Source: Candidatus Buchananbacteria bacterium | GTDB taxonomy: Bacteria > Patescibacteriota > Patescibacteriia > 2-01-FULL-39-33 | Assembly: GCA_903907165.1 (NCBI GenBank) | Contig: CAIVNC010000016.1 | Coordinates: forward strand, 1 to 28,842 | Direction: 5' to 3' | Length of the DNA: 28,842 bases | Shown here: piece by piece, positions 1 through 28,842 of the stretch | How positions within the stretch are numbered: position 1 is the stretch's first letter | How the letters are laid out: every line of letters starts with the position of its first letter | The notes under the pieces: model-generated | What the model saw: the letters and a program-made list of their open reading frames with translations, nothing else | Databases searched by the model: none | Told to the model about the DNA's origin: nothing | Translations under genes and position numbers: made by a program

Positions 1-1330
1 CTTCATCGACTGAAGCCTCAATTTGAGCTTGTTCGGTCATCTCAGCTGGAGTTGGTTCTTTCGTAACAATTTCTGCCTCAACAACTGGCGTCTCTCCGCC
101 GGCTGGCGGATTTACAACTTCAACCGGTTTCGCCACTTCAAATTTTTTGACCACTCCAGAGTCTACTAATTTTTCTTTGACCCTTTCTTTCATTCCCGCT
201 CCCCCACTCAGTGTTTCAAAACCATCATCACGTCGGCAAGAAATGTTTTGGCAAATCTCAACGGCCAGCATCTCCAGTGGCAATTGTTGGATTGGCGCAT
301 TCTTTATTTCCTGAGATTTTTCGAGTAATAGTTCAATTAAAGAAATTAATTTGGGATAATCAAATCTGACGGCCAAATCTTTGGCTGATTTTTCCGCTTC
401 CTCGTCTAACTCAATCCCAAACTCTGCCAAGTTGCCATTGATTTTTATCAGCATCACTTTGCGCAAAAATTCCAAAGCGCTGCCGGCAAAAATCTGAAGA
501 TCAACGCCATCTTCAATCAGTTTATTAATAACTTCAACTGCGGCCGTGGCATTACTGTCGGCCAAATAATTCAGAAATCCGGCCACCGATCGGAAATCAC
601 TGCGAGGCAAAACAATCTCAGCCTGAGCTTCGGAGATATCATTGCCAAGCGACAAAATCTTGCCAAGAAGACTCTCAGCATCGCGCAGACACCCTTCCGA
701 GTGAGCAATAATATTCTTGATCACCGAGTCCGGCAATTTCTTTTCTTCAGCTTTGACGATCATATTAAGTCGTCCCATCATCTCGGCACTGGAAACTTTT
801 TTCAGATCAAAACGCTGGCAACGAGAAATGATTGTCTGAGGAATTTTGTGAGTTTCCGTGGTACACAAAATAAAAATCGCATGAGCTGGCGGTTCTTCGA
901 GTGTCTTGAGCAAAGCATTAAACGCCGAATTAGAAAGCATGTGGACTTCATCGATAATGAAAACCTTGTACTTGCTACTGGTCGGTGTAAAGCGTGCATT
1001 CTCGATAATATTTTCGCGAACATTGTCCACACCAGTATTTGACGCCGCGTCTATCTCAATCACATCCACACTGCGATTATTCATGATATCGAGGCAAGAT
1101 GAGCATTTGTTGCAAGGCTCGCTCTCCCCCGCTTTGCGGTTTTCGCAGTTGACTGATTTGGCAAAAAGCCTGGCAGTCGTGGTTTTGCCTAGTCCTCGCG
1201 GTCCGCAAAAAAGATAAGCATGGCCAATTGTCCCTAGTTCCAATTCATGCTGAATGGTGATTTTGACATGGTTTTGGCCAATAACTTCAGAGAAAGACTG
1301 CGGTCGATATTTGCGATATAACGTGGACAT
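1..1330 (-). CDS. dnaX: DNA polymerase III subunit gamma/tau (partial; C-terminus runs off the window start)
   Basis: Hand translation of the minus strand from the ATG at 1328-1330 gives MSTLYRKYRPQSFSEVIGQNHV...GPRGLGKTT (Walker A)...CNKCSSC zinc module...IIDEVHML...ISRCQRF. It stays in frame to position 1. It is absent from the ORF track because it has no stop within the window. Confidence 0.9.
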   Translation of the reverse strand, partial: MSTLYRKYRPQSFSEVIGQNHVKITIQHELELGTIGHAYLFCGPRGLGKTTTARLFAKSVNCENRKAGESEPCNKCSSCLDIMNNRSVDVIEIDAASNTGVDNVRENIIENARFTPTSSKYKVFIIDEVHMLSNSAFNALLKTLEEPPAHAIFILCTTETHKIPQTIISRCQRFDLKKVSSAEMMGRLNMIVKAEEKKLPDSVIKNIIAHSEGCLRDAESLLGKILSLGNDISEAQAEIVLPRSDFRSVAGFLNYLADSNATAAVEVINKLIEDGVDLQIFAGSALEFLRKVMLIKINGNLAEFGIELDEEAEKSAKDLAVRFDYPKLISLIELLLEKSQEIKNAPIQQLPLEMLAVEICQNISCRRDDGFETLSGGAGMKERVKEKLVDSGVVKKFEVAKPVEVVNPPAGGETPVVEAEIVTKEPTPAEMTEQAQIEASVDE

Positions 1331-1375
1331 TTTAAGTGATAATTATTTTCCGCCGGCTGACGGATTAACACTGCC

Positions 1376-1404
1376 ATTTTACCAGAAAAACGAACGAGCG
1401 TCAA
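1376..1404 (-). promoter_or_regulatory. Sigma70-like promoter upstream of dnaX (TTGACG-17-TAAAAT with TGG extended -10)
   Basis: Minus-strand read: TTGACGctcgttcgtttttcTGGTAAAAT, with a 17-nt spacer. It lies about 45 nt upstream of the dnaX ATG, which has no Shine-Dalgarno sequence. Confidence 0.4.
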
Positions 1405-1410
1405 AATGAA

Positions 1411-1444
1411 TAAAAAAATCATCCATCGTTGCCGAAGGATGATG
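1411..1444 (-). terminator. Rho-independent terminator after the 111-aa gene
   Basis: Minus strand: CATCATCC-U-UCG-GCAA-CGA-U-GGAUGAU followed by UUUUUUUAUU. The stem is 7+3 bp with a GNRA tetraloop. Confidence 0.5.
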
Positions 1445-1475
1445 AAATTGTTTGAAAATTGCGGCTTAGACGGGG

Positions 1476-1810
1476 CTAGCCGACAATAATAATACCGCTT
1501 CGCTTGTTGACATTGTATCGTCCGTGATATTCCGGCCAAGTTCCATCCAGGTTTATGAAACCTTTAATCACGATAATACTTCTGTCCTGCGCAGTTTTTT
1601 TGATTGTTCCCTTGACTACGAAGCTGCGCTTAGCCATTGGGGGAAGGGTTTTCAGAGTGAACTCAACCCTTTTTCCCTTCAGGCTCGCCATCGCCATATC
1701 AAGAAAGTCTGGACCGACCAAGATCCGGTACATGATCGGTATGCCTTTGAGAACCATGTTCCTTAATCTCGGAACTTTGTCCTTTTTGAGGACTTTGCTC
1801 TTCTTTGACA
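1476..1810 (-). CDS. Hypothetical small protein (111 aa), monocistronic
   Basis: AGGAGG lies 7 nt before the ATG at 1808-1810 (MSKKSKVLKKDKVPRL...). It has its own terminator. The ORF-track 153-aa version extends upstream of this RBS. No family recognised. Confidence 0.55.
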
Positions 1811-1899
1811 TGATAGAATATCCTCCTTGTCGCCAATTTTCATGATCTAGCATCCGCAAAGGATCTGAATTTACCCTACAATAAATAGGCAAATGTGTC

Positions 1900-1927
1900 A
1901 ATAAAAAAATCCCGACTTTCATCAGGA
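1900..1927 (-). terminator. Terminator after the VirD4-like ATPase gene
   Basis: Minus strand: UCCUGA-ugaaag-UCGGGA (one G-U pair) followed by UUUUUUUAUU. The T-run overlaps a TTGACA -35-like hexamer for the next gene. Confidence 0.4.
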
Positions 1928-1940
1928 CATTTTTCATAGT

Positions 1941-4466
1941 TTAAAATCTAGGTACTTCCGCCATCGCCGGCTTACCCAGCTGTCCAATCTTGGAACGCTC
2001 CAAGATCTCTCGCACCACCACTTGATTATCTCTACCATATTTGAGCCTAGACAATTCCTTGAGAGGCTGAGTGATTTCTTTATTGGCCTTGGCAATCACC
2101 GAAGGATGATAAGCTTTCATATTAAATGTATCCGTTGCCGTATTGTCGATAAGCAGACGAACATAAGCATTGTACTTTTCTACATTCATCAAATCATACT
2201 CACCCACTGCCGGCGCCAACTGCTTGGCCATTACCTCGCTATCATCCACACCAATCCGATAACAAACAATACTGCCAACGTTGCCAAAAACCGCATCCTT
2301 AACTTTGGTATCCGTGCCATTAACCAGCTGAGCAATATACTGATGAGCCATGACTAGGTTCAATTTGTATTTTCTAGCCTCAGCTAAAATAATGGAAATG
2401 CTATCGGTAATGAAATTCTGGAATTCATCAATATATAAATAGAAATCACGTCGTTGATCTTCTGGCATATCGGCACGAGCCAAAGCCGCCATCTGAAGCT
2501 TGGAAACGGCAATGAGACCAAGCAAGCTACAATTTGCATCGCCAATCTTACCCTTGGACAAATTCATCAACAAAATCTTGCCGCTGTCCATTACCTCGCG
2601 GAAATTAACACCAGATCTGCCCTGACCGATAATATTGCGCATCAATTCGTTTTCAACGAAACGGCCAGTCTTAGAAATAACATAAGACAACATGTCCGCG
2701 CCATTACTGCCCTTTTGCGAGGCTGTGTATTCACGTTCCCAAAAATCTTTAACTAAAATATCTTTAACATGAGTCAATTTTTCTTTACGGAAAGCATCGT
2801 CGGTAAAAATACGAGCCAGTTCAACAAGCGTGCAAGGATTTTCCGGATCAGCCATGAGAGCCAAAAGCGCATTTCTCATGTAATGTTCAAACATAGGACC
2901 AGCCATGGAAGGATCGGGCAACAGTTTATAGAAAATATTAATCATCTCCTGCGCTGCCTGATCCATTTCATAAAGACCATTGGCATCGAGCATATTAAGT
3001 CCGATCGGACGGCCAAAATCTGACGGATCAAAAATAATCACATCGTCAGCGCGTTCCTTTGGAATATAAGGCAAAATATCTTCTATGAGATTACCATGAG
3101 GATCAATAACACAAACACCTTTACCGGCAATAATATCCTGAATGGCCATAGTCGACATGGTCGTGGATTTACCAGTACCAGTCATACCGATGATATACAT
3201 ATGACGGCGACGATCAGCTTCTTTGATGCGAACCTGAACCGTATTGCCACGATAAGTATTTTCTCCGAGAACAACTCCCTCGGCCGGCAAGTTAAGTGGT
3301 GGCGCCAAACGTCTAGCCATAAGCCAGCGGATATTTGGCACTTCAGTATTTGGAAATGGCAAATGCCACAAGGAAGCCATCTCTTCGGAATTTAAAACGC
3401 AATTATTATTTTCATCAAACAAGCGATAAATAAAATTATTGATCGTCTTGTTTTCATTATTCTTAATTACCGCTTTGAAACCATTGGCATACTGATAATT
3501 GGAATACTGAGAAAAAGCATTAGCTACATATTTTACCGTATCTTTGGCTTGATGTTCCGTCTCAGCAAAAGCCACCAAGCGAATATTAACATCCATGCCA
3601 GCCTTAGAAGCCTTTTCTTCAATTGATTTAACCATTTGTTCTTCAAGCGGCGACAAACGATAATCCTTACTTTTATCTTCAACTGGTTTACTACTACCGG
3701 GCATCCAAGAATTAAGACTACCAAGAGGACTTCCCTGACTAGCCATAGCCTTTTTATAACTATTACCCTGTTGCATCTTGGAAGCGATTTTTACGCCGTT
3801 TTTGCGCCACTCCTTGCGAGCCGAGCGCATCAGAAACTGAATCGAGACTGTAACGCCTTCTGGCAACTTCGACAAAGCACTAAGCACATTAATCATTGGA
3901 TCACTCTCCATGCTTTTGTAGGTCAAAATCGGAAACATCTTGTCTTTAAGCAATTTAATATAACCGCCGGACACGTAACCACGATCGCGGAAAATGTTAT
4001 AGTCCTCAATTTCTTCAATCTGACAATGAGGATACTGGGATAAAATCTGTTGTTTGATATAGTCCTCAAGATACACCGGAATTGCCATGTAAAAAGTGAT
4101 CAAATGATCAGCTCCAACCACAACCTCAAACGACCAAGTATCATAACGTCCAAAAAGCCAAGTCTTAAAACCACGATGAGCGCGCAAACCACCAAGACTA
4201 GAATAAAAATTTTCGATGCCAGAAATAATTTCTTTAATATTTTTCTTGCCATCCTCTTCTTTGATTGCCACTCGCTGAGGCACAGTCAACATAAAAATTT
4301 TCTTCTGAAAAATCCCTGGGTAAACTTTATGATTAGCAAAAACCTTGCGCAAGATCAATAAGACAACAAAAACAAAGACGGCCAGACCAAGCAAGATGCC
4401 GGCTAGCAAAAGATAAGTAACAATATCTGGAGTTAAAATTGTATTGGAATCGATAGTGAAACCCAT
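1941..4466 (-). CDS. Membrane-anchored P-loop ATPase of the VirD4/TraG/TraD (T4SS coupling protein) / FtsK-HerA superfamily, 841 aa, with an N-terminal extension of unknown function
   Basis: N-terminal hydrophobic segment (LLLAGILLGLAVFVFVVLLIL). Walker A reads RHMYIIGMTGTGKSTTM, followed by CVIDPHGNL. Walker B-like reads FYLYIDEFQNF. These resemble TrwB/VirD4 motifs. About 330 aa between the TM segment and the ATPase core have no recognisable match. Confidence 0.7.
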   Translation of the reverse strand: MGFTIDSNTILTPDIVTYLLLAGILLGLAVFVFVVLLILRKVFANHKVYPGIFQKKIFMLTVPQRVAIKEEDGKKNIKEIISGIENFYSSLGGLRAHRGFKTWLFGRYDTWSFEVVVGADHLITFYMAIPVYLEDYIKQQILSQYPHCQIEEIEDYNIFRDRGYVSGGYIKLLKDKMFPILTYKSMESDPMINVLSALSKLPEGVTVSIQFLMRSARKEWRKNGVKIASKMQQGNSYKKAMASQGSPLGSLNSWMPGSSKPVEDKSKDYRLSPLEEQMVKSIEEKASKAGMDVNIRLVAFAETEHQAKDTVKYVANAFSQYSNYQYANGFKAVIKNNENKTINNFIYRLFDENNNCVLNSEEMASLWHLPFPNTEVPNIRWLMARRLAPPLNLPAEGVVLGENTYRGNTVQVRIKEADRRRHMYIIGMTGTGKSTTMSTMAIQDIIAGKGVCVIDPHGNLIEDILPYIPKERADDVIIFDPSDFGRPIGLNMLDANGLYEMDQAAQEMINIFYKLLPDPSMAGPMFEHYMRNALLALMADPENPCTLVELARIFTDDAFRKEKLTHVKDILVKDFWEREYTASQKGSNGADMLSYVISKTGRFVENELMRNIIGQGRSGVNFREVMDSGKILLMNLSKGKIGDANCSLLGLIAVSKLQMAALARADMPEDQRRDFYLYIDEFQNFITDSISIILAEARKYKLNLVMAHQYIAQLVNGTDTKVKDAVFGNVGSIVCYRIGVDDSEVMAKQLAPAVGEYDLMNVEKYNAYVRLLIDNTATDTFNMKAYHPSVIAKANKEITQPLKELSRLKYGRDNQVVVREILERSKIGQLGKPAMAEVPRF

Positions 4467-4973
4467 TTATTTAACAATTCTTTGCCTGTCTTGAATTAAA
4501 CCCAAAACTTTATCTGTTTTAATCTTGGCAATTTGCTCTAGAAAAAACTTATTAATACCAACAATAAACTTTAACCAACCAACAATGAGCTCCAAAATCT
4601 TTCTGGCACTAACCCTCGGCTTGGCCAACTGCTCCAAAATCTTATTAGTCGTTTCCTCACCTTTTACCTTAAACTTGGCTTGATCGACAGCATTCATTTT
4701 GAAATAGTAATCGCCAAGATCTGCCTCTAGGATATCTTCAATCTTTCGATAATCATTATCCACCGGCAGGGCCGGAGCCAATGCCTTAGCTCGCGCGGAA
4801 TCAGCCGAAAAATAAACATCAGAGAGTGCTTCCTGAGCACTTTCTTTGTTTTCTACTTCTGGAGATTCGTGAGATTTTTCACCTCCCAATGATCTTTCGA
4901 TTTCCGACTGGGGTCGATATGATTCTGGAGAGCCAAAATCATTTTTCTTTTCAACTAATTTTTGATTTACCAT
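4467..4973 (-). CDS. Hypothetical protein (168 aa), translationally coupled to the downstream ATPase
   Basis: Its stop TAA directly abuts the ATG of the ATPase (taaATG). RBS GGAAGG lies before its own ATG. The N-terminal half is acidic and disorder-like; the C-terminal part is amphipathic. Confidence 0.55.
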   Translation of the reverse strand: MVNQKLVEKKNDFGSPESYRPQSEIERSLGGEKSHESPEVENKESAQEALSDVYFSADSARAKALAPALPVDNDYRKIEDILEADLGDYYFKMNAVDQAKFKVKGEETTNKILEQLAKPRVSARKILELIVGWLKFIVGINKFFLEQIAKIKTDKVLGLIQDRQRIVK

Positions 4974-5002
4974 CCTTCCACAATAAAGTTATTAACAACT
5001 AT

Positions 5003-5033
5003 ATTATACCACAAAACTATTTTGTGGTATAAT
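5003..5033. promoter_or_regulatory. Palindromic divergent promoter/operator: TATACCACAAAA-cta-TTTTGTGGTATA, with an extended -10 (TGgTATAAT) on each strand
   Basis: Perfect 12/12 inverted repeat at 5005-5016 and 5020-5031. The plus-strand TATAAT at 5028-5033 faces corA. The minus-strand TATAAT at 5003-5008 faces the 168-aa/ATPase operon. No -35 hexamers. Confidence 0.45.
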
Positions 5034-5053
5034 GTATTTATATCCACATACCT

Positions 5054-5998
5054 ATGGCCAACGAAAACATCAAAACCGTTCCCTCACCAAGCAACAAGTT
5101 TGCTTGGATTAATATTATTGATGCCGGCAAAAAAGAAATTGACTACTTGCGACGCAAATTCAAATTTAATACCTTGGATTTGGAAGATTGTTATGCTGAA
5201 CAATATGCCCAACGGCCAAAGTTCATCGTCAGGCAAAATTATTGCTTCTTAATTTTACAATTTCCAGTTTATAACCGCAAAGAAAAGTGTATTTATGCTG
5301 AAGAAATCGACTTTTTTATCACCAAGGATAATTTAATAACTGTTCACGGCAATCATTTACCACCGATTGTCGAGGTTTTTAATTCCTGCGAAAATGATGA
5401 CTTTCATCGTGGCCAATACATGGACGACGACATCGGCTATTTACTTTATGAAATCATTTCTCGCCTTCAGGAATACTGCTATCCCATTCTTGATCACGTC
5501 AGCCTGGATATCAAAAACATTGAAACAAATATTTTCAAGGATCGTGAAAAACAGATGATTGAAAATATCATGTTTATTAAAAAAAATATTTCTGACATCC
5601 GCAAAATTGTCGAAGCGCACAAAAACTCTTTACAAAAAATCCTTCATACCACTTCCCCATTTCTCAATCTCAAGCAAAATAAAAATTATTACAACCATCT
5701 AGTCGAAAACACTAAGGACATTTGGGATCTTCTTGGCGGACACAACGACCTCATCTCCTCTCTTGAGGATACCAACTCCACCCTCGTCTCGCTCAAGCTT
5801 AACAACATCATGAAAACCCTAACGGTTTTCTCGGTTATTATTCTACCACTAACTCTCCTTTCTGGCGTTTTTGGCATGAATACAGTTGACGGCATGCCAC
5901 TCGTCAACAATCCCAATGGCTTTTTTGTTATAGTTGGCTCAATGCTCACTATTGGCATGCTCATGTTTATTTACTTCAAAAGTCGTCGTTGGATTTAG
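5054..5998 (+). CDS. corA: CorA-family Mg2+/Co2+ transporter
   Basis: C-terminal two TM helices with the signature VFGMNTVDGMP (GMN motif). Length 314 aa. Confidence 0.85.
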   Translation: MANENIKTVPSPSNKFAWINIIDAGKKEIDYLRRKFKFNTLDLEDCYAEQYAQRPKFIVRQNYCFLILQFPVYNRKEKCIYAEEIDFFITKDNLITVHGNHLPPIVEVFNSCENDDFHRGQYMDDDIGYLLYEIISRLQEYCYPILDHVSLDIKNIETNIFKDREKQMIENIMFIKKNISDIRKIVEAHKNSLQKILHTTSPFLNLKQNKNYYNHLVENTKDIWDLLGGHNDLISSLEDTNSTLVSLKLNNIMKTLTVFSVIILPLTLLSGVFGMNTVDGMPLVNNPNGFFVIVGSMLTIGMLMFIYFKSRRWI

Positions 5999-6081
5999 AC
6001 TGTTTTTAGGCATTTTCCTAGTCCGATTAAGAGTTTTTACATAAAATCGTAGCAGTTCATTCTAATTTAAAAGGAAATAAT

Positions 6082-6630
6082 ATGTTTAAAATCATTCTCG
6101 AAGCGTTTTATCTGATTTTGCCGGCTTATTTTGCCAACATGGCACCGGTCATCTTTGCCAAACTTAAATGGCTGGAGTTTCTCAACAAGCCGATTGACGG
6201 AGGCAAAAAACTGAACAACGAGTTCATCCTGGGAACCAATAAAACCTGGCGCGGTTTAGTGTCAGGAATTATTTTTGCCATGATTATCGCCGGCATCCAG
6301 GCCTGGCTGTATGGATTTCAGAGTTTTTACAACATCTCATTGTTCAACTACCAAGAGTCGTATTTGCTTTTCGGTTTCTTGGCTGGCTTTGGCGCCATCT
6401 TCGGCGATGGCCTCAAAAGCTTTTTCAAGCGCCGCATTGGTATCGCTTCTGGAAAATCCTGGCCAGTACTTGATCAGATTGATTTCGTCTTTGGATTCTG
6501 GGCCTTCACCTATTTTATCGTTGAGCCATCTGGCTGGGTGACATTTGCCTTCTTCCTAATCACCCTTGTTCTTCACCCAACGATTAACGTGATCGCCTAT
6601 CTTCTGGGCATTAAAAAAGTTTGGTACTAA
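6082..6630 (+). CDS. CdsA/CarS-family CTP:phosphatidate-type cytidylyltransferase (short, CDP-archaeol-synthase-like DUF46 form)
   Basis: KTWRGLVSG and GDGLKSFFKRRIGI...LDQID motifs in a 182-aa polytopic membrane protein. It lacks the PGHGG segment of canonical CdsA. RBS AAAAGGAAA. Confidence 0.6.
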   Translation: MFKIILEAFYLILPAYFANMAPVIFAKLKWLEFLNKPIDGGKKLNNEFILGTNKTWRGLVSGIIFAMIIAGIQAWLYGFQSFYNISLFNYQESYLLFGFLAGFGAIFGDGLKSFFKRRIGIASGKSWPVLDQIDFVFGFWAFTYFIVEPSGWVTFAFFLITLVLHPTINVIAYLLGIKKVWY

Positions 6631-6642
6631 ATTTTCAAAAAC

Positions 6643-6675
6643 AAAACCGCAAGCGTGACTTGCGGTTTTTATATT
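6643..6675. terminator. Bidirectional rho-independent terminator
   Basis: AAAACCGCAAG-cgtga-CTTGCGGTTTTTATATTTTTT. It has A-run and T-run on both sides and serves the convergent CarS-like and dusB genes. Confidence 0.6.
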
Positions 6676-6677
6676 TT

Positions 6678-7640
6678 TTAGAACAATTCTTTCAAAGCCA
6701 ATTTAATATCACCCAAAGTCTCAACCCTCACCAACTTCGCTCGGAGCTGAGTGGCTCCGGCCCTGCCGGCAACATACCAACACAGATGTTTGCGGAGCTC
6801 AACTAGGCCATAATCGCCTTTGGATTTTAGCGCCCATTTGGCGTGATTTAAAATTAATTTCTTTAATTCCTTGTCACTGATCGACTCGTATTTTCCTGTC
6901 TTTAAATATTTTTTCATTTGACCAAACAACCACGGCTTACCATAAAGTCCGCGAGCTAAACCTAAGCCATCAACTCCGGCTTCTTTCATCATCTTTTTGC
7001 CGTCCTCTGGCGTTTTGATTCCGCCATTGCCAAGAACTGGGCCGGCCTTAAATTCTTTTTTCACCTTGGCAATCATGGCATAATCAATCTCAGCATTAAA
7101 TGGATCTTCATATGGCCGGCCGTGTACCATTACTGCGGAGATCGGCAAGTCTTTCATAAATCTAATAAAATCAATCGCGGTCACAATCTTATCACCTTTT
7201 TTAATAGAAGTTCGGAGCTTCACTGAGACCGGTAATTTTGTTCCAGCAAGCACGGCTCCAATAATCTCTTGGCACTTAGTCAAGTCACGCATCAAGGTTA
7301 CTCCCCCGCCATGACCGGCAACTTTCTTTGCCGGACAACCAAAATTAATATCAATGCCAGCAAAGCCAGCTTCTTCGCAAATCTTCGCCGCCTTGGTAAA
7401 CTTTTCTGGCGTTTTGCCAAACAACTGAACGACAACCGGCTGTTCAGCTTTGTCAAAATCAAGCAACTCCAAAGTTTTTTTGGAGTCATGATAAAGCCCA
7501 TCAGCCGAAACCATCTCAGTATAAACCACATCCGCCCCGCTTTCGCGACACACTCGACGGAAAGCAGAATCAGTAACGCCCGCCATTGGAGCGAGCGCTA
7601 GGATCGGCTTTTTTAATTTTTGCCAAAAGTTTTTCTTCAT
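6678..7640 (-). CDS. dusB: tRNA-dihydrouridine synthase
   Basis: LAPMAGVTD near the N-terminus, TIM-barrel Dus pattern, 320 aa. Its ATG overlaps the cysS stop by 1 nt. Confidence 0.9.
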   Translation of the reverse strand: MKKNFWQKLKKPILALAPMAGVTDSAFRRVCRESGADVVYTEMVSADGLYHDSKKTLELLDFDKAEQPVVVQLFGKTPEKFTKAAKICEEAGFAGIDINFGCPAKKVAGHGGGVTLMRDLTKCQEIIGAVLAGTKLPVSVKLRTSIKKGDKIVTAIDFIRFMKDLPISAVMVHGRPYEDPFNAEIDYAMIAKVKKEFKAGPVLGNGGIKTPEDGKKMMKEAGVDGLGLARGLYGKPWLFGQMKKYLKTGKYESISDKELKKLILNHAKWALKSKGDYGLVELRKHLCWYVAGRAGATQLRAKLVRVETLGDIKLALKELF

Positions 7641-9076
7641 TATTTCTTTTTCAAGATATACCCCCCTGGAGTATCCTCAATTTCAAAGCCGGAATCACTG
7701 ATAGCTTCACGAAGACAATCTGATTGATCCCATTTTTTATTTTGTCTAGCCTCTAATCTTTTTTCGGCCAAAACTTTGACCTCCTCTGGAATTTCAATTA
7801 TAGCAATGTCTTTCAAATTTAACCCAAGAACAGAATCAAAATCTAGAATCGTTGCCACCACATCCTCCTCAGTAAAAGACTCATCATTCATTTTTAACAT
7901 ATCAAACATTAGGGCTATAGCCTCAGGAAAATTAAAATCATTGCCTATCGCCTCTTCAAATTTTTCATCATAATCTGAAATTACCATACCCTCAACTTCT
8001 GAGGCTTTTTGTTTGCCTAAGCCGACTACCATCGTTCTAATAGAATCTCGTAAATTATTCAAAGCTGAGCGAGCACCATCCAGAGCCTCCCAAGTGAAAT
8101 TCTGCTTTGAGCGATAATGAGATTGCAAAAAGAAATAACGTAAAACCAAAGGATCGTAACCCTTTTCTTTAATTTCCGTAAGAGAAAAAGCTGTGCCCTG
8201 AGATTTGGACATCTTGCCACCATTAACCGTCAACCATTCATTATGCAACCAATAGTTAACAAATTTAACACCATTAGCCGCTTCGCTCTGGGCAATTTCA
8301 TTGGTGTGATGAACGGGCACATGCTCAATACCACCCATATGCAAATCGATAGTCTTACCCAGCAACTTCCTGGACATGGCCGAACATTCAATGTGCCAAC
8401 CAGGAAAACCAGCTTCGACTTTTTGGTCGATATTCTTGAAATGATGATTCCAAGTTTGGATCGCATTTTCATGAGTTCCAGCTTTAAAAAACCAAAGTGC
8501 AAAATCGATAGAACTTTTCTTTTGTGGATCGCCAACCTCACCCTTGCCAGCATCAGAAATATTCTTGCTCAAATCTTGTCCGGAAAGCTTGGTATAATCA
8601 GTTGCTTTAGAAACATCAAAATAAATCGCCAAGTCCGTAGCATAAGCGTAACCCTTGTCGATCAGCTCTTGCACCATCTCAGCCATAACTTTGATATAGT
8701 CAGTAGCTCGTGGCTTGAAGTCTGGTTCTAAGATATTTAGATCGTGACAATCACTTTCAAAAACTCGAATATAGTGATCGGCAATTTCTTTTGGAGTGCG
8801 ATTTTCGCGCTTGGCCGCTTTTTCCATCTTATCCTCGCCTTGATCATCATCGCTAGTCATATGACCGACATCAGTGTAGTTGCGAGCCATTTTGACATGA
8901 TAACCAAGATACGACAAAGAACGGCGAATCAGATCGGCCAAAACCATGGCTCTCAAATTACCGATATGCTGAGTCCAATAAACCGTCGCTCCGCACTGGT
9001 AAAAACTTACTTCATGCTCGTGAATTGGCTTAAATTGCTCTTTCTTTTTAGTTAAGGTGTTATAAATTTGTAACAT
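7640..9076 (-). CDS. cysS: Cysteine--tRNA ligase
   Basis: Class I aaRS with HIGN-type start region (WTQHIGNLRA) and KMSKSQG. 478 aa. Confidence 0.95.
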   Translation of the reverse strand: MLQIYNTLTKKKEQFKPIHEHEVSFYQCGATVYWTQHIGNLRAMVLADLIRRSLSYLGYHVKMARNYTDVGHMTSDDDQGEDKMEKAAKRENRTPKEIADHYIRVFESDCHDLNILEPDFKPRATDYIKVMAEMVQELIDKGYAYATDLAIYFDVSKATDYTKLSGQDLSKNISDAGKGEVGDPQKKSSIDFALWFFKAGTHENAIQTWNHHFKNIDQKVEAGFPGWHIECSAMSRKLLGKTIDLHMGGIEHVPVHHTNEIAQSEAANGVKFVNYWLHNEWLTVNGGKMSKSQGTAFSLTEIKEKGYDPLVLRYFFLQSHYRSKQNFTWEALDGARSALNNLRDSIRTMVVGLGKQKASEVEGMVISDYDEKFEEAIGNDFNFPEAIALMFDMLKMNDESFTEEDVVATILDFDSVLGLNLKDIAIIEIPEEVKVLAEKRLEARQNKKWDQSDCLREAISDSGFEIEDTPGGYILKKK

Positions 9077-9124
9077 ATATTTGGCTATTTCTTACCATTA
9101 CTTTACCTCTTTTTGAGTTTTTTT

Positions 9125-9157
9125 TCAAGTAAAAAGCCGGCTATGAAAAAGCCGGCT
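9125..9157 (-). terminator. Terminator after the small zinc-ribbon gene
   Basis: Minus strand: AGCCGGCU-UUUUCAU-AGCCGGCU followed by UUUUUACUUG. Each arm is itself palindromic. Confidence 0.45.
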
Positions 9158-9189
9158 GGATCAGAGCAAAGGACAGTAAGTGTTTCAAA

Positions 9190-9366
9190 TCAATTATCGA
9201 GCGATTTGCCTAGCATTTTACTATGACAATGCGGACAACTTTTTTCCAATTTCTTGGGAGAACGACTCTCTATTTGATACCCCAAATCATCAAAACCACA
9301 ACCACAGCACCGCCAGTGACAATCTTTTTCTTCTGGCACTACAACTTCTTTGGTTTTTTCTGACAT
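9190..9366 (-). CDS. Small zinc-ribbon protein (58 aa from MSEKTK; alternative start at 9387)
   Basis: CHWRCCGC...CPHCH cysteine/histidine cluster. The ORF-track 120-aa version extends through a highly structured upstream region, so it is probably over-extended. Confidence 0.45.
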   Translation of the reverse strand: MSEKTKEVVVPEEKDCHWRCCGCGFDDLGYQIESRSPKKLEKSCPHCHSKMLGKSLDN

Positions 9367-9414
9367 GATCTCATACCATCCTTTCATGGTTTTTAAGGAA
9401 CTGCAAAAAATCTT

Positions 9415-9541
9415 AGTAAGGCGACGGAAGATTTTATCTTCAATCAGCGTGGTGACCAATATCTCAATAATCAGCCATGGTGAGCCAACTATTACGGTTT
9501 TGATTCGGTGGGAATCAAACCTTGTGAGATACGTCGCCTTA
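9415..9541 (-). other. Structured RNA-like element closed by an 11-bp stem (GUAAGGCGACG / CGUCGCCUUAC) with nested hairpins; candidate riboswitch or structured leader
   Basis: Minus strand: the closing stem encloses UAUCUCA/UGAGAUA, GGUUUGAUUC-CCACC-GAAUCAAACC and GAAGAU-AAA-AUCUUC helices. It lies between a terminator and the zinc-ribbon start codon. Confidence 0.3.
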
Positions 9542-9566
9542 CTGACCTGCAAATAAAGAACGATTT

Positions 9567-9599
9567 ATAAAAAAACAAAAACCGGTCCACTGGGACCGG
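9567..9599 (-). terminator. Strong rho-independent terminator
   Basis: Minus strand: CCGGUCC-cagu-GGACCGG followed by UUUUUGUUUUUUUAU. Confidence 0.65.
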
Positions 9600-9692
9600 G
9601 CTTTATTTGAGCAAACAACCAAAAAGCGCCAAGTCCCTAGACCGGCAACAAGACGACTACTGTTTGGTTAATTTGCTGATGTTTTTTCATAT
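9568..9692 (-). ncRNA. Candidate ~125-nt small transcript (sRNA or leaderless 17-codon micro-ORF MKKHQQINQTVVVLLPV)
   Basis: It is bounded by a perfect consensus promoter and a strong terminator. An internal 13-bp imperfect stem (AGCAAA-uu-AACCAAA / UUUGGUU-g-UUUGCU) is present. An ATG lies about 7 nt after the -10. Confidence 0.3.
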
Positions 9693-9698
9693 ACTGAT

Positions 9699-9727
9699 AT
9701 TATATAGAATATTTTTTAATTAGTCAA
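9699..9727 (-). promoter_or_regulatory. Perfect sigma70 consensus promoter TTGACT-17-TATAAT
   Basis: Minus-strand read: TTGACTaattaaaaaatattctaTATAAT. -35 at 9722-9727, -10 at 9699-9704. Confidence 0.55.
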
Positions 9728-9763
9728 AAAGAAAGACCGTCAGAGCATTTTGCCCTGACGGTC
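9725..9763 (-). terminator. Terminator immediately after the flotillin gene
   Basis: Minus strand: GACCGUCAG-ggcaaaaugcu-CUGACGGUC followed by UUUCUUUUUG. Confidence 0.5.
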
Positions 9764-9807
9764 AGCGATTTTAAAAATCGAAATTACTACAATGCATTTG
9801 AAGATGA

Positions 9808-11673
9808 TCAGTCGACTTTGGCTTCAACCGGCGCAGCCTTCTTGGCGACCGACTGAGGAGCGACACCTTTGGCCGAATCCTGATTCTTTACGATCATTTG
9901 GGCCAGCAGGATGTCAGCAATATTGTTGCTGCCACTGCCAGAACCACTGATCATGATATCGGGCACCAGTTTGATCTTGTTGCTAGCCAAAGCGTTGGCG
10001 ATTTGCACCGCGGCGTAGTTACCAGACTCCATCGAATTAATCTTAAGCTGGGTCACTTCGGCCTCGGCACTACCGATCGCCTTGATCTTGCCAGCTTCGG
10101 CGTTACCAACAGTCGTCGTGACCATTGCGTCGGCTTCGGCGTTGACCTTCTTGGACTCGGCCTGACCCTTGGCATTTTCGATAGCCGCCTGAGCCTCAAA
10201 GTTGGCAATCGTCACTTTGCGCTCGGAAGCCACAACGTTGGCCTGGGTGGCAGCCATGGCCTTGGACTGCTCCAATTCCTTGCGAGTGTCTTCAGCCATC
10301 TGCTGAGTCTGGAAAGTCACCTTTTGCTGTTCGGCGATTTTCCGATCCGTGAGCGTTTTCATCAGATCTTCCGGCGGGACGATATCGCCAATCAGCGTAT
10401 CGATGGCTCCGACATTATACTCTTCCAGAGCCCGGCCGATTTGCTTCTTGGCGTCTTCCTGGCGAGCTTGACGCTCAGCCAGAAACTCGATCACATCTGA
10501 GCCCTGAGCGGCGTTTCGGAAGTAGTTACCGATTGTCGGCTCCAGCACCTGAGTAACCAGGTTACTCACTGATCCGAACATCGCGATAACCCTTGGCGCG
10601 TAGTTGCGACAGATGTTGATGATCTGGGCAACGTCCAAGTTGAACGTGAAGCCGTCGGAGGAGCGCACCTTGATCGTACAAAGATTCTTATCAAGGTTGT
10701 GCGCTTCGCTTTTGCCAGTCGCCCAGTTCAGGACGATATTGGCGGTCGGAACGTTTTCCACGCGATGGGTTCTGGTGTTAATAGGGTACATGCCAGGATC
10801 GAGAGGATCAACCCAGACACCTCTTTCTCCGTGACTGACCAGATTACCATGCTTGAATCCGTCGCCAGTGACATCCTTGCCAGCTTCGCCGACATAGGAA
10901 ATAACGACACCAACGTGAGCAATGGGCACAGTCGTCATTTCCACCATTTCGACTGAAACTAGCCATGGATTGAAAAAGTAACAACCAGCCAGAATCACCT
11001 GTTCCTGAAGACCTTTAAAACCCCCATTGTCGAGGAAAGCCTGGCCGTTCTGAAACATACTGTGATTGGGAATTTCCGGTCCGGCAATTTCACCAGACGG
11101 AAGCGGCTTACCTTCTTTGGTCGTCACAATCCCAACCTTGCCATCCTCGATCTCAACGACGTCGGTCGTATTAATCGTAAACAACGAGGTGTTTATCCTG
11201 TACGTTCCAGGAGGAATGATCGCAATTTGGGGACCGCGCTCACCGCCATTACTGAGAAATTCGCGCGCATTTTGGAAAAGATCACATTCGACGTGCTTGG
11301 CCAAAATCCGGCCGGCCGAGATAGGCCTGCCATCACGTGACTCAACCACACCAATCCAACCTTTCTTGATTGTGATGAAATCCTCAATCACGATCTCATA
11401 CTGCCAGGGCCAATAACCCCAATGCAGTCCTGGCGCCAACGTATCGGCCTGGATACCGGCTTCACCCTTCAGGGCAATAATCTGCCCATCGGAAAGATTC
11501 CGGTTTGCTCCGAACAGCACGAACTTTTTGTTGACGATACCGATGGAGCTCTGGGGGATAATCACTATCCCGAACAAACGGAAAGTCCAGCGGTAACAGG
11601 CGACGAATAGAAAACAACCGATGATGGCAAAAAGCCACCAGTGACTCAGGGTCCAACCGATCAGCGTCTCCAT
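9808..11673 (-). CDS. Flotillin-like SPFH/band-7 family membrane protein (621 aa)
   Basis: N-terminal TM segment, internally duplicated FLSNGGERGPQ / FLDNGGFKGLQ segments, and a C-terminal Ala/Glu/Gln-rich coiled-coil flotillin tail (VGNAEAGKIKAIGSAEAEV). GC is clearly higher than in neighbouring genes. Confidence 0.75.
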   Translation of the reverse strand: METLIGWTLSHWWLFAIIGCFLFVACYRWTFRLFGIVIIPQSSIGIVNKKFVLFGANRNLSDGQIIALKGEAGIQADTLAPGLHWGYWPWQYEIVIEDFITIKKGWIGVVESRDGRPISAGRILAKHVECDLFQNAREFLSNGGERGPQIAIIPPGTYRINTSLFTINTTDVVEIEDGKVGIVTTKEGKPLPSGEIAGPEIPNHSMFQNGQAFLDNGGFKGLQEQVILAGCYFFNPWLVSVEMVEMTTVPIAHVGVVISYVGEAGKDVTGDGFKHGNLVSHGERGVWVDPLDPGMYPINTRTHRVENVPTANIVLNWATGKSEAHNLDKNLCTIKVRSSDGFTFNLDVAQIINICRNYAPRVIAMFGSVSNLVTQVLEPTIGNYFRNAAQGSDVIEFLAERQARQEDAKKQIGRALEEYNVGAIDTLIGDIVPPEDLMKTLTDRKIAEQQKVTFQTQQMAEDTRKELEQSKAMAATQANVVASERKVTIANFEAQAAIENAKGQAESKKVNAEADAMVTTTVGNAEAGKIKAIGSAEAEVTQLKINSMESGNYAAVQIANALASNKIKLVPDIMISGSGSGSNNIADILLAQMIVKNQDSAKGVAPQSVAKKAAPVEAKVD

Positions 11674-11748
11674 AATTCTTACTTCCTTTCATCTTCGTTT
11701 TATGTTGTCAATATACTTCCGGGCAACCCGGAAGACCTTCCGCGAATG

Positions 11749-11777
11749 ACTATAGAACATATAACAAATTTTGTCAA
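11749..11777 (-). promoter_or_regulatory. Promoter for the flotillin gene: TTGACA-17-TATAGT
   Basis: Minus strand: -35 at 11772-11777, -10 at 11749-11754. About 75 nt of 5' UTR with RBS AAAGGAAG. Confidence 0.5.
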
Positions 11778-11783
11778 GACTTT

Positions 11784-11819
11784 GAGATTATTTTGTTTAA
11801 ATTTAAACAAAATAATCTC
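11784..11819. promoter_or_regulatory. Perfect 36-bp palindrome GAGATTATTTTGTTTAAA|TTTAAACAAAATAATCTC abutting the flotillin -35
   Basis: Exact 18/18 inverted repeat with no spacer. It ends 6 bp upstream of the -35 hexamer and looks like a dimeric transcription-factor operator. Confidence 0.45.
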
Positions 11820-11831
11820 AAAAATATAAAA

Positions 11832-11860
11832 AACATCGACCTTGATCGATGTTTTTCTAT
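11832..11860. terminator. Bidirectional terminator downstream of murF
   Basis: AACATCGA-ccttga-TCGATGTT flanked by an A-run and TTTTTCTATTT. Confidence 0.5.
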
Positions 11861-11874
11861 TTCACTAAAATTAG

Positions 11875-13179
11875 TTATTTATTCAACCAAACCCTATCCT
11901 GTCTAACCAATAAATCCTTAGCCTTGAGCGGTTCGGCCATAATTTCTTTGACAATCTTCTCCATTCTCATACCCTGAGAGCCTTTGACGAGCACATAATC
12001 CCCTTCCTCCAAACGATCTTGAAGGAATAGCCCGGCTCGTGGTGAATCAGAAAAAGTAAAAACATGATCACTATCCATTCCTTGACGCTCAACTTCGGCC
12101 GCGATTGTTCTCGCTCGCTCGCCGACCGTTACCAAAATATCTATTCCATTTTGAACCACAATCTCCCCTATCGTTCGATGAGCCTCAACCGTATAATTGC
12201 CAAGCTCCAACATATCGCCAAGAACGGCGTATTTTTTGCCAGTGGCTTCTATTTTACCAAAAGCCTTAAGAGCAGCGGTCATTGATTCCGTACTAGCATT
12301 ATAAGTATCGTCGATAATGGTAGTATTTTTAATTCCAGAGATCAGATTCATTCTTCCCTTTGGTGCCACAAACATCCTGAGAGCCTCAGAAATTTCTAAC
12401 AAATTCATGCCATAAACGACACCCAAAGCTGCCCCGGCAAGTGCTGCATAAATCAAATGTTCGCCTAGAATTCTAGGAAGTAAAACTGGCACCGTACTGC
12501 CCTTATAAGTCAACTTAAAACTCAAACCAGCAATTCCGCCGTCACCAAGCGAGGAATCTTTTTGAGAAATTTTAATTTCCGAAGCGGTTAGATCAGCTGG
12601 ATTATTAATACCATAAGTAATTACCCTAGCTGGAGTTTCTTTGATCATCTCCGCTACGTGCTCGTTGTCGTTATTCAAAATAGCCCAACCATTCTGCGGT
12701 AAATGAGAAACCATCACTGATTTTTCCTTAGCAATTTTATCTATACTCTTAAAATATTCCAAATGAACCGAACCAATATTTGCCACCACACCGATTTTAC
12801 ACGGGGCAAGGTCGGTTAAATATTTCATATCACCAGGACGATCCACGCCCATTTCCAAAACTAAAATTTTGGGATAACTTTTTTCTTTCCAGGCGAGCAA
12901 TAATAAACCTCTGAGAATAACAACAGCCCAACCGATAATCGAACTCTCTCCTGAGCTTGACCCAATAATTGTGAGTGGTAGTCCAATTTCATTATTAAAG
13001 TTCTTAACATTGCGACGAACCTCAAATTTTTGAGACAAGACGGTATAGATCGCGTCTTTGGTCGAGGTTTTGCCAAAACTACCGGTTACACCAATAACAT
13101 CGGGCTTATATTTTTTTAAAATCGCGTGCGCCAAAATCCGCAATTTCCATTTGACTATTTTTTTAAAAAAATCTTTCAT
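11875..13179 (-). CDS. murF: UDP-N-acetylmuramoyl-tripeptide--D-alanyl-D-alanine ligase
   Basis: GVTGSFGKTSTK P-loop of Mur ligases, 434 aa. Position after ftsI in the dcw cluster. Confidence 0.85.
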   Translation of the reverse strand: MKDFFKKIVKWKLRILAHAILKKYKPDVIGVTGSFGKTSTKDAIYTVLSQKFEVRRNVKNFNNEIGLPLTIIGSSSGESSIIGWAVVILRGLLLLAWKEKSYPKILVLEMGVDRPGDMKYLTDLAPCKIGVVANIGSVHLEYFKSIDKIAKEKSVMVSHLPQNGWAILNNDNEHVAEMIKETPARVITYGINNPADLTASEIKISQKDSSLGDGGIAGLSFKLTYKGSTVPVLLPRILGEHLIYAALAGAALGVVYGMNLLEISEALRMFVAPKGRMNLISGIKNTTIIDDTYNASTESMTAALKAFGKIEATGKKYAVLGDMLELGNYTVEAHRTIGEIVVQNGIDILVTVGERARTIAAEVERQGMDSDHVFTFSDSPRAGLFLQDRLEEGDYVLVKGSQGMRMEKIVKEIMAEPLKAKDLLVRQDRVWLNK

Positions 13180-13191
13180 GATGACTGATTA

Positions 13192-15150
13192 TTAATTATT
13201 GCTCAAAAAAGTGTGCGGCGGTTTAAGACCAACCTGAGCATCGCTGTCATGTGGGATATTATAGTATTGCATGATAAATTTAGCAACATCGCCAAAAACT
13301 GGAGCCGCCACAGTTACAGCATCTGGAGCGCCTTCCGGTCTTCTTACGGCCACAGCAATAACCACTCGAGGATTATTAAATGGAGCAAAACCGACAAAAG
13401 ATACATCGACATCATTAGTATAACGACCACCAGGGCCAGCTTTTTGAGCTGTACCAGTCTTACCGCCAACAATATAGCCAGGAACAGCAGCATTTTTACC
13501 ATGACCATTTTCTACAACGCTGACGAGCATTCCCATAATCGTGGAAGCTGTTTTGGCGGAAATGACTTGGCGCACTTCTTGCGGTTGAAAATTTTGCACA
13601 GTGCCATCGCTCTTGATAATTTGAGAAACTAGTAACGGTTTCATTAAAACTCCGCCATTGGAAATAGCACCATAAGCCATGGCCATTTGGAGTGGTGTGA
13701 CCATAATACCTTGGCCAAAAGAAGCCGTAGCCGGATAAACATCACCCTTTTTATAAAGGTTGGTTAAATTTCCAGCTACTTCTCCCGACAAAGGAATGCC
13801 AGTCAATTTGCCAAAACCGAAATCTTCAACATATTTCAAAAAAACTTTTGGCGTAGTGGCTTCCATGGCAAACATAGCTCCCGTATTGATGGAAAAATCC
13901 AAAACTTCGGTCATAGTCTGCTTGCCGTATATTTTATTCTTATAATTCTTAATAGTATACGGCCCAATCTTGACACCACCAGTGTCCACATAAGTCGTGT
14001 CTGGCGTAACCTTGCCCATATCAACCGCTGCCGACATAGTTATGCTCTTAAAAATTGAGCCAGGCTCATAAGCTTCATTGACCGCCGGAATATTATAAAC
14101 CGAACCATCGGTTACTTGGCTATAAAGATCGGGATTATAATCCGGTGATCCGCACATAGCCAATATCGCTCCTGTTTTTGGATCCATTACAATAATTGAA
14201 CCTTTTTCTGCCTTGAAATGATCAACTGCCTTATTAATATCATCACAAGCCTTATACTGAATAGCTCGGTCAATTGTTGTCACTAGGCTCGATCCGTCTT
14301 CTTTTTCTTTAATTGAATTTTGACCGATGGCGATAATATTTCCCCAAGTATCTTTTTCAGAATGGATTTCACCATATTTTCCCGTCAAAAGATTATTATA
14401 ATAACCTTCGAGTCCATACATACCTTGACGAGCGTCATTCTTCATCCCCCAAAAACCAAAGAGTTGTCCGCCAAGATCGTTCTCTGAATAAAAACGCCAA
14501 GACTCGTCTTGAAATCTCAAGCCGTCAATGTTCAAAGCTTTAATTTTTACCACTTGATCGTCGGTTAATTTATGTCTAATAACCTGGTACTGACTATTTG
14601 GTTTGCTTAATTTTGTTAAGAGTGAGGTCATCTCCTCATTTTTCTTGTCGGCGAACCATTGATCTTTTCTGGTTTGTTTAATCTCAGCTGCCAAGGCCGG
14701 ATCAAGAGTCGGAGATAAATCCTTAAACAAATCCTTTTGAGCTTCATCCCAATTATCCGTTTCTGGCAAGCCGAAGATGTCAAAAAGTTGCTGAGCCACA
14801 GTAGTTGGATCCTTGATCATAATCGGCACAGCAAAGAGCATTGCTAATGACCTATTGCTGACCAAAGGATAAATAGACTGGCCATCGCCATTATTTTCTT
14901 TAACATAAATACTCCCCCGCTCTGGCACTAATTTTTGATAAAGATCGTGCTGATCAGCCGCCATAGCTGTATAAAAAGCACCCTTAAATATTTGCAAATC
15001 AGCCAAACGCAAAATAATCAGGCCAGACCCAATAATAAAAAGCAGTGCTAATACCTTAACCCTGCCTTGACCATCGTCTTTCTTGTTTTTTTTGCTAATC
15101 GCCAGTCGTGAGCTCATTTGCTTTAATTTTATGATTGCTCCAATTGCCAC
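13192..15150 (-). CDS. ftsI: Penicillin-binding protein, class B transpeptidase (FtsI/PBP2-like)
   Basis: N-terminal TM anchor and an SxxK motif (GSIFKS), 652 aa. dcw context. Confidence 0.85.
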   Translation of the reverse strand: MAIGAIIKLKQMSSRLAISKKNKKDDGQGRVKVLALLFIIGSGLIILRLADLQIFKGAFYTAMAADQHDLYQKLVPERGSIYVKENNGDGQSIYPLVSNRSLAMLFAVPIMIKDPTTVAQQLFDIFGLPETDNWDEAQKDLFKDLSPTLDPALAAEIKQTRKDQWFADKKNEEMTSLLTKLSKPNSQYQVIRHKLTDDQVVKIKALNIDGLRFQDESWRFYSENDLGGQLFGFWGMKNDARQGMYGLEGYYNNLLTGKYGEIHSEKDTWGNIIAIGQNSIKEKEDGSSLVTTIDRAIQYKACDDINKAVDHFKAEKGSIIVMDPKTGAILAMCGSPDYNPDLYSQVTDGSVYNIPAVNEAYEPGSIFKSITMSAAVDMGKVTPDTTYVDTGGVKIGPYTIKNYKNKIYGKQTMTEVLDFSINTGAMFAMEATTPKVFLKYVEDFGFGKLTGIPLSGEVAGNLTNLYKKGDVYPATASFGQGIMVTPLQMAMAYGAISNGGVLMKPLLVSQIIKSDGTVQNFQPQEVRQVISAKTASTIMGMLVSVVENGHGKNAAVPGYIVGGKTGTAQKAGPGGRYTNDVDVSFVGFAPFNNPRVVIAVAVRRPEGAPDAVTVAAPVFGDVAKFIMQYYNIPHDSDAQVGLKPPHTFLSNN

Positions 15151-15157
15151 TAGATGA

Positions 15158-15460
15158 CTAATTGTTAAATGCCACTGCCGAATTATTTACATTTATTATT
15201 TCCATATTATCTGAAGGCACTAGATTTAGAGTATTCGCTTGAGCCAAAACATTAGACATTGATTGCAATTGGACATATTCTAGATTCATTTTCTTATTAT
15301 CTTCCTGTAAACTGGCAATTTTATTTTGCATATCCTTCATTTGATAACCCTTGGCAGCGGTACCATTAGTTTGAACTAGATAGGCAAAGCCGGTGGCAAT
15401 AATCAAACTGCCAATCAAAAAACATGCTGATTTTGAAACGAAAAATCCTTTAACTGACAT
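15158..15460 (-). CDS. ftsL: Cell division protein FtsL-like (100 aa; ORF-track start at 15532 is probably over-extended)
   Basis: Short cytoplasmic N-terminus, single TM segment, coiled-coil (MQNKIASLQEDNKKMNLEYVQLQ). AAAGG RBS before the MSVKG start. Position between rsmH and ftsI. Confidence 0.55.
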   Translation of the reverse strand: MSVKGFFVSKSACFLIGSLIIATGFAYLVQTNGTAAKGYQMKDMQNKIASLQEDNKKMNLEYVQLQSMSNVLAQANTLNLVPSDNMEIINVNNSAVAFNN

Positions 15461-15565
15461 AATCGCCTTTTGACGATGATTCAATTCTGGGAAATGATGA
15501 TTACAACCTTTTTTGTTCCAAAATTTACACATATCTTATATTTATTTCAAAAAAATAATATTAAT

Positions 15566-16468
15566 TTATAGTTTTTCCACGACTCGCAATTTGGAACTGC
15601 GACTGCGCGGATTGCGTTTTATCTCCTCTGCGGAAGGCGCCACCGGCTTTCTTGTCACTAATTTAAACGGTGGTTCATCTTTTTTGCTCCAATCGCGGAA
15701 AAAATTCTTAACAATCCGATCTTCACCGGAATGGAAAGAAATAACCGCCAGGCGCCCTCCCGGAGCCAAACATTCAATGGCTTTCGGTAAAACACTTTTC
15801 AAATTGCCAAATTCATCATTAACCGCAATGCGGAGTGCCTGGAAAATCCTGGTCGCAGGGTTTTTTCGGGACACTGATTTGAATTTGGTTCGGTAGATTT
15901 CTGAAACTAGCTGGACAAGCATTTCAGCTGTTTCTATGTTGATGCCATTAAGCCGATCAGCGATGATTTTCTTGGCGATCGGGCGTGCTAATGGTTCATC
16001 CCCATATTGTGCAAATATTTTAAATAAATCTCCTTCATTGTAAGTCCGCAAAATCTCTGCTGCGGTTGGCCGGTCTTCGGTTTCGTCAAATCTTAAATCA
16101 AGAAATCCTTCATTTTGGAAGCTAAATCCGCGATGTTCTGCGCCGAGCTGATCAGATGAAAGGCCAAGGTCCAATAAGACGCCGTTGATATTAAATAATC
16201 CCAAATCATTTTTAACTTTTTTAATTATTTGATCTAAGTTCCGATAATTATCGTGAACTAAAATTAAATTCTTAGGTTTTTTGAATTCTTCAACCGTTTT
16301 TGGATCGAGATCGATACCAATAACCTTGCCATTTGGCTTAACTTTTTCGAGCATTGCAAGAGAATGTCCACCGCCGCCAAAAGTACAGTCCACAAAATTT
16401 TGATTAGCTTCGGGTTTTAAATATTCCAGAACTTCTGAGAGTAAAACCGGTTCGTGAATGGTCTTCAT
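15566..16468 (-). CDS. rsmH: 16S rRNA (cytosine1402-N4)-methyltransferase
   Basis: MraW signature: EPVLL...DCTFGGGGHS. 300 aa. Confidence 0.9.
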   Translation of the reverse strand: MKTIHEPVLLSEVLEYLKPEANQNFVDCTFGGGGHSLAMLEKVKPNGKVIGIDLDPKTVEEFKKPKNLILVHDNYRNLDQIIKKVKNDLGLFNINGVLLDLGLSSDQLGAEHRGFSFQNEGFLDLRFDETEDRPTAAEILRTYNEGDLFKIFAQYGDEPLARPIAKKIIADRLNGINIETAEMLVQLVSEIYRTKFKSVSRKNPATRIFQALRIAVNDEFGNLKSVLPKAIECLAPGGRLAVISFHSGEDRIVKNFFRDWSKKDEPPFKLVTRKPVAPSAEEIKRNPRSRSSKLRVVEKL

Positions 16469-16485
16469 CTATATTAATAATATTT

Positions 16486-16535
16486 CGGAAAAATAAGGTG
16501 GATTATTTCAAGAACTAGCCTTGAAATCTTCCACC
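16486..16535 (-). terminator. Long imperfect hairpin plus U-tract between the small ORF and rsmH (intra-cluster terminator or attenuator candidate)
   Basis: Minus strand: GGUGGAAGAUUUCAAG-gcuaguu-CUUGAAAUAAUCCACC (14/16 paired) followed by UUAUUUUUCC. Confidence 0.35.
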
Positions 16536-16565
16536 TGGGAGTGTGCTTAAAAACCAATGCTTGGC

Positions 16566-16718
16566 CTAATGGGAAACGAGGGACTGAAAGAGACTGGCTT
16601 TGTACGAACGGCGAGCCTGTTCGATGCGATCGCGGCGTTCAAAGCGAGCTTTTTCTTCTTTCACGTCTTGTTTGACTTGATCGGCAGAGCGACCACTAAA
16701 CGGAGTAAGCGTTGACAT
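16566..16718 (-). CDS. Small basic protein (50 aa) between mraZ and rsmH
   Basis: Strong RBS AGGAGAA 7 nt before the ATG (MSTLTPFSGRSADQVKQDVKEEKARFERRDRIEQARRSYK...). It is GC-rich compared with neighbours. The ORF-track start at 16769 lies upstream of this RBS. Confidence 0.45.
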   Translation of the reverse strand: MSTLTPFSGRSADQVKQDVKEEKARFERRDRIEQARRSYKASLFQSLVSH

Positions 16719-16822
16719 GATAATTCTCCTTCTTCTGGAATTTCTGAGTTGAAACGAATTTTTGTTCAATCTGCGAAAGCAGATGGTTGGTTTTTAAAGC
16801 TTTTAAGGTACGACTTTGATTT

Positions 16823-17260
16823 CTATTCTATATTAGTCGATAAATCACTTAATTGTTCGGCAATGGAGTTGGAATTCTTTTCGGTGGCTGATTTCATTTT
16901 ATTCCATTGATCTTCATCCCAAATTTCTAGTCTATCGTAAAGTCCGGCAACAACAACTTTTTTATCCAGTCCAGCAAACTTTCTGAGGTAGTCTGGCAAA
17001 ACGATTCTGCCCTGACCATCAACCTCAACGTCCATAGCGCTAGCGAGAATAAAACGGGATACTGCACGACTACTTTCTTTATTGATTGGCATGGCAGCAA
17101 CTTTTGGTGCTATCTGCTCCCAACTTTTCTTGGGGTAAAGCACCAAACAGTTATCAAATCCTTGAGTCACAACTGCCTTTTTCAAATCATTACGAAACTT
17201 AGCTGGTACTGCCAGCCTTCCTTTTGCATCAATATTGTGGGAGTATTGCCCTAAAAACAT
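16823..17260 (-). CDS. mraZ: Transcriptional regulator MraZ
   Basis: MFLGQYSHNIDAKGRLAVP... duplicated MraZ fold, 145 aa. First gene of the dcw cluster. Confidence 0.9.
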   Translation of the reverse strand: MFLGQYSHNIDAKGRLAVPAKFRNDLKKAVVTQGFDNCLVLYPKKSWEQIAPKVAAMPINKESSRAVSRFILASAMDVEVDGQGRIVLPDYLRKFAGLDKKVVVAGLYDRLEIWDEDQWNKMKSATEKNSNSIAEQLSDLSTNIE

Positions 17261-17290
17261 GTATTTTTAGTTTTTAACTTACTTTAAATT

Positions 17291-17316
17291 CCCCACTTAT
17301 CCCCACCATTCCCCTC
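17291..17316 (-). promoter_or_regulatory. MraZ operator: three direct repeats (GTGGGG, GTGGGG, GAGGGG) at 10-bp phasing in the mraZ leader
   Basis: Minus strand: GAGGGGAATG GTGGGGATAA GTGGGGAATT, immediately downstream of the -10. This matches the known GTGGG-type MraZ boxes of other bacteria. Confidence 0.55.
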
Positions 17317-17325
17317 TTTGATATA

Positions 17326-17354
17326 ATTATACACCACTTTTCATCACTGTTCAA
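17326..17354 (-). promoter_or_regulatory. mraZ promoter TTGAAC-17-TATAAT
   Basis: Minus strand: -35 at 17349-17354, -10 at 17326-17331, exact 17-nt spacer. Confidence 0.5.
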
Positions 17355-17386
17355 CACCTCGTCAACTATTTTTGATAAATAAAAAA

Positions 17387-17410
17387 AGCCCAAATTTAGG
17401 GCTTTTCTTG
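17387..17410 (-). terminator. Terminator/insulator upstream of the dcw promoter
   Basis: Minus strand: AAGCCC-uaaauuu-GGGCUU followed by UUUUUUUAUUU. Confidence 0.45.
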
Positions 17411-17459
17411 AACACAATTTTGAAACGGTGGATAAGTGGTGTAGAAATATGATTTAAAA

Positions 17460-17488
17460 TTGACAATAAACCTCTAATTCTATAAAAT
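17460..17488 (+). promoter_or_regulatory. Promoter TTGACA-17-TAAAAT for the 110-aa gene
   Basis: -35 at 17460-17465, -10 at 17483-17488. RBS AAGGAGG lies 8 nt before the ATG at 17532. Confidence 0.45.
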
Positions 17489-17531
17489 TCTGGCAGTACA
17501 GTTTCAAATATCCCAAAAGGAGGCGATCGCC

Positions 17532-17864
17532 ATGAAAAAGAAGGAAAAGAAAAGACAGATAATGGACATCGAGATTTACAACAGCATGATAGAAGGAGTA
17601 GTCATGAGATATGTCACCATTGCTCTCATGGCAATCGAACTCCCCGGCCTGGTCACCATCAAATATCACCGGACCAGTATGCATGAGAACTTTCATATCT
17701 ACACCAAGGAAAATCAGGCGGAAGAAGTCAGCATCTTCATCACCGTCAAGAGCGCTCCTGACTTTGACGCCAGCAAATTCGTCAAAGTTCTGAAAAAAGA
17801 AATCAAAAAGGACACCTCCTGCTCGTTTCACATCCAGGAAGAAAAAACGCTCTTTCTTTCCTGA
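17532..17864 (+). CDS. Hypothetical protein (110 aa), monocistronic and GC-enriched
   Basis: Strong RBS, own promoter and strong terminator. No family recognised. The overlapping minus-strand ORF 17454..17831 is judged spurious. Confidence 0.55.
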   Translation: MKKKEKKRQIMDIEIYNSMIEGVVMRYVTIALMAIELPGLVTIKYHRTSMHENFHIYTKENQAEEVSIFITVKSAPDFDASKFVKVLKKEIKKDTSCSFHIQEEKTLFLS

Positions 17865-17898
17865 ACGAGATCAGGCAAAACCAGCAACAAACCAAAAA

Positions 17899-17940
17899 CC
17901 AGTTAGGACAACATCTCCCAACTGGCTTTTTTATTTTATT
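17899..17940. terminator. Bidirectional terminator between convergent genes
   Basis: CCAGTTAGGA-caacatc-TCCCAACTGG (9/10 paired) followed by CTTTTTTATTTTATTT. Confidence 0.55.
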
Positions 17941-18346
17941 TCTTTTTCATTGTTATATTTGGCTCCCGACTATAAACTGGCATAACCGTCTCCCCTGCTT
18001 TTACCTTTTTTAATTTCTGAATTATCTTTTTTACCAAATCTTCATCATCTTTATATTCATCAAGCTTAATGCCAACAACTGGCAACTTGAGCGCATAAGC
18101 CATGGCATTGGCCGTCACCACGCCAATTCTTAGTGAAGTGAAGCCACCGGGACCGATCACGCAGCCGATTCCCTTGATTTGATCGACTTTAATTTTATTA
18201 TCCCTCAGAAGCTGATCTATTCCCTTGAGTAATAATTCCGACTGCTTCATCTTTGCCGACTTCCGCCAAAATTTAAAATCATCCTGATCTTTAATCAAGG
18301 CCAATTCAATTTCTTCGGGCAGGGCTGTATTTATTATAAGTATCAT
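17936..18346 (-). CDS. tsaB: tRNA threonylcarbamoyladenosine biosynthesis protein TsaB (YeaZ-like), short form of about 136 aa
   Basis: MILIINTALPEEIELALIKD...IKGIGCVIGPGGFTSLRIGVVTANAMAYALKLPVVGI. The ORF-track N-terminal extension runs through three hairpins and is rejected. Confidence 0.65.
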   Translation of the reverse strand: MILIINTALPEEIELALIKDQDDFKFWRKSAKMKQSELLLKGIDQLLRDNKIKVDQIKGIGCVIGPGGFTSLRIGVVTANAMAYALKLPVVGIKLDEYKDDEDLVKKIIQKLKKVKAGETVMPVYSREPNITMKKK

Positions 18347-18364
18347 ATTATTTGCATTTGTGTC

Positions 18365-18436
18365 ATTCCCGAGCCATCGGGAATCCAGATTAAAAATAAA
18401 ATAAAATTCCAATCTGGATCCCCGCATCCGCGAGGA
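18365..18436 (-). repeat. Three consecutive GC-rich stem-loops in the tsaB leader / intergenic region
   Basis: Minus strand: UCCUCGC-ggau-GCGGGGA (with one G-U pair), then AUCCAGAUU-(19-nt AU loop)-AAUCUGGAU, then AUUCCCGA-uggc-UCGGGAAU. Confidence 0.4.
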
Positions 18437-18448
18437 TGACAAACAGAA

Positions 18449-19057
18449 TTATAACGCTTTTTTACCGACTAAATTATCAATCAAAATAAAATTCTTAGTC
18501 TCAAACAAATCATAAAGGAATTTATCAGCCACATCGCGGCGATAACGGAACTCATCAAGAGAAAAAACCGCATAGTTTATCGGCTTGCCAAGTTCATGTT
18601 CAAACTCCTTGGCCAAGTCCTCAAGTTTGCTCATTTTTACTTCGCCAACCAGCAAGATATCTGCTGGTGCTCCGGTTACCCCAACAAAAGCTCCTGACAA
18701 CAAACAGAATTCAACTTTACCCAATTTCTTGATTTTTTCCAAAATTGGTCGATCTAATAATAAGTAACCCTTGATAACTAGCGATCGCAATTCTTCCAAA
18801 AAAACAAAATTCTGGTTTAATTTGTAATATTTTTTATTGTCTTTCAATTCCTTTTCTACTTCACGGCCCAAATCAACTTTATCATGAGAACTAACAATAC
18901 CAATTTTCTCTAGATGGCTCAATTCCCGGCGAATAGAGTTTAAGTGCGTGTCCAAACTTCTAGCTATTTCTCGAACAAAGAAAAAACTTTCCGGATTATT
19001 GAAAAAGAGGCGCAATAGCATTACCCTAGTTTTGGAACCAAAAAGTTGGTCGAGCAT
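18449..19057 (-). CDS. Putative winged-helix transcriptional regulator (202 aa)
   Basis: N-terminal HTH-like segment (VREIARSLDTHLNSIRRELSHLEKIGIV) resembling ArsR/MarR-type wHTH, followed by an uncharacterised C-terminal domain. Confidence 0.45.
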   Translation of the reverse strand: MLDQLFGSKTRVMLLRLFFNNPESFFFVREIARSLDTHLNSIRRELSHLEKIGIVSSHDKVDLGREVEKELKDNKKYYKLNQNFVFLEELRSLVIKGYLLLDRPILEKIKKLGKVEFCLLSGAFVGVTGAPADILLVGEVKMSKLEDLAKEFEHELGKPINYAVFSLDEFRYRRDVADKFLYDLFETKNFILIDNLVGKKAL

Positions 19058-19175
19058 AAAAAATTGGACTGAGTTATATAAAATATAGTATAATATTATA
19101 AACTAACTGTAAACCCCCGGCGATTATTCCTATCGCAGTTTTTTTCTTTTAAATAAGCTGAGAAGTGAATCAACT

Positions 19176-21557
19176 ATGGAAAAATTTTACCCAAGATTAA
19201 ACAAATTAATTCTGGAAACGGGAGCCGATGAGGCCATTGGCGGTGCCATGATTGCCAAATCAGACGCTAAATCCGAAGAAAAGCTAGGTCTTATTTTTAG
19301 CATAATTGATATAAGAGGCGTTGACGATTTTTTCTGCGAGAATTTCATAGAGATTATCAATGACCTAAAAACCGAATATTATCTTCCCCCGATTGAAGCT
19401 GAATATGGGGTCGAAAAAAGGTTTGAAGAATGTCTCCAGCGCGCTAATCGTCGCATCCACAAGTTAATTGCCCAATCTATTAACGTTATCGACCTTCGTG
19501 GCATCAACGCTCTGATCGGCTTAGTTTACCGTAACAGAATTTATCTCAGTCATTCCGGCAAAATGGGAGCTTACCTATTTCACAAAAAAGTTAAAGGCGA
19601 CTTTGCCACCGTCGATATTATCGGACCAAATGCCGGACGCATCAAGCCAGACCAAGAAAAAATCTTTGGCAATATTGTCAGTGGTGAAATCACCACCAAA
19701 GATAATCTATTTTTCTGCAATTCAGTTTTATTGCAATATTTCTCAGCTAGCAATCTTTGCCGCATCGTCGGTGAAAACCAGCTTTTTGAAGCTATGGATC
19801 TTATTCGCAATAGATTAGAAGATCGCGAAGCTAGGGATAAATTTTATGCTGTCGTTTCTCAACTTCAGGTTTTTGAGGATATTCCTTCGGCCTCTGAAAT
19901 TATTTCCTCAAACAAAGCCTCTGAGCTTCATGCCAAACCAGAAAAATCCATTAACAATCTTATTAATACTCAGCAAAAGACTGAGAAATATCTCACTCCC
20001 TCTACCCTACCTAACTGGCAGAAGTTTTTGTTACTACTCGCTCGCGGCCTCAAAACATTAATCACTTGGATCATAAAATACGGTTGGATTGGTGCTCAAA
20101 AAGCAGCTGAAGGTATTATTTTCGGCTCAAAATTTATAGCACAAAAGATTTCCGCATATTTTGAAAAAAGAAAGAAACGCCAAACCCTACTTGCCGGCGT
20201 AACCGAAACCAAAGTTTCACTTGACGAAGATAAAGATGGCGAACAAATTTTAACTATCAAGAAAGAAACAGTAGCGATTATTTCCGAGGAGCCATTACCT
20301 AAAACTGAAAACGTCCAAGAAACCAAACAACAAGCCGAGCCAAAGAAGGATCGAAAAGAAATCGCGGAACAATATACCAGAACCACAACCTCAGAAATTA
20401 ATCGCCATGGCATTAAACCTCAAGTCAGCCATTGGCTCAATAAACAAATCGGCGGATTTATCAGCCTAAATATTTGGCAAAAGATTTTGGTAGTTAGTGC
20501 TTTTGTTCTTTTCTTCTTCTTTTCTCAAAGCATTGTCCTTAACAGTCAAAAAACTAGCCGCGATGTCAACATTAACGACGTCCAAACTATCGTCAAGCAA
20601 GCCAATGAATATTTGAACAAGGCCGAAGCTCAAAACATTTTTAACGATGAAACCGGTGCTAAATCCTCTATCGCCTCCGCCACCACCGAGATGGCGAAGA
20701 TCCCGGCTAAAAAACAATATGAGAGCGACATCCAAGCTATTCAAAAAAGAATCGATGATTTAAATCATTCTTTAGAAAAGGTTACCTATCTGGATAACCC
20801 AGCAGTCATTGCTGATCTTGGAAATACTAGCGCTCAAGCTCAAGCCGTTGGCCTAGCCAAAATTGGCACTCAGCTTTTCTCTTTTGATAATCAAAATCAT
20901 CAACTCGACATTATTGACCAAGCCAAAAAACAAACCATTACCGTGCCAGTTGACCCATCCATCGGCCAAGTCAGAAAGGTTGTCACCATGAGCGACAAAT
21001 CAATTGCTTTACTTAACGATAAAAATGAAATTTATCAATATGCTCTTGGAGCCAGTACCACCAAATCTTTAGCGGTAGGCGCTAACGTCAAAGATATTGA
21101 AAGCTATGGTGGCAAACTTTATATTCTGCAAGACAATAAAGTTACCAAAAATATCGCCACTAAAGACGGCTTCAACTCTGGCAGCAGTTGGATCAAGGGC
21201 AATCCAGATTTAACCAAATCCATCTCTATTGCGGTCGGCGATGGAGTTTACCTTGGTCAAACCAACGGCCAAATCAGCTTCTATAATTCTGGCTCATTGG
21301 CCAATTTCAAGGTCTCCACAATCAATCCAGTGCTTTCCTCCCCTGCTCAAATTTATACCAATCTGGATTCACTCTATGTCTACGTCCTAGATCCTCAAAA
21401 CCAAAGAGTGGTAATCTTTGACAAACAAGGCAATCTAAAAACCCAATACACATCAAAGTTATTCACTGGCCTCAAATCCATGGCTCTATCCGAGCGCGAC
21501 AAAAAAATCTACGTCTTGTCGGATAATAAAGTTTACGCGATTGATATTACATTCTAA
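19176..21557 (+). CDS. Large membrane protein (793 aa): cytoplasmic N-terminal PP2C/SpoIIE-like region, one TM segment, extracytoplasmic repeat/beta-propeller-like C-terminal domain
   Basis: N-terminal patterns IYLSHSGKMGAYLF and DNLFFCNSVLLQYF are reminiscent of PP2C motifs; catalytic Asp residues were not verified. TM segment ILVVSAFVLFFFF around residue 430. C-terminal repeated KLYILQDNKV / KIYVLSDNKVYAI strands. Confidence 0.6.
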   Translation: MEKFYPRLNKLILETGADEAIGGAMIAKSDAKSEEKLGLIFSIIDIRGVDDFFCENFIEIINDLKTEYYLPPIEAEYGVEKRFEECLQRANRRIHKLIAQSINVIDLRGINALIGLVYRNRIYLSHSGKMGAYLFHKKVKGDFATVDIIGPNAGRIKPDQEKIFGNIVSGEITTKDNLFFCNSVLLQYFSASNLCRIVGENQLFEAMDLIRNRLEDREARDKFYAVVSQLQVFEDIPSASEIISSNKASELHAKPEKSINNLINTQQKTEKYLTPSTLPNWQKFLLLLARGLKTLITWIIKYGWIGAQKAAEGIIFGSKFIAQKISAYFEKRKKRQTLLAGVTETKVSLDEDKDGEQILTIKKETVAIISEEPLPKTENVQETKQQAEPKKDRKEIAEQYTRTTTSEINRHGIKPQVSHWLNKQIGGFISLNIWQKILVVSAFVLFFFFSQSIVLNSQKTSRDVNINDVQTIVKQANEYLNKAEAQNIFNDETGAKSSIASATTEMAKIPAKKQYESDIQAIQKRIDDLNHSLEKVTYLDNPAVIADLGNTSAQAQAVGLAKIGTQLFSFDNQNHQLDIIDQAKKQTITVPVDPSIGQVRKVVTMSDKSIALLNDKNEIYQYALGASTTKSLAVGANVKDIESYGGKLYILQDNKVTKNIATKDGFNSGSSWIKGNPDLTKSISIAVGDGVYLGQTNGQISFYNSGSLANFKVSTINPVLSSPAQIYTNLDSLYVYVLDPQNQRVVIFDKQGNLKTQYTSKLFTGLKSMALSERDKKIYVLSDNKVYAIDITF

Positions 21558-21569
21558 GGATAACAAAAA

Positions 21570-21606
21570 AACAACCTCGACTTTCATCGAGGTTGTTTTT
21601 ATTTTG
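21570..21606. terminator. Bidirectional terminator
   Basis: AACAACCTCGA-ctttca-TCGAGGTTGTT followed by TTTTATTTTG, with an A-run on the other side. Confidence 0.6.
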
Positions 21607-21613
21607 AAATATA

Positions 21614-22015
21614 TTATTTCAAGACGACACTTCCACCAGCTTCTTCCAATTCTTTCTTAATCTTTTCAGCTTCTTCTTTCTTTACGCCTTCTTTGACGAT
21701 CTTTGGAGCAGCGTCAACTAAATCTTTAGCTTCTTTTAAGCCTAAGGCAGTGATAGTTCTGACAACTTTGATGACAGCAATTTTGTTGGCACCGGAAGCA
21801 GTCAATTCGATATCAAAGCTATCTTTAGCTTCGACAGCTTCAGCAGGAGCGGCAGCAACAGCTGCGGCAGCCATAGGAGCAGATGCGGAAACACCAAACT
21901 TTTCTTCCAAAACCTTAACTAATTCGGATAAATCCAAAACGCTAAGCTTTTCGATTTGTTCAACAAGAGATTTAAATTTCTCTGGAACAATGACTTCTGT
22001 TTTTTCTTCTGACAT
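21614..22015 (-). CDS. rplL: 50S ribosomal protein L7/L12
   Basis: Ala-rich hinge ([11 protein letters not shown]) and a conserved C-terminal domain ([24 protein letters not shown]). 133 aa. Confidence 0.95.
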
Positions 22016-22052
22016 AGTTTTGTAATTAATTATTTTAAAAAATTATTTTTAA

Positions 22053-22565
22053 TTAAGACTTCTTTTCTTTAATGGCATTCAAGGTGTAAACTAAACATCT
22101 TAAATTGCCTTGAAGCACATTGACGAATCCTGACAATGGAGAAGCGATTGATCCGACGACCTTGGCCAGCAACTCTTGCTTGGATGGCAATCTGGACAAT
22201 GCCTTGACTTTATCAGCTGTGATAAACTGTCCCTCGAGCACACCGCCGACAATCTTGGCTTTATCATGGGTCTTGGCAAAAGCAGCGATGACCTTGGCTG
22301 GAGCAACTTCGTCTTGGCGTCCGAATAGGACAGCAACTTCTCCACTTAGATCAGCATCGTAGCCTTTTTCAGCCAAAACTTTTTTGAGTAAAGTTTTCTT
22401 GGCGACTTTGTAACCGATGTTTTCTTTACGGCAATCATTTCTTAACAAATTGATTTCCTTAACTGGCAAACCGAAGTAGTTAAAAAATACTGCAGACTTC
22501 ATTCCATTAACCTCTTCCTGCAAGGAAGAAACGATGGATTCTTTTTGTGTTCTTGTTTTTGGCAT
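22053..22565 (-). CDS. rplJ: 50S ribosomal protein L10
   Basis: MPKTRTQKESIVSSLQEEV... typical L10 N-terminus. The start is taken at the second Met (22565) rather than the ORF-track 22598. rplJ-rplL order. Confidence 0.85.
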   Translation of the reverse strand: MPKTRTQKESIVSSLQEEVNGMKSAVFFNYFGLPVKEINLLRNDCRKENIGYKVAKKTLLKKVLAEKGYDADLSGEVAVLFGRQDEVAPAKVIAAFAKTHDKAKIVGGVLEGQFITADKVKALSRLPSKQELLAKVVGSIASPLSGFVNVLQGNLRCLVYTLNAIKEKKS

Positions 22566-22690
22566 AAAATAAAAAAATCTGCGTTTTTCCGCAGACAATC
22601 TAAAGTGACTTGGTAGTCATTTTTGATCTCCTCGGCAAGGAATTAAGCCTCTCGGCACTTGCTGTCTGTGGAAAACCTATACTTATTAAA
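22566..22690 (-). promoter_or_regulatory. rplJ 5' leader with L10-leader-like stems and a terminator-type attenuator hairpin abutting the start codon
   Basis: Minus strand: GCAAG-[GCC-gaga-GGC...]-CUUGC stems, then UCUGCG-gaaaaa-CGCAGA followed by UUUUUUUAUUUU-AUG. Ribosomal L10 operons are known to be autoregulated through such leaders. Confidence 0.45.
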
Positions 22691-22692
22691 TT

Positions 22693-22720
22693 TGATGTGT
22701 TTATTATAGCAAATCTGACA
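22693..22720 (-). promoter_or_regulatory. rplJ promoter TTGACT-16-TATAAT
   Basis: Minus strand: -35 at 22715-22720, -10 at 22693-22698. Confidence 0.5.
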
Positions 22721-22818
22721 GATAAGTCAAGATCTACGCTGTCAATTTATATTTTTTGTTTAAATTTAGGTAAATTACGACAAAAACTTGACTTTTTTGC
22801 TCCAACTAGCTGTCCCAA

Positions 22819-22847
22819 TTGACAAAAATCAAATTATTCAATATAAT
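22819..22847 (+). promoter_or_regulatory. Perfect consensus promoter TTGACA-17-TATAAT
   Basis: -35 at 22819-22824, -10 at 22842-22847. It drives the two small genes at 22901 and 23247. Confidence 0.55.
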
Positions 22848-22900
22848 CTAATTTGTTTCAAAGGTTCTTTATCAACCCACAACAAACAAGGAGAAAGATC

Positions 22901-23233
22901 ATGAATCGCGACGATTATGGTATTTATGGTATTCTTGTGGCAGGAGTTGCCTTCGTTATAATCAGTTTTGCAAGTTTCAGTCCAAAAGAGCCGCATAACA
23001 TCCTCGACTTTTTTGACTGCATTATCGAACTTTTCACTCCCGAACCAGCCAGCGCAAACGCCGAAAACAAATCGGTCAAGCTAGAGTCTGAGCCCAAAAG
23101 CGACGATCGCGTCACTACGCCGACCACCAAACCTGCTCGGCCGCTCGTCTTCACTGACAAAAAAGGAATGGTTTACGAAGTCCATCTGCCGGACATTAAG
23201 ATTGTGCGATCAGAAAAAGACATTCCAAAATAG
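22901..23233 (+). CDS. Hypothetical small membrane protein (110 aa)
   Basis: RBS AAGGAGAAAGATC before the ATG. N-terminal TM segment (GILVAGVAFVIISFASF), a Pro/Thr-rich linker and a small C-terminal domain. The ORF-track start at 22853 lies upstream of the RBS. Confidence 0.55.
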   Translation: MNRDDYGIYGILVAGVAFVIISFASFSPKEPHNILDFFDCIIELFTPEPASANAENKSVKLESEPKSDDRVTTPTTKPARPLVFTDKKGMVYEVHLPDIKIVRSEKDIPK

Positions 23234-23246
23234 GGAGAGAAAGATC

Positions 23247-23759
23247 ATGAAAAAATTCATCAACGCCATTCGTAGCGTCTGGTTGGATACTGGTTTGCGG
23301 AAAAGTATCCAAAAAACTGCCTTGAAGTTGTTTATACTTACCATGATCATCCTTGCCATGTGCTTCGCTTGCAAAGCTTGCTCATCCGGCATGGAAGAAG
23401 CCATGAATCGACACGAGGCAGAGAAGGCTGCCAAAAACAAACGAGTGGTGCAGGAAGCTGAGCAAAAAATTCCGGCCAGTATTCGATCAACAGTCACCAT
23501 TGGAAATTACAGCTTCATTCCACTTTCCATAAGTGACAACCAAGATGTTGATGTCGACAGAAAAATCGACTACACGCTGGTGATAAAAGCCATGGATCAG
23601 TTCACTAAAAATCATCCGGAACTGGAGATTAAACAGTGGGCACCACAGATGGACTATCACGCCAGATACGGTGGTCAGAATAACATAGAATTCTGCCAAA
23701 AAGTCCGCGGAATTTATGTCACCCACTCTCCAACGAGCATGACTCTGGAAAAAAGATAA
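23247..23759 (+). CDS. Hypothetical secreted or membrane-anchored protein (170 aa)
   Basis: RBS GGGAGAGAAAGATC before the ATG, near-identical to the upstream gene's context. N-terminal signal/anchor with a Cys cluster (LAMCFACKACSSG). Confidence 0.55.
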   Translation: MKKFINAIRSVWLDTGLRKSIQKTALKLFILTMIILAMCFACKACSSGMEEAMNRHEAEKAAKNKRVVQEAEQKIPASIRSTVTIGNYSFIPLSISDNQDVDVDRKIDYTLVIKAMDQFTKNHPELEIKQWAPQMDYHARYGGQNNIEFCQKVRGIYVTHSPTSMTLEKR

Positions 23760-23782
23760 TTGCTCCCCCGCTTCAAAAAAGC

Positions 23783-23820
23783 AAAACCGACCAAGAAGTT
23801 ATTGGCCGGTTTTTTATTTT
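23783..23820. terminator. Bidirectional terminator
   Basis: AACCGACCAA-gaagtta-TTGGCCGGTT (9/10 paired) followed by TTTTTATTTT, with an A-run on the opposite side. Confidence 0.55.
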
Positions 23821-23825
23821 CAATT

Positions 23826-24836
23826 TTAATCCAAATATTTCCTAACGTTCTGCAAATGTTCATCATAAGTCTTACCATAATAAATCTGACCCGTCTTCAA
23901 ATCATTAATGAAATAATAATAAGGATTTTTGGTCGGATAAATTGCTGCCGTAATCGCATCAAGCCCTGGATTATTAATCGGCCCAGGAGGCAAGCCGCGA
24001 TATTTATAAGTATTGTAAAGAGAATCATTAGCCAAGTCCTGAGTACTGGGTCGCATTTCGCTTTTGCCGGTCACATAATTAACCGTAGCATCAGAGCCAA
24101 GAGCAATACCAGCCGTGATTCTTTTCCAAAAGATATCCGAGACCATTTTCTTGTCCGTGGCTGATTTGGCTTCCCGCTCCAGAATAGACGCCATAGTCAC
24201 AATTTCAAAAAGACTCTTTTTTTGAGACTTGATGTCTTGCCTCATTTGAGCAGTGATTTTGTGATCAAAATTATCTAACATTTTTTTGACAATATCGTCA
24301 GCCGTAGCATTTTTGAAAATCCGATAAGTATCAGGAAACAAATAACCTTCAAGCGTACTGCCCTTAGCATCGGCCAAAAAATCATATTGCGATTTCCATT
24401 TGGCAGTTTTTGCCGTTGCCAAAAAATCTGCTTTTTTGACAATTCCTTGATTGCTCAAATAATCGGCCATATCGCTAATTTTCCAACCTTCAATAATCGT
24501 AATGACATTTTCCTGATCAACACTAGCCTTAGAGGTCAAAGCTAGAGCTACTTCTTTAATGCTCATACTGCCAGATAATTGATGTTCGCCGGCAATAAAT
24601 TTACTATCCAAACTCTTAAATTTGGCATAATATTTAAAGATAGTTGGACTTTTGATAATCCCCTGACTTTTTAAATCGCTGGCCATTTGAGAAACTGATT
24701 CGCCGCTTGTTACTTTAAAATAATAAGTTTTTCCTGGATTTGAGCCGGCCGCTGAAGCGCCATGAAAAAAATACCATCCCGTCGCTCCACCGACTAGAAC
24801 TATCACTATAATCAATTTAGCCAAAAATTTAGTCAT
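23826..24836 (-). CDS. mltG: Endolytic murein transglycosylase MltG (YceG family)
   Basis: N-terminal TM segment and a YceG-like domain with the RGLPPGPINNPG motif. 336 aa. Confidence 0.85.
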   Translation of the reverse strand: MTKFLAKLIIVIVLVGGATGWYFFHGASAAGSNPGKTYYFKVTSGESVSQMASDLKSQGIIKSPTIFKYYAKFKSLDSKFIAGEHQLSGSMSIKEVALALTSKASVDQENVITIIEGWKISDMADYLSNQGIVKKADFLATAKTAKWKSQYDFLADAKGSTLEGYLFPDTYRIFKNATADDIVKKMLDNFDHKITAQMRQDIKSQKKSLFEIVTMASILEREAKSATDKKMVSDIFWKRITAGIALGSDATVNYVTGKSEMRPSTQDLANDSLYNTYKYRGLPPGPINNPGLDAITAAIYPTKNPYYYFINDLKTGQIYYGKTYDEHLQNVRKYLD

Positions 24837-24909
24837 AAAAATTTAATATTATTTTACTTAATTATAACTGCTAATTAATCAAGGAGCAAGTTTGTGTTAT
24901 AATTAAGCT

Positions 24910-25683
24910 ATGGTAAAATCTAGAAAAATTTTAAAGTGGTTGGTGGTTTTAATTATTATTATCAAAGCGATAGTTTTCGCTCTGATTTTTGTTTATCCAA
25001 CCGCTGGCCTCGCCGATACTGACAGCATTAATTCTCAGCAACTGATTAATCTCACTAATGATTATCGAAAATCATTGGGATTGAGTACCCTAGCCGTCAA
25101 CGACCAACTAACCCAAGCTGCCACGCAGAAAGCCAAGGACATGTTGGCTGGTGGTTATTTTAGTCACACTTCACCCGATGGGCACCATTTTTCTGACTGG
25201 ATAAAAGCTACCGGTTATCAATATTTATCTGTCGGCGAAAACCTGGCCATTGATTTTAATGACAACAGCGATTTATTTCAAGCTTGGATCAATAGCCCAA
25301 AACATAAAGAAAATATTGTCGATTCCTCCTATCAAGAAATTGGCCTAGCTGCCATTAGCGGTAGATATCAAAATCACAACACTTTTGTAGTCGTTCAACT
25401 TTTTGGCTCTCATCCAGACTTTGTCACTAGTCCAAATGTTAACCCTAACGACACTCAGGAAGCAGCCTCTGGCTCAACTATTCCTCAAACAACAAAAGAA
25501 GCTGCTCTTCCGAAACAGCCTCTCGACTTTAGTTATCTAAGTAAAATTAATATTTCAATTAATTTGATGATATTTTTTATCCTAGCCCTGCTTCTTATCA
25601 CCTATCAGCCCCTAACGAACAACCAAGCAAAAATTGCTAAACCCAAAATAATGCGATACCAAGCAAAAACAGCCAACGAATGA
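24910..25683 (+). CDS. CAP/SCP (YkwD-like) domain secreted protein with a C-terminal hydrophobic anchor
   Basis: N-terminal signal sequence, a CAP-domain pattern (GYFSHTSPDG...NSPKHKENI) and C-terminal FFILALLLI. An extended -10 TGTTATAAT lies 6 nt before the ATG, so the mRNA looks leaderless. Confidence 0.7.
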   Translation: MVKSRKILKWLVVLIIIIKAIVFALIFVYPTAGLADTDSINSQQLINLTNDYRKSLGLSTLAVNDQLTQAATQKAKDMLAGGYFSHTSPDGHHFSDWIKATGYQYLSVGENLAIDFNDNSDLFQAWINSPKHKENIVDSSYQEIGLAAISGRYQNHNTFVVVQLFGSHPDFVTSPNVNPNDTQEAASGSTIPQTTKEAALPKQPLDFSYLSKINISINLMIFFILALLLITYQPLTNNQAKIAKPKIMRYQAKTANE

Positions 25684-26423
25684 TTGCTTAAATATTTCAA
25701 TAAAAATCTAATCGCAAAATAACCGGAAATGGCCGCGGTCAAAAAACCAACCAACAGCAATCCGCCATCAGTAACGCCTCCTGGCAACGCCAAAGCGTCT
25801 TTAAAAGTTTTAAGTCCGGCACCAAGAATCACTGGTATCGAAAGCAAAAAAGAAAACTCTGCCGCCTCAGATCTCTTTAAACCGGAGCCTAAACCTGCTA
25901 TAATAGTAATACCGGAACGAGAAACTCCAGGAATTAGAGCGATAGCCTGAGCGCAACCAATCCGCACTGCTCCCCATAAACCGATATTTTCTAGTTCTTT
26001 ATTTTGTTTAGCATACTTTTCTGCCACAAAAAACAATAATCCGACAACAATCAGAGCAATGGCGACAATCAAAATAGCATAACGGCTTTTTTCCAAGCCC
26101 TCGCCGAGCAAATAACCGGCAAGTCCGGCAGGAATCACACCCACGATAATCATCCAAGATAATTGCCAATCTCTCCCCTGCCTTTTGGCCGCATGAAATA
26201 TTCCCTCAAGCCAAGCCTTGATTAGTTGCCAGATTTTTTTATAAAATACGGCAATCAATGCCAAGACCGTGCCTAAATGCAAAACTACATCAAACAGCAT
26301 ATTGTCCGGCAATTGAAAATTAAAAATATTGTGAAATAAAATTAAGTGTCCTGAACTAGAAATCGGCAAAAATTCCGCCGCTCCCTGAATTAGTCCAGCT
26401 AAAACCGCAAACAAATAAGCCAT
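25605..26423 (-). CDS. uppP: Undecaprenyl-diphosphatase
   Basis: BacA/UppP signatures EFLPISSSGHLIL and the PGVSRSGITI region. 272 aa. Confidence 0.9.
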   Translation of the reverse strand: MAYLFAVLAGLIQGAAEFLPISSSGHLILFHNIFNFQLPDNMLFDVVLHLGTVLALIAVFYKKIWQLIKAWLEGIFHAAKRQGRDWQLSWMIIVGVIPAGLAGYLLGEGLEKSRYAILIVAIALIVVGLLFFVAEKYAKQNKELENIGLWGAVRIGCAQAIALIPGVSRSGITIIAGLGSGLKRSEAAEFSFLLSIPVILGAGLKTFKDALALPGGVTDGGLLLVGFLTAAISGYFAIRFLLKYLSNHSLAVFAWYRIILGLAIFAWLFVRG

Positions 26424-26441
26424 AATATTTAATTAAGAATT

Positions 26442-26870
26442 ATGTATCAACTAATTATCATTCCAATCGTCGCCGCAGTTATTGTTCAAGCCATCAAGCT
26501 GATAACCGATGGCAAACCGAAAAATTTTAATTTCCACCACATGATCAGTGACTACGGCGGAATGCCATCGTCTCATGCTGCCTTCGTCGCTTCTCTGGCC
26601 ACTATTGTCGGCCTAGCTGACGGTTTTGACTCCACTACCTTCGCTATCACTTTCATTCTTTTCGCTATTGTTATCCGCGATGCTATCGGCTTTCGACGTG
26701 AAATCGGCAGAAATGCTGTTCTCACTAATCAAATCGCCAAAGCCACCATTGATAAACAAAAACCTCAATACCTCAACGAACAAGTCGGTCACACTCCTCT
26801 TCAAGTTCTCGTCGGTTCAGCCCTAGGCGTCGCCATTACCATAATTATGGCTAAATTCTTCAATATCTAA
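26442..26870 (+). CDS. DUF212 / divergent PAP2 (acid phosphatase, vanadium-haloperoxidase-related) membrane protein
   Basis: GGMPSSHAAFVASLA motif, 142-aa polytopic protein. Confidence 0.65.
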   Translation: MYQLIIIPIVAAVIVQAIKLITDGKPKNFNFHHMISDYGGMPSSHAAFVASLATIVGLADGFDSTTFAITFILFAIVIRDAIGFRREIGRNAVLTNQIAKATIDKQKPQYLNEQVGHTPLQVLVGSALGVAITIIMAKFFNI

Positions 26871-27731
26871 CTATTTCTGACAGCTGTCACAAAAATGCGT
26901 ACTACGTCCAACTAATTTTACCTTTTTTATCGTTCCGCCGCAACGCTTACATTTTTGTCCGGTTCGCTGATAAACTTTCAAATAATTCAACATATTTCCC
27001 TTACTACCATCGGTCAATACGTAAGTGTTGGCCGATGTTCCTTTTTTACTTATCGCGAGTCGCAAAATTTTCTTAATCGCTACCGTCAAATCACTAATCT
27101 CTTTCTCTGATAAACTTCCGGCGGTTCTAGTTGGCAAAATCTTGGCCTCAAAACAGGATTCATCAACATAAATATTACCTAGTCCGGCAATAAGTGATTG
27201 ATCAAGTAAAATTTGTTTGATCTTTCTGTTTTTATATCTGTCGCAAATAGACTGCAAAAATTTGGAATTAAAAGAACTAGTCAACGGCTCCGGCCCGTAT
27301 TTACTCAACTCTTTTTTTAATTGCTCCTCGTTAACCAAACGCACCCAACCAAAACGCCGAATGTCATTAAAAAATAATCTGCTACCGTCTTTGAAATCAA
27401 GAATGACTCTGGAAAATTTATTTGGTAGCTCGCCTATATTTCCGATCGGATGACCACCGGAAACTGTACACTTTTTATTGTCACAAAAAACAAACTGACC
27501 TGTCATCTTGAGGTGCGACAAAAGCCACCACTCTCCAGCTAGATCAATAATAATCAGCTTTGCTCGGCGAGACACCGACAAAACTTTTTTATCTTTAACT
27601 ACTTTCAAAAAATCTTTGGCCGGCAGATTAACCGACCTTGGCGCCAAAACTTCGGCCTTCAAAATTATTTTATTTTTTATTTTAGTGTCCAACTGCGAAA
27701 CAACAGTCTGAACTTCTGGTAATTCTGGCAT
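26871..27731 (-). CDS. mutM: Formamidopyrimidine-DNA glycosylase
   Basis: N-terminal MPELPEV, H2TH region and a C-terminal CxxC...CxxC zinc finger (CKRCGG...CDSCQ). 286 aa. Confidence 0.9.
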   Translation of the reverse strand: MPELPEVQTVVSQLDTKIKNKIILKAEVLAPRSVNLPAKDFLKVVKDKKVLSVSRRAKLIIIDLAGEWWLLSHLKMTGQFVFCDNKKCTVSGGHPIGNIGELPNKFSRVILDFKDGSRLFFNDIRRFGWVRLVNEEQLKKELSKYGPEPLTSSFNSKFLQSICDRYKNRKIKQILLDQSLIAGLGNIYVDESCFEAKILPTRTAGSLSEKEISDLTVAIKKILRLAISKKGTSANTYVLTDGSKGNMLNYLKVYQRTGQKCKRCGGTIKKVKLVGRSTHFCDSCQK

Positions 27732-27749
27732 AAAATAATAATTAAAAAT

Positions 27750-28842
27750 CTATTCGTATCTCAAAGCAGAAATCGGATCAAGCCTCGAAGCGCGCTGAGC
27801 CGGATAAATACCAAAAACCAAACCAACAATGCCAGAAACGGCGGTTCCCAAGATAACAGAACTCATCGGAATAACGAAATCCCAATTATAACCAAGATAC
27901 CGAGCCACGATTGAAACCAAAAACGAAATTCCGGCACCGATTATAATACCAACTACGCCACCAAAAATAGTAATGGCCATGGTTTCAAAAATAAACTGCC
28001 ACAAAATATACGCTGGCCTAGCTCCGACCGCCTTACGCAAACCAATTTCTTTGACTCGCTCATTAACCGCGGCAAGCATGATATTCATCACGCCAATACC
28101 GCCGACCAGCAAGGAAATGCCAGCAATAGCGGACAAGAAAAATTTCAAGGCGTCAGTAATGGAAGTTAAAGTCTTGATGGCATCCTGAGTATTTCTGACC
28201 GAGAAATCACTACTCGTGTCTGTTTTGATATTATGACGATCACGTAGCAACAAATTTACATCTTGAGAAACTTGATTAATATTGTCAGAGGAATTTACTT
28301 TAACGCGGATAAAATTAACATAATGAATACCCAGCATGATATTTTGAGCTGTAGAAATTGGCATAATTGCTAAATCATCTTGGTTTTGAAAACCTGCCGA
28401 GCCTCTTTTCTTTAAAACACCGATAACTTCAAGAGTTTCTTTGCCGATTCTAATTTTTTGTCCCAAGGGATTTGCGCCGTTAAACAAATTTTGATTGGCC
28501 TGATCTCCCAAAACTACCACTCTAGCATTGCTTTTTTCTTCATCAGAAGTAAAAAATCTGCCGCTAGCCAAGCTCACATCTTCCACTTCTATATAAGTAC
28601 TCATCGTGCCATAATAAGTCAGATCCTCACTGGCATTTTGATAAACCGCCTTGCCTCGTCCGGTCACATAAGCATTAACCGCCGCAACATTTGGCACCTG
28701 ACTAGCTATAGCCAAAGCATCTTCGTATTTTAAAGTCGTTACTACAATACCAAGAGCCGACGCTGGCGGACCATTAGAATCAGAGGCGCCAGGCAAAATA
28801 CCAATCAAATTTGTGCCAACAGAATTAAGCTGGTTGATAATC
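27750..28842 (-). CDS. ABC transporter permease, FtsX/MacB family (partial; N-terminus beyond the window end)
   Basis: Large periplasmic-type domain followed by the FtsX 4-TM region (AGISLLVGGIGVMNIMLAAVNERVKEIGLRKAVGA). It stays open to the window end. It lies 18 nt upstream of mutM on the same strand. Confidence 0.75.
   Translation of the reverse strand, partial: IINQLNSVGTNLIGILPGASDSNGPPASALGIVVTTLKYEDALAIASQVPNVAAVNAYVTGRGKAVYQNASEDLTYYGTMSTYIEVEDVSLASGRFFTSDEEKSNARVVVLGDQANQNLFNGANPLGQKIRIGKETLEVIGVLKKRGSAGFQNQDDLAIMPISTAQNIMLGIHYVNFIRVKVNSSDNINQVSQDVNLLLRDRHNIKTDTSSDFSVRNTQDAIKTLTSITDALKFFLSAIAGISLLVGGIGVMNIMLAAVNERVKEIGLRKAVGARPAYILWQFIFETMAITIFGGVVGIIIGAGISFLVSIVARYLGYNWDFVIPMSSVILGTAVSGIVGLVFGIYPAQRASRLDPISALRYE

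Follow-up and report, generated by a model that had tools for sequence, protein, structure and literature searches.

A conserved Patescibacteria gene pair encoding a coupling-protein-family ATPase with a predicted VirB4-like N-terminal domain and a small partner protein

Coupling-type ATPases and the Buchananbacteria gene pair

The Patescibacteria (CPR) represent a large share of bacterial diversity and are host-dependent, and the machines by which they secrete and take up material rank as prime candidates for obtaining what the cells cannot make. Canonical type IV coupling proteins (T4CP) usually contain two transmembrane (TM) helices. TrwB, from R388, also has two, and its motor follows the anchor without a large intervening domain.

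A survey of 3,035 Patescibacteria genomes reports 5,713 VirD4-like homologues in 2,918 of them (96%) and a VirB4-based type IV secretion system (T4SS) in 2,417 (about 80%; Quinonero-Coronel et al. 2025, Microb Genom, PMC12102498). The counts come from incomplete MAGs and take all VirD4-like paralogues together, at about two per genome. These homologues are mostly placed far away from virB4 (148 of the 5,713 are near it), their exaptation is not excluded by the authors, and the VirB4 proteins of the phylum form a separate, well-defined clade (PMC12102498). Southlakia epibionticum cannot do without its T4SS genes, whereas its t4cp homologue is dispensable (PMC12102498); the T4SS of this organism is described as lacking a recognisable coupling protein (Wang et al.). 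Orphan T4CP homologues in Patescibacteria were thus already published in 2025. The module described here, which a first-pass annotation of the DNA presented as an orphan module, is not new as a class and overturns no current view.

The window is the whole stretch of DNA analysed, the 28,842-nt contig CAIVNC010000016.1 of a Candidatus Buchananbacteria bacterium (GCA_903907165.1). It carries a two-gene unit on the minus strand, formed by the gene of an 841-aa membrane-anchored T4CP-family ATPase (1941..4466) and, directly upstream, the gene of a 168-aa partner protein (4467..4973). Both ORFs are real. The ATPase resembles the VirD4-like homologues of the survey in its phylum, its VirD4-type HMM match, its chromosomal setting and its usual distance from virB4. 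The survey does not describe the TM-DUF8128-ATPase architecture, the upstream partner or the cysS-corA-dnaX synteny presented below (PMC12102498), and the likeness to its homologues is one of kind.

Architecture and family of the ATPase

The ATPase is anchored by a single N-terminal TM helix (about aa 17-39; 4350..4418, minus strand), recognised from hydrophobicity, charge flanks and the structural model. The Kyte-Doolittle profile (19-residue window) peaks at 3.2 over this segment, the one strongly hydrophobic stretch of the protein, which is conserved among the homologues and corresponds to helix 13-44 of the AlphaFold model (pLDDT 83.4). The single TM segment proposed at first therefore stands. 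The helix has an acidic N flank and a basic C flank, as in nearly all of 40 aligned homologues, and this suggests an N-out/C-in orientation.

The anchor is followed by a cytoplasmic domain (about aa 50-395; 3282..4319, minus strand). The first-pass annotation described here some 330 residues with no recognisable similarity, regarded them as a novel domain and stated beforehand that its reading would fail if this extension proved to be annotated already. It is: a newer Pfam release assigns PF26449 (DUF8128) to a database protein 100% identical to the window ATPase and to nearly all listed homologues, the assignment being taken from this precomputed annotation. The local Pfam copy and NCBIfam give no match in the N-terminal 400 aa, and a literature search for "DUF8128" returns no papers. 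The predicted fold of DUF8128 matches the N-terminal domain of TrwK/VirB4 by two independent methods, at an identity of 7-10% to VirB4/TrwK (PDB 7o42, 7o43, 8rtd). In the models, DUF8128 thus folds like the N-terminal domain of VirB4; it is also common to the coupling-position proteins of Gram-positive conjugation loci.

The C-terminal half is a RecA-like NTPase domain (about aa 396-830; 1977..3281, minus strand). It carries the Walker A motif GMTGTGKST (aa 427-435; 3162..3188, minus strand), the Walker B motif YIDEFQNF (aa 678-685; 2412..2438, minus strand) and a helical insertion (aa 498-627; 2586..2975, minus strand), which is located where the all-alpha domain of T4CPs sits. Both Walker motifs are present as first read, and their key residues G427, G430, G432, K433, D680 and E681 are invariant in the 40 homologues, for which the mean column identity across CPR lineages is 56%. 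This conservation supports an active enzyme under selection.

Homologues of the 841-aa protein are widespread in the Patescibacteria, with at least 1,895 protein matches from at least 598 species at identities of 51-82%, and are usually named by NCBI 'type IV secretion system DNA-binding domain-containing protein'. Three Pfam T4CP families pass their gathering thresholds on the ATPase: TrwB_AAD_bind (43.2 bits, cut-off 20.5), T4SS-DNA_transf (31.9 bits, cut-off 20.1) and TraG-D_C (30.9 bits, cut-off 22). DUF87 also scores above its cut-off (36.8 bits), covering the generic NTPase domain alone. The top NCBIfam matches are the VirD4-like CD1115 and TraD families, and the best matches of the family profile among PDB sequences are TrwB (8e-6) and DotL (7.5e-4). 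The earlier assignment to the VirD4/TraG/TrwB coupling-protein type agrees with these matches. VirB4 does not appear among the PDB matches of the profile at E<=1. In Pfam, AAA_10 reaches 12.4 bits on the ATPase, under its 27.5-bit cut-off, CagE_TrbE_VirB gives no match, and the protein does not show the FtsK_SpoIIIE motor signature. By its family matches, the ATPase half is coupling-protein-like and not VirB4-like.

The closest architecture outside the CPR is found in monoderm conjugation loci. An hhalign comparison of the family profile with WP_345805471.1, an 885-aa protein of the B. subtilis plasmid NZ_CP154917.1, spans columns 97-796 at a probability of 100 (E 1.9e-42). The VirB4-type ATPase of the same plasmid matches at the P-loop alone (probability 2.7). 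The gene of WP_345805471.1 lies directly upstream of those for a Replic_Relax protein, TcpC, TcpE and this AAA_10 VirB4-type ATPase. In the Embleya plasmid NZ_CP108778.1 the order is PrgI, an ATP-binding protein, the homologue WP_331738717.1, Replic_Relax and NlpC/P60. These coupling-position proteins are similar in length (812-885 aa) and homologous to the window ATPase over both the N-terminal and the ATPase domains, at 22-26% identity, and the best explanation of the comparison is that the window ATPase belongs to the subtype placed at the coupling-protein position of monoderm conjugation loci. On the other hand, the Bacillus and Embleya homologues are inside T4SS loci, with Replic_Relax proteins, VirB4-type ATPases, TcpC/TcpE or PrgI and a cell-wall hydrolase, whereas the window gene has none of these nearby and is instead accompanied by a dedicated small partner.

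The window ATPase differs from both ATPases of R388. Compared with TrwB/VirD4 (PDB 1e9r), it has one TM helix, followed by a VirB4-like domain of about 345 aa. Compared with VirB4/TrwK, it lacks the VirB4 sequence signature and the VirB3, VirB6 and VirB8 neighbours, no such gene adjoining the ATPase among the window ORFs checked or in 85 related loci. Three results sharpen the picture of this pair: the predicted VirB4-like fold of DUF8128, the same architecture at the coupling position of Bacillus and actinomycete conjugation loci, and the small partner that is co-encoded nearly always.

The partner protein and putative expression signals

The partner protein consists of two dissimilar parts. 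The first-pass annotation called it acidic, which holds for the variable and probably disordered N-terminal 75 aa (pI 4.6; 4749..4973, minus strand) and not for the protein overall, with a pI of 6.6 and balanced charges (28 D+E vs 28 K+R). The conserved C-terminal domain (aa 76-160; 4494..4748, minus strand) is basic and helical, the conserved part having a pI of 9.7. It contains the motif W..(I/V)PG(V/I)NKFFLEQEAKIKTDK, and G105, W133, N141, F144, K150-K152 and D154 are invariant in the alignment. A word-indexed search finds 56 partner homologues, and an exhaustive profile search 1,805 clusters at 50% identity, all of them stand-alone proteins of 147-226 aa. The partner has no relative in the local Pfam copy, NCBIfam, PADLOC, PHROGs or PDB sequences, and no significant match in the searched stretches of the B. 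subtilis plasmid and Bacillus phage 0105phi7-2.

The pairing with the ATPase is kept across many genomes. The partner gene is directly upstream and on the same strand in 61 of the 85 related loci, and the spacing is tight: in 45 of 62 related pairs the partner stop is located between -10 and +11 nt from the ATPase start, ATGA, TAATG and TGATG overlaps included. The neighbourhood conservation that the first-pass annotation proposed to check is therefore found. In the window the junction reads aaaTAAATGggt, so that the partner stop directly abuts the ATPase start (TAAATG, zero spacer; 4464..4469, minus strand), as originally noted. The abutting spacing suggests translational coupling, with the partner made in step with the ATPase.

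The spacer of 80 nt between the partner gene and the divergent corA (5054..5998, plus strand) contains a palindrome at 4997..5039. Its arms (4997-5016 and 5020-5039) are of 20 nt each, 90% complementary and separated by a 3-nt loop. Each strand of the palindrome presents an extended -10 element (TGGTATAAT; TGnTATAAT), with TATAAT at 5008..5003 on the minus strand and at 5028..5033 on the plus strand. A comparable palindrome with TGCTATAAT on both strands occurs in the relative L001 and is absent from the GC-rich relative L004. The palindrome is read as a putative bidirectional promoter and, possibly, also as a candidate operator. An own palindromic promoter had been claimed for the pair; the palindrome itself, with its arms and paired -10 elements, is confirmed, and its promoter role is one that we infer from the letters of the DNA.

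The terminator claimed for the unit is borne out by a terminator scan backed by an RNA fold. A terminator-like hairpin with a U-run is located at 1899..1928 (minus strand); the hairpin itself (1909-1928) begins 12 nt past the ATPase stop and folds with a dG of -13.5 kcal/mol (z -3.7), none of 200 shuffles folding equally well. A 153-aa ORF after the ATPase (1476..1937) overlaps this hairpin and is rejected as a third gene of the module. Its shorter 111-aa form has a strong Shine-Dalgarno sequence but matches no family and has no counterpart in 88 loci, and was also rejected. Separately, a family of about 212 aa is encoded downstream in 60 related loci and is absent from the window.

Genomic context and possible roles

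The gene pair is embedded in conserved housekeeping synteny with cysS, corA and dnaX, and not in a transfer locus. The long ORFs that were checked in the 28.8-kb window, the one contig of this genome covered here, include no T4SS-type gene: ten of them were Pfam-scanned, and Dus, CysS and MurF were named by sequence and related-locus synteny. In the 85 related loci there is likewise no T4SS gene within 10 kb. The first-pass annotation saw no VirB-type partners nearby, and this extends to the window ORFs checked and to all 85 loci. The locus is best explained as a chromosomal operon of two genes, passed on vertically in a Patescibacteria bacterium that its nearest relatives mark as Buchananbacteria/ABY1-like. 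Outside the housekeeping genes, the pair ranks with the better-conserved ones in one large part of the phylum.

From the family membership, the homology to coupling-position proteins, the predicted folds and the conserved pairing, we infer tentatively, and at somewhat less than even confidence, a motor that recruits substrates, has a regulator or adaptor at its side and feeds a T4SS encoded elsewhere. That T4CP genes are often distant from virB4, and that about 80% of the genomes have a VirB4 T4SS (PMC12102498), accords with this. The ATPase would form a membrane-anchored ring, like its relatives, and its VirB4-like N-terminal domain would dock it onto an inner-membrane platform. Then, driven by ATP, the motor would recruit a macromolecular substrate (DNA or protein) and pass it to the Patescibacteria T4SS, whose genes are located elsewhere in the genome. 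A conjugative DNA substrate is unlikely, as the Patescibacteria have almost no relaxases (PMC12102498); this counts against the reading, as does the T4SS of S. epibionticum without a recognisable coupling protein (Wang et al.). The small protein would regulate the motor, or serve it as an adaptor, in stoichiometric amounts, for which CagZ with Cag-beta offers a precedent. The structure of Cag-beta under regulation by CagZ (PDB 8dol) appears among the structural neighbours; no sequence similarity was found between CagZ and the 168-aa protein, and the likeness of the two pairs is functional, by analogy alone.

The main alternative, essentially the proposal of the first-pass annotation, is a T4SS-independent translocase, which we regard as possible although rather unlikely. 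In that case the ring and its small partner would suffice as a pump, set in the single membrane of monoderm cells and moving DNA or another polymer in, out, or between attached cells without a VirB apparatus. Single-protein DNA pumps of the same superfamily, FtsK/SpoIIIE and Streptomyces TraB, operate in monoderms and provide a precedent. Several observations favour such a pump and at the same time weigh against a motor that feeds a T4SS. These are the housekeeping synteny and the lack of a T4SS neighbour in the 85 loci, the occurrence of VirD4-like genes in more genomes than VirB4, and the dispensable t4cp homologue of S. epibionticum, where the T4SS is essential. The scarcity of VirD4-like genes near virB4, the exaptation left open by the survey's authors and the unit's own conserved partner, putative promoter and terminator also argue for the pump. 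However, the literature counts pool VirD4-like paralogues from incomplete MAGs, and with one TM helix per subunit no membrane channel is obvious. The closest non-CPR homologues are inside complete T4SS loci, and in the R388 structures known so far a VirB4-like N-terminal domain serves for docking.

A wider form of this alternative is doubtful. It would make the pair a minimal translocation machine of two components, independent of a T4SS and core to ABY1-type and related Patescibacteria, with an architecture that is a living intermediate between VirB4 and VirD4. If it is true, a coupling-type motor with a retained VirB4-like docking domain and a dedicated small subunit would move DNA or protein across a single membrane, e.g. 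during the episymbiotic exchange on which these cells depend, and this would suggest that the common ancestor of VirB4 and VirD4 already had the N-terminal domain.

It is improbable that the ATPase is a divergent VirB4-like assembly ATPase, in which a fused, tethering helix would stand in for VirB3 and the protein would energise membrane or pilus assembly rather than choose substrates. VirB3-VirB4 fusions are known, and the overall length and two-domain order resemble those of VirB4. Against this, the protein has T4CP sequence signatures, a sub-threshold AAA_10 score with no CagE_TrbE_VirB match and no VirB4 counterpart in the PDB search; the hhalign probabilities point to the coupling-position protein and not to the plasmid VirB4-type ATPase, and Patescibacteria have a VirB4 clade of their own.

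A mobile-element remnant, or a defence ATPase of the HerA or MADS mad8 type, is very improbable: PADLOC does match mad8 (7e-17) and, more weakly, HerA models, and full-length relatives occur in phages (phrog_5156, 1e-80; Bacillus phage G gp156) and in 241 plasmid records, but the cysS, corA and dnaX synteny is the same across many CPR lineages, at 51-82% identity and with invariant Walker motifs, no integrase, relaxase, nuclease, Sir2 or methyltransferase gene adjoins the ATPase gene among the window ORFs checked or in the related loci, and the GC content of 0.41 is typical of the contig. The defence reading is rejected on this context, its mad8 and HerA matches being limited to the NTPase core. 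The phage reading is also rejected: the relative in phage 0105phi7-2 sits among plasmid-like replication and partition genes, so the phage matches do not make the window locus viral.

The ATPase: anchor, N-terminal domain and motor

The larger gene of the pair (1941..4466, minus strand) encodes an 841-aa protein for which the first-pass annotation had proposed Walker A and B motifs, a single transmembrane (TM) segment and a VirD4/TraG/TrwB-type ATPase. All three proposals are borne out. Walker A (GMTGTGKST, aa 427-435) and YIDEFQNF (aa 678-685) are present, with G427, G430, G432, K433, D680 and E681 invariant across 40 aligned homologues. One strongly hydrophobic segment (about aa 17-39), flanked by acidic residues on its N-terminal side and basic residues on its C-terminal side, is kept with this pattern in nearly all 40 homologues, and the charges of the flanks suggest an N-out/C-in orientation. 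In the Pfam search, three coupling-protein families matching at aa 400-770, TrwB_AAD_bind (43.2 bits), T4SS-DNA_transf (31.9) and TraG-D_C (30.9), as well as DUF87 (36.8), exceed their gathering scores; FtsK_SpoIIIE, HerA_C and AAA_10 score under their thresholds on the 841-aa protein. In NCBIfam the best-scoring entries are VirD4-like CD1115 and TraD families, none of which comes near its equivalog cut-off. Against PDB sequences, the family profile retrieves TrwB (8e-6) and DotL (7.5e-4), and no VirB4 at E<=1 among solved structures. A motor of the type IV coupling protein (T4CP) family with conserved catalytic residues and a single membrane anchor are both strongly supported.

The N-terminal 330 or so residues had been described as a novel domain without recognisable similarity, and neither description holds. 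PF26449 (DUF8128), found in a Pfam release newer than the local copy, is annotated as the first domain along the product on the identical database protein and on nearly all listed homologues; the N-terminal domain is therefore already annotated, though uncharacterised, and a literature search found DUF8128 mentioned in no paper. A model of aa 45-400, built with 39 homologues (pLDDT 85.7, pTM 0.85), was submitted to two independent fold searches, which agree; the top Foldseek matches are twelve TrwK/VirB4 chains (E 2.5e-6 to 1.8e-4, query-normalised TM 0.42-0.46). The ATPase therefore has a VirB4-like two-domain layout, although its motor is coupling-protein-like by sequence. The presence of a domain resembling the VirB4 N-terminal domain between anchor and motor is well supported.

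A search of the protein database gave at least 1,895 homologues; identity is 51-82%, over nearly the whole length, in the top 120. Among the matches listed with a source name, most are called 'type IV secretion system DNA-binding domain-containing protein'. The sources are Buchanan-, Uhr-, Kerfeld-, Kuenen- and other Patescibacteria, to which a survey with one genome for each species (the gene occurs in at least 598 species) adds Falkow-, Magasanik-, Komeili-, Doudna- and Portnoybacteria and Kazan. Many related loci, such as L007, L008, L021 and L023, are titled 'uncultured Gammaproteobacteria bacterium' (TPA_asm) yet have typical Patescibacteria gene content, and these taxonomic labels look unreliable. 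The first-pass description is mostly right, but its claim to novelty is not: the ATPase is another member of a known, widespread, uncharacterised family of "orphan" T4CPs in Patescibacteria, and its existence will not surprise a specialist. What the analysis adds, at modest value, is a fold for DUF8128, a tie between the ATPase and coupling-position proteins in Gram-positive conjugation loci, and a partner family recognised as conserved.

The small partner and the layout of the pair

The small gene (4467..4973, minus strand) encodes 168 aa. Both ORFs, and the abutting stop and start codons at their junction (aaaTAAATGggt), are present in the sequence as first reported. The product had been called a small acidic protein; its overall pI is 6.6, acidity is limited to the first 75 aa (pI 4.6), and the conserved C-terminal region has a basic pI of 9.7. 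Conservation is confined to the C-terminal ~90 aa (consensus IE.ILEEDL...Y..M.P..Q..FK.KGEETA.KI......K.K.KKIL.LI..WLK.IPGVNKFFLEQEAKIKTDKIL; invariant G105, W133, N141, F144, K150-K152 and D154), the N-terminal part being variable and E/P/K-rich, and no hydrophobic segment of TM strength occurs. A word-indexed search returned 56 homologues, and an exhaustive profile search 1,805 clusters at 50% identity, every one stand-alone and of 147-226 aa. No relative was found in Pfam, NCBIfam, PADLOC, PHROGs or PDB sequences, nor any description in the literature.

For the neighbourhood comparison, genes were called in 85 related loci by a simple ORF caller. In 61 of them the ATPase gene is immediately preceded, on its own strand, by a member of the small-partner family. 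In 45 of 62 pairs the distance from the partner's stop to the ATPase start is -10..+11 nt; ATGA, TAATG and TGATG overlaps occur in several. A dedicated small protein co-encoded with the ATPase is thereby strongly supported. Because upstream pairing and tight spacing recur, co-transcription is, as read from gene arrangement, a conserved feature, and translational coupling probably is as well; the two proteins may interact physically. In divergent lineages (L068-L085, e.g. L074:6859-7434 and L084:972-1400) the position ahead of the ATPase is taken by an acidic ORF (119-196 aa, same strand) without a match to the small-partner profile. These lineages comprise Doudnabacteria, Kazan and MAGs labelled Saccharibacteria; the ORFs of L074 and L084 have another C-terminal motif in common, ..PY(L/I)LD..HD.L..EL...LV.QKK(I/L)K...

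The pair had also been credited with its own palindromic promoter and terminator. An inverted repeat (arms 4997-5016 and 5020-5039, 90% complementary) occupies most of the 80-nt spacer between the small gene and the divergent corA (5054..5998, plus strand), and an extended -10 (TGGTATAAT) is read on both strands within it. A comparable palindrome, with TGCTATAAT on each strand, is found in locus L001; none of this kind occurs in the GC-rich L004. The palindrome itself stands, as does a hairpin followed by a U-run 12 nt past the ATPase stop (1909-1928, dG -13.5 kcal/mol, z -3.7), and the promoter role is putative. A second terminator-like hairpin (1418-1443, dG -13.4, z -4.5) lies shortly before dnaX (DNA polymerase III gamma/tau; minus strand, 1-1330, starting at 1330, incomplete at the window's left end and hence absent from the ORF list), whose product reads MSTLYRKYRPQSF...GPRGLGKTT.... 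A promoter-like site by dnaX (1404-1376) reads TTGACG, 17 nt, TAAAAT with TG. Between the two terminators, a basic 111-aa ORF (1479-1811, minus strand) has a strong Shine-Dalgarno sequence (aaggagga) and a GC3 of 0.56, against 0.40 in the ATPase gene, with nothing homologous in 88 related loci and no match to any family. Extended to 153 aa, from 1937, the ORF would run across the terminator hairpin, and that version is probably spurious.

Relatives outside Patescibacteria

Near-full-length relatives (query aa ~85-800, 22-26% identity) were found by tblastn on 241 plasmid records, including those of Streptomyces, Clostridium, Bacillus, haloarchaea and Sulfolobus, and in a few phages; phrog_5156 matches aa 80-825 (1e-80). 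On a 27.5-kb B. subtilis plasmid, an 885-aa relative lies directly upstream of Replic_Relax, followed by TcpC, TcpE and an AAA_10 VirB4-type ATPase, and so occupies the place of the coupling protein in a Tcp/ICEBs1-type conjugation locus. An Embleya plasmid has the order PrgI, ATP-binding protein, ATPase relative, Replic_Relax, NlpC/P60. The family profile matches the 885-aa protein over both domains (columns 97-796, probability 100, E 1.9e-42) and the VirB4-type ATPase of the same plasmid at the P-loop only (probability 2.7); the N-terminal domain on its own gives E 4e-9 with the Bacillus protein and 4e-8 with the Embleya protein. From these profile and locus comparisons, we conclude that the window's ATPase is a member of a monoderm-conjugation T4CP subtype carrying a VirB4-like N-terminal domain, and not a VirB4.

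In the phage-plasmid-like genome of Bacillus phage 0105phi7-2 (L087:6021-6741), two small ORFs of 117 residues, without significant match to the small-partner profile, precede the ATPase relative. The second stops 1 nt short of the ATPase start, an arrangement that echoes the small-gene-then-ATPase layout.

Chromosomal setting and possible roles

Those of the window's long ORFs that were checked are housekeeping genes (CorA, CarS-like, Dus, CysS, a 621-aa Band_7 protein, MurF, PBP, MraW, YceG, BacA and FtsX, with Dus, CysS and MurF named by sequence and by synteny with related loci), and an L10 leader is also present. The CarS-like protein of this bacterial housekeeping region (6082-6630, plus strand) belongs to the CDP-archaeol synthase family (PF01864, E 1.3e-36). 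The GC content rises to 0.53 at 10001-11000, against ~0.40 elsewhere, inside the Band_7/SPFH gene (9808..11673, minus strand), and a 793-aa ORF (19176-21557, plus strand) has no Pfam match. Synteny is shared among the 85 loci: beside the small partner (61 loci), the neighbours counted over all 85 are a ~212-aa family (60) and dnaX (54), both downstream, cysS (48), divergent corA (28) and dus (18). No T4SS-related family is among the 25 most frequent neighbour families, and plasmid-encoded VirB4, TcpC, TcpE, PrgI and Replic_Relax proteins, used as phmmer queries, matched the ATPase alone. The claim that VirB-type partners are missing nearby agrees with these results, for the long ORFs checked and the frequent neighbours. 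The GC content of the pair is in line with the contig; the pair is chromosomal and vertically inherited, not a mobile element, and vertical inheritance in housekeeping synteny is strongly supported.

In Patescibacteria, VirB4 occurs in 2,417 of 3,035 genomes and forms a separate clade inside the monoderm MPF-FATA class; 5,713 VirD4-like T4CP homologues occur in 2,918 genomes, only 148 of them near virB4, and relaxases are almost absent (Quinonero-Coronel et al. 2025, PMC12102498). The T4SS of Southlakia epibionticum was described without recognisable coupling or relaxase proteins (Wang et al. 2023, PMC10633639), and a 2025 FEMS review gives the same picture (PMC12857230).

The ATPase would assemble as a ring at the membrane, dock via its VirB4-like N-terminal domain and use ATP to recruit or translocate a macromolecule. 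The small protein could be a regulator or adaptor, likened, by analogy with small T4CP partners, to CagZ with Cag-beta (PDB 8dol, Cag-beta/CagZ, is among the structural neighbours). The reading ranked first, held tentatively, is that the pair works with a T4SS encoded elsewhere, because the ATPase's nearest relatives outside Patescibacteria are genuine coupling-position proteins and, in solved T4SS structures, its N-terminal fold serves as a docking module. Translocation independent of a T4SS, ranked second and rather unlikely, draws on a distribution wider than that of VirB4, the housekeeping context and the dispensability of the t4cp homologue in S. epibionticum, where the T4SS is essential (Quinonero-Coronel et al. 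2025). The VirB4-like layout would fit a VirB4-like role in assembly, but the sequence is T4CP-like, and this third-ranked role is improbable. Context and conservation contradict a mobile-element or defence remnant, which ranks last as very improbable.

The ~212-aa family, missing from the window, separates the T4CP-like gene from dnaX (e.g. L015:13252-13941, plus strand; same strand in 59 of 60 loci). It has a coiled-coil/acidic N-terminus, a beta-rich C-terminus (consensus ..VPANYASKSKLVEGD..IYKQIGPVERKR..ASVTYFKGE...) and no Pfam match, and could be part of the module or go with dnaX. In three loci, very large ORFs begin 9-52 nt past the ATPase stop (L002:12545-16846, L003:12545-16846 and L020:12528-16778). 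Their products, of 1,433 aa in L002/L003, with a weak Beta_helix match, and of 1,416 aa in L020, could be substrates or ATPase-linked cell-surface proteins in these lineages.

Follow-up and report, generated by a model that had tools for sequence, protein, structure and literature searches.

Back-to-back extended -10 promoters as the probable basis of a perfect inverted repeat between corA and a VirD4-like ATPase operon in a Candidatus Buchananbacteria bacterium

Results

Gene content of the locus

The window, i.e., the whole stretch of 28,842 nucleotides that was analysed (one contig of a Candidatus Buchananbacteria bacterium), contains an 80-bp gap from which the corA gene on the plus strand and the 168-aa gene/VirD4-like ATPase operon on the minus strand diverge (Table 1). 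The 168-aa gene abuts the gene of the 841-aa ATPase, which implies that the two form an operon, and the minus-strand unit holds a 153-aa ORF in addition to them. The other genes of the window have housekeeping functions, namely cysS, dus, the mraZ-mraW-PBP-mur cluster, L10/L12 with their leader, mltG, uppP and fpg. According to the CorA homologues, the contig belongs to the Patescibacteria (CPR), close to the Buchananbacteria and Falkowbacteria. An exact look-up of the CorA product of the window returned no record; its closest relative, which is encoded at the locus designated L033, is 77% identical and the next one is about 60% identical. The divergent order, in which the VirD4/TrwB-like ATPase and 168-aa genes are read in one direction and corA in the other, is kept across the Patescibacteria down to a CorA identity of 37% in most of the loci that reach far enough.

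The 168-aa protein has a disordered N-terminus that is rich in Pro and Glu and a conserved C-terminal motif, WLKIIPGVNKFFLEQEAKIKTDKIL. Its AlphaFold model contains a confident C-terminal domain of five helices (residues 70-167, pLDDT > 90), and the fold search returned no PDB match with E < 1. The possibility that this protein is an autoregulator was considered and rejected, as it has neither a Pfam match nor a PDB fold match and a DNA-binding fold was not seen in the model.

Table 1. Genes, predicted promoter elements and repeats at the corA gap (coordinates of the window).
Feature	Coordinates	Strand	Basis
841-aa TrwB/VirD4/HerA-like P-loop ATPase	1941..4466	-	PF10412, PF01935, PF02534, PF12696
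168-aa protein, Patescibacteria-only family	4467..4973	-	No Pfam match; 56 homologues, all hypothetical
Predicted transcription start of the minus-strand operon	4996	-	Inferred from the -10 position
Predicted promoter of the 168-aa/ATPase operon, TGTGgTATAAT; -10 hexamer 5008-5003	5003..5013	-	10/10 match; best-conserved intergenic part (TTTGTGsTATAAT) across relatives
Perfect inverted repeat, 14-nt arms around CTA	5003..5033	.	Single copy in the window, 0.01 expected by chance
Centre AAAA-CTA-TTTT: T-tract at -18 to -21 of both promoters and three unpaired bases	5013..5023	.	T dominant at -18/-19 in both arms, 32 loci
Predicted promoter of corA, TGTGgTATAAT; -10 hexamer 5028-5033	5023..5033	+	Intergenic match at 10/10, ending 20 nt short of the corA ATG; equivalent in most relatives
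Predicted transcription start of corA (A), 7 nt after the -10	5040	+	Inferred from the -10 position
ATATCCACA, 8/9 match to the DnaA-box consensus TTATCCACA, on the predicted corA start	5040..5048	+	Sequence match
corA, 314 aa, CorA-family Mg2+ transporter	5054..5998	+	PF01544, E = 5e-53; start codon fits the homologue alignment

Anatomy of the inverted repeat

The repeat in the gap reads ATTATACCACAAAA-CTA-TTTTGTGGTATAAT. Its perfect arms occupy 5003-5016 and 5020-5033, and they grow to 20 nt (4997-5039) when two mismatches are allowed. The 12/12 palindrome of the original prediction is real and slightly larger than quoted, since the 12/12 part is the inner portion (5005-5031) of the 14-nt arms. 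Considered as an operator-type inverted repeat, it has two equivalent half-sites that agree at 14/14 positions. The core, ACCACAAAA-N3-TTTTGTGGT, was found once in the window even when three mismatches were allowed (shuffled sequences expect 0.01), and the palindrome has no second copy in the 28.8-kb contig. Among 185,579 species-representative genomes, a set from which the source genome is evidently missing, the exact core was matched 32 times in 32 different, unrelated genomes; none of these sites was homologous to the window and TATAAT flanks were present in 0/32, and these matches are chance or terminator-like sites.

Promoter elements in the two arms

When read toward its own gene, each arm has the form TTT-TGTG-G-TATAAT (TTTTGTGGTATAAT), in which a T-rich tract at -20 to -18 is followed by TRTG at -17 to -14, a free base at -13 and the consensus hexamer. 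The extended -10 that had been proposed for each arm is confirmed by exact copies of TGGTATAAT at 5025-5033 (+) and 5003-5011 (-). TATAAT is complete (6/6) on both strands, including the A at -11 and the T at -7. The claim that neither side has a -35 element was also fair, as the best -35 match at a spacing of 16-18 bp is 3/6 on either strand. In Gram-positive bacteria the extended -10 takes the form -17 TRTG -14, and when the hexamer is perfect, TGnTATAAT promoters are active without a -35 element (PMC2613000). A scan with the sigma-70 consensus called neither arm as a promoter. The minus-strand -10 ends 29 nt before the ATG of the 168-aa gene; the predicted leaders are 14 nt long and devoid of a Shine-Dalgarno sequence for corA, and 23 nt long and ending in GGAAGG-ATG for the minus-strand operon. 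With starts at about 5040 (+) and about 4996 (-), the predicted transcripts do not overlap, and "face-to-face", the earlier wording, should be replaced by "back-to-back", which Beck and Warren reportedly used in 1988 for divergent promoters whose transcripts do not overlap.

Matches to TRTGnTATAAT of at least 9/10 were found eight times in the window, seven of them within the intergenic portion, which makes up about 11% of the sequence (about 89% is coding). Three of the matches are perfect, i.e., the two arms and one positioned 6 nt upstream of the ATG at 24910. Additionally, TGNTATAAT with at most one mismatch occurs 21 times in the window compared to 7.2 expected, and canonical TTGACA-17-TATAAT/TATAGT promoters are present before 22853 (+) and 9808 (-). 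Because both extended -10 and canonical TTGACA-17 promoters occur in the window, the organism appears to use ordinary sigma-A-type signals.

Comparison with orthologous corA loci

The comparative set consisted of the non-redundant sequences upstream of corA from 67 loci of Patescibacteria metagenomes, with CorA identities of 36-77%. The loci were obtained from look-ups of the nearest CorA homologues, from a metagenome scan with a CorA alignment (80 loci) and from four contigs that encode an identical 168-aa protein. In these four short contigs, which come from other samples, the gap is identical too, which makes them uninformative on micro-diversity. A plus-strand and an opposed minus-strand TRTGnTATAAT, mostly matching at 10/10, were found in nearly all of the 67 regions. 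Opposed pairs of this kind cluster at the corA gap, with 60 there and 3 elsewhere in about 380 kb of related loci. The recurrence of the motif on both strands in most of the corA regions argues for the two divergent promoters of the original prediction, one for corA on the plus strand and the other for the 168-aa/ATPase operon on the minus strand. In 32 loci that were aligned on the hexamer, both arms follow the pattern tTT-T-R-T-G-s-TATAAT, with the arms of the window matching it at 14/14 positions; the motifs of the relatives were picked as the best-scoring TRTGnTATAAT, so that the frequencies at -17 to -14 are partly ascertained.

The two arms of the relatives differ systematically, the minus arm being mostly TGTGG and the plus arm mostly TATGC. 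Moreover, the number of identical positions at -22 to -13 was 4.97/10 for arms within a locus versus 5.24/10 (sd 1.72) for arms between loci. Among 49 high-scoring pairs, the offset between the hexamers was 20 in the window and in L033, 22-23 in 23 pairs, 27 in one, 31-33 in five and 50-171 in 18. From L037 to L109, the offset of 22-23 bp stays narrow while the intervening sequence drifts, and the window and L033 are outliers with their offset of 20. A helical-phase or a -35-surrogate constraint may account for the offset of 22-23 bp; the three opposed pairs outside the corA gap in 380 kb are too few to establish it as a general rule for divergent promoters.

The closest relative carries TTTTaTGGTATAAT as its right arm, in which a G-to-A change at -16 breaks the palindrome and keeps the TRTG, and the left arm has no compensating change. 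The window and L033 agree at 88% of the positions of the core at 4981-5040 compared to 46% of third codon positions, and the centre, AAAA-CTA-TTTT, is the same in both. The identity of the core points to a stronger constraint than a -10 consensus would impose by itself, and this additional constraint may come from the requirements of the spacer, the T-tract or the initial transcribed sequence, or from an additional binder. The start of the minus-strand leader, ATAGyTGTTAATAAC (4981-5002), which includes the 9-bp palindrome GTTAATAAC, is shared by the window and L033 and, in part, by L059, although synonymous sites are saturated.

Motifs in the corA leaders

The DnaA box was defined as the 9-mer TTATNCACA, of which the motif on the predicted corA start of the window matches 8/9. 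In the interval from 0 to 22 nt after the corA -10, the sense orientation of TTATCCACA was exact in 6/61 leaders compared to 0.02 expected, and present with at most one mismatch in 12/61 compared to 0.5 expected; the antisense control in the 61 leaders gave 0 exact copies and 1 with at most one mismatch. Six of the eight exact copies in the 380 kb of loci are located at a corA leader (L091, L097, L103, L106, L112 and L116). The leaders of L033 and L037 carry ATATTCACA. It is possible that this DnaA-box-like motif is a corA-specific operator. A literature search on the DnaA box together with corA yielded nothing relevant.

Other properties of the leaders were also recorded. In 19 of the 67 non-redundant loci, CCC directly precedes the corA ATG, often as tCCCCATG (L034-L116), and many corA leaders in L034-L116 have no Shine-Dalgarno sequence. 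Short motifs of the CTTTATAAAC and TTTATAAAGT types occur in 2-4 copies in the longer corA and 168-aa leaders of L039, L049, L054, L058 and L109 and are absent from the window.

Other symmetric sites in the window

A second symmetric divergent pair, CTTAATTATAAC-N27-GTTATAATTAAG (24857-24868 and 24896-24907), lies between mltG/yceG (-) and a gene for a CAP-domain protein (+); its two -10 hexamers are part of a 12/12 inverted repeat with different flanking bases. The plus-strand element of this pair, TGTGtTATAAT, stops 6 nt short of the ATG at 24910, a distance that points to a leaderless mRNA. At 19088-19099, in the gap that separates the genes at 18449-19057 (-) and 19176-21557 (+), TATAATATTATA consists of two -10 hexamers that abut on opposite strands. 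This site is likely to be a symmetric bidirectional promoter of the type described by Warman et al., with predicted transcription starts about 13 bp apart. Finally, a perfect 42-bp palindrome without a spacer (21/21; TTTGAGATTATTTTGTTTAAA followed directly by TTTAAACAAAATAATCTCAAA) is present at 11781-11822 between the end of a Mur ligase gene and the TTGACA-17-TATAGT promoter of a gene for an SPFH-domain protein.

Discussion

In this study, which was based on one contig and the orthologous corA loci of other Patescibacteria, we attempted to explain a perfect palindrome in a divergent gap. We consider it very likely that the palindrome consists of two independent extended -10 promoters of the sigma-70/sigma-A type that occupy opposite strands of the 80-bp gap in a back-to-back arrangement. 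The sequence comparison supports both arms as putative extended -10 promoters that would fire corA and the 168-aa/ATPase operon divergently. RNA polymerase bound to the right arm would start the corA mRNA near 5040, and polymerase bound to the left arm would start the mRNA of the 168-aa/VirD4-like ATPase operon near 4996. The inverted repeat would be perfect at 14/14 positions because both promoters match the same consensus and because their hexamers are only 19 bp apart in this lineage; its symmetry would then be a by-product of the promoter sequence and not a separate binding site. With hexamers at this distance, each -10 occupies the -35 position of the other promoter and the footprints of the polymerases would overlap almost completely, which in turn implies that only one promoter would be occupied at a time. 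Promoter activity, the positions of the transcription starts and the mutual exclusion of the polymerases are what we infer from the arrangement of these elements.

Selection for the symmetry itself is not supported by the comparison, in which the systematic differences between the arms, the range of offsets, the substitution in L033 and the position frequencies all argue against it. According to the position frequencies of the family, the chance of full symmetry at -20 to -13 is 0.006 per lineage, which amounts to 0.17-0.31 for one or more such cases when 30-60 lineages are considered. One perfect palindrome is therefore unremarkable, and a reader who scans for palindromes would pick exactly that case. 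Symmetric -10 pairs are a habit of the divergent gaps of this genome rather than one specific site. Uniqueness and a lack of conservation in relatives, which the original prediction had named as counting against it, apply to the palindrome within the contig and to its symmetry, respectively, whereas the two TRTGnTATAAT elements are conserved in the relatives.

By sequence criteria, the site in the corA gap can be assigned to two known promoter classes, those with an extended -10 and those arranged back to back. Examples of the extended -10 (TGn/-10) class are galP1, lambda Pre* and sigma-A promoters of Bacillus and Streptococcus. The Gram-positive members share with the corA gap the TRTG-n-TATAAT motif, a weak -35 (3/6), a T-rich tract just upstream and the right distance and orientation to the genes; the difference is the host, which here belongs to the Patescibacteria (CPR), and in which the promoters are predicted ones. 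To our knowledge, there are no mapped promoters in the Patescibacteria. As in the back-to-back divergent promoters of Beck and Warren (1988), the elements lie on opposite strands between divergent genes and share a short stretch of DNA. However, in the corA gap each -10 is placed on the -35 of the other promoter and the consensus copies fuse into a perfect palindrome, and in the corA family the offset of the hexamers is tight, at 22-23 bp, in most of the orthologous loci.

A third comparison can be made with the bidirectional promoters described by Warman, Forrest, Wade and Grainger, who showed that promoter symmetry commonly yields divergent transcription (bioRxiv 10.1101/2020.01.31.928960). 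Such promoters have overlapping or abutting -10 elements and transcription starts that are 7-25 bp apart, most often 18 (bioRxiv 10.1101/2020.01.31.928960), and a polymerase that is bound in one way excludes the other orientation (PMC12825309). The corA gap resembles them in that the symmetry of the elements would explain the divergence and in that one orientation of the polymerase would exclude the other, but its hexamers are 19 bp apart and its predicted starts about 44 bp apart, which places it outside this type.

The original prediction went further and regarded the palindrome as an ideal dimeric operator, through which a single repressor could gate both corA and the ATPase module. A dimeric repressor bound to the inverted repeat would occlude both -10 elements and thereby co-regulate the two units, an explanation that we find unlikely. 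The arms, perfect at 14/14 positions around a 3-bp centre, speak for it, but all of the arm positions are accounted for by the promoter consensus, and in the relatives the symmetry within a locus does not exceed that consensus while the spacing of the half-sites varies from 20 to 171. The A4-CTA-T4 centre and the neighbouring bases are kept in L033 even though synonymous sites are near saturation, which would suit an operator; the substitution in the arm of the same locus, however, is without a compensating change. Similarly, the phylum-wide divergent synteny of corA with the 168-aa and ATPase genes would make co-regulation sensible, yet genes for HTH or RHH regulators are absent nearby, the 168-aa protein shows no DNA-binding fold and the palindrome occurs just once in the 28.8-kb contig, with all 32 exact core matches in the species genomes being unrelated and without TATAAT flanks. 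The ideal operator and the single gating repressor are thus not supported. The Pfam search of the larger ORFs of the contig revealed MraZ as its only recognisable regulator, and the small ORFs gave no Pfam match in a relaxed search (E = 1). MraZ is encoded at 16823-17260, about 12 kb away, and has its own direct-repeat site. MraZ recognises direct GTGGG repeats. Direct repeats of GTGGGGATAAGTGGGGA (GTGGGG) are present at 17290-17306 (-), just downstream of the mraZ promoter, and are the expected MraZ autoregulatory site.

A well-known operator of comparable layout is bioO of E. coli, a palindrome that is bound by BirA and overlaps the divergent bioA and bioBFCD promoters. In both cases an inverted repeat extends over both promoters of a divergent pair; in the corA gap, in contrast to bioO, no cognate regulator was found in the contig, and the orthologous loci conserve neither the symmetry nor the spacing. 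Nothing in the sequence requires a regulator at the palindrome, and it is improbable that the perfect palindrome was co-opted as an operator superimposed on the promoters. If corA does have a dedicated operator, the TTATCCACA-type box would be a better candidate for it than the palindrome.

The observations can also be read jointly, although we regard this as quite unlikely: the corA gap would be a conserved bidirectional module under a spacing constraint (22-23 bp or one helical turn more, with transcription starts about 44-47 bp apart) that alternates Mg2+ uptake with the VirD4-like ATPase, corA being gated by DnaA or another protein via the TTATCCACA-type box and the palindrome possibly being a co-opted operator. 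If this were true, the module would represent a class distinct from the symmetric promoters with starts 7-25 bp apart that have been described so far, and mutually exclusive binding of the polymerase would alternate Mg2+ uptake and the VirD4-like ATPase system.

It is very improbable that the repeat works as a structural hairpin, whether as a cruciform, as an intrinsic terminator or insulator acting in both directions, or as a hairpin in the 5'-UTR of transcripts that come from further upstream. A scan for terminator-like structures lists the repeat on both strands, and 5003-5033 folds as single-stranded DNA with -11.7 kcal/mol (z = -5.2). However, the genes diverge from the site, so that there is no upstream transcript to terminate; only 3/14 stem pairs are G-C and the T-run tails are poor, which does not agree with an intrinsic terminator; the predicted transcription starts lie outside the repeat, which would then not be transcribed; and the relatives have lost the stem while keeping the two -10 motifs. 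At the palindrome, Rfam gave no match at the gathering and E-value thresholds, the only hit being a chance snoRNA (E = 0.24).

The possibility that the repeat is a repetitive or site-specific element (a terminal inverted repeat, a MITE/REP-like element, a dif-like site or an oriT beside the VirD4-like ATPase) is remote in the extreme, for although an AT-rich perfect inverted repeat adjoins a gene for a coupling-protein-like ATPase, it occurs once in the contig without recurring in other genomes, its 3-bp centre does not fit that of dif, which is 6-8 bp, the orthologous loci retain the position and lose the repeat, and the genes of the window did not include any identified as a relaxase, transposase or integrase. 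The dif, oriT and mobile-element readings were accordingly rejected on the basis of the length of the centre, the copy number and the gene content.

Conclusions

The corA gap is most likely a compact divergent promoter, neat but ordinary for a Patescibacteria genome, and its two back-to-back extended -10 elements would together produce the palindrome. The offset of 22-23 bp, the DnaA-box-like motif of corA and the phylum-wide synteny of corA with the ATPase were also observed, and none of them changes the current understanding. The case calls for caution in AT-rich, compact genomes, in which two opposed consensus extended -10 elements automatically give long, perfect palindromes that resemble operators. 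Moreover, the approximately 60 orthologous loci constitute sequence-level evidence for the use of Gram-positive-type TRTGnTATAAT promoters in the Patescibacteria, and this evidence is useful for annotating the genomes of uncultivated Patescibacteria and for building expression tools.

Follow-up and report, generated by a model that had tools for sequence, protein, structure and literature searches.

A probable leaderless leader-peptide attenuator in front of a small cysteine-rich gene of Patescibacteria

Introduction

Leader-peptide attenuators are textbook biology, and those of leu, ilvGMEDA and ilvBN in E. coli and Salmonella are the classical examples for branched-chain amino-acid operons. 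To our knowledge, Patescibacteria, or Candidate Phyla Radiation (CPR) bacteria, are generally without amino-acid biosynthesis, and we know of hardly any exploration of gene regulation in this group. Outside the enterobacteria, a three-hairpin attenuator has been described for ilvBNC of C. glutamicum (PMC11857589), and leaderless leader-peptide attenuators have been described or predicted in Corynebacterium (PMC3890552, PMC11857589). In Deinococcus deserti, 14 leaderless leader peptides have been predicted, including the 10-aa leader of cysS with two Cys (PMC4007540), while mycobacteria carry polycysteine leaderless short ORFs (bioRxiv 10.1101/834739). Furthermore, the sRNA rnTrpL originates from the trp attenuator of Sinorhizobium (PMC6614838). 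Our literature search found no report of transcription attenuation in CPR/Patescibacteria.

Here we analysed a promoter-to-terminator unit on the minus strand of a 28,842-nt stretch of patescibacterial DNA (the window), for which a first-pass annotation had offered two readings, an sRNA or a leaderless 17-codon peptide. The unit is probably the 5' leader of a Cys-rich gene, acting as a ribosome-mediated transcription attenuator of the trp/leu type with a leaderless Leu/Val-rich peptide. We base this on its conservation, the maintained reading frame, the Leu enrichment, the covarying pairing of a leader segment (b) with the 5' arm of the terminator (c), the position of the stop codon and the missing room for a promoter in front of the downstream ORF of three relatives.

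Results

A promoter-to-terminator unit with a micro-ORF at the predicted start site

The sigma70 promoter TTGACT-17-TATAAT of the first-pass annotation is present on the minus strand with a score of 11/12, its -35 element lying at 9727-9722 and its -10 element at 9704-9699, separated by the 17-nt spacer. TTGAC-N18-TATAAT occurs twice in the 28.8-kb window, compared with 0.02 occurrences expected from shuffles. The other perfect copy (22819-22847, plus strand) is situated by a ribosomal protein L10 leader (Rfam RF00557, 62.6 bits; 22561-22689, minus strand) and is followed by a ~50-nt 5' UTR containing a Shine-Dalgarno (SD) sequence, and is thus not leaderless; we found no other leaderless micro-ORF behind a strong promoter within the window.

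The ATG that had been placed at the predicted +1 (9690-9688) lies 8 nt past the -10 element and opens a 17-codon ORF ending with UAG at 9639-9637. Likewise, the strong terminator is found at 9599-9582, continuing into the U-run UUUUUGUUUUUUU, with an energy of -17 kcal/mol for the extended hairpin. Start site, translation and termination are predicted here from consensus. The SPFH/Band_7 ('flotillin') gene (11673-9808, minus) closes with a terminator of its own, confirming the location of the unit after this gene and between two terminators (Table 1). The interrupted-stem fold proposed for the RNA body was recovered as the long hairpin P1, and the whole leader RNA folds at -42 to -44 kcal/mol (z = -4.1 to -5.0, dinucleotide shuffles).

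Table 1 Features of the leader and of its surroundings. Positions refer to the window, unless a related locus is named.
Feature	Position	Strand	Evidence or remark
Terminator of the upstream SPFH/Band_7 gene	9735-9763	minus	13-bp stem, then UUUCUUUUU; insulates the unit from read-through
Sigma-70-type promoter TTGACT-17-TATAAT	9699-9727	minus	TTGAC(A/T) equivalent in 6/6 related loci
Predicted leaderless leader ORF MKKHQQINQTVVVLLPV	9637-9690	minus	ORF, frame and hydrophobic core kept in L083, L084, L085, L166, L172, L174
In-frame Leu-Leu codons UUG UUG, proposed control codons	9646-9651	minus	Last A-site positions leaving segment b free (footprint model)
Segment a (UUGCCGGUCU), final ORF codons, pairs with b	9639-9648	minus	a:b duplex -10.5 kcal/mol
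P1, long interrupted hairpin (putative anti-antiterminator), 5' half within the ORF	9610-9677	minus	MFE and centroid folds
Segment b (AGGGACUUGGCGCUUUU; core GGGACUUGG, 9637-9629), partner of a or c	9622-9638	minus	b:c -18.4 kcal/mol, reached by 1.7% of shuffles
Segment c (UAAAGCCCGGUCCCA), terminator 5' arm, putative antiterminator partner of b	9591-9605	minus	Duplex energies
Intrinsic terminator CCGGUCC-CAGU-GGACCGG with U-run	9567-9599	minus	Sequence
139-nt structured insertion in the leader, outside the conserved unit	9408-9546	minus	Fold z = -5.5; absent in relatives
Proposed regulated gene, 58-aa Cys-rich zinc-ribbon-like ORF, 6 Cys	9190-9366	minus	Cys-rich ORFs at the equivalent position in relatives
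Cys-rich ORFs 5' of cysS in relatives	L085 5576-5914; L172 2441-2874; L083 692-1069; L084 248-766; L167 1533-1763		Also in L174
Terminator and promoter-like site of cysS	Window 9100-9157; L085 ~5915-5990; L172 and L174 ~2900-2985; L166 ~2900-2960		

Rfam assigned no family to the leader at its gathering threshold, nor did a scan of 9150-9900 relaxed to E<=10; SRP, 6S and T-box models were without a match, and the best match reached 25.5 bits (threshold 55), lying mostly on the terminator. ARAGORN found neither tRNA nor tmRNA in the unit. An identity as SRP RNA, 6S RNA, tmRNA, tRNA or T-box riboswitch was therefore rejected, which agrees with the earlier remark that the unit resembles neither SRP RNA nor tRNA. 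Within the window, scans yielded no second copy of the unit, no paralogues and no clear target match.

The 5' end of the leader, AUGAAAAAACA (9680-9691), can pair with the U-tail of the terminator (9566-9577) over 12 nt with 92% complementarity, which would close the terminated RNA end to end, and a similar pairing appears in the fold of L084. Such pairing may stabilise the terminated leader or may be incidental A/U complementarity; where it appeared in the MFE structure, we set it aside as the latter.

As to the surroundings, the Band_7 gene has a GC content of 47-54% compared with ~40% in its neighbours, two ENA contigs (L081 and L082) both start at 9738, inside its terminator, and murF is directly 5' of the cysS region in several relatives (L167, L168 and L086). 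Taken together, these observations imply that the Band_7 gene, whose product has no exact match on record, may be a recent and variably present insertion.

The unit recurs 5' of cysS in related lineages

Reading the DNA 5' of cysS genome by genome, we recognised the unit in six further loci (L083, L084, L085, L166, L172 and L174, to which L175 is identical) from five other Parcubacteria-like lineages, and this conservation in other genomes indicates that the combination of promoter and terminator is more than chance. The cysteinyl-tRNA synthetases (CysRS) of these relatives are 62-67% identical to that of the window, the nearest CysRS relatives being labelled Buchananbacteria, Falkowbacteria or 'Parcubacteria group' with best identities of only 60-67%. 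By its CysRS, the contig of the window belongs to Patescibacteria and is Parcubacteria-like. In every related locus the unit precedes one or more small Cys-rich ORFs adjoining cysS, and the synteny 3' of the unit (cysS-dus-x-corA-x-traG-like) is common to the window and its relatives.

The unit is absent from L167, L168, L171, L176, L086 and other relatives. Searching 80 cysS loci from GTDB genomes with the unit by blastn and nhmmer gave no match because the relatives are too distant; motif scans of these loci and of 80 JGI metagenome loci found nothing, and a profile search across all 176 loci returned the known members only. The contigs carrying the downstream ORF are just two short ENA contigs (L081, L082), which are 100% identical to the window and consequently give no covariation information. 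The locus is present in the assemblies ERZ27313081 and ERZ18625396. All comparisons below are drawn from six lineages only, among which the window and L084 are alike in b and c, and L172 and L174 are close relatives.

The leader peptide is conserved in frame and rich in leucine

TTGAC(A/T) promoters are present in every copy, and the gap between -10 element and ATG measures 6-8 nt in six of the seven loci and 14 nt in L083, corresponding to a ~7-nt 5' UTR. The ORFs comprise 16-26 codons and encode MKKHQQINQTVVVLLPV in the window, MKIVNSINLVVLLLVT in L084, MKHNSQNLVLVLLLACRG in L166, MKTISRTNLLLGLLLRLSGG in L085, MNKTFIQNLLGLLLLLTKGGSIDIA in L083, MNTTFTQKSALLLGLLLPSGSECFVM in L172 and MNKTITQKSALLLGLLLPSGSECFVM in L174. 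An in-frame Leu-Leu pair was found in all seven, at distances from the ATG of 39 (window), 33, 33, 36, 33, 42 and 42 nt, which are all multiples of three, showing that indels have kept the reading frame. Between the loci, Asn codons vary (AAC or AAT), as do the Leu and Val codons at the hydrophobic positions, which show synonymous variation. In particular, L174 and L172 have ALLLGLLLPSGSECFVM in common despite UUG->CUA and CUA->CUG changes, suggesting constraint on leucine and not on the string CUUGUUG. Conservation of the micro-ORF as amino acids, a check that had been named beforehand, was hence seen for frame and hydrophobic core and is accompanied by synonymous Leu changes. Of the two readings first offered, it is the leaderless peptide that gains from this comparison, with the ATG at the start site and the frame kept in seven loci.

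Leucine accounts for 31 of the 122 leader-peptide residues pooled over the loci (25%), compared with 9.4% in the window proteome (p = 2e-7), UUG being the commonest Leu codon in this genome. The window peptide itself contains two Leu only, next to four Val and one Ile, so that the sensed amino acid is uncertain; leucine, or the general rate of elongation, may be the signal. In six of the seven loci UUG UUG (CUUGUUG) is identical, which hints at an additional constraint at the nucleotide or codon level.

Conservation of this kind might also be expected of an ordinary small-protein gene without any switch, whose 16-26-aa hydrophobic product would be membrane-active or resemble a type I toxin. 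The pattern M-K/N...N-(L/V)n-L-L is conserved at the amino-acid level with synonymous changes, and SD-led ORFs (MKKHSQKSLLV... in L086, MKKKSWLD... in L168) are located at the equivalent place in sister lineages, both of which fit this explanation. However, the loci differ in peptide length and C-terminus, 6-10 hydrophobic residues in a row fall short of a membrane span, and the plus strand has no promoter-like site across 9567-9727 from which an antisense RNA could start. Moreover, a plain small-protein gene leaves unexplained the b:c covariation, the fixed spacing from the Leu pair to b and the stop codon positioned in b, as well as the finding that control terminators lack such pairing (all below). 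We consider this explanation decidedly unlikely, and a type I toxin-antitoxin system of the Ibs/Ldr kind was rejected on the short hydrophobic run and the missing plus-strand promoter.

Both SD-led ORFs encode small basic products and lie between murF and cysS (L086, 3713-3835, MKKHSQKSLLVRIWQ...; L168, 3798-3911, MKKKSWLDRLMM...). The first 18 nt of the former resemble the start of the window micro-ORF, and the two ORFs may be related or ancestral to the leader peptide.

Segment b is complementary to the terminator 5' arm in every locus

All seven loci end in a GC-rich hairpin with U-run, and in every locus the 5' arm of this terminator, c, has a complementary segment, b, shortly after the Leu pair, so that b resembles the 3' arm d. 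The b/c pairs are GGGACUUGG/CCCGGUCCC in the window, GGGACC/GGUCCC in L084, GGGUGGA/UCCACCC in L083, GGCGG/CCGCC in L085, GGCUAGG/CCUAGCC in L166 and GGGGAGUG/CGCUCCCC in L172. The b:c duplexes have energies of -11 to -18 kcal/mol, with b as the best upstream partner of c, and these energies are reached by 0.4-8.5% of the dinucleotide shuffles of each leader (Fisher combined p = 1.3e-6). When the six leaders were combined with the six terminators in all 720 assignments, the native one had the lowest total energy. Within the six-bp b:c core, both partners change at four positions and pairing is kept in 97% of cells, a count that is descriptive only since the core register was hand-picked from the duplex result. 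As a control, the second terminator, located 5' of cysS, showed no upstream complementarity in any locus (fractions 0.30-0.98).

The alternative partner of b, segment a, consists of the closing codons of the ORF in three loci (window, L084 and L166) and of codons 2-7 in L083, L085, L172 and L174, where the a:b hairpin encloses the Leu run. Hairpins equivalent to P1 are found in all relatives with differing arm sequences. RNAalifold on a MAFFT alignment did not recover P1, the alignment being too poor, and returned only an a:d pairing, which follows from the likeness of a to c and of b to d.

The position of b relative to the Leu codons is confined as well, b beginning 13-19 nt past the first nucleotide of the Leu pair. 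Assuming that a ribosome shields 12 nt 3' of the A site, we folded the nascent RNA as it stands immediately before transcription of d. In this model, the antiterminator is complete (-16 to -24 kcal/mol) with the A site at or before the Leu pair and collapses one to two codons past it in six out of six lineages. In five of these lineages, the stop codon falls within b or next to it, and hence a ribosome completing the peptide would mask b. In the absence of a ribosome, the MFE structure consists of P1 and the terminator in five of the six lineages, with L166 as the exception. At equilibrium, L172 and L085 favour the terminator even if a ribosome has stalled at the Leu pair, and L083 does so as long as the stall has not arrived at that pair, so that the attenuator model needs kinetic pre-emption, the competition between the structures being presumably kinetic. 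As modelled, the arrangement of P1, antiterminator and terminator is the 1:2 / 2:3 / 3:4 logic of the trp and leu attenuators.

The alternative of b:c and c:d pairing fits any trigger, including an RNA-binding protein, an uncharged tRNA as in T-boxes, or a small ligand acting on the conserved apical sequence. The unchanged UUG UUG in six of the seven loci, the out-of-frame UGU/UGC (Cys) triplets within this motif, the position of the unit near cysS, and the b segment GGGUGGA of L083, which resembles the T-box core, would all be in line with such a non-ribosomal switch. Against it, Rfam has no T-box or riboswitch match even at E<=10, the apical region has no conserved fold across the loci, and the motif is altered in L174 by synonymous changes. 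In addition, frame-preserving indels, an AUG at the start site and Leu enrichment are unexpected for an untranslated aptamer. We regard a non-ribosomal trigger as unlikely; its T-box-like variant, based on the UGU/UGC triplets, is not supported, given the missing Rfam match and the synonymous changes of L174.

In three relatives the downstream gene has no room for a promoter of its own

In L083, L084 and L085, the Cys-rich ORF begins 35-55 nt past the terminator, and the spacer holds a ribosome-binding site (RBS) only and could not accommodate a promoter. L172 likewise has a short gap, with an RBS before the ATG, and that of L166 amounts to ~170 nt. The spacer of the window is interrupted by the 139-nt insertion, which has inverted ends (AGUAAGGCGACG) and is flanked by the 7-bp direct repeats TTTGCAG at 9553-9547 and 9407-9401; removal of the element and one copy of the repeat leaves ~57 nt, similar to the short spacers of the relatives. 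The inverted ends read AGTAAGGCGACG/CGTCGCCTTACT. The element looks like a MITE-like insertion into the leader; it has no second copy in the window and no Rfam match, and is absent from all related loci. It contains a weak promoter-like site (9458-9431, 9/12) between attenuator and ORF, which could partly bypass the attenuator in the window.

Public gene calls place a 120-aa ORF here, starting from TTG 9552 (9190-9552, minus), the N-terminal 62 residues of which overlap the insertion and are without homologues. The database call is therefore likely over-extended, the true start being ATG 9366 of the 58-aa ORF with 6 Cys. Among 1.8 billion representatives, this zinc-ribbon protein has no homologue but itself, and against Pfam it gives sub-threshold, weak zinc-ribbon matches only. 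The Cys-rich ORFs of the loci are fast-evolving, with little in common beyond CxxC-type patterns, and have neither a family assignment nor a known link to leucine. Directly 5' of cysS, there are one or two such small ORFs with 5-14 Cys, CxxC patterns and, in several, C-x-x-C-G-F, barely alignable with one another; L167 has a Cys-rich ORF before cysS without the attenuator.

The gene cysS itself is preceded by a separate terminator and a conserved promoter-like site, TTG(C/A)(C/A)AAAAA-N12-TA(A/G)A(C/G/A)T, into which the U-tail of that terminator runs. With this terminator and promoter assigned to cysS, the attenuator most likely controls the Cys-rich ORF(s) only. A further possibility, attenuation of cysS through Cys sensing by the Cys-rich ORF, was rejected, the cysS terminator having no significant upstream complementarity and cysS having its own promoter. 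Right after the U-run of the leader terminator, GTTCTTT is common to five loci (window 9555-9561; L172 ~2391; L174 ~2358; L085 ~5541; L083 ~646) and shows partial complementarity to the purine-rich RBS in front of the downstream ORF; it could add a layer of translational control or merely form a U-rich tail.

The spacer bears on the other reading first offered, a stand-alone trans-acting sRNA of ~125 nt in which the ORF is incidental and the CUUGUUG region serves as seed for target mRNAs. A discrete strong promoter, a strong terminator and a stable fold are what such an RNA would have, six of the seven loci have an identical CUUGUUG, and attenuator-derived RNAs can work in trans, as exemplified by rnTrpL (PMC6614838). 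However, frame and ATG at the start site are conserved with indels in multiples of three, and the putative seed consists of in-frame Leu codons that are synonymously changed in L174. A simple sRNA would have no use for the covarying b:c pairing, and in the spacers that we examined (L083, L084 and L085) a separate promoter for the downstream ORF would not fit. Furthermore, neither an Rfam family nor a second copy or clear target match in the window was found. A simple sRNA thus appears very improbable. Read-through from the promoter into the zinc-ribbon gene, which the first-pass annotation had named as the case opposing its stand-alone unit, is the one now favoured, as regulated read-through. 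By analogy with rnTrpL, the terminated leader of the attenuator could also act in trans, besides attenuation.

Discussion

Judged by its sequence, the unit has the constituents of leader-peptide attenuators, namely an ORF, in-frame Leu codons, a terminator, a predicted antiterminator and the corresponding geometry. In the mechanism that we propose, transcription would start at or within 2 nt of the AUG, so that a ribosome could load directly on the 5' end, initiate leaderless and translate the 16-26-codon Leu/Val-rich peptide. Without a ribosome, segment a (or the 5' half of P1) would pair with b, leaving c:d to form the terminator, and the transcript would end at the U-run. A ribosome that has arrived at the stop codon, in or next to b, would cover b with the same outcome, c:d formation and termination. 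A ribosome stalled at UUG UUG, for example when Leu-tRNA is short, would instead cover a and expose b, and the free b would pair with c before d is made, so that no terminator forms and RNA polymerase would enter the Cys-rich ORF.

A broader interpretation, which we regard as possible but doubtful, is that a leaderless Leu-codon attenuator in auxotrophic, host-dependent Patescibacteria would serve as a general sensor of amino-acid supply and not as biosynthesis feedback, inducing cysS-linked Cys-rich zinc-ribbon proteins, with the abundant terminated leader doubling as a regulatory RNA or peptide. If the conserved attenuator is real, it would provide a concrete and testable case of transcription-translation coupling in CPR, an example of leaderless initiation in this group, and a means of sensing amino-acid supply in bacteria unable to make their own amino acids, with an unannotated family of Cys-rich proteins as its starvation-responsive output. 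For comparable promoter-to-terminator units, a leader should be considered before the name sRNA is given.

In comparison with known systems, the mechanism is familiar, and what is unusual are the host and the target, a fast-evolving Cys-rich protein instead of a biosynthetic operon or an aminoacyl-tRNA synthetase. The unit resembles the leu and ilv attenuators and ilvBNC of C. glutamicum (PMC11857589) in its short Leu/Val-rich leader ORF, in its three predicted, mutually exclusive hairpins (anti-antiterminator, antiterminator and terminator), in a stop codon placed where a finishing ribosome would mask segment 2, and in an intrinsic terminator before the structural gene. It differs from these in that its target is a small Cys-rich protein and not a biosynthetic operon, and enterobacterial leaders use an SD sequence whereas the window unit is predicted to be leaderless. 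Unlike the classical attenuator hosts, its host is a Patescibacteria/CPR bacterium.

The predicted leaderless leaders of D. deserti (PMC4007540) are close in another respect, because there transcription begins right at the AUG of a very short peptide followed by a terminator, and one of them belongs to a cysS locus as well. That leader is Cys-rich and directly 5' of cysS, whereas here the leader is Leu-rich, a Cys-rich ORF intervenes, and cysS is served by a conserved promoter of its own, its terminator lacking an antiterminator signal. The mycobacterial short ORFs (bioRxiv 10.1101/834739) are likewise leaderless sensory micro-ORFs, in which ribosome occupancy remodels the downstream RNA and thereby controls the genes of an operon, but they sense cysteine and act on translation by exposing the RBS, in contrast to the intrinsic terminator and the Leu codons of the unit presented here. 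Finally, rnTrpL (PMC6614838), an attenuator transcript that contains a leader ORF and is terminated at ~110 nt, is comparable to the terminated form proposed here, for which we found no evidence for trans targets, and it illustrates that 'attenuator' and 'sRNA' are compatible descriptions of one RNA.

Follow-up and report, generated by a model that had tools for sequence, protein, structure and literature searches.

What is the origin of a conspicuously GC-rich gene that follows murF in a Patescibacteria contig, did its arrival interrupt the dcw cluster, and what kind of protein does it encode? The gene (9808-11673, minus strand; 621 aa with an ATG start in the ORF list) codes for an SPFH protein and lies in a 28,842-nucleotide stretch of Candidatus Buchananbacteria DNA, the whole of which is referred to below as the window.

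Composition and regulatory context of the SPFH gene

Sliding GC across the whole window climbs to 0.49-0.545 only over approximately 9900-11700, and the compositional step is abrupt and limited to ~1.9 kb. The SPFH gene has a GC content of 0.524 and a GC3 of 0.614 (61.4%), versus 0.401±0.026 and 0.391±0.061, respectively, for the other 23 genes of the window (z = 4.7 for GC and 3.7 for GC3). The windowed values bear out the claim of the initial annotation that it is GC-richer than its flanking genes (52.4% versus 40.1%). With a codon log-likelihood z of -9.4 it is also the most atypical of the 24 genes, and both its composition and its codon usage thus depart from those of the host.

Only the coding sequence retains this foreign composition, whereas the regulatory DNA is host-like: the promoter region (11746-11874) is AT-rich, with a GC of 0.217, and resembles the intergenic DNA of the host. 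It contains a sigma-70-type promoter-like site, TTGACA-17-TATAGT (11749-11777, minus strand), which agrees with the consensus at 11 of 12 positions; the promoter earlier assigned to the gene is thus present as a predicted site. As a scan of the region recovered 6 sites versus 4.6±2.1 in shuffles, a total that is not above chance, it represents a consensus match and not a proof of function. Situated 3 nt upstream of the -35 hexamer is a perfect AT-rich palindrome of 42 bp, TTTGAGATTATTTTGTTTAAA / TTTAAACAAAATAATCTCAAA (11781-11822), whose 21+21 nt are 100% complementary without a spacer. Among the perfect inverted repeats of the window it is the longest, and no further copy of it or of its half-site was found in the window, the 225 fetched loci or IMG/VR. 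The palindrome had been described as an operator; it is indeed present, and an operator, a cruciform or an insulator are candidate roles for it.

The predicted 5' UTR of ~70 nt (11674-11743, minus strand), as read from the sequence, has a GC of 0.43 versus 0.22 in the promoter region. Within it, CUUCCGGG-UUG-CCCGGAAG (11716-11734) forms a GC-rich hairpin, and the Shine-Dalgarno motif AAGGAAG (11682-11688) lies 8 nt before the ATG of the SPFH gene. The fold of this UTR is unexceptional (-13 kcal/mol, z = -1.0), and Rfam at gathering thresholds recovered nothing in the island, with only sub-threshold, chance-level matches over 9000-12000; a riboswitch at this position is hence unsupported. The terminators said to bracket the gene were recovered as predicted intrinsic-terminator-like hairpins. 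The one after murF (11857-11828, minus strand), a 13-bp stem followed by a T-run, ends the mraZ-rsmH-ftsL-ftsI-murF block and delimits the SPFH unit on its upstream side; it is the first of two tandem hairpins in an 86-nt stretch with a folding z of -9.9. The one after the SPFH gene (9763-9735, minus strand) has a 13-bp stem with 8 G-C pairs, followed by TTTCTTTTT.

Gene neighborhood and relatives

The murF gene of the window is identified by a match to TIGR01143 (315 bits versus a cut-off of 288.6) and is 65-70% identical to its counterparts in Buchananbacteria/Patescibacteria MAGs. A synteny comparison of 80 related Patescibacteria murF loci found the SPFH gene at none of them (0/80). Loci L003-L010 share with the window the order rplJ-rplL-...-mraZ-rsmH-ftsL-ftsI-murF-(cysS-dus-corA-T4CP). 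In four of the closest relatives (L002, L003, L005 and L007) murF is directly followed by cysS, with a gap of 80-280 bp. The junction is otherwise occupied by leuA (L004 and L006), a 146-aa ORF of 52% GC (L008), or yet other genes (L009 and L010), and mraY is likewise not the next gene in 10 more distantly related Patescibacteria. The SPFH gene had been read as splitting the dcw cluster at the point of its expected continuation with mraY/murD. Since four of the closest relatives run directly from murF to cysS, the cluster was not disrupted but had already terminated at murF in this lineage; the SPFH gene, absent from the conserved cluster order at all 80 loci and equipped with its own predicted promoter and terminators, does not belong to it. 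The murF-cysS junction is instead a place at which accessory genes have landed repeatedly, a view that corrects the tempting misreading of a dcw disruption.

The nearest homologues of the SPFH protein are 55-70% identical and come from Niveibacterium, Ralstonia, Steroidobacteraceae and soil contigs of 68-73% GC, with the best match at 69-70% identity. A metagenome scan for nearer relatives, or for sister genomes with the insert, returned none above 70%, the top matches all lying on high-GC contigs, and no SPFH-bearing locus was found among CPR-type neighbors. The SPFH protein is a singleton in a cluster look-up, as are murF and cysS. A protein phylogeny, proposed earlier as a check on foreign origin, places the window protein in a mid/high-GC clade with 97% NJ bootstrap, the named members of which are Beta- and Gammaproteobacteria, and outside a large low-GC phage clade. 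Support inside the clade is weak (72% for the grouping of the window protein with that of locus L001, and less than 50% at deeper nodes). The GC3 of the proteobacterial relatives is 0.76-0.85 versus 0.61 in the window gene, and this lower value requires either a mid-GC donor or a long residence with amelioration.

Approximately 460 clusters at 50% identity match this subfamily at E<=1e-30, and several of its members lie on mobile elements. Relatives are found on conjugative Ralstonia plasmids, adjoining a PRTRC system, within a T4SS-type (ICE-like) island of the R. solanacearum chromosome, and on one 642-kb phage and 80 IMG/VR contigs. The subfamily is solitary at all loci examined: no conserved partner gene was found across 141 subfamily loci, no NfeD gene was recorded beside the homologues in Ralstonia, Niveibacterium or Steroidobacteraceae, and none of the window ORFs scanned matched NfeD (PF01957). 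The initial annotation was therefore correct in that no NfeD gene adjoins the SPFH gene. Its view that this is unusual does not hold for this subfamily, as NfeD partners are reported for the SPFH1, SPFH2 and SPFH5 subfamilies only (Hinderhofer et al. 2009, PMC2636767).

Origin of the SPFH gene

The horizontal acquisition of a self-contained gene, as originally proposed, is strongly supported because of its foreign synonymous codons, its absence from 80 related loci and the placement of its product among sequences of Proteobacteria-type bacteria and mobile elements. The distribution is accordingly patchy, and the phylogeny discordant with the host. We consider it very probable that a lone SPFH gene was gained from a mid/high-GC lineage and now resides in the variable murF-cysS gap, probably as a monocistronic unit that encodes a partner-independent scaffold. 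The host is a member of the Patescibacteria (CPR) near Candidatus Buchananbacteria, with a short mraZ-rsmH-ftsL-ftsI-murF block normally followed by cysS-dus-corA, and the donor would have been a Proteobacteria-type bacterium, or a plasmid, ICE or phage bearing the subfamily. The gene probably settled at a spot that receives differing accessory inserts in sister genomes, where the AT-rich, host-like sigma-70-type promoter would drive it and the terminators would insulate it on both sides. Signatures of mobility are lacking: the neighboring ORFs contain no integrase, transposase or recombinase domain, there is no tRNA in the window, and searches around the island for att sites, target duplications and terminal or flanking direct repeats yielded only short matches at chance level.

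An assembly or binning artefact, in which a higher-GC fragment was mis-joined into a CPR contig, is highly improbable. While the abruptness of the ~1.9-kb step and the fact that the genome is known from a single MAG contig could be taken to favor it, the DNA to either side belongs to the host and follows the gene order of the sister genomes (murF at one end of the insert, cysS-dus-corA-T4CP at the other), so that a chimera would require two precise mis-joins in one ~150-bp intergenic gap. Moreover, the regulatory DNA around the gene is AT-rich and host-like and includes a consensus promoter and a Shine-Dalgarno motif, and the GC3 of the gene lies between host and donor-like values, as expected of resident foreign DNA. 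Barely tenable, in our estimate, is the notion of a native, vertically inherited gene whose high GC stems from the amino acids that it encodes, from expression-related selection or from both. The SPFH gene does exceed its flanks by 3-10 GC points in all genomes examined, and amino-acid composition alone lifts the expected GC to 0.442 when the same protein is recoded in host codons. This, however, covers just ~4 of 12 GC points, and the GC3 expected from the recoding is 0.392±0.018 versus the observed 0.614. Strong codon-usage selection, which the initial annotation had offered as an alternative, is not supported by a comparison with highly expressed genes: the ribosomal-protein genes rplL and rplJ are not GC-rich, with a GC3 of 0.30 and 0.42, respectively, and the codon deviation of rplL is toward host-typical codons. 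Likewise, resident SPFH copies in low-GC phage genomes have a GC3 of just 0.13-0.35, and both the lack of the gene at this locus in all 80 relatives and the nesting of its product among Proteobacteria-type sequences argue against vertical descent.

The SPFH gene might alternatively be part of a ~2.8-kb mobile or phage remnant that fills the murF-cysS gap; its product would then have a function tied to phage biology, for instance in protecting the membrane or in excluding superinfection, as may be the case on phage genomes. The gap also contains a promoter/terminator mini-unit (9570-9727), a structured ~150-nt RNA (9367-9560) and a 58-aa zinc-ribbon ORF (9190-9366), and no part of the ~730 bp that separate the SPFH terminator from cysS has a counterpart in the relatives with their gap of 80-280 bp. 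The abundance of the subfamily on phage contigs, including some of 250-675 kb, and the phage-type primase-helicase that adjoins the closest viral relative (66% identical) are also consistent with such a remnant. On the other hand, the extra 730 bp are host-like (GC 0.35-0.40), neither an integrase nor repeats accompany them, and the window protein stands apart from the large low-GC phage clade. Furthermore, no phage or defense families were matched, the PADLOC defense models giving nothing and PHROGs just a weak match to phrog_200 'lipoprotein'. Given these points we regard a remnant as unlikely, and the acquisition of a lone SPFH gene is the reading that we retain. A defense-system reading of the gene is similarly unsupported by the PADLOC and PHROGs results.

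Protein architecture and comparison with known systems

The Pfam Band_7/SPFH domain (PF01145) matches aa 249-460 (10294-10929, minus strand) with 86 bits versus a curated cut-off of 23.6, which places the protein in the SPFH/Band 7 superfamily. It departs from the family at only 1 of the 129 columns with at least 95% conservation, which shows the gene to be intact and conserved. A hydrophobic N-terminal helix (aa ~2-33) is followed by two full beta-rich repeats of ~72 aa (aa 101-172 and 173-247; 10933-11373, minus strand), which are flanked by degenerate copies, one before (aa ~36-98) and one after, in the opening part of the SPFH domain. Long C-terminal helices (aa ~435-564, specifically 435-513, 522-547 and 550-564 in the AF2 model) and a flotillin-like C-terminal segment recognized by profile alignment span 9880-10371 (minus strand). 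Thus, both the membrane anchor and the C-terminal coiled-coil region of the superfamily are predicted. AF2 reached a pLDDT of 81.5 with a diverse alignment of 40 sequences versus 46 with 20 close homologues, and the modeled fold matches prohibitin, HflK/C, flotillin and MVP. An alignment to the C-terminal region of Flotillin-2 (9l3g/9bq2 residues 248-402) was obtained with the family profile at E 4e-6; phmmer against PDB chains found no match for the window protein, and the family profile alone reached flotillin-2. The earlier description of the protein as flotillin-like accordingly stands for its C-terminal half only; the Pfam Flot domain (PF15975) is undetected in the protein even at E<=10. 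Taken together, the models and alignments depict an SPFH scaffold that is TM-anchored, has a C-terminus like that of flotillin, and carries N-terminal repeats that resemble those of the major vault protein in predicted fold.

The oligomerization, topology and function of the protein can be inferred only from its relatives. Because the TM helix is succeeded by positively charged residues (YRWTFR), the bulk of the protein is probably cytoplasmic. The C-terminal helices may oligomerize it into a membrane ring or dome, as in flotillin, HflK/C, QmcA and MVP; the repeats would lengthen the wall of this cage, which might enclose client proteins or a patch of membrane and would require no NfeD-type partner.

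The locus itself is an ordinary single-gene HGT island, and the protein subfamily is of more interest. Nevertheless, the locus offers a clean, well-delimited case of inter-phylum gene gain by one reduced-genome member of the Patescibacteria. In comparison to other single-gene HGT islets of CPR/Patescibacteria, it differs in lacking a mobility gene, tRNA and att repeats and in its host-like regulatory DNA, and is alike in its atypical GC3 and codons, its absence from sister genomes and its location at a variable inter-operon junction. The subfamily is large and barely studied, combining spread on plasmids, ICEs and very large phages with NfeD-free loci, vault-like repeats and a flotillin-like tail; the literature on SPFH proteins in jumbo phages or Patescibacteria yielded nothing specific to it. 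The structure of its oligomer could inform the relationship between SPFH cages and the vault and the reason why phages carry such scaffolds.

The prokaryotic flotillins (SPFH2: B. subtilis FloT/YuaG, E. coli YqiK; COG2268) share with the window protein the N-terminal membrane anchor and the SPFH domain with a long Ala/Glu-rich helical region; the C-terminal segment aligns with Flotillin-2 but gives no match to Pfam Flot. As database labels, 'YqiK' is used by JGI for relatives and 'flotillin family protein' by NCBI for 32%-identical Rhizobium relatives. The subfamily differs from flotillins in having 2 to 14 extra ~72-aa beta repeats between the TM helix and the SPFH domain, and, whereas SPFH2 members are paired with NfeD (PMC2636767), the window gene has no NfeD/YuaF/YqiJ operon partner. 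Sequence kinship with HflK/C-FtsH, QmcA-YbbJ, prohibitin, erlin and stomatin is at the superfamily level only (HflC NCBIfam match of 17 bits versus a cut-off of 427), and the HflK/C-FtsH-type cages differ in that the window gene has no adjacent gene for a partner subunit or protease, and in the extra repeat region.

At the sequence level the window protein gives no match to the MVP models: neither the Pfam Vault repeat (PF01505) nor MVP_shoulder (PF11978) was recovered at E<=10 in it or in four relatives, including members with 6-14 repeats. The reported bacterial MVP homologues of Myxococcales, Cytophagales and Oscillatoriales, which are >50% identical to eukaryotic MVP (10.1101/872010), form a different set from its subfamily. 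In architecture, however, it has the tandem beta repeats, SPFH-like shoulder and cap helix of MVP. It differs in the TM anchor, the vault having been described as an SPFH complex without membrane association (PMC12624060), and in its 2 repeats versus R1-R7 in the repeats-only crystal structure of the vault. Hence, we tentatively raise the possibility, itself doubtful, that the 2-14 repeats of this mobile subfamily of plasmids, ICEs and jumbo phages are counterparts in structure of the MVP repeats, and that its members form a membrane-anchored, prokaryotic and viral 'half-vault'-like cage that stands between flotillin and the vault of eukaryotes. If so, the fact that a minimal CPR genome captured the gene on its own would demonstrate that such a cage works without a partner.

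Host, gene order and the murF-cysS junction

The 28.8-kb window comprises an entire contig. Its minus strand encodes, in order, rplJ-rplL with an L10 leader, a block of hypothetical genes and tsaB, mraZ (16823-17260) followed by rsmH, ftsL and ftsI, murF (11875-13179; matching TIGR01143 above the cut-off), the 621-aa SPFH ORF (9808-11673), a small zinc-ribbon ORF (9190-9366), cysS (7640-9076) and dus. An 841-aa coupling-protein-like ATPase of the TrwB/TraG type lies at 1941-4466 on the same strand; between dus and this ATPase come a CarS-like gene (6082-6630) and then corA, both on the plus strand. The murF product has its closest relatives (65-70% identical) in MAGs whose label is either Candidatus Buchananbacteria or Patescibacteria group, so the host is a CPR bacterium of about 40% GC.

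A scan of the genome collection with murF recovered 80 Patescibacteria loci, onto which all the window proteins were mapped. Between rplJ and the T4CP-like gene, the related loci L003-L010 follow the gene order of the window; none of the 80 loci contains an SPFH gene. The TrwB/TraG-type ATPase is retained at its syntenic position in relatives with 67-71% identity, and is thus a resident gene rather than a mark of a recent conjugative element. Only 80-280 bp separate murF from the next gene, cysS, in L002, L003, L005 and L007; at the same junction L004 and L006 carry leuA (512 aa), L008 a 146-aa ORF at 52% GC, L009 several genes and L010 a 339-aa ORF. Among ten Patescibacteria that are more distant, mraY never comes next: the first gene of appreciable size beyond murF is RmlD, an aminotransferase, RmuC or the like. 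Given that murF adjoins cysS or other non-mraY neighbors in the relatives, the short dcw block ending at murF is ancestral in this lineage, and the proposal in the initial annotation that the SPFH gene splits the dcw cluster does not hold. The murF-cysS junction itself is a variable insertion spot and recurrent landing site.

The CarS-like gene (PF01864, CDP-archaeol synthase family) is placed between dus and corA, which are adjacent in L005 and L007, and no carS homologue was found in the 80 murF loci. It shows a GC3 of 0.563 and a codon z-score of -3.6, and looks like a second lineage-specific insertion on this contig.

Composition and origin of the SPFH gene

The SPFH ORF has a GC content of 0.524 and a GC3 of 0.614, the values for the 23 other window genes being 0.401±0.026 and 0.391±0.061 respectively. 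The GC-rich tract essentially coincides with the coding sequence; the promoter region has a GC of 0.22, as in other host intergenic DNA. The homologous gene exceeds its flanks by 3-10 GC points in every one of the 80-plus other genomes examined, and back-translation of the window protein with host codon frequencies yields a GC of 0.442; amino-acid composition thus contributes to the high GC. The remaining ~8 GC points lie at synonymous sites, with an observed GC3 of 0.614 versus the 0.392±0.018 expected from host codons, and of the 24 genes this one fits the host codon model least well by log-likelihood (z = -9.4). Expression-linked codon selection, which had been offered as an alternative to horizontal acquisition, is rejected as the cause because the highly expressed rplL and rplJ are not GC3-rich (0.30 and 0.42); rplL in fact departs the other way, with codons typical of the host. 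This comparison, which the initial annotation had named as a check, favors a foreign origin. A chimeric assembly joining a foreign fragment into a CPR contig is an unlikely source of such a gene, as it needs two precise mis-joins within one ~150-bp intergenic gap with both sides syntenic with relatives.

The best protein matches (55-69% identical) are ~675-aa "SPFH domain-containing" or "YqiK" proteins from Niveibacterium, Ralstonia, Uliginosibacterium, Steroidobacteraceae and unnamed metagenome entries, and the closest metagenome loci (61-70% identical) lie on soil contigs of 68-73% GC. Other relatives are found on conjugative Ralstonia plasmids, adjoining a PRTRC system, in a T4SS-type island of R. 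solanacearum, on a 642-kb uncultured phage and on 80 IMG/VR contigs, many of them 250-675 kb long. Of the viral relatives, the nearest (66% identity) is on a contig of 50% GC near a phage-type primase-helicase. None of the SPFH-bearing loci outside the window has CPR-type neighbors. In a neighbor-joining tree the window protein pairs with that of the Logan contig L001 (72% bootstrap), within a clade of Proteobacteria-type sequences and a few mid- or high-GC viral contigs (97% bootstrap) that lies apart from the large low-GC phage group. The aberrant GC3, the placement in this clade and the absence of the gene from all related murF loci sampled together support horizontal acquisition, and the locus is an ordinary single-gene acquisition. 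At 0.61, the GC3 of the window gene falls short of the values in those proteobacterial and Logan relatives that were examined (0.76-0.85), a difference consistent with a mid-GC donor or with partial amelioration. The island lacks a tRNA, a recombinase and flanking direct or terminal inverted repeats. The window copy is intact: of 129 highly conserved columns in the family it departs from only 1, and it is therefore under constraint.

The L001 contig (SRR23086384, 3279 nt) encodes the closest homologue (607 aa, 69% identity), a two-repeat form. Its gene has a GC of 0.58, lies between AT-rich intergenic regions and has a consensus TTGACA-17-TATAAT promoter; it may represent a parallel acquisition in another lower-GC host.

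Regulatory DNA and adjacent transcription units

The island proved to contain every element initially described: besides the GC-rich gene, these are a TTGACA-17-TATAGT promoter (11777-11749; 11 of 12 consensus positions), a perfect 42-bp palindrome (21+21 nt; 11781-11822), which is the longest perfect inverted repeat of the contig, and predicted terminator hairpins after murF (11857-11828) and after the SPFH ORF (9763-9735). The palindrome and the murF terminator form two tandem hairpins (z = -9.9), and no other copies of the palindrome were detected in the window, the 225 fetched loci or IMG/VR. It is a candidate operator, cruciform, or element insulating the promoter from murF read-through. 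The foreign coding sequence is surrounded by regulatory DNA of host-like character that supplies a consensus promoter, a Shine-Dalgarno sequence and flanking terminators, and would be expressed monocistronically.

Directly after the SPFH terminator lies a second near-consensus promoter (TTGACT-17-TATAAT; 9727-9699), with a strong terminator ~120 nt beyond it (9599-9582). The predicted 123-nt transcript of this minus-strand unit (9570-9727) has a fold z-score of -3.8 and includes a 17-codon ORF, making the unit a candidate small RNA or micropeptide gene. Upstream of the zinc-ribbon ORF is a ~150-nt multi-branched RNA fold (9367-9560, minus strand) with a perfect 12-bp closing stem (9415-9426/9532-9543; MFE -59.8 kcal/mol, z = -4.9); it has no Rfam match and may be a structured leader or small RNA. 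The 58-aa zinc-ribbon ORF (CxxC...CxxC) has its own Shine-Dalgarno sequence and a terminator (9157-9135); family searches gave no match for it, and relatives lack a counterpart. It opens with 13 codons (MSEKTKEVVVPEE) similar to the beginning of rplL, and at the DNA level there is an 87% match over 39 nt to the rplL start of L006.

Partners, architecture and predicted resemblance to the vault

No NfeD gene is present in the window, in line with the initial remark that none is adjacent, and none was recorded beside homologues in three proteobacterial genomes or the Ralstonia plasmid. Clustering of all neighbors of 141 loci gave no family-wide partner; only clade-specific neighbors emerged, namely a pair of conserved ORFs on either side of the gene in the phage clade and putative atpD/atpC-like genes in another. 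As Hinderhofer et al. (PMC2636767) reported NfeD partners only for SPFH1, SPFH2 and SPFH5, its absence, initially considered unusual, is a property of the subfamily rather than an oddity of this locus.

The large low-GC phage clade (IMG/VR loci L096-L166) occurs on contigs of up to 675 kb. It often has a conserved ~509-aa ORF upstream (23 loci) and a ~159-aa ORF downstream (20 loci), which look like a putative nicotinamide phosphoribosyltransferase and nucleoside 2-deoxyribosyltransferase respectively.

Pfam detects only Band_7 (aa 249-460) in the window protein; Flot, Vault and MVP_shoulder give no match even at E<=10, and a phmmer search against PDB chains was likewise negative. In the family profile the C-terminal ~150 residues align with Flotillin-2 (E 4e-6) and, less strongly, with QmcA and HflC. 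In the alignment the TM helix and the SPFH core are separated by ~72-aa units whose number varies: a repeat HMM counts 2 for the window protein, 3 for the proteobacterial forms, 4-6 for some members and 9-14 for members of 1300-1800 aa (P0121-P0123, P0129). The longest members (1600-1800 aa) carry a VWA domain, which is C-terminal in P0121 and P0123. An AF2 model from a 40-sequence alignment (pLDDT 81.5 overall; >90 over aa 30-460) retrieved major vault protein (MVP) as the best Foldseek match (E 1.9e-11, ~660 aligned columns), followed by prohibitin, erlin, stomatin, HflK/C, QmcA and flotillin. Based on this predicted fold and these matches, the architecture is a TM anchor, MVP-like β repeats, an SPFH "shoulder" and long helices with a flotillin-like end.

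The product is a conserved and intact SPFH scaffold protein that has both a TM helix and long helices towards its C terminus. The positive charges following the TM helix suggest an N-out/C-in topology. It might homo-oligomerize into a ring or dome at the cytoplasmic side of the membrane, like flotillin, QmcA and HflK/C, with the ~72-aa repeats extending the wall, and could function in fencing or stabilizing a membrane patch or membrane proteins.

The subfamily, mobile and with many phage-borne copies and vault-like repeats, is what merits further study. According to PMC12624060 the vault is the one SPFH assembly that does not associate with membranes, whereas the window protein is TM-anchored. 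Bacterial homologues of MVP described to date (10.1101/872010) belong to a different group, with high identity to eukaryotic MVP.
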